The notes beneath the pieces were generated by a model, which saw only the letters and a program-made list of their open reading frames with translations, did not search any database and had not been told where the DNA came from. A stretch of 64,000 nt of DNA, from the NCBI GenBank assembly GCA_964106645.2, contig OZ067043.1, one strand, 5' to 3'. Source of the DNA: Podarcis pityusensis (Eukaryota). Positions 1-64,000 of this stretch are shown piece by piece (position 1 is the stretch's first letter; the number at the start of each line of letters is the position of its first letter). The position numbers and the translations under genes were made by a program.

Positions 1-359
1 CCTAGCAACTAGTGCCTCTCAACTAATACTACAGGACTCAGGCAGCTGGTATGTCTTGAGCTGATGGCTAAAAGTACGGTAATTGATGTAGGAAAGAACC
101 AAACCTTTGTAAGGAGGAAATTCCACATTTGAGGTGCCATAACAACAAAAGCCCTTATCCATATCACTGTACCACAAACTATGGTAATTAATGAAACTAT
201 GAGCTGGACCCCTCCTGCACATCTTAAAGCATGCACTAGCTGTAATAAGGGAGGCAGTTTTTCAAATACTTGGGTGCTAGGCCATGTAGACCAATGAGGC
301 CCAGTAGCAGACAAGCAACCAGTGCAGACCCTTGAACCCACTTCTCAGCACTGGATAAA

Positions 360-700
360 AAACTAGTTGCCGCATTCTGCACCAGTTGCAGCTTCCAGAC
401 CATTTTAAGGGGAGCCCCATGTAGTGCACTACAACAGTCTTATTGCGAGGTTATGAGAGCATGCAACTGCAGCTAAGCGCTCTCTACCTGGGAAGTGAGG
501 CCACGGGCAGCAAATCAGCCAGGGCATAAGTGTTCCTTGCCATTGGAACCACTTCAGTTTCAACAGACAGTGGTGATACCAAGAACATCCCCAGACTATG
601 ATCCTACTTATTCAGAGGGAATGCAACTCCACCCAGGTCATCTATCTCTCCCAGTCCTGGGAACGACAGTGCTTCCATCTTATCAGGATTCAGCTTTAGT
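360..700 (-). mobile_element. Degraded L2 LINE fragment (RT C-terminal region)
   Basis: gttgccgcattctgcaccagttgcagcttccagacc is the antisense of the KLQLVQNAA motif seen intact in the L2 copies at 41.9 kb and 49.9 kb; boundaries approximate. Confidence 0.65.
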
Positions 701-1889
701 ATAAAGTTATGTTTATACTAACTTAATTTAAGCGTACGTTAAAGAAAAGCAAAAACTTGCAAAAGGTGTCACCGAAATAAAGGGCATTTGTCTTAGGAAA
801 TTAGAGTTGTGATAACCATCTTGATGCTGAACAGGTAATTCAAACTGCCAAGAGCTGCAATGAGATTGGTAAGATCACAGCCGGAGCTGGAGTCTTGTGT
901 TCTGTTCTGAACTCAACAGATCAATGAGCATGTAGATAGCTCGAATGGGTTCACAGGAGAGCTACAAAGACGGCAAAGAGTCCAGAAGGTAAATCTATGG
1001 GGAATGCTTAAAAGAACTATTATAACACTCATCTAGCATAGTGGCCTTCAAAACCAGGATCCACCTTTAATCCCATCCTACAACATGAACTGGTTTTAAT
1101 GATTTGCCATATGATTTGCATCTTAGTCCTCAGGCTGGAATGTGACCCAACAGCTGAGGACCAACAACCTACCAAACACAATAGGGAACTTTGAAATGGT
1201 TGCAGTGCAAAGACAGCCTGCCTTGTCAGATCACATATCCTCTGGCAACAATGCTTTAACCAGACAATAATTCTTTGGGGAGCCTTTTCCCCTTCCACAA
1301 TTCCTTTCTTAACCCTCAAATGTGTATCATAAGCGTATCTCATAAACGTGTGCTCGTTTGCGTATGCACAAGCAGATCGGCAAAATGCATCCAATAAAAC
1401 ATACGTTGGCACTACATTTGTACCACATCCAATTTCCTATGCACCTATCTGTCTTCGAAATACGAAGTATGCGCTGTACTTATGTCATTTATTGCTATTT
1501 GTTTTCTTTATATGACTTCTTTTCAAAGTGGTGGACTTATGGTATAGCTTTAGGGCATATGAGAGCACAGTTATGAGGAAAAGAAAGCAGCAAAGCTCAA
1601 CAGAAGGCAGCTCCACATCTTATCTGAATCATAGTTTATAATAATAATAATTGTGTGTGCTTTTTTAATGGCTTATTATTTCCTCTGCACGGAAAAAAGC
1701 AATGTGAATAGATGCATCAGGGGACAGGGGTTCTATGGCCTGAAATGTTATGTAGAATAGGGAATTCCAGTTGATGTACAATTTAATAAGGGGTCGACAC
1801 TTGTTGAAATTACTGCTTCTGCATGACTCTTAAGGTGCAGGAGTCCTGTTCTCATTTGTCTTTACCACCCAGAGAGTTAAAAACTTAAG

Positions 1890-2310
1890 TACATAAGAAA
1901 AGCCACTTTGGAACAGGTCAGTGGCCCATCTAGTCCAGCATCATGTTCTCACTATGGCCAATCAGATGTCTATGATGCACATAAAAGCAGGAGCTGAGCA
2001 TAACAGCATTCTCCCCTCCTGAGGTTCCCAGCAACTCATATCCAGGAGCTTGCTGTCTCTGACAGTGGAGGCAGAACATGGCCATCATGGTTAGTAGACA
2101 CTAGTAGCCTTGTCCTCCATGAATTTGTTTAATCCTCTTTCAAAGACATCCAAGCTGGTGGCCATTGCTGCCTCGTGTGGAGCTGAATTCTACACTTTCA
2201 CCAAGCTCTGTGTGAAGAACTTCCTTTTGCCCATTCTGACCTCCAACCTTTAGCTTTGTCAGATGTCCCTAAGCACTAGTGTTACAAGAAAAATGTTTCT
2301 CTGTCTACTT
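1890..2310 (-). mobile_element. CR1 LINE 3' fragment
   Basis: acataagaaaagcc...ggcccatctagtccagcatc...ccatgaatttgtttaatcctctttt...tgtgtgaagaac matches the antisense of a squamate CR1 ORF2 end and 3' UTR. Confidence 0.75.
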
Positions 2311-2417
2311 ACCTTCTCTTCCTTCAAAACAGGCCTGTGAAATGTGCATCTCCTGAAGCTGAACACAACCTGCCAGCCATTTCTCTATGCCCACCCTCCC
2401 TGCTTCACTGTCAGACG

Positions 2418-2825
2418 CACAGCACCTCTGAGTATCAGTTGCCAGGGAACCTAAGTGGAAGTGGGGTGTTGTGTTTATGTCCACCTATGAAGTAGGGTGA
2501 TATGGGTGACTTGAGCAGCAGAAGTCCAAGATGCTGTACCTCCTGCAAGTGCCCTCCTTGCCCCCCAGAGAAGCAGCACTGGCAGTGGTGGAGTGCACAA
2601 GATTTCATGAGATTTTGGCATGATCTCATGAGGTCTCACCAGAAGCTGGTGTCAGTACTTCATGGGTGCTGCTTCACAACACAAGGGAGGCTGGTGGGGC
2701 AGCACATTCCAATTCTGCCTCAAGTGGTGAGACAGAATGCACTGCCCATGGGTTTCCCATGGTGTATGGTTGGCCACTATGAGAACAGAATGCTGGACTA
2801 GATAAGCCATCATTGGTTGGATCAA
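2418..2825 (+). mobile_element. CR1 3' UTR fragment interrupted by a ~255 bp insertion (about 2490-2744, probable old MITE)
   Basis: cctctgagtatcagttgccaggga...cctatg / cccatgggtttcccatgg...ggttggccactatgagaacagaatgctggactagat; same family as 1890-2310 in opposite orientation. Confidence 0.6.
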
Positions 2826-3105
2826 AACTGAGGAGGGGTGCTGGGCTCACCTCAATTTATTCCTCAGGGGGTGGACCCAAGCAAGGCCCATTGGTTGGTT
2901 GGGCCCGCTCCCAGACCTGCCTGGCATAGGCCAATCTGCAGACAAGCCTGCAGTCTTCCCCAGCCAGCTGTCAGATCGCTGACCAGGCCGCAATGCCACC
3001 TGACCTTTTAAGGTAAGTGGACTTATGTTCTCATGTGCATGGAAGCATGGCATTTGTCCGGCTTGAGGTACCTGTGCTTTTTGAAATTGTATGTTGCTTT
3101 GAGTA

Positions 3106-3336
3106 CAGTGGTACCTCTGGTTGCAAACGGGATCTGTTCCGGAGGCCCATTCGCAACCTGAAAGGAACGCAACCCACGATTTGCCACTTCTGCGCATGTG
3201 TGTGACATCATTTTGCATGTCTGTGCATGTCCGAGCAGCGAAACCCAGAAGTAACCCTTTCCGGTACTTCCAGGTCACCATGGGACGCAACCTGAAAACG
3301 CTCAACCTGAAGCAAACGTAACATGAGGTATGACTG
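3106..3336. mobile_element. Tigger/pogo-like (Tc1/mariner) MITE
   Basis: TIRs cagtggtacctc...gaggtatgactg flanked by TA at 3104-3105 and 3337-3338. Confidence 0.85.
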
Positions 3337-4844
3337 TACTTTTATTAATTATAAACAAACTACACAAATGTTTAAAACTATCCCATTTGCCCCATGTATA
3401 CAATGTATTATAACTGTAGAAATTGCCTGCAAATCCTGCATACTATTCATCTTAAATTAATTCCATTGTCTTCAGCCGAACTGCATGCAGGACTCTAGTC
3501 TGGTTCAGCTCGACATTTCATATCTCTTGGGGAATTTTCCGGGAATTTTGCCAGCCTAGGGTCATTCCCTGCATTGGTATAGCCTGGGAGATTTAAAAAT
3601 AAATAAATAAATCAGACCTATAAGATATTTATATTATGTCACACGAAACCTGCACATCAAACTGCACCTCTACCAGTAGTGACAATCCAACATTGTATGG
3701 ATAGGTATATATCTTAATTCCAAGTTGGCTGGTATACATCTGTTTAAAAAGTGAGAAGATGGGTTTTTTACATCTAAAAAGTGAGGTGCCAATGTACCCC
3801 TGCCGCTGCTGCCCACACAAAATAAGCCTAGCCTATTTGGTCTTAATCAAATAAATAATAATAACAATTAAATCACTAAGTATGCTGAGAATTCATTGTG
3901 CATGTGGGACTCCAACCTCCTGATTCCACAGCACTCGAGGGGTAAAAACCTTCATAAATCTCTCATGGTTCAAAAGGCATCCATCATTGCCTTTTGCCCC
4001 ATACAAGGGATGATAAATAACATGCATTCTCAATGCAACCCCATTATGTATTCCAAGCTAGGTGAACTATGAGATAAGACATTTATCCTTCTCGTGAGGA
4101 TATCTGTTCATATTTTTGCACTGCATGGAGGGAACGTTCAGAGCTGAATGACGACTGATGATGATTAATGTATTATTCTACAGAGCAATATGGTTTCCTT
4201 TGCACTGCATTGTTACAAGCAAAATGTGATCAAGTGGCAATAGCAGAATACTAAAAAACTAAAAAAAGTACCCTTACATACAAAAATTAAGTTATTGTCC
4301 ACAAACACAACTGTACCACAGTTTATAAATATTGGTTTTGTCAATCTGTTGGCCAATAATTTGGTTGTATGTGTAGATAACTGAGTAACAAGAAGCACAA
4401 CTTAAAGAGAACTTAAATAGAATGTGGAAAGTGAAATACTCATTTGAATGACATTTTCTCCAAGCAATTAATAATGTTATGGGCGAGCTAGGACCATCTA
4501 AGTTTGAGCCAGAAACCTCATTTTGTGTTTTGTTTCATGAGTGCTGAAAAGCTGTTTCTGGTGATTTTTAGGATTTGTTGCAAACACATTCACAATGTTT
4601 CAGTGATATTTTTGGCTCTATTCTCCTTTGCCCCCTTCTTTTTTTGGTCTTCATGTCCTCTGCCTAATTTAACCACAGTGCCATTTAGTCCTATTGGATG
4701 TGGAAGCCCACATGATTTTGTTGATGATCTCATCCTGCTATGCCGGACATGACTCATAAATGGAATCCCCAAAGCCAACAGGATGAAATGGCAGTGAGCG
4801 TGAATGAGGCTGAATACAATGAGGATGAAGATGTGGGTGATGGT

Positions 4845-4907
4845 GAAGAAGAAGAAGAAGAAGAAGAAGAAGAAGAAGAAGAAGAAGAAGAAGAAGAAGA
4901 AGAAGAA
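4845..4907 (+). repeat. (GAA)n microsatellite
   Basis: about 21 perfect GAA units. Confidence 0.98.
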
Positions 4908-6850
4908 ACAGAGAGCAGTCAGAGAAAATGAAAACAAATAGCTTTGAAACATTATAAATGCTTGGCATTATCACAGTGTTTTCAGAAAGTTTGTTTAGCT
5001 GCATAGAATAGACATTGAGATTCCTAAAATGAATAAATTTCCCTTAGAGTTCTAAAAAGTTCAGGAAGGAAATGTCCATAGTGGTGTAATTTGAGATAAT
5101 CAAGCCATGTGAACAAGAGTCTGGTCCTTCCTCAAGGGTGGTTGTGAGAGTGTCCTCCAGATGTGGTGGACTACCATAATCTCTGACCATTGATAGCATG
5201 TTGGCTCTCCTGCTCTACCACGTTAACTTCAATACTGCCAAATGCTCATTGTGTATGTGCATCCAACATTGTCTTTGGCGCTGATTAACATTTTTCAACA
5301 CTGATGTGCTCCATGTGCATACCAGAGCCTTGCTAGTCTTTAGACCATTGCCATTGCCATTGTCTTTTGTCTTGTGTTAGCTTGGGCCACAGTGTCCCAA
5401 AATTCTCATTCCTGAATTTCATTTTTCCACCCTGAATATCACTTAACCACAAAGGTTAAGGTTTTTTTGTTTTTGTTTTGAGTGGGTAAAAGCAGGAACC
5501 CTAAATGCACAGCTGCAGGGGGAATATGGCAAACAAACATGTTAGTTTTAGGGATCATGGTCTAGGATAGCACAATCTTTTCCCCCCTTCATGAATTCAC
5601 AGAAGTTGTGGGTTCATTATTTGCACATCCCTTTTATTAGGAATAACTGAATCATCCACGGTTGTGCCATTATTTCTCACCCTCGGTGGAAGTTGGCTAT
5701 AAGGAGGAAAAGCCACAGCAGAAAATCATTCAGAGTTGCAGCAGGTATACTCTTCTGCAGGCAGGTTCTACAGATGTTCTTGGAAGCATTTAATGATTTA
5801 ATAAATTTACTCCTCAGAGTTTGGGAATTATTGAGTCATGTATTTAAATTTGTTTACTTTTAAAACCTAACCTTCTGCCCCATTGTTCCCTCTGTCTGGA
5901 ATGGTTGTCTTCATCCGTCCACTTTTCCTTCCATCCCCTCTCATAAACTTAATAAAATCACATTTATGTCCAAAGCTTTGGTCTGGTGTGACTCCCATTC
6001 GCTCCATGGGCTCATGCACAGACAAGTCTTCCTGCGCCAATATATTCTCAGAGCTTTGCATCTTCCTCTTTTTGTCCATGAATTTCTCAGCAAGGGACAC
6101 GTAAGCCCAAACTCTCTCCAGAGGGATGAAAGGTTCTCCATTCCATTCTCGTTTAAGCTCTAAACTCCGCAGGACTTGGCTCATGTCAATTCAAGTCAGC
6201 TTCTTCAGCGAGCCTGTTCAGTGCAGTCTCACTGCTGTCCACGGAACTGCCAAGGTACAGTATATGGAATCAGTTCCAAAACAGGGCTCAGGGGACTTGT
6301 GAGAACTCTGTATTTCAAAGACAGAATTCTGGACACTGAACAGACATGGGATGGAGTGAATACTTGAGGAGGGAAAATGAGAACTCCACGGCTTTGACTC
6401 TGAAAATATTAATTTCAAAAGGGAAGAATCTCATGCTTGAATGTACTTTCACATAGCATGAAATCCTCCAACATGGAGGAAGTCAGCTGAAGCTGTGGGC
6501 CAAGTCAATTGGTCACCCTGGAGGGCTGTGCTCAGCAGATTCATAGAAGGTTCAGCAAAACTTATCCTCAACTTCTCAGCCCATATTCCCAGTACACAGC
6601 AATTTGCTTTAGGAGCGTGGCCATGAAGCAAGGTGGCAATGAGATCAAAAGGTGCACGGCAAAGTTTGTCTCTGAAGAACTAGGCGCAAATTCACTAACC
6701 TTGACTTGGTTGGGATGTTTATCTATTTAGTGTAAATTCTATTTCCACAGAAGCAAAGGAGGAAGTAGAGTGGCCACTTATTCATCATCCCCCACAAAAG
6801 AGGGCACAAAATCTACATATATTTTAAATATTTTGTGCAAATGTAAAAAT

Positions 6851-6969
6851 GGTTTGCAGCCAACCAAGCTGTACTCAGAGTAGACCCAATGAATTAATGG
6901 GCTTAAATTAGTCATGCACATTAATTTCAATGTGTCTACTCTGAGTTGGACTAGCATTGGATACAACCC
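6851..6969. mobile_element. Short palindromic MITE (gggttgtatccaa-type termini)
   Basis: Imperfect inverted arms actcagagtagac...gtctactctgagt; related copies at about 12633-12745 and 29853-29976. Confidence 0.65.
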
Positions 6970-9021
6970 AATTACTGTAATTTAAATAGAAGCGCAAGGT
7001 GTGGGAAGACCTTGAGGAGGGGATATGTGTCTGCTGACCAGGTGCAAACTGTGGATGGGGAATCTTCAAAGCCCCTGTTGTTTTCCCTTATTAGGGTTTC
7101 TTATCTTTAAATTGAACATGAACTGCCCAGCCTTTCAGACTGAGAAAGTAGGATATACATTCACCTGAGACCAGCTGTAACATGAGGAGGGTAGTTTAGA
7201 AGTGGCCCTCCTCACATTTCCATCCAAGTGTAGTTTTCTCTCTCCATCACACTGAAAGACTACTTCCGTTAACTTCTGGTAAATCTGAACCAGGGAAAAT
7301 CAGGCTGTGGGAGGCACCAAAGAGATTGTGTGTGTGTGTGTCCCCAATACACTTCCAGCCCCTCAAGCCTCTGGAGCAATTTTGCAATTAACATACAACG
7401 AACGAATGAACACATACATGTCCATGTGCCACTTGAAAAAGAAAGAAGGGAAAGATGCGTAGTCTATCTGATGCAATGCAAAGGTAGGCAAGGCCGACAA
7501 CTGAACCAGCGTTCAATTTGCTGGTGTGTATACCTGTCACTCAGATTGCACAGCCGGGCTCACATGGTGCATGAAGAACCAACTGTCGCTGCTTTTCAAA
7601 TGCCATGTCTGTCTTCATCCACAATGCACTTGCTTTGTTTTCAACTCTTTCCCTTCCCTTCCCACCACTATTTTGAGTTCCTTGGAATGGAAGAACCAGA
7701 GCCGTCTTTCCTATTGGGCTTACTGGCATGTTGCACCAGGGTGCTGGCCTCTCAGGGGCGCCCCAGCAAGTGGGGGAGCTGCATGACTTTGCCGGTGGCC
7801 TCCCCTTTCCCTGCATGCCCACCAGCTGTGCCCCGTCAACCATATGGCTGGCGGGGGTGCAGCTTCCTACCCAAGCCTCCGTGGGAGGAGAGCGATCCCT
7901 GCAGAAGCTTGGGGAAAGGTCAACAACTCTGGGAAAGGGGGGGACACTGGAGGGATCTTTGAACCATGGCACTGGATATGCTTAAGCCCTGGGAAGAACA
8001 CAGGAAGTCAGGCCATGGGCCGCTTAGTTCAGTACTGTCCACACAGGCTGGCAGCAGCTCTCCAGGGTTTCAGGCAGGAGATATTCCTAGCTGTACCTGG
8101 AAAATTGAGCTATGGTGCTTCCTCTGACTATTCCACCATCTCCTAAATCCTAAGGCTTTGATCCTCAGATGAGCCACACTTCTATTGTGTGAAACAGAAC
8201 TGTAGATCAGTGGCTACAGAGATCCCTTCTCTTCCCAGACCAACATAGTATTTATTGATAGCAAACATAGGAATTGCTTTGCTGGATCAGGTCAAATTTT
8301 GTCTAGGCAAGTATTTTCCAGAAGCCAGCTTATGTCAAAAGAGAAGCTTATGATGCTGATTATTTGACAAGTATTCTCAGCTGATCTTACAAATTGGCCC
8401 TTAGATTTATTGAGCAGAGGTGAATAGAGCATAGAATAACACTACCAAAAGCCGAAAACTGGCATAAGGCAACATCACACACACACACATCTATTAGGTT
8501 AGCACCAAACCTTATGATTGCCCCAGTGCAAATGTTTAGGACTGGGGTGTATTGCTTTCTTTCTCCATCCTTTTCTTCCTTAAACAAAGAACTGCCATTC
8601 AATTAAATGCACAGTAATTACCATGTGGGAAAGCTTTATACTTTATGTTCAAATGCGCTATCTTGATGAATGATGCCATTAAGATCCAGCATCCCTTGCA
8701 TCAGCTTCCTTTCCAACACTGCCCCTAAAAGTCTAACAAATTTACTCAAATGCTAATAAGCAAAACCACACTGTTTATAGGGGTGGGAAGGCAGGGTGAA
8801 GGAGTGGAGTCAAGGGTTTAATACATTGTTTTAATTCATTTAAGAGTTACTAGTAACCTCTCTGTCCTTTGGTTTGAACTTCAGCTAAAGGACATTGCAG
8901 TATTGCAGCTTATGCACAACAGCTAACACAAGCCTATGCCTATCAATTGCAGTCTTAAAGGAAGGGCCAATAGACCATTAATACAATATTTTCAGCAATA
9001 TTCCTAACATTTAAGGCTTGT

Positions 9022-9229
9022 CAAAATAAATAAAAAATTGTCCAGTAGCATCTTAGAGACCAACTAAGTTTGTTCTGGGTATAAGCTTTCGTGTGCATGC
9101 ACACTTCTTCAGATACCCAGATGCACACGAAAGCTTATACCCAGAACAAACTTAGTTGGTCTCTAAGGTGCTACTGGACAATTTTTTATTTATTTTGACT
9201 GTGTCAGACCAACACGGCTACCTACCTGA
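9022..9229. mobile_element. Penelope-like element (PLE) pseudo-LTR remnant with inverted duplication
   Basis: 79-bp inverted arms 9020-9098 / 9121-9199 (1 mismatch); 13-bp direct repeat atttaaggcttgt at 9009-9021 and 9230-9242; 3' end gaccaacacggctacctacctg. Confidence 0.8.
9075..9120 (-). ncRNA. Minimal type I hammerhead ribozyme (PLE-associated)
   Basis: Minus strand reads ctgggta-t-CTGAAGA-a-gtgtg-catg-cacac-GAAA-gc-TTA-tacccag: core boxes CUGANGA and GAAA, stem I ctgggta/tacccag, stem II gtgtg/cacac, palindromic minimal stem III (AAGCTT), UH cleavage site. Confidence 0.78.
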
Positions 9230-9329
9230 ATTTAAGGCTTGTGTTTGCCAATATCAAAATTTAAAAATGAATTTATTTGTGGTGTGGGAAAGTGGATCAA
9301 AGTTTTTCTCCTTCATAATGCTCGGATAC

Positions 9330-9485
9330 AGGGTCATCTAATGAGGCTGAATATTGGAAGATTTCGGACAGACAAAAGGAAATAACTTGTTCACGCAACG
9401 CTGTGAAATGCACGCCAATTGGGCGATTGTTATGGCCACCAATTTGAATGGCTTGAAAAGGCTTTTAGGCAAATTCATGGAGGCT
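9330..9485 (+). mobile_element. CR1 LINE fragment
   Basis: agatttcggacagacaaaagg...ttcacgcaacg...atggccaccaatttgaatggcttgaaaagg...caaattcatggagg. Confidence 0.6.
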
Positions 9486-9693
9486 ATGTTAGTATGCAGA
9501 CCCAAAACTACTAATTTTGTTTAATGCTGAAGTTCATATTTTGAAGAAGAAGAAAAATGCCCCATTTTTGTCTTTTGGACACTTGTAGCAAAGTTGTGTT
9601 TTTTTTTAATGCATATCTCATTTTTAAATTCTGCTTATACACAAGGCGACTAACAACATAAAATTGCCATGAAACATTAAAAATGAAAGCAGG

Positions 9694-9725
9694 GTTTGTT
9701 TGTTTGTTTGTTTGTTTGTTTGTTT
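9694..9725 (+). repeat. (TTTG)n microsatellite
   Basis: direct observation. Confidence 0.9.
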
Positions 9726-10264
9726 TAAAAAAATAACAGCAATTAGAATTGACAATGAGTAATGGCAAGAGTAAGAGCAGCCATTGCATTGCATTAAATT
9801 AAATTGAAAGCAGGGAGCATATTCAGACTCCTCAGGGATGGGGCCTAGAAAATGGATAGGGGAAGGGTCATTCACAGACAAGATGGACCAGCTGAAAAGG
9901 CCCTGATCCCCCACACCTTTTAAAGTAGGGTTGTAATTCTTTCTTGACTGCATTGTTGTTTGATCTTTCGTAAACTGTATTGAGGTGTTGCTGTTTTTTA
10001 AAACAATAATCATATAAATTTTATGAAGATAAAGAAATAAATATAAGGGCAATCTGAGGACGGCCTCTGAAGAGGGTCTTCGTTGTCAGGCAGGTTTGTA
10101 TAGCCAAGGCTTATTTTGTGACAGGACTCATTGGTACAGAATACTGGCACCTCTTTTTTATGCTATCCATGGCAGTCGTTTAATCCTGGCACCCACATAA
10201 TATATCACTTTATGAGTACTGGCACCTCATTATTTAATAAATAAATAAATAAATCACAGTGCGT

Positions 10265-10745
10265 AGTTATCCTGGTCCAAGCCATTTAGGTTCTTAAAGG
10301 TTGAAGCCAACACTTTTCTACTGAGCTCAGAAACAGACTGGCAACTAGTGTTGTTGTTTTTTCCAAACTGGAAAGGCATATACCTCCTGATTCTTGAGCC
10401 AGGTAACAATCTGGCTGCAGCTCTGCAGCAGTTATAGTTACTAGATAGTCTTCAAAGGGTGGCCCATGAACTGCATGTTGTGGTTGCCTGGTCTAAATGT
10501 TATCAGGGCATAGGTAACGGTGGCCTGGGCCAACTTTTTCTAAGGTATGTCAGCAGCTGGACAAACAGCTGGAACCAATTAAGCGGTGTGGCTCACAGAG
10601 GATATATGAGCATCTATCCACAAGGCCAGATCCAACAGCATTCTCAAACAGCAAACCTGGTTGTTTACACAGGTGGGGAACTCTATCCTGAACAGGTCAA
10701 ATCCATGACAGTCCAAGCTTCTGGGTCCCCAAAATGTAGGTCCAC
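10265..10745 (-). mobile_element. Highly degraded L2 fragment
   Basis: cctggtccaagccatttagg...aaggttgaagccaacacttt...ctggctgcagctctgcagcagtt resembles the antisense L2 RT end. Confidence 0.5.
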
Positions 10746-11859
10746 TACTGAGTAAACATGATTAGGACTGAACTGTAAATTCATAGTAAGGTCCTAAGAA
10801 ACCTTCACCTGGTGTGTGTGTGTGGTGTTTTTCTTCAAAAGCTCAGACATTGTTTTCGTTAAGAGTTATGAGAAGCCAGAAGTTTGAAAGACTCATGTCA
10901 AACCAAGCCAATGGTTTGGCTGTATTTCTTAAGCCAAATCCAAGCATTTTGGAACTGAATATATATACACATATACACACATGATAAAGCTGTTTAAAGA
11001 AATGATATACATAGTGTCACTAGACCACCAGGAATTAATGCCAGAATATTTTCCTTGGCTTCAACCTTCTCTGGCTCATCCTCACTCATAGACACAGAGC
11101 TGAACCAGTTTTGAGAATTCTCCAAGTGTCTGGCTTTACTTACATTAGCATGTACATCTCTTGAGGGCAGCCACAACATATCCACCCAAGTCATTCTTTG
11201 AAACACAAAGGTAACTAAGGGCCTCAAATATCCCTCTCCTATGACCAAGAAGGATGGTTTCATTATGTGTTCCTTGTTTGACTTCATCATGAGGCATGCA
11301 CTGTATCCTTAGGGGTGCCGACCTTTTGGTTCTGTAGGGGGGAAAGTTCTCAGTAGTTTTTTGTTTAATGGAATTGGGAGCAGTCCATGTCGTAAGGCAA
11401 GTTTGTATAATTATTTTTTCATATCCTGACTTATTTTACAGAGCAGCACGGTGATTCAATGCACTGCTTCTATGTGAGTAGGTCTCCCATTAATAATAAG
11501 TGAAAGAATAATATTAGCCAATGGATTTTGAGCGTGAGCCAGTCAAAGTTAAGCGCTTCTAAGTCCCATTGATTTCCGTGGAAGAGTCAGGCAGTCAAGT
11601 TTTGGCTAGATTACAACCTTTCTTTTCACTTCATTATATTACATAATATTCTTATACAGGCACTCAGCTCATATAATATTAACCCTACCGTGCAAGCTGC
11701 ATCTTCCCATTGCTGTTAGCATAACAATTGTTTATGGTGATTTGCCTACGTGAGTACAGTAAAAGTAAATGCACAAGGCCCTATCAAAAAGGTGTTCAGA
11801 TATCCCAGTGGGGAGAGATGCAACAGTACTATTTTCAATGTGTTTTACAAGAAGGGTTA

Positions 11860-12430
11860 ACATGAAATGCAAGTGGGATGCAGCAGCAAAAATTAAAAAA
11901 AGTAATACTATTGTAGGCTATAGTGACCGGGTCAATGGAAGTAATAGTACAACTCTAGTCTAAATTTGGTCAGACCACACTTGGAATACTGTGTCTAGTT
12001 TTGGGCACGACAATTTAAGAAAGATATTGACAAGTTGGAATGCGTGCCGAGGAGGGCAACCAAGATGATCAAGGGTTTGGAAACCAAGCCTTATGAAGAA
12101 CAGTTGAGGTGAGTGGGGGTATGTTTAGCCTGGAAAAAAGGAGACTGAAAGGAGATATGATAGCCATCTTCAGGGCTGTCACATGGAAGATGGAGCAAGC
12201 TTGTATTCTCCTGGTCTGGAGGGTAGGACTCAAACCAATGGATTCAAGTTACAATAAAGGAGATTATGAATAAACACCAAGAAGAACTTTCTGAGAGTAA
12301 GAGTTGTTCAATGGTGGACTCCTTGGAGGTTGGATAGCCATCTGTCATGGATGCTTTAGTTGAGATTCCTGCATTGCAGGAGTTTGGACCAGATGAACAT
12401 TGGGGTCCTTTTCAACTCTACAATTCTATG
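11860..12430 (+). mobile_element. CR1 LINE 3' fragment (degenerate ORF2 end and tail)
   Basis: ttggtcagaccacacttggaatactgtgtc (LVRPHLEYCV motif), gagggcaaccaagatgatcaaggg, tail caactctacaattctatg. Confidence 0.9.
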
Positions 12431-26365: not shown

Positions 26366-26969
26366 TATTAGGAGAAGTTTGCACTAAACTGCTGAGGAAT
26401 TTCAAAACAAAATTTGCAAACGGATGCGGAAATGTGGATATTAAGGCTGGGGAAATGGGGGAAAGAAGGAGATACTAAAATTTTCAGGTTTGCCCACCCT
26501 GCCATCAACCCAACTCAACTCACTTGACAGTGGCAGCTGGGCAGCTAAGTTCCTTCCTGCCCCCTTTCTTCCAAACTTGCTTCATATGAAACGCTCCCCT
26601 AGCATGACCCATAAGTGCTGAGGGAGGGAGCAAAGGGCATGTGGTAAAGAATTAGGAGTTCTCCCCAGGTTCCAAGCTAGAGGAAGACTATAGGGTCGCA
26701 ATGCTCACCTCAGATTGAAGGCAACCATTTTGAGTCACTGGGATTTGTATTCCGAGCCAAGGAATTTCCAACAATAGCAAGGGACGACAGACATAAACTC
26801 CATTTGGTTTTTCAGCCTGAATGATTTCTGAGGCTGTGTATCTTCCTCAGTTGTGACTGACTCAAAATAAAAAACAAAAACCCCAAAAACTTTTCAGGGC
26901 TGTGGGGGGTAACCGTTTCAGGAAGAAGATGCTTACAGAACAGGTGCAACTTTCCCACCAAGGGTAAAT

Positions 26970-27620
26970 GTGGCTTCTGAGGCGGAAATGATATGCAAAT
27001 TAATTTCATTACACACAATTAAAATATGCGCAGAAGCTGCAGCCCTCTGGCTCGTGATGCATCTCCGACATGGCCTTTGGTGCTGAAAGGGGTTCCCGCC
27101 CCTGCGATAATAATTGCAAGGTTAGGCATGGCGCATGCTGGTTTTCACATTGCAGGCCATTCGCTGCCATTGCGTCGGCCTGATATTTTAATAGCCATAC
27201 CTGCTCTGTGTGCTTGTACTTCCCCCACCCCCTGCATTCTCCAATTCTTTCTTTCTTTCTCCTTCTTTTTTTTAAACAGATGCCTGTAGCCGTTTTATAA
27301 TTTATGGACTAGACACAACGCTATGGTCTGTAATGTGTCAATGTGTATTACAAGGGACCCTTAGCCCACTGAATATTGACATGATAGACTGTAAACTAGT
27401 AGCGCCGGCTAAGTCATGATGATTTAGCATGTCAGTGCATAGTGAGAGAGAGCTTCCATCCATGGACTACTGACAGGATCATTTACAATGATGCAGGAAA
27501 AGCCTATTATGCCTTGTTGTACATGAAGAAAGGAGATTATTCCCAGCCAATCACCCACTGGAGGAATATGCCACCTCCATCATGCCATCATCACGGCATC
27601 ATATTCCAGTGTAGGGACCA
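26970..27620. promoter_or_regulatory. Candidate conserved non-coding element / enhancer
   Basis: Repeat-free and CpG-retaining; octamer ATGCAAAT 26993-27000 followed by TAATTTCAT; TTTATGG 27301-27307; several TAAT cores. Conservation not verified. Confidence 0.5.
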
Positions 27621-28594
27621 AAAGCAGGGAGGGGAGCAGAGGAGAACATTTGGGATAATATCGGAGGTCTTTGCCACCATAACCCATAAGGCAGGCAAGT
27701 GGTATTGTTTCATCTTGTGTTTTTGTTTTGGTTTTCAAACTGAATTTCTAACCAGGCCAATCCTGAGGGCTTAGGGAAGATAATGCTATTTAACTGTATC
27801 TCCTTAATGTTTATTTAGTTCCCAACACTGAGGAGTGCATGTCACACAGGAGGGTGCTAAACCCAGAGCAGAGGGAGCTTAAAATCAACATCAGCTAAAC
27901 AAGATAGAGGCTAAGGGGCTGCAGGTAAAAGACAGCAGGGATGATAGGGTAGGCCTGTTAGGAGCAAAGCAGTCATGGTGCTGTTGTGGTTGTGCTGCAA
28001 ATACGCTGCAGATAGGTCGGTCCTTTTAGGCATCATCCGAACAAGAGGAAATACATAATAATAAAAAGGGGGCAAAGAGCAATATGGAATGCATATTTGC
28101 TTAGAAATTCCATGTGCTGGTTTGCATGTGGTACATGCAAATTTAGAAATAATATCTATGTTTTAAACAGAAATACAATACATCTCACTATCATGGGGAA
28201 TACTGTGACCACAGGACCTGTAGTCCCACTCAGTCTGCTGCCCAGGTGTTAACTGGTTGCTAGACCATTTCTGGGCCCAATTCAAGGTGCTCACATTAAG
28301 GTTCAAAGCACTAAAAGACTTAGGGCTCCAAACAAAGGATTCATTCAGAGAGAGGACTGACCTCTTCTGCAGCTCTTCTGCACAGTAGGTCACATGGCCA
28401 TCATCATTGGTGATCAGTAGGTTTTGAGAAGCAGGAAGCAAACCTTCAGCACTGGGCCTTTGTTTCGACCGTTCCCATCATGAGGCAAGAGCAGGCAGAT
28501 TGTACTTGGCAGGTGTGATGTGCAAAAGCCAGGGCTGGGTTGCAATGGTACCATTGGTTCATGCTGAGGCTAGACTTAGGGTTGCCAGGTTTCA

Positions 28595-28890
28595 GGGAAA
28601 GGGCCATACCTTGGTGGTAGATCAACTGCTTTGCACAAAGGGAGTTCCAGGGATCAAGCCTCAGCATCTCCATGTAGGACTGGGAATCAGAGGCAGATTT
28701 AGAGGAGCACAACCTGTTCAGTCATTCTGGGTGTACGTCCTTGAGAAGACCACAGGAAAAGCTACAACTATTATTTAGAACGGAGGGCTAGAGGCTGAAA
28801 CATTGCAGAGTCCCTGCCAGTCAGTGTAAACAATACTGAACTAGATGGACCCAATGGTGTGACTGTGCCCCACTTTCTTATGTTCCTAGG
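28595..28890 (+). mobile_element. Squam3-like tRNA SINE with internal insertion
   Basis: gggaaagggccata...ctgctttgcacaaag...gcatctccatgtaggactgggaa ... cctgccagtcagtgtaaacaatactgaactagatggacc...atgttcctag. Confidence 0.65.
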
Positions 28891-29199
28891 ATTTTAGCTT
28901 CCCAGTCCCCAGTAGAAAGTAACATCTCCAGGTTGTTGGACAGAACCAAGGGCCAGACCATTTTTATGTAAACTCTAGTGATCCCAGACTTGGAAGTGCA
29001 GTGCCATGGCTTTGCTGCACCAACCACCACTAGCTTCCAGGCTGAAGGGTATTAGCACTCCCCACTCATTGCCCTTCTACTGCAAGGTGCAAAGCTTTCC
29101 ACATTTCAGCAGGTACATCTTCCACTTGTCAATTCTTGTGCACTTTTCACAGACTAAAGGGTGCACATTCCAAATTAAAACACCAGCTATGGAATATGC

Positions 29200-29262
29200 A
29201 GTTCCTGGGAGGTCTCCCATCCAGATACTGATCAGAGCCAGACCTGCTTATCTTCAGTGAGG
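29200..29262 (-). mobile_element. 5S rRNA-derived SINE head fragment
   Basis: ggtctcccatccagatactgatcagagccagacctgcttatcttc resembles the antisense 5S internal control region (ggtctcccatccaagtactaaccaggcccgaccctgcttagcttc); too short and diverged for a 5S gene. Confidence 0.6.
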
Positions 29263-29852
29263 AAGTGGGTGCATGTTCCTTCAGACCATCCCCTGGGACC
29301 TTTGGATTTGAACTATGGTGTCCCTAACACAAACCTAACGCTCTATCCCCTGGAGTACAACTCAGCTAAAAGCCTCCCTGTGGTTTACTTGCTACAGGAA
29401 ATCAATCCAACAGAGACGAAACCCTGAATAAAAGCTGCTATCACAGCTGGACCTAGACTCCAAGCCTTCTTAATGAATTTCTCTGAACAGGTTTGAGCTC
29501 CGTCCCTGCAAATCACACGTATTGATTTAGGATACAGGGAGAAGCGCAGAACCCACAAAAGCAAGACTCTGAAATCAGAAAATGATTGCTTCTCTCCATC
29601 TATTTCTTGAGTTCTTAAACTACCTGTAAACCAAATTTTCTCCTACGTATGCCAGCTACTAGCCTGAAGCCAGTCTTCTTTTTCTGGGAGAGAAAGAGAA
29701 AGAGCGCTGAGAAGTAAATCCCTGAAAGGGGCAATTTCAATAGGAATCTAGCAGACAGCACCAGTGGACAGAGATATGGGGTAGTGGGTGGGGATCTTCT
29801 CTGGTATCTGGTCTAAGTTTGCATAGCATACAAAGTGGCGCATTAAGGCAAA

Positions 29853-29976
29853 GGGTTGTGTCCAACACTAGTCCTACTCAAGGGGTAGACCCAGTGAAAT
29901 TGATTAAAATACAGTAGCCATGCCAACTAAAATTTAATGAGTCTACTCTGAGTAAGGCTAGCATTAGACACAACCC
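29853..29976. mobile_element. Short palindromic MITE
   Basis: TIR gggttgtgtccaa / ttagacacaaccc, inner arms ctactc...gtagac / gtctactctgagta. Confidence 0.7.
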
Positions 29977-30068
29977 AGAATGTCTACCAGGCATTTTCTC
30001 AAAAAGAAAAGAAAAGAAAAGCATTAGTAGCTCTTGGGAACTGTCACCCAAGTTCAACCATGTTTTCT

Positions 30069-30490
30069 AGATGATCAAGGGTCTGGAAACCAAGCCTTAT
30101 CAGGAAAGGTTGAGGAAGCTGAATAAGGCAGGGATCTGAATAAGAGGAAACTGGAAGGAGATATGATAGCCACCTTCAAATATCTCAAATGCTGTCATAT
30201 GGAGGATGGAGTAAGCTTGTTTCCTCCTGCTCTGGAGGACAGGACCCAAACCAATGGATTCAAGTTACAAGAAAAGAGATTCCAACTAAACACCAGGAAG
30301 AACCTTCTGGCAGTAAGAGGTATTCAACAGTGGAACGAACTTGGTGGACTCTCCTTCCTTGGACTCTCCTTCCTTGGAGGCTTTTAAGCAAAGGTTGGAT
30401 GCCCATTTGTCATGGATGCTTAAGTTGAGAATCCTATATTGCATAGATGACCCTTAAGAGTCCCTTCCAACTCTATGATTTGATGATTCT
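30069..30490 (+). mobile_element. CR1 LINE 3' fragment
   Basis: Closely similar to 12063-12430; ORF remnant MIATFKYLK...TNGFKLQEKRFQLN; tail tcccttccaactctatgatt. Confidence 0.9.
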
Positions 30491-30574
30491 AAGCAATTTG
30501 TGCTTTGTTATTGCTCAAGGCCATTTTTTTATTTGTTCATCCATTTAAAAAATGTAACCCTCTGATAACATAAA

Positions 30575-30576
<2 letters not shown>

Positions 30577-30605
<29 letters not shown>
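30577..30605 (+). repeat. (CT)n microsatellite followed by poly-C
   Basis: direct observation. Confidence 0.9.
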
Positions 30606-30608
<3 letters not shown>

Positions 30609-32088
30609 CCCCCCCCCTTCTCCTGCCTCTCCAGGTCTTTCTTTCCCTGTCTCGCTATATGTTTTTGACTAAGCTCTAACACAACTACTGAGACTTGAAC
30701 TATGATGGCTTTCAGTATTAACGTTCATAAGATTTGTCACTGTCACATCTTGCTAACACTCGGTGCATCTCATTTTCTAAATATAATGTATCACTGTTTA
30801 GTGGCAAAAAATGTAAATTACAAGAAACCTAATCATGTTCGAGAAACTGAAAATATATGATCCCTGAGCCCCTCAGCACTCAGGGTATAATGCAGAATGC
30901 TTACCAATTAAATACAACAACACAGCACTGTGAGCCTATGGGACAGCGACATCAATCGCCATGAGCTCATTTATCCCCATTCTGTATAAGTCCTATGGAT
31001 TTCCAAGGGTATCTTCTCAGTTGGATGCAAGAGATAAAGTGTAAGAACTCGTCTAAGGGGAGAAGAAGCTAATAATTTTTCAGCCCCATTTAGGATGCTT
31101 GACGCTTCCTCTACAGCTGGTTAAAAATGCTAACCATTAAAGGACGTTAAAATAAGAATGAAATGTATACTAATTAATGAAATCTTGTCAGATATTTTAT
31201 GCGGCCTCAAAACTGCCAGGATATTGCAGGGTTTGTTTGTTTGTTTGCTTGCTGGTTTTCGTTTCCAAGTGGCTAGGGTAGTTTTATGTCATGCCCCCTC
31301 CCCAGCGCAACACTAAACCAATTAATATGTACAAACACAATGCACCAAAGCTTTTCTTGATTTTAAATGTGCCTGGAACAACTCGATTCACCAGCTTTCG
31401 ACAGCTGGCTAACATCTTACTAAAGAATTTGATGGTAACGGTAATCGAATTGATGGCCTTCTGTACATTTTCGGGGCTAAACACATTACTTATACACCAG
31501 ACTAGACTTCCCCCAATCTGGTACTCTCCAGATGTTTGGGACTATAAATTCCTATCAGCCCCAGAAGCCGATGAGAGTTATTGTCCAAAGAATCTTATGG
31601 TAGTGTAGATTTTGCAGGTCTGCATCATTCAAACTGGAAATGGAGGATTGTGTGTCAAGTAGTGATTCCGACATTGCATGGGATTGGACTATATGACCCT
31701 TGGGGCCCCTTCCAGTTTTACAATTCTATGATTCTATGAATGATTCCCTATCCCTGCCTCAAAGCTCAGGCACATGCACAACACTCCCCACATATAGAAA
31801 GCTAGCATATCAAGGAGGAGGTGGGTGTCTTCCAAACTGTGGGTAAGTGACACACTTTAATTAAGGAATATGAATGCTATTCTGTGGAGTCCTGTTTAGG
31901 ATGAGCACATTATGTAGATAGGCCCATGCACATTCACATTGTGGGTGGAGGAAAGGAATGAGGGCAGTCACTCTCCCCACCTTAGATGAACCATCATTCA
32001 TAGATTTTCAGCTTTCATTTCAAGCATTTCTAGAATCTGAGATGTGACTGAAAAAGTACAGGCACGAGTCATCTCCTTTGTGTGAGAT

Positions 32089-32090
<2 letters not shown>

Positions 32091-32127
<37 letters not shown>
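32091..32127 (+). repeat. (AT)n microsatellite
   Basis: direct observation. Confidence 0.95.
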
Positions 32128-32130
<3 letters not shown>

Positions 32131-32486
32131 CTGCTTTGAAAGAATCCCTGCCAACTCCCATACACAGTACTTTTGTCTGGCCAGCAGAGAGATCAGGATA
32201 AACTGGTAGGACTCTGGGTGATTTGCAGCTGGCAAAGGCGTCTGACTCTCAACTGCCTAACAACCGCAGCAACTGAACCCTGGATTAGGTTTGTTGGGGA
32301 AATCCAGGTGTGGAAGTCTGTGCAAAAGGACTTGATGAGCCTGGTTCTGGCCCTAATAAAAATTTCCGGGCTGAGCATGTGCACAGAGGCACCTTGTTCT
32401 TTAATCCTGAGTGTGGGTCTACTCACCGGAGCCACTACTCTGCCCTTTGCTCTGGTGGGCGGACTTCAGGGTCCCTCTCAATGGCC

Positions 32487-32817
32487 ACATTCATGTCGCG
32501 CATTTAAAGAACTATGACTTTAAATAGTCATGGCTTCCTCCCCCCCCCCCCCCTGAGAATTTTGGGAACTGTAGTTTGTTAAGTGTAATGAGAGTTGTTA
32601 GGAAAGCCTTTTCCCCTTAACTGAGCAAAAATCCTCAGAGTTCCTTGTGAAGACGGTTTGGTTATTAAACTCTGGGAACCGTACCTTTGTGAGGGGAATA
32701 GCGGTCCCATAACAACTCTCAGCACTCTTACTTTGGTAACTACAGCTCCCAGAATTCTGGGAAACCGCGACAGTTCAAAGTGGCATTGTAGCTCTTTAAA
32801 GGTATGGTGTGAATGTG
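32487..32817. mobile_element. Palindromic PIF/Harbinger-like MITE
   Basis: Same family as 46419-46750 (gtcatggcttcc...tgggaactgtagtttgttaag...actacagctcccagaattc). Confidence 0.7.
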
Positions 32818-32879
32818 GGGGGGAAAAGAAAGCAGATTCTGTAAGCTTGAAGTCTGCCCACCCCAGGAGCTTCACGTTG

Positions 32880-33610
32880 CAAGGAAAGTGGGTGGAAATG
32901 TGCCGGGGTCAAGGTGTTCGGTTTTCCTACAAGCCCCCCTCCCCCCCCGCACCCGCCGTTTGACAGATTTCCTACTGACAGTGCTAGGTATAAAGGTGTT
33001 ATGTGTGTAGGTAGGAGATACATCACTGGGAGGTGCAGCAAAATGGGATTTTAGCGTGAAAAGCATCTGCAAAAGGAGCTCTTTCCCAATAAAAGCAGCA
33101 AAAATTAAAATTACCCTGCAAATGGATTCATTTATGGTCAGCCTCTAACCCCTTCAAAATAAGTCAGAATTTTCTATTAATAACTGGTTTTGCTATTGCT
33201 AATAGCTCAAGCCCGTGGCAAGGCCTACCTGTCCTTACTAAACGGCTTAGTATATGCGTTAATGGACGTTATTGCTGCCATAAATTATCTCCAGACACTG
33301 ACAAAAGGAGTAATATAAGGTATATTTTTTTAAAAGCAGTAGCCAGTGCATGGCTGAGTGATTGAGTCAGAAAATGAACCATACCTTGGGGTTAGCAAAT
33401 GATTTTTCATCAGCCAGCAGGCTATTAAGCACACCTAGATAATAAACGGATGATTTCAGTGGTAATTCTGCTAGGTCCTCATCTTTTCCATTTTAACATT
33501 CCATGTTACTTTTAAAGGATTCACACATTAGATTGATTTACATGGTGGAGGAGAGAGAGCCAATGATGTACTTTAATGTTGAAAGCAGTGCATTATTATT
33601 TATCCCTGGA
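32880..33610. promoter_or_regulatory. Candidate conserved non-coding element / enhancer
   Basis: Two TGACAG (MEIS-type) near 32960-32980, TTTATGG 33131-33137, CCATAAA 33278-33284, TGATTTAC 33534-33541; repeat-free. Conservation not verified. Confidence 0.5.
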
Positions 33611-33927
33611 TCTCTGGCTCCCTCTCTCCCCTCCCTGCCGCCCCTGCCCACCATCACTCTTTCAGGAAATGTTTGAAAAATGCCCCTTGGGAACACATCA
33701 TCCACACAACCACACCGGAAGAAGAGCCAGAGTTCTTGGAAAGCAGGAGACATATTTTACCCTCCATTTTGAGGGTGAAAGAATGTCCCCCACGCTTCTG
33801 ACTCAGCTGCTTAAGGAAAGAGGAGGCTGCATTCCTTGCCTAGATGGGCAATCTACTGCATTCCAGATGTTATTGGACTCTAACTCTCATCAGCACCAGC
33901 CAGCAGGGCCAATGGTCAGAGATGATG

Positions 33928-33973
33928 GTATACCTTCCAACATTTCTCCAGTGAAAATAGGAACATCCTATTC

Positions 33974-34011
<38 letters not shown>

Positions 34012-34055
34012 CCCACCCATCTGACTGGTTGCCCCAGCCACTCTGGGCAGCTTCC

Positions 34056-34086
<31 letters not shown>

Positions 34087-34326
34087 GCACTAAACATTTA
34101 CAAAACTTTCCTATACAGGGCTTACTTCAAATGTCTTCTGAAGGTTGTATAGTTACTTATTCCCTTGTCTCAGAGGTTGCATAACTCAATACCCTCCAAC
34201 ATTTCTCCAATGAAAATGGGAATGTCCTAAGGAGAAAGGGGAACATCCCAGGATCAAATAAGAAACTGGGGTGGCTTCTGTAAATCCAGTACTGTTCCTG
34301 GAAAAAGGGGGCACTTGGAGGGTCTG
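33928..34326. mobile_element. Composite non-autonomous element with a duplicated terminus around an L2 3'-end fragment
   Basis: tacc(t/c)tccaacatttctcca(g/a)tgaaaat occurs at about 33931 and 34190, inverted end ttggagggtctg at 34315-34326; between them (ATT)n-ccccacccatctgactgg...gccccagccactctggg matches the L2 tail at 49450-49590. Confidence 0.6.
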
Positions 34327-35082
34327 TGATGGGAGTTGGAGGAGGCATGGGGTCTGCACCCCTGCCCTAGGCCAAAATATCCACATGCATCAAAGGTGGT
34401 ACACAGCCAATGCTTTATCTGCACTTCCAGACTTCCAGTGCTACATTTATAAAAGGCTTTTCACAAAGAAATATACAGTCAGGCCCTCTTTTGCTGTCCA
34501 CAGAGTGTACTGGATATTGGTAGCTTTCCTTTTAAGGCCGCAAGTTTCAAGTTCGGTGTTGTTTTCTAACTCCATATAAGTCCTTTTCACGCATATTGCT
34601 CATGTGTAAGTCTTATGCGTAAGCAGGGCAGGCTTAGGAAGAGTGCACTAAGCTTCCTTCCCTACCACACACTGTTATCTCCATTGACCTTTGTGAATTA
34701 TGCAGGTCTAAATGGCATCGGTTTGCTTGTGCAGTTTTCTGGTTTTTGCAAATCTGAGGGATCATAAGAAGAAGAAGAAAATCCTCTATCCAAGAGTGAA
34801 CTGGAAATAGTTATGAGCACAGATAGAAAAGAAATGAAAGCATTGAGGAAGTAGTGGGCATGGAAAGCGCCAATTGACCCACCCAAAAACAAATTGTCTG
34901 ATCCCAAGTGGAGCATTTTGGAGCCAGATTTTCCCCCACTTAACTGGATTATCCTTTACAGGGTAAACTTGAATTTAGAGAGGGGAAGCGCCAGGACTGG
35001 TGTGGTTTGTGGGTAACATCATGCAGACTATGCACATTAAATGGGTACACAAACAGCTGCAAACACACAGTAAACTCAACTG

Positions 35083-35436
35083 GTAAAGGTAAAGGGACCC
35101 CTGACCGTTAGGTCCAGTCGCGGATGACTCTGGGGTTGTGGCACTCATCTCACTTTACTAGCCAAGGGAGCCGGCGTACAGCTTCCAGGTCATGTGGCCA
35201 GTATGACTAAGTTGTTTTCTGGCAAACCAGAGCAGCGCACGGAAACGCCGTTTACCTTCCCCCCAGAGCAGTACCTATTTATCTACTTGCACTTTGACAT
35301 GCTTTCGAACTGCTAGGTTGGCAGGAGCAGGGACCAAGCAATGGGAGCTCACCCCGTCACGGGGATTTGAACCGCCGACCTTCTGATTGGGAAGCCCTAG
35401 GCTCTGTGGTTTAACCCACAACATCACCCGCATCCC
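35083..35436 (-). mobile_element. Sauria SINE, full length
   Basis: Antisense gggatgcgggtg...ggtcccttta(ccttta)n; imperfect TSD taaactcaactgg / taaaagtcaactgg. Confidence 0.95.
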
Positions 35437-36455
35437 TAAAAGTCAACTGGGGACAAGCCTAATTTCAATTCTACATGCACCATAGGATGTCAGTCAGATT
35501 GCACACCCCCCTATCTATCTTGGGAAACTGCTATATGCCGAATGCCAGAATCCAATGTAAAATTAGAATCTGAAGGTAATTTCCCTCCCCCCGCTCCCAG
35601 TTTCAATGTGTTTTAGATATTGACATCTGGCTCCTGCAGGATGCATTTAGGCAACTTAAATCTCAGATTGTTATTGAAATGAATTCCAAACATTTATTTA
35701 TTAATGCTTAATGCCTTCTGACCGTATTTCTGCCCAAGGCACCTGCCGCAACAATAAAACGCCATAAAACAACAACCTTAAAACACTCACATAAAATTAT
35801 CTAAAAACCAAAATTCAGTAGAAGAACCATAAAATGGCAATCCCTCAGACAGTAAAACCAGTGATAAACAGTAAAAGCAAGCAGACAATGTTAAATATCA
35901 ATTTGTCAAATTCAATGCTCTTCGTTTCCTAACCCCATCTCTAAATCACATCCATAAGTGAGAATGTCGAAAATAACTGGATTCAACGAGCATACATTGG
36001 ATTTTCTTTTCCTCCTAGGAAGTTCAGATTCAAAACTTGAGACACCTCCTTCACTTCGTATTTCAATTTGATTCTACAGCAGCACAAAAAAAATCCCAAA
36101 ATTAAAGTTGAGTATGCATGCCTGTACATTAGCTCTCTTTGCAGAGTTTCTTTCTCTAGAGTTTAAGATCCATCGGGATTCCTGACTTCCTAGGAGGCAT
36201 GGGTTTCAATCAATAGGGTACTGCCCTTTCATAGTTAAACTATGGCATTCACTCCCACAAGTAGTAGTGATGACCCCCAATTTAGATGGCTTTAAAAGAG
36301 GATTAAACAAATTCGTGGAGGATAAGACTATCAAGGAGTACTGGTCATGATGGCTGTGTTCTGTCTCCACCATCACAGGCAGTACGCCTCTGAATACTAG
36401 TTGCTGGGAGCTACAGGTTGGGGGGTAGTCCTGCTGCCCTCAGGTTCTGTTTATG

Positions 36456-37680
36456 CTGTGGCGGAGAAACCCTCTCTGGTACCTGGGGCAGGGCATCCCG
36501 TATGGACTGCGCATGTGCAGCATCCCGTACAGAGTGAAATTACTGAAGGCAGCATACAGCATATTATTAGAATGGGAGACAAAAGATGAAGAGGTAAAAT
36601 CAGTTATGATTAAATGGGCACAAGATGTAGGTCACAACATTATGATGGAAGATTGGGGGAAATTATGGAAAACTGATTTAAAATTTACAGATTGTTCCCT
36701 ATTGAAGGAGAATTACATGAAGATGATGTACAGATGGTACACAACACCAGTGCAGTTAGGGAAAATGTACAAAACTAGTTCACATATATGTTGGAAGTGT
36801 AAGGAAAAGGAAGGGACATTTTATCATATGTGGTGGGATTGTAATGTAATTTTAAAAAATTGGGAAATGATATACAATGAATTGAAGAAAGTGTTCCATT
36901 TAACATTTGTTTAAAAACCCGAGGCATTTTTGTTGGGGATTGTAGGGAAAGACCTGCCAAAAAAGGTGAAAAACATCTTCATGTATGCGACAACGGCCGC
37001 GAGAGTTCTGGTAGCACAAGGATGGAAGACTGAAGAAACCCCAACTAAAGAATCATGGCAAGAAAAATTGACGGACTATGCAGAAATGGCATAACTGACA
37101 TATAAGCTACGGGACAAGGATAACTGTGACTTTAAGGATGAATGGGAACCCTTTACAAAGTATCTGAAGACGCAACAAAGTGAACTGGACTCCTTGGCAG
37201 GTTTTGAATAAACATTCACAACCTTTTAATTGATAATAATCAGCTAAATAGATTGAGGATCTATAGAACTTTGTAACATGCAGAAAACAGCAGTCTCAGA
37301 GAAACCAAAAACTGGAACTGAGGGAAGTCGGGGGCGGGGGCGGGTGGGTTTTGTGGGGGGGAGGAAAAATGGGGGGGGGGAACAAGGATGATATGTTTTT
37401 GAATAATATGTCTTGTTTTAATTTTGAATAAAAAAGTAAAAAAACAAAACAAAACAGAGTGTGCATGCATGGCAGCCTGTACAGTTGCCGTGCAAGAGGC
37501 AGCCCGTATGGACGGTGTGTGAGAGCGGCAGCCCGTATGAACGCCGCACAAGCAGCGCCCATACAGACTGCGCGCACCCTCGTCCGCTCTACAGCTGGGA
37601 GGCCATCTTGTCACACACCCCCAGAGTGGCACCCAGGGCAGACTGCCCCCTCCGCCCCCCCCCCACTTCCTACGCCCCTG
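36456..37680. mobile_element. hAT-like MITE (36456-36536 plus 37454-37680) with internal gcagcccgtatg repeats
   Basis: Degenerate TIR ctgtggcggagaa / ttcctacgcccctg; imperfect 8-bp TSD tgtttatg / cgcttatg. Confidence 0.6.
36537..37453 (+). mobile_element. 5'-truncated L1-clade LINE (ORF2 C-terminus, 3' UTR, A-rich tail)
   Basis: ENYMKMMYRWYTTP...CWKCKEKEGTFYHMWWDC cysteine-rich motif; AATAAA 37427-37432; A-rich tail; 8-bp TSD acagagtg at 36529-36536 and 37454-37461. Confidence 0.92.
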
Positions 37681-37770
37681 CGCTTATGGGCTTCCCATGG
37701 TTGGCCACTATGAGAACAGGATGCAGGCCACTGATGCACCTTTGACCTGATCAGGCAGGGCTCTGTTGAT

Positions 37771-38260
37771 GGGGATAGCTCAGTTGGTTAGACTGAGTGT
37801 GGTGCTGACAACACCAAGGTTGCAGGTTTGATCCCCGCAAGGGACAACTACATATTCCTGAATTGCAGGTGGTATGACTAGATCATGGGTAGGCAAACTA
37901 AGGCCTGGGGGCCGGATCTGGCCCAATGGCGCTTCTAAATCCGGCCTGCGGACGGTCCGGGAATCAGCTTGTTTTTACATGAGCAGAATGTGTCCTTTTA
38001 TTTAAAATGCATCTGTGGGTTGTTTGTGGGGCCTGCCTGGTGTTTTTACATGAGTAGAATGTGTGCTTTTATTTAAAATGCATCTCTGAGTTTTATTTGC
38101 GGGGCATAGGAATTCGTTCATTTCCCCCCCCCCCAAAAAAAATATAGTCCGGCCCCCCACAAGATCTATGGGACAGTGGACCGGCCCCCTGCTGGAAATG
38201 TTTGCTGACCCCTGGACTAGATGCTCCTCAGGATCCCTTCCAACTCTATGATCCCATGAG
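37771..38260 (+). mobile_element. tRNA-headed SINE with CR1-type tail, split by a hAT MITE
   Basis: ggggatagctcagttggttaga...ggttgcaggtttgatcccc head; gactagatgctcctcaggatcccttccaactctatgat tail. Confidence 0.8.
37884..38214. mobile_element. hAT (Charlie-like) MITE
   Basis: TIR catgggtaggcaaac / gtttgctgacccctg; perfect 8-bp TSD gactagat at 37876-37883 and 38215-38222. Confidence 0.92.
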
Positions 38261-50090: not shown

Positions 50091-51120
50091 ATAATCCCTT
50101 CGGGTGAGATAACATTGGCTGTCATATTTCAACCTGTAAGCTGAACTTGGCTTGCTGTGGATGCCTCAAGATGTAAAGGGGGGCGGGGGGAGACGACTCT
50201 GTATATCCTTAAGCAAAGTAAGAATGGTTAGGTGATTTTCCAACAAGTTCTGTTAGCCGCTTAGAAAGATAGGGTGAAGATTGGCCTAGGCTTCTAAGAG
50301 CATTCATAGTTGCTTCTACACCCTTGGTGTCCAGGATACTGCCAGGTTAAACATAGTCTCAGCTCTTAACCACTAAGAGCTTAGTGTATAGTCTCGACTT
50401 GCACATCATACAAATAGTTTGCTTTTAAAAACAAACAAATACCACGTCTGCATTTTATCCACATACATAGTCACCCTTCATCTCAAAATCAGAAATGAAT
50501 CCAAAACTGATTCTAGGATCAGGTGTGGCATGAGTTGGAGATGGCATAGGAGCTAGCCAATAGGCACCCTCAATAGCTGACTTGTCCCCATTTACACTTA
50601 AATATTCCTGGGGGAGGCAGAAGAAAGAGCAGGAGTACTATCAAATAGCCTATGCCACTTTTAAGATATTGCATCTGCCTTTACTCAAACACAAAACACA
50701 ATATCCAAAAGTGGATATCCAATATCCCAAAAAAAGGGGGGGTGACAAATCAGAGCAATATCCCCAAAGCATAATATAGAGATGAAAAACATAGCCATGA
50801 TCTCTTATTAGAAATCACAGCAAGATTAACACTCTCCCATGCCGTATTGATGGAAAAATAATAGAAAAAGCACCCATGAATGTTTGGAATGGCACCAATA
50901 TGGAGAATACAGGTTTCTTATACAATAGTGATGAATAAGCTCACTTATTTAATCTCCTGTGAGAAGGAGATAAATGTACAGAAAGTTCTACCAGAGGAAA
51001 AGCAATGCAATTTGTCCAAAAATAAAATAAATATAGGCTACAGGACAATATCAAGAAACAGGAACTTGTTAATGGTGTAAAAGACCAGGATGAAAGCAGC
51101 TTAATAATGTAATGTAATAA

Positions 51121-51984
51121 GGGAGCAATCCTATAGCAAGATCCACTAGGATGAGTGGGGTTAGGATCCAGCAAATCTTCCGATGAATCAGGAGGTTCCT
51201 GGCACAGCTGGGCTACTCCAACATTGCTCCTCATCCTTAGCTCAGCTGGAGATAAGCCAATATCTCAGACTGACCCCATCTCAGCTTGACCAGGACCCAC
51301 CTGGCTGAGCCAAACCTAGTCGATATAAAGCTGCTGTAAGTCCCAAAAAGGGGGTATTCCACAGGTGGGACCAGAGAGAGGGGACTTAGGCTGAATCCTA
51401 AGCCTCCTCAGCAGGATCACGTGGCAACCCAGCATAATTTAAGTCAGCAAGAAGGGTGATGTAACACTATTTTAAAGCCTTACTTCTCTCCTGCTAGGCT
51501 TAGGCTGGCTCATGTGGCATTCACCCTGCCGCAGGATGGAGTTTTGATCTGGCATATTTTACGCTGACTTAACTTTACACCAGGACATGGGGTGGCGCTG
51601 TGGTCTAAACCACTGAGCCTCTTGGGCTTGCCAATCACAAGGTCGGCGGTTCGAATCCCCATGACGGGGTGAGCTCACGTTGCTCGGTCCCAGCTCCTGC
51701 CAACCTAACAGTTCGAAAGCACAAAAAGCGCAAGTAGATAAACTTGCGGGAAGGGAAACAATGTTTCCATGCTCTGCTCTGGTTTCGGTGTTCCGTTGCA
51801 CCAGAAGCGGCTTAGTCATGCTGGCCACATGAACTGGAAAAACTGTCTGCGGACAAACACTGGCTCCCTCAGCCTGTAAAGCGAGATGAGCGCCGCAACC
51901 CCAGAGTCATCTGCGACTGGACTTAACTGTCAGGGGTCCTTTACCTTTACCTTTACACCAGCTTCTTGTGTATAGGATTGCCCT
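51121..51984. mobile_element. Harbinger-like non-autonomous element hosting a Sauria SINE
   Basis: Inverted termini gcaatcctata / tataggattgc. Confidence 0.55.
51584..51950 (+). mobile_element. Sauria SINE, distinct subfamily
   Basis: 11-bp TSD ctttacaccag at 51573-51583 and 51951-51961; variant motifs gagcctcttgggcttg and ggacttaactgtc. Confidence 0.93.
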
Positions 51985-52649
51985 GCAATCCTACAGACAC
52001 TTTTTGGGACATGAGCCCAGTTAACATAGTGGTACCTACTTGCATAGGATCATGTTTTAAATTATATACCAAAGCAAAAGTTGGAATAATGTATTTATCA
52101 AATAGTAGGATTCCCTAGCAGTTTTTTTTATTTAAATCTCCAGTGGATTTTGTAAATATTTTGTAACTATAACAAGGTTTGGGTGACTGAAATGGTGAGG
52201 AGTCTAAGGCATTAGGTAATGCCCATTTTATCTCTTTTTGCCTTTTCTATCTATCTATCTATCTATCTATCTGCTGAAAAGGTAGAAATATTTCTAAATG
52301 CAAGTGTGGAATCTGCAGAAGAAAATGTTGTTTCTTACTTCTTGATCTTCATCAGAGGTTATCCATGGAAAACCTGACTGCCAATTAGAATGGTAATGAG
52401 TTCCAGTTGTATGCCAATTTGTTCAATATTATCAATTCCTCTTTTTAGATTAAAGGGTCCAGTCATTTTCACCCGTGACACACATCAATCACAGCCACAC
52501 TTGTAGTTTTTAAGGTGGCAGAAATAGTTGCAGTGTATGCATACCCATCACAAGAGTGAAAGACGATTTGGCACTAAAAGATTAACATACAGATGGTTTA
52601 TCATGCATGTTTTGCTCATAAGAATTAAGATAGTTTGGTGCAAACAGAA

Positions 52650-52845
52650 ATACAGTTCCGAGAGTGGTGCAACAATCCATCCCTCTTCCCAGGGAACTCT
52701 ATAAATTGTGGCTCTATGAGAAGAACTGGAGTATCCTAACAAATCTCGTTCTTAAATGACTACACTTCCCAGGATGCTCTGGGAGATGCCATGACTGTTT
52801 AAAGCAGCATAGTACTGCTATAAATGTATAGTACAGATGGGGCCT
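52650..52845. mobile_element. Half copy of the palindromic Harbinger-like MITE
   Basis: ctcttcccagggaactct...aaatgtatagtacagatggggcc. Confidence 0.7.
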
Positions 52846-52870
52846 AACTCATGAACATTTTTGATGGGAA

Positions 52871-54135
52871 TGTGGTAGATTTATTGAGAGCATGGTAAAT
52901 TTAGACCGCCACACTTACTGAATTAGGGCCCAGAAATCGGGTTCTCCTCACAGAGAGCATGCGTTGCAGTGAGATCACCACAACCGCTTGCTGATTGGTG
53001 GGGTGGGTATGTTTGGATAGCTACAGCTACCTGATTGGTCCCTCAGAGGCATGGGACTGCTTCTGACCAATGGGTGCTTAAATTTGCATCTTAGGGACTT
53101 TTATATACCGCTGCACAATCGCGTTGGGCTTCCTCATTTTCGCTTCGTGCACCGGATCACCCGACCACCCTTCCCTATATTTAGGGTTTGATTGACCTTG
53201 CTATACCGTCGTGGGTTGTCTGCTCTTGGGGCAGGAGCCCGGTAGCAATTTTTCCCACTTGGCCGATTGGCTGGTCCCATTTGGGTTTTGCCTACCGTGT
53301 AGCAAATCATCACAACTCTGTAAGGTTTGCGGTTAGGCATTGGTTAATGTGTGGTGGAGGGAACTAGGTGTGGCTGTGGCCTGTCCCTCCAATGGTTGCT
53401 GTGTGGGTATTCCATTAAAGGAATCCAGGGGCTCCACATGCTTTTGTCCGACACCTGAAAGGGGGATAGTAAAGGTAAAGGGACCCCTGACCATTAGGTC
53501 CAGTCGTGACCGACTGGGGTTGCGGCGCTCATCTCACTCTATTGGCCAAGGGAGCCGGCGTACAGCTTCCGGGTCATGTGGCCAGCATGACTAAGCTGCT
53601 TCTGCTGAACCGGAGCAGTTCACGGAAACACCGTTTACCTTCCTGCCGGAGCGGTACCTATTTATCTACTTGCACTTTGACGTGCTTTCGAACTGCTAGG
53701 TTGGCAGGAGCAGGGACCGAGCAACGGGAGCTCACCCCGTCGCGGGGATTCGAACCTCCGACCTTCTGATCGGCAAGTCCTAGGCTCTGTGGTCTAACCC
53801 ACAGCGCCACCCGCATCCCAAGTGAAAGAGTTGTTAGGAAAGGGGGGTAGGGCCATACAAAATCCCCTGGGAGCATTCTGGGCATGATCTTGGGATCTGC
53901 TCCCATCCCAATCGATCTCCCAGTGTGCTTACCTTTGCTGACCTCTGCGCTGGCAGTTGTCAGTTCTGTTCCTGCCTGGACAGTCCTGGACAGGTTCAGA
54001 TAGTCTGAACCAATGCCTAAGCAAACCAATCACAGCCTGTAATCAATAAGGTTGTGGCCAAAATTATGCCAAAACCTCAAACTAAAATTTGAGTCCTGTG
54101 TGAATTTATTTCTAGGCAGTTTGGGGATCTTTACA
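52871..54135 (+). mobile_element. Non-coding terminal-repeat remnant of an LTR or DIRS/Ngaro-like retrotransposon, interrupted by a Sauria SINE
   Basis: Possible TG...CA ends; ATTGG 52994 and 53034, CCAAT 53067, octamer 53082-53089, TATATA 53102-53107; internal inverted repeat 53324-53345 / 54008-54027; poly(A)-signal-like caataaggttgtggcc 54044-54059; no TSD found. Confidence 0.5.
53470..53837 (-). mobile_element. Sauria SINE, full length, with an 18-nt 5' extension
   Basis: SINE body 53470-53819; TSD gaaagggggatag 53457-53469 / gaaaggggggtag 53838-53850; extra segment 53820-53837. Confidence 0.93.
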
Positions 54136-55566
54136 CTCAAGTGACAGAACTGCACCATTCATTCTGAACAAATGACTGGCATCTGAAACAAAAGATTGAA
54201 CTTTGTGTGAATTCCAGAAATGGGCAGAGTGAAGCATAACTCATACTTCCTCAGTCACATCACCATTCCTGTGGAATGGCCTCAAGGCTGAATTGCAGGA
54301 CCTGGATGTGAACTAGGTGTGATAATGTCCCTTGTTGCCTCTACCATACATGCTCTTTTGATCACAGGGCATCTGTTACGGCACTCACAAAATACAGGAA
54401 TTGGAATCCTGTAGCCTGCTGTGCAAACTGAGAGGAGAGCAATACCAAACCCATTAAAGCCATAGGTTTTGAATCCATTCTCATAAAAGATGGTTTCAAC
54501 CTGATCAGGCAGCATTTGAACTCTCTTAGGATTCGGCTAAATTATCCCAGCTAAAGAGACTTGGACAGGAAGGTTACACCTAGATGCCAAGGTGATGGGC
54601 ACTTTAGAAATGAGATAGATTAGATAGATTAGATAGAAAGACAGGCCTAAATGTCCTACTGAGCACTCATTTGTCTGACAGCCTGGAAAATGCCAACATT
54701 CCCAGGATTCAAGAGGAAATAGAAAATTGCATCTCCACTGCAAAATGCACAACGCACCTTGATAATGTCAGTTGCTCTATGTAAAAGAAAAGCAGTTAAG
54801 TCCCAGAGCAATTTGAAATACAATAAGAAAAACTAAACAGTCCCCGCACAGCTGAACCACAGAAATCTCCAAGTTGTTCCCTTTTTTACCTCTCGATATC
54901 AGCCAAGTGATGTGACCTGTACACACTTTGACACACCAATTTTTCTTTGCCTCAGCCATGCCAAAGAGCTCCGCTGTCCATCTCTCGTTGTTGTGCTAAC
55001 ATATTTTTCTTTGTGATATCTAACTTTCCTGTCTTTGTGGTCCTGTCAAGCTGTGAGATTTCTTTTCTTTTTGTAAATTATTTTCATCCCTTTGTTTTTG
55101 TGAATGTGTGTGTGTGTGCAATCAGGCCCTACCCCCATCTGCAGTCTGAAGCGGTACAGTCTGGGCACAGTTTTGCCAGCAAGAAAATTAGATGAAATGG
55201 TGAAGAAATAAGATACACATTCAAGATAGGAATAAGCAGCCACTCACTGCAGCTCTAGGAAGGGAAGTGCTTAGAGAAGCCTTTTCCGGTCCAATAGGAG
55301 TTGCAGTCTGAAGGGCACAAGGTTGGCAAAGGCTGCCACAGACTATCTAGTACAGCAAAATGTTAGAATGGGGAACAGTCTTTAATTGACACCCACCATG
55401 TCTAGAAGAAAACACCACTAAGGGTGGTGTGCCTGGGAGCAGGGAATCTCTGGGTGGCCTTCTTGAGTTCTCAGTTTAGCTTTCAGTTTCCTCTTCCTGG
55501 ATTGCTTCTGTTTCTAACATGCAATAGCTCATCACTTCAAGTAAAGGAATCTGTACTTGCCTTATA

Positions 55567-55801
55567 CAGTCGTACCTTACTTCACGAACAACTTGGAACT
55601 CAAACACTGCAAACCCGGAAGTAGGTGAGCTGGTTTGCGAACTTTGTCTCGGTAGCCGAGTGTCTGGTGCGGCTTCCGCAGCTTCCTATTGGCTGCAGGA
55701 TGCTCCTTCAGCCAATCGGAAGCCACGCCTTGGTTTCCAAATATTTTGGAAGTCGAAAGGACTTCCGGAACGCATTCTGTTCAAAAACCAAGGTATGACT
55801 G
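55567..55801. mobile_element. Tigger/pogo-like MITE
   Basis: TIR cagtcgtacctt / aaggtatgactg, TA TSD at 55565-55566 and 55802-55803. Confidence 0.85.
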
Positions 55802-57399
55802 TAACTGTGTCTGTCTTCCTTGGGATAAGACAAAGAAACTGCTCTGCAACACCAAACTGGTAGAACTACCACAAAATTATCTCTTAAAGGGAATTTTGAA
55901 TGAATCCTGCTCAGCTGAAACATCTGTAGGGATTTTGAAGGAAGTTGGAATTTATTTATTTTTTAAAGCCAGGTGAAATTCCTCTAGTGGGGTGGCCAAA
56001 CTGAATTATATGTTGTATGTGTTTTGGTTTTACCATTAAAAACAACCACTGTCAGGCAAGAAGGAATCATGACCGAAATGGTGGAACATGGGTGCTGGTG
56101 GTAATTTTTTCACCCTGTGCTGTGATCCTGGGGGAAATGACCCCCCCCGGCTGCTATTTCCCTTGTAAGAGAAACATGCCACACATGGCAGCTTCCTTCC
56201 TATGGGAAAAGAAGCTTCAGGGGTGATTTTTCACTGGGATAGAAGCACAGAAGGAAAAGGTTACTTCTTCGCACCCCACTACCTTGGTACGTGCTACAGT
56301 ACCAGCCTTGACCCCACTCTGCACAGCGGCAGGGATTTTTAAAAGTTCCAGCTCCCCTCAAAATTTTGATTGCAATCTCTTTATGACAGATGCTGTATGT
56401 ATGAAATAGGTGCCGTCAGGTACGCAGAAGACTGCAATAAGCTCAAACCAAAATGGCAGAAATCTGTCTTGGCACATAATAGAAGCTAGCAAACCCTATG
56501 AAAACATCTGCCTAAAGTGTGGGCGTGTGGCCAATCTGAATAGAGCCCTTTGCACAACGTCTCCCCCTGTGGTGTCCCAGCCAGCCTAGCATGTTTGTAA
56601 TCCACCACAGCTGGTGCTTCTATAATTAATAGAGATATAAAAGCCCTTTTTGCAAAAGTTGTGCTTTTTTGTATTTCCCCCGCCTTCCTTTTCTTTCTTC
56701 AAGACTTGAGCAACTCCTTACCAAACACTCTGTTTATAACTTAGATAATGCATCTCCCTTCAGAATCTCAACTTTAAAGCGAACTGTTCCACATTTTTAA
56801 CAATGAAAAAAAAAAGGAGTTAAAAGCAAACATTCTTGTGGTTTTATTCTATTTTAGTCCCCTTTTACTCTACATAGCACAACAGTGGTTTAAAAAACTA
56901 AATCAGTAGTATTTTTTATCCCTTCAGATCAGGCTTCTTTTTTAAAATTCCTGATGGCACCGCATTTTCTAAAAGCCTAAGAATAGACCTGAAAATTCTC
57001 ATGCATTAGACATATTTACAAATGTCTCTATAACCATTCTTAAGTGTCTTCTGTAAAATGAAACAGGTCACATTACATTTTAATCAGGGTTTATAATCTG
57101 CTATCTAGAATTTTATGTCACTCATGAGAAATCAAACGAGTAGGTCACCATTACATCACGTTTAAAAAATAAAATAAAACAGATTTTGAGTTCAATTATC
57201 TGGATTCCTTACATTGGAACTGAAAAGTCATTGTGGGTTTATTCCTCCCAGTGAAAATTTGTTGTTCTTACACCATTTTGTACATTCCCAAGAGCAAACA
57301 TTCAACTTATGTAATTGTTTCCTATCAAAGTACGTGGAATCGGGGCATATTGTAATTCATTTAAATGAGAACAGTGTTTTGATTCAGGGTGCGGTCATA

Positions 57400-57895
57400 T
57401 AATAATAATAACAATAATAATATCTTTATTGTCATTGCCCCCTTTGGGGACAACGAAATTACTTGACTGCTCCATAAAAACACTAATTAATCAATACAGT
57501 ATAATACAGCAAGGGAGATTAGATGACTTTCAAAGTCCGGGCTTCCCATTCAGGGCCAAGATCGCTCTGGAGAAGAAGCTGTTCTTAAGACGGCTCGTTC
57601 TTGTCTTCATCGTCCTGTATCTCCGTCCCGACGGCAAGAGCTCGAAGAGACAGTGACCAGGATGCGATGGATCTTTTACTATGTCCAGTGCCTTCCTATG
57701 GCACCTTGTGGCAAAAATCTGCTCTAAGGTGGAGAGTGGGCAGCCAACAATGCTCTCTGCTGCCTTAACAACCCTGCACAACCCCATCCTGTCCTGGGTA
57801 GTACAGCTTCCGTACCACACACATAAGCCATAAGTGAGCATGCTCTCAATGGCACAGTGATAGAAGGCAAGCAGCAGTTTCTGCGGAAGATGGTT
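57400..57895 (-). mobile_element. Rex1/Babar-clade LINE 3' fragment
   Basis: ORF 57530-57904: FYHCAIESMLTYGLCVWYGS...DPSHPGHCLFELLPSGRRYR...RTSRLKNSFF; 3' end tttcgttgt...caatgacaataaa and (TTA)n tail. Confidence 0.9.
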
Positions 57896-60434
57896 TATAC
57901 TCAAGATCTAATGACCGAGGGGCTCTAGAAGCTGACAGAACACCACTCTGTCTGAACAACTTGAGATATGCTTTGAACTCCCCCAATACACCATTGGAAC
58001 ATTCCACTGCAAAGCATTTCCACCCAGGAAGATACAACAGGGGAGCACCCAAAACGGGGTGGACTCATGGGCGGGATATGGGTGGGATGAAAGAGAAACA
58101 CATTAATTCCAAACCCTATATTATGCCCCCATTGTTGATGGAAGTTTATACCAGCCCTGGACCTGGTGTCAGGAATTTTATCTCCCACCAACTTCAACAG
58201 GAAGGAGAAAACAGCTCCCACTTCCCTCCCTTTCTACCCAGGTTTTCATGACAGACCACAGTTTATGGTGCACCTCAGAACCTGATCAGAGTACAGCAGA
58301 GCCAGTATATAACCACCCACCCACCCAAGACCGGCCCACTCGTGTGGTAAAGTGAGGTGACCGCCTCAGGCAGCAGGACTCACAGGATTCAGCCTCCAAG
58401 GAACGCATCGCCTGCTGCTTCTACACTGAAGCAAGGGTGACAGCAACAACTGCAGTGGACCCCTTGGAGGCTGGATCTGCCCCATCATTGGCAACCTCCA
58501 CTCCCAATGCCACCTCTAGAGTAGCCTCTTGCAAATAGGACCTGGTCTCCCAGGTCCTAGTAAAAGACTCTTAACTACTACACCACATTGGCTCTCTTGC
58601 AAGTAAGCTGTGTCTTGGCAAAGACCAGACGCTATCATTGCTGGCCAAACACTTACGAGCTTATTTATGTAAAAAGAAAAAAAGAAAAAAAGTTAATTGA
58701 TGTGATTAAACCAATATATACAGTAACTTCAAACACAGGCTTTCCTTTTAAAAATAAATAAGTTAATAATTAGGCAGCAATCTTCTGCGTATTCAGCTCT
58801 GAGCATAGCGTAACTTTATGCTTCTGCAGATTAATGTTCATAACTTTATACTTCTACAGACTGAAACAATGGTTGCAATCTGGACTTTTTTTCAGCCAGA
58901 ACTCACTGGAACTCAGTTCTGGCACCTCTTTTACTAGAAAAATAGCACTGGTTGCAATCCAAAACTATACAGGTCTCTAATGCCCCTGTATAATTGTGCG
59001 TAGGGGTGCGCCTTCTCTTCAACATCCGAGTGAACAACAAAAAGACTCTGAACTGCTTAGTCCAGATTGTGGGATCCCCAACCAATCAAAAACCACCCTG
59101 AACCCTGCAGAAAGCCTTAACTGACACATAGCAGGGTTCCGTTTCTGCAAGAGTGACAAAAGCACCTTTCGTTGCCCAAGTGTCTAATTAAATTAATTTA
59201 AATTAATGCAGACTCAAACATTCCATTAATTAACACAAAATGTTAAGTCAAATAATACAACTTGGTCCAGAGTGGGGTTGGAGTGACGGGGGAACCCAGC
59301 CCAAGCCAACCCACATTTCCTTGTCAAAATCATCTCTAAGAGATAAGATGCTAAATGGAACTCACTTCCAAATTGTTCCTTCTCATCTGTTTCTGTCAAA
59401 CTAAATTATTTATCCATGTTTAAGATTTTCCCCCAAGATGCATTGCAGACCTCTGCGCATTTCAGACTTTCTTTAGTTATAATTAGAGACTGAAGTTAAA
59501 AGTCACAAAATCCAGATCTGAGGCTGTAATTCAGAAAGGTACTGGGGGGGAGGTGTTCTGTAACATTTAGCACACATATTAGTGTTGTTAGGATGTGTCG
59601 TATTTCAAAAAGCACTAATCATTTGAAGAGATAAAAACTTTGTGCCACTGTATTACAGCCATACAAACACATTGGTGGTCTTCTCACCTCAGATCCAATC
59701 TGCTCCACAGAGCACCAAATAACCTACTTTCTTGCTCTGCAGGGGCTTATGTTGCTGAAATGTTATCTAGAAACTGGTATGATATCATAGGCTTCAATCC
59801 AAAATTTTGCTGTATGCTTTGCCATAACATATCCACGTGTGTCCCTCCTGAGTGCGGCTCCCCATGAATGTTCTCTACAGAACGTTCTCCTCAACCTTCA
59901 AGAATGTAAAAAAATTAGGAAGCTGTCTTATTTTGAGTCAGACAACTGGGCCATTTTGCTCTGCTTTATCCAGGAATGTGCAGTGACCACAAGATTTACC
60001 TTGTGTCTGTGTCTGATCTGTAACATTTCGAAGCAGCCCGCTTTCAGGTCCACAATATTTCATTCTGATTTGATCTGTTATTCAGGTTCAAATCAGATCT
60101 GTTAAAACCAAAGCTTGCTTTCACCCCTATTGAAGATAACAGGGAAATTAAAGACAACTATAGCTCCCCCCCATCCAGGGTGTTTGTGCAGAGAATATTT
60201 AAAGTTCATTTATTTATTTTTAAAGAAGAGGCTTTTTTATTTTTTGCCAGAGTTGGATGTAAGTATGGTTGTTGCTTCTGAGTAAATGAAGCTTGCCTGT
60301 GTTCAAAAAGATAAGTCCTATGATTTTTCTACAAGGGCAGAATTTACTGTTCTGGGATGGGGAAACAGAAATCACTTTCTCTCCACTCGTGGAATTTTTT
60401 TTTTTTTTTAGTGAAGACTATGAGGGAGGTTAAA

Positions 60435-60789
60435 GGACGTGGGTGGCGCTGTGGGTTAAACCACTGAGCCTGGGGCTTGCCGATCAGAAGGTCGGCGGTT
60501 CGAATCCCCGCGACGGGGTGAGCTCACGTTGCTCAGTCCCTGCTCCTGCCAACCTAGCAGTTCGAAAGCACGTCAAAGTGCAAGTAGGTAAATAGGTACC
60601 GCTCCGGCGGGAAGGTAAACGGCATTTCTGTGTGCTGCTCTGGTTCGCCAGAAAGCGGCTTAGTCATACTGGCCACATGACCCGGAAGCTGTACGCCGGC
60701 TCCCTCAGCCAATAAAGCAAGATGAGTGCTGCAACCCCAGAGTCGGTCACGACTGGACCTAATGGTCAGGGGTCCCTTTACCTTTACCT
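60435..60789 (+). mobile_element. Sauria SINE, full length
   Basis: 13-bp TSD tatgagggaggtt at 60419-60431 and 60790-60802. Confidence 0.95.
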
Positions 60790-63700
60790 TATGAGGGAGG
60801 TTCTCCTGGGTAAGAAACCTGACAAATAGGTCCAATGGTTATTGCGGTAGGTATACCTTTGTTGTGAAAAATGGGAAAATTCACTTCTTTTGCCTGCCAC
60901 CTCTCACTTGAGGACTGTAGTTTCCCCCTTAACAAATTATGGTTCCCATGATTCTTTGGGGGAAAGCTGTGTGCTTTAAATGTGCTTTGGTTGTCCTTAA
61001 AGAGTATGCTGTGGCTCTGCCCCAAGGTAGAAATGAAGGCAGGGGAGGTTAAAAAATAAATCCATTGCCATACACATAGCATCTGTGGCCTTCCCTTTGC
61101 ATCTTGGCCTCAGCCTCTACGTCACAAATCTGTTAAGAGAAAAATCTCTGCCAAAATCTTCTCAAATTAGTGCTGGTTTTAAACATGTTGGTACCTGAAG
61201 TAAAAATAAAAAAATATAAAAATAAAGTTGAAATGATGAGCCACTTTGATAGACGTATTTTAAACGACACACAGAGTTAGAGGTCAGAAAACTGAAAATT
61301 GTGCCTCCGTAAGATCTGCTCCCTGAAGCAACTGCTTCATACAGCTCCATAGTAAAGCTGGTTGTGTGACAAACACACACAGACACAAACCCATCCTGTA
61401 CCACTGCGTTCTGAGGCTCCTGTCTTGCACTGAAAAAAGCCTCAAGTGTCACAATTAGACATTTTAAATCCATATGCTTTTACGCACACTTGCTCTTCTA
61501 TGCAGTGGTGCACTGAAGGCTTGTAGCCCAGAGTAGAGCATCATCTTTGCATGCATAATCTGTGCCATCCAGTGACATAGCGTGGGTTGCCAGTGCCCAG
61601 GGCCGCACAGAGGGGTTGGTTGGAAAGGAGGGAAACTGAAGGCATGTATGTTCCAATACTTTTAAAAATATAGTTAACAATCAAAAGGGAAAGCAAGTTT
61701 ATCATCAACAGCTTGTAGACTGAGCAGACCAAAAGGTCTTCCCCACTATGTTGACATGCAGAGAGAACCTGGCACCACAGTTTTAAAAAAGTTTTTCTAA
61801 AAGCAAGGATAAAAGAAAAACCTTTTCCCCTTTGTAATGTAAGGAACCTCTTCCAAATTTTGGAGGAATTTCTTTCCCCCCCCTCCCATGATTTATCATG
61901 ATTTTGCCACCACTCGCCCACACACACACAAAAAATGGTCAGAGAAGACATTTTCAGTTTTAGTTTGCATTAGTCTTGTGTAGCTCACAATATATGTGTA
62001 CATTGTACGAGACTTTGTTTATTAGAAAAAGAAAATACGTTTTCTATGGTTTCAACCACTTTGTAGTATGAACTTTTATTGGCCCTTTTGCTGCTCGCTT
62101 TCAGAAGGTAAGGCAGGATATAATAAACATTTTAAATAAACAAATAAAAACAAATTGGTACATAAGGGACGGATATCAAGAATCAGAGATGGACATCAGA
62201 AATCTCATTCAATCTCATCATCTATATATCTATCTATCTGAAATACATTACATGAAAATAATGAAGAGTTTATCATGTAGGCAATGTTTTGTTACCATTT
62301 GACAAGAGAAAATATTTAATACCATTATTTTCCCCCCACAGCTCTGGATATTAGTTTGAGTGTCACAAATAATTAAATGCTTATGAGTAAGAGACATCTT
62401 TAGACGTTTTGACAATACGTATTAAGAGGCGCTTTAAGGGGAAATCTGCCAAGTGCAGTTTTTTTATTTGCAATACTGAACAATGATGCATTTTGATTGA
62501 GTTTATGCTATATCCCCCCTCCCTCCCTTCACACTATGGAACAAGAACGGAAGAGGATAAACATGAGGAATGAGGGAAACAGCTACCAGATTTCCAGTTT
62601 TCCAGATATCTGAATTGCTTATGTTTAGCACAGCTTGAAGGCCATGATAACTACAGTCCTGGTTTCGCCATAGATGTGGATGGATGGGGAAAGAGTTTCT
62701 GTGTCACCAGACACAAGCTGAAGAGCCATGACACACAGGCTGCAATCCAGAGCACTCCCACAGGCACGATGATGCACTCCAAGCTAGTCATGGCAGATGC
62801 AACTCAGTAAGAGCATCCTTCTTCCCCTCACATATCCAGCAGTGAAGAAGCCTGGCCTGTGTTACTGGTGTCTTGCCACATCGCCGACACAAAGTGACTA
62901 ACCCTACCTACATACACTGTGCAAGACGAAAGCTTTCTTCTGCAATCTTTAAAAGAGAGAACAGCAGCATCCGATAACTCTGTCTGAGCTTTACTGAGAA
63001 GATATGTCATGGGCATGGATGCCTGGTGAGGAACAGCATAAAGCAATGCATTGCAGGTGAGAGAACAGCTTTCAGAGCTGGGTTGGCCACTGTGCTAATC
63101 GATCTGAAGTTTTTCAGACTCGGAAACCACTTTTAATCCCAAGCTACAGAACGGGGCCCGATGTAAATATTCAGTCATGTGTCCAAGTTTATTCTCAGGT
63201 CTGTCCTTTCCTCGTATTCCTCTTCCCACCCCCCTTCCCTCTTTCTCGTTCTTCCTCCCTGTTGTAGCCCCAAAGTTAGAATGTGTTAATGTGTGTTAGG
63301 AAGTTGCAGCCTACCAGTGGGCAGTGCAGAGTGAACTGTTTCTGTATTCTAATAACGTCACAGTTATTTCTAGGTGCTTTATTTGCAGAGATCATTCCTT
63401 GTGGTCCCCTGATATACCCTGCATCTCAAATCATGGTGGTTCTTAATTCCTGGCTTGAATAGGGAGCAAAACAAAATCAGTGCGAAAGCTTAGCATATTG
63501 TTCAGCGGTGCAACCTCAAAACTATGCTGCTAGAATTGATCGAGGTATTTTGTCCGGCGCCTTAAGCTGTCCCGTTTTTTACTGAGCTATCTGCTGACAA
63601 TATTGTTAGAGTGATGCCAATGCAGCATTAATTACATTTTGCTCTCTTTTTTAGGTTTCGTGTTCCTGTATGTTTTTCCCATCATGGAACAATTCCCCAC

Positions 63701-64000
63701 GATGACTCTTGCAACAGAGAATTCCCATGCAAATGCATTTGGTGCAGATGAGGGAATTGCCGCCTGCAGTTGTGGGAAGCTGATCGTCCAGTGATGGGAA
63801 AAGCACGTTGTGCGAATGAACTGTTAGTCAGTCCCATGATATTGGGTAGCACTTAATTATGTTTCCTTTGCAGAGCACCTTTCGAAGTTGGCCACTGTGA
63901 TATCATCACTGGAGAATGCTGCAAGGATACATTACTCTGGGCATAGCCTTGACGTTTAGGGCTGAGCCAAACTATTCATGGTTTTCCACAAATGTTTCTT

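Follow-up and report, generated by a model that had tools for sequence, protein, structure and literature searches.

A head-to-head Penelope-like stub in Podarcis pityusensis with an intact hammerhead core, likely an inert insertion scar

The hammerhead motif on the minus strand at 9120-9075 of the window, the whole 64,000-nt stretch of DNA analysed here, lies in a stub of a Penelope-like element (PLE) whose two arms are joined head to head. The stub keeps the catalytic core, lacks the likely promoter of its element and is predicted to be folded shut in read-through RNA. It is likely an inert insertion scar, and we put the probability of this reading at about 85%. The reading is built on the motif itself, the inverted arms, the target-site duplication (TSD), the link to an ORF with RT and GIY-YIG domains, the copy number and the junction bases that do not belong to the family. 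The motif is real but ordinary: the motif and the insertion type have both been described, and there are thousands of copies.

The hammerhead motif and the insert around it

The features of the locus are as follows.

9009..9021, no strand: left TSD, 13 bp, AT-rich, starting with ATT (longest direct repeat across both ends)
9020..9116, minus strand: arm A, element sense (alignment to the full-length element L126)
9075..9120, minus strand: minimal type I hammerhead (letters, folding, register analysis)
9112-9106, minus strand: CUGAAGA box of the hammerhead
9090-9087, minus strand: GAAA box of the hammerhead
9087-9084, minus strand: AGCU palindrome, which replaces helix III (duplex only -2.5 kcal/mol)
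9117..9120, minus strand: four junction bases, absent from the family sequence, which lengthen stem I from 4 to 8 bp
9121..9229, plus strand: arm B, element sense (alignment, palindrome, folding)
9230..9242, no strand: right TSD, 13 bp (longest direct repeat across both ends)

The initial annotation had assigned these letters to the minimal type I hammerheads of Penelope-like elements, with both boxes free of mutation. The quoted letters are present on the minus strand at 9120-9075, the class was named correctly and both boxes are intact. A 28-nt core pattern has one match in the 64-kb window and none in 100 shuffles. The isolated 46-mer folds at -17.9 kcal/mol (z = -4.8), and 0 of 200 shuffles were equally stable. 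Stem II has the 5 bp attributed to it (9104-9100 with 9095-9091). An extra base, A9105, stands between 9 and 10.1, and the G10.1-C11.1 pair is G9104-C9091.

Three details of the register need correction. Stem I is 8 bp long and not 7, because U9113 pairs with A9082; its strands are 9120-9113 and 9082-9075, and it adjoins C3 at 9112. In the register of PMC4209133, the palindrome available for dimer pairing is AGCU (A9087-G-C-U9084), not AAGCUU. The predicted cut follows CUU, between 9083 and 9082, and lies one base before the proposed cut after UUA; the U-H site is U9084-U9083, with U9083 as H17 in the numbering of PMC4209133. Helix III is absent, and the palindromic positions 15.2-16.2 are available for pairing in a dimer. 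The Rfam hammerhead models, which had been suggested as a check, gave no match at the gathering score over the whole window, and none at E<=10 on segments of 501 nt and 60 nt.

Stem II and its loop (9091-9104) form a perfect 14-nt palindrome. Its computed RNA-RNA pairing (-25.2 kcal/mol) is far stronger than that of AGCU (-2.5 kcal/mol). According to this calculation, such pairing could keep a dimer joined or, alternatively, trap it.

The insert spans 208 bp (9022-9229) and is bounded by the 13-bp TSD. The palindrome proposed earlier is real: its arms, 9020-9098 and 9121-9199, are 79 nt long and 99% complementary, with a 22-nt spacer. Arms A and B point outward from the junction between 9120 and 9121. 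Arm A begins 4 nt before C3, and its 3' end is short and tail-less, just before the position of the element's start codon. Arm B begins inside stem II, has no CUGA box and bears a 3' tail of ~35 nt; its minus-strand copy is the 79-nt partner of the 3' half of the hammerhead. Each arm contains sequence missing from the other. The marks of an insertion are thus present as an inverted 5'-truncated pLTR partner, one tail and a TSD. The stub has no ORF, and the ORF for RT and GIY-YIG is found only in the parent element. A tandem unit of the retrozyme type is absent, and the 64-kb window contains only one core. DNA contigs of organisms B and C (runs X6 and X7) enter the insert from both flanks, which excludes an assembly artefact. 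The insert is common to organism C, at about 1% divergence. A contig of organism D matches the locus only to 9030.

A second stub of the same family lies at 39649-39748 on the minus strand of the window, with a tail and an apparent 13-bp TSD. Its start is inside AGCU, 4 nt before the cut site, and it lacks a CUGA box.

The element family and its stems

The genome searched for cores amounts to 1.5 Gb. A 29-nt core has 3,216 exact copies (control 0), and a downstream 25-mer has 6,986 (control 0). The copy in the window, singled out by the initial annotation, is therefore not special: its core recurs identically 3,216 times, and an unmutated core is common to most young copies. Full-length members were found as L125 (G000:C1:40032500-40041500) and L126 (G000:C1:104629000-104635500). 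L126 has an open 910-aa ORF, whose ATG is 92 nt downstream of the core and which contains RVT_1 (E = 2.9e-12) together with a GIY-YIG domain (E = 3.7e-5) at the C-terminal end. The product, P0001, has a C-X4-C-XX-C linker after RT and ahead of GIY-YIG, and showed no relative among solved structures. Such a linker indicates Neptune or Nematis and not Poseidon, according to the available text of PMC8557442. The parent appears Neptune-like, an assignment made from the CX2-5CxxC linker only.

In both L125 and L126, the core is present in both pLTRs, ~3,010 nt apart and on the ORF strand. They contain tandem and inverted copies whose repeats are 99.8-100% identical, and the family looks young and recently active. 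The arms of the window copy are 85-90% identical to L126, which places it, on this alignment, in a sister subfamily. Since the hammerhead shares the strand of the ORF, the minus strand of the window is the element's sense strand, and not that of an antisense transcript as had been supposed. Just upstream of its core, L126 has an initiator-like TCAGT, preceded at ~30 nt by a TATA-like box. The window copy begins downstream of both promoter-like motifs and so probably lacks the element's promoter.

The first 100 cores on C1, 98 of them distinct, were taken as a sample. H17 is U in 60 of the 98 copies, C in 37 and G in one. The family stem I has 4 contiguous bp in 67 of the 98 copies and 7 bp at most. 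The 5' strand of stem I in the window is found in five of the 3,216 cores, and the family strand in 1,190. With so rare a 5' strand and a family stem of 4 bp, the earlier reading of the long stem I as the sign of a native intact ribozyme is not supported; on comparison of the copies, this stem is a product of the junction. The four junction bases exactly complement the 3' strand of stem I. Three of the five cores with this 5' strand stand in palindromes whose partner arm has the same 8-mer. The four bases may have been copied locally.

A further hammerhead family, older and decayed, in which stem II is longer and stem pairs are compensated, was also observed (L201, L207, L209, L212-L214, L216-L219 and L224-L227), and L185, L194, L215 and L221-L223 look like further families with the same core. 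Between the older and the young family, U-A is replaced by C-G in stem I and by G-C in stem II. In a 16-row alignment, which represents about two family-level events and in which 14 older rows were chosen by eye from 23, the stems are paired in 77.8% of cells versus 20-47% when slid. The covariation score of these 16 rows was reached by 5 of 500 shuffles, and related sequences can score so without structure. The measures other than the covariation score were not above shuffles. The core columns are fixed by the search pattern and thus carry no evidence of conservation. The listed variants of the young family are, by eye, nearly all single and uncompensated, as expected of neutral decay after insertion.

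Folding in context and the origin of the palindrome

In the isolated 46-mer, stems I and II form with computed probabilities of 0.98-0.99. With 10 nt of upstream sequence, the stem probability is about 0.85, and with at least 15 nt of the upstream arm it is 0.0 for both stems. An RNA with its 5' end within about 10 nt of 9120 is predicted to fold as a hammerhead, with stem probabilities of 0.84-0.99. Because minus-strand transcription makes the 79-nt partner arm first, the hammerhead is predicted to be buried in read-through RNA. This RNA is predicted to fold into a 79-bp hairpin (-146.7 kcal/mol), in which the partner arm would hide the GAAA box and the cut site, and the hammerhead fold costs 31 kcal/mol in the full context. 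The earlier proposal that this copy cuts a transcript crossing the locus is not supported by the folding model, given the complementary arm upstream and the loss of stem probability at 15 nt. As a local hairpin, stem II might still form for a short time during transcription. The plus strand has no CUGANGA box at the stub. No host gene was identified among 282 stop-to-stop frames, which cover most frames of at least 60 aa in the window and would miss short exons. Pfam gave four weak matches on these frames, one barely over the cut-off on 21 residues, and two weak matches examined further led to no host gene. A run guessed to be RNA (X1) contained only short or repeat-derived pieces, which speak neither for nor against expression.

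That this copy acts as a ribozyme on a minus-strand transcript, of the host or from read-through, with the 8-bp stem I as an aid, is very improbable. The intact core, the folding of the isolated 46-mer and the sharing of the insert with organism C speak for it. The 31 kcal/mol penalty stands against it, and there is no second same-strand core within the 64-kb window to serve as partner. When two molecules are folded together, the palindromic stem II regions pair (-52.8) rather than AGCU (about -36, additive). The site is CUU and not GUC, which the available text of PMC2238771 gives as the most efficient. As far as the available parts of the sources describe, single minimal hammerheads did not cleave as monomers (PMC4209133), and cleavage was absent without the element's protein (PMC11167929); cleavage as a dimer is attributed to Lunse et al. 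2017, as cited in the accessible part of PMC6765202. Activity at this locus is unlikely on these grounds, which are those of equilibrium folding. The stub could instead be a source of siRNA- or miRNA-like RNA from a long hairpin that silences the element family, the hammerhead being incidental. Both strands fold to about 79 bp (-142.3 kcal/mol for the plus strand), and about half of the sampled cores have an inverted partner. Such a role is nevertheless improbable, if less so than an active ribozyme: the Rfam miRNA matches are all far under their gathering scores and reflect the long hairpin, and the stub has no promoter.

The sister copies bear on how the palindrome arose. Family homology ends no more than 12 nt before C3 in 66 of the 98 cores, and 50 of the 98 have an inverted partner within 450 nt upstream. 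Among 98 arms picked by the downstream motif, with starts counted relative to C3 and ends set by an ungapped walk against one reference, so that single rows can be wrong, 32 begin at -8 to 0, four at +28 to +32 (around the cut site), 30 further upstream and 32 elsewhere. In a second sample of 50, 19 begin before the ribozyme and two at the cut site, both beside an unrelated inserted repeat. The putative start of transcription was placed by the motifs together with this pile-up of copy starts. Of 22 cases in which homology stops at -4, 12 have G as the next base (p = 0.014, tested against an assumed 0.30), a weak hint of a copied cap.

Cut-site starts were also considered as a sign of cleavage in vivo, and this was rejected as they show no excess (4/98 and 2/50). 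In L072, L161, L244, L248 and L254, an unrelated repeat abuts the TA beside the cut site and can mimic a cut-site start. Separately, 218 genome copies are truncated 4 nt before C3, and TTG precedes 86 of 100 among the matches listed, a tally not matched to subfamily. As a guess, TTG would consist of a cap-derived G and untemplated bases.

Among 39 head-to-head pairs, exactly one tail is present in 32, two tails in two and no tail in five. The arm whose 5' end is shorter bears the tail in 20 pairs, and the longer one does so in seven (p = 0.019), arm ends being set by an ungapped walk against one reference, with some rows wrong; a rougher BLAST count gave 12 and 6 among 30 pairs. The copy ends and the single tails suggest two primings on uncut RNA. 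According to the available text of PMC11167929, unprocessed RNA is the main substrate, in agreement with the start-site counts here, and two-strand nicking with two internal start sites is reported, in line with two primings. A literature search on Penelope and twin priming, covering titles and the start of abstracts, returned none on PLE palindromes; as subscription papers lie mostly outside this search, the idea may already be published.

Two primings have to be weighed against self-priming, that is, the fold-back of one cDNA or priming on an antisense template, with the extra stem I bases copied from the 3' strand of stem I. The exact complementarity of the junction bases and the shared 8-mer in three of five cores would be natural under self-priming, and the available part of PMC3846280 proposes it, in an antisense model, for Penelope palindromes of rotifers. 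Arms with mutually exclusive content, as in the window and in 20 of the 39 pairs, fit two separate primings better than the fold-back of one cDNA. No long fold-back of stem I is found among the 98 cores (7 bp at most), and there is only one case of a 14-bp stem I, in an enriched set of 48. Fold-back on stem I was also rejected as a general source of stem-I-like 5' extensions. Such extensions show no link with the 3' strand's subfamily (26/7 versus 7/3, p = 0.67, the same as the 66:17 background; of 48 rows, 43 were classed, and five with decayed or unrelated 3' strands were dropped). Self-priming is thus unlikely, although the least improbable of the three alternatives.

Under the preferred reading, an insertion of two cDNAs, the element's protein would have nicked both strands 13 bp apart. 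Uncut element RNA would have served as template for two cDNAs, the first primed at the tail end and the second at the short end. Arm A would have reached the likely 5' end of the RNA, 4 nt before the ribozyme, and arm B would have halted inside stem II. The cDNAs would then have been joined head to head with four filler bases, which by chance lengthened stem I. The ribozyme of the parent element probably works, if at all, as an AGCU dimer or with the element's protein. The extension of this scheme to the whole family is tentative, at somewhat less than even odds. It holds that the RNA is capped and starts only 4-7 nt ahead of the ribozyme, that it is copied twice without being cut, from two nicked strands and from the tail end and the short end in turn, and that the cDNAs are joined head to head, which seals the ribozyme. 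About half of the dispersed hammerheads would then be born muzzled, and the motif would not be needed to cut the template at insertion.

Comparison with known elements

The comparisons below are with the available text of each source. The minimal type I hammerheads of metazoan PLEs (Cervera and de la Pena 2014, PMC4209133) likewise have CUGANGA and GAAA, an extra base between 9 and 10.1, a G10.1-C11.1 pair, palindromic 15.2-16.2 without helix III and a location in the pLTR. They are reported in a turtle and in snakes, mostly as dispersed singles from truncated elements, as here. In contrast to them, stem II here has 5 bp and a palindromic loop, stem I has 8 bp in the window copy, and this copy lies enclosed within an inverted repeat of its own. 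The supplementary alignments of that study may already list this family.

Insertions of EN+ Penelope-like elements (Craig et al. 2021, PMC8557442; Arkhipova et al. 2013, PMC3846280) are described with an inverted 5'-truncated copy and an optional tail of 30-40 bp. Head-to-head inverted pLTR pieces, one tail and a TSD are found here as well, and the parent shares the TATA and initiator-like motifs of the pLTR and the CX2-5CxxC linker between RT and GIY-YIG. Unlike the elements described there, the window copy is minimal, with no ORF or promoter. Poseidon of Anolis carolinensis (Frangieh et al. 2024, PMC11167929) also has its hammerhead where pLTR and ORF meet, two 3' ends separated by the length of the tail and an AT-rich target with ATT, and cut RNA as template is unsupported there, as here. 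The two differ in that the Poseidon ORF begins at stem II and its clade has no Cys linker, whereas the element studied here has its ATG 92 nt after C3 and does contain the linker. Non-LTR retrozymes (bioRxiv 10.64898/2026.07.22.740005) are likewise non-coding, hammerhead-bearing and PLE-linked; they form tandem arrays with at least two complete hammerheads, in contrast to the single core and inverted stub of the window.

The locus itself is of little consequence, as one among thousands of such copies. It is a caution for ribozyme scans: a perfect-looking stem I may be a product of the junction, and the inverted repeat around an intact core may bury it. The family offers more than the copy, with young full-length members that have open ORFs and with thousands of stubs. 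The ends of these stubs bear on two questions of PLE biology: by what route the inverted repeats arise, and whether the RNA that serves as template is cut by the ribozyme.
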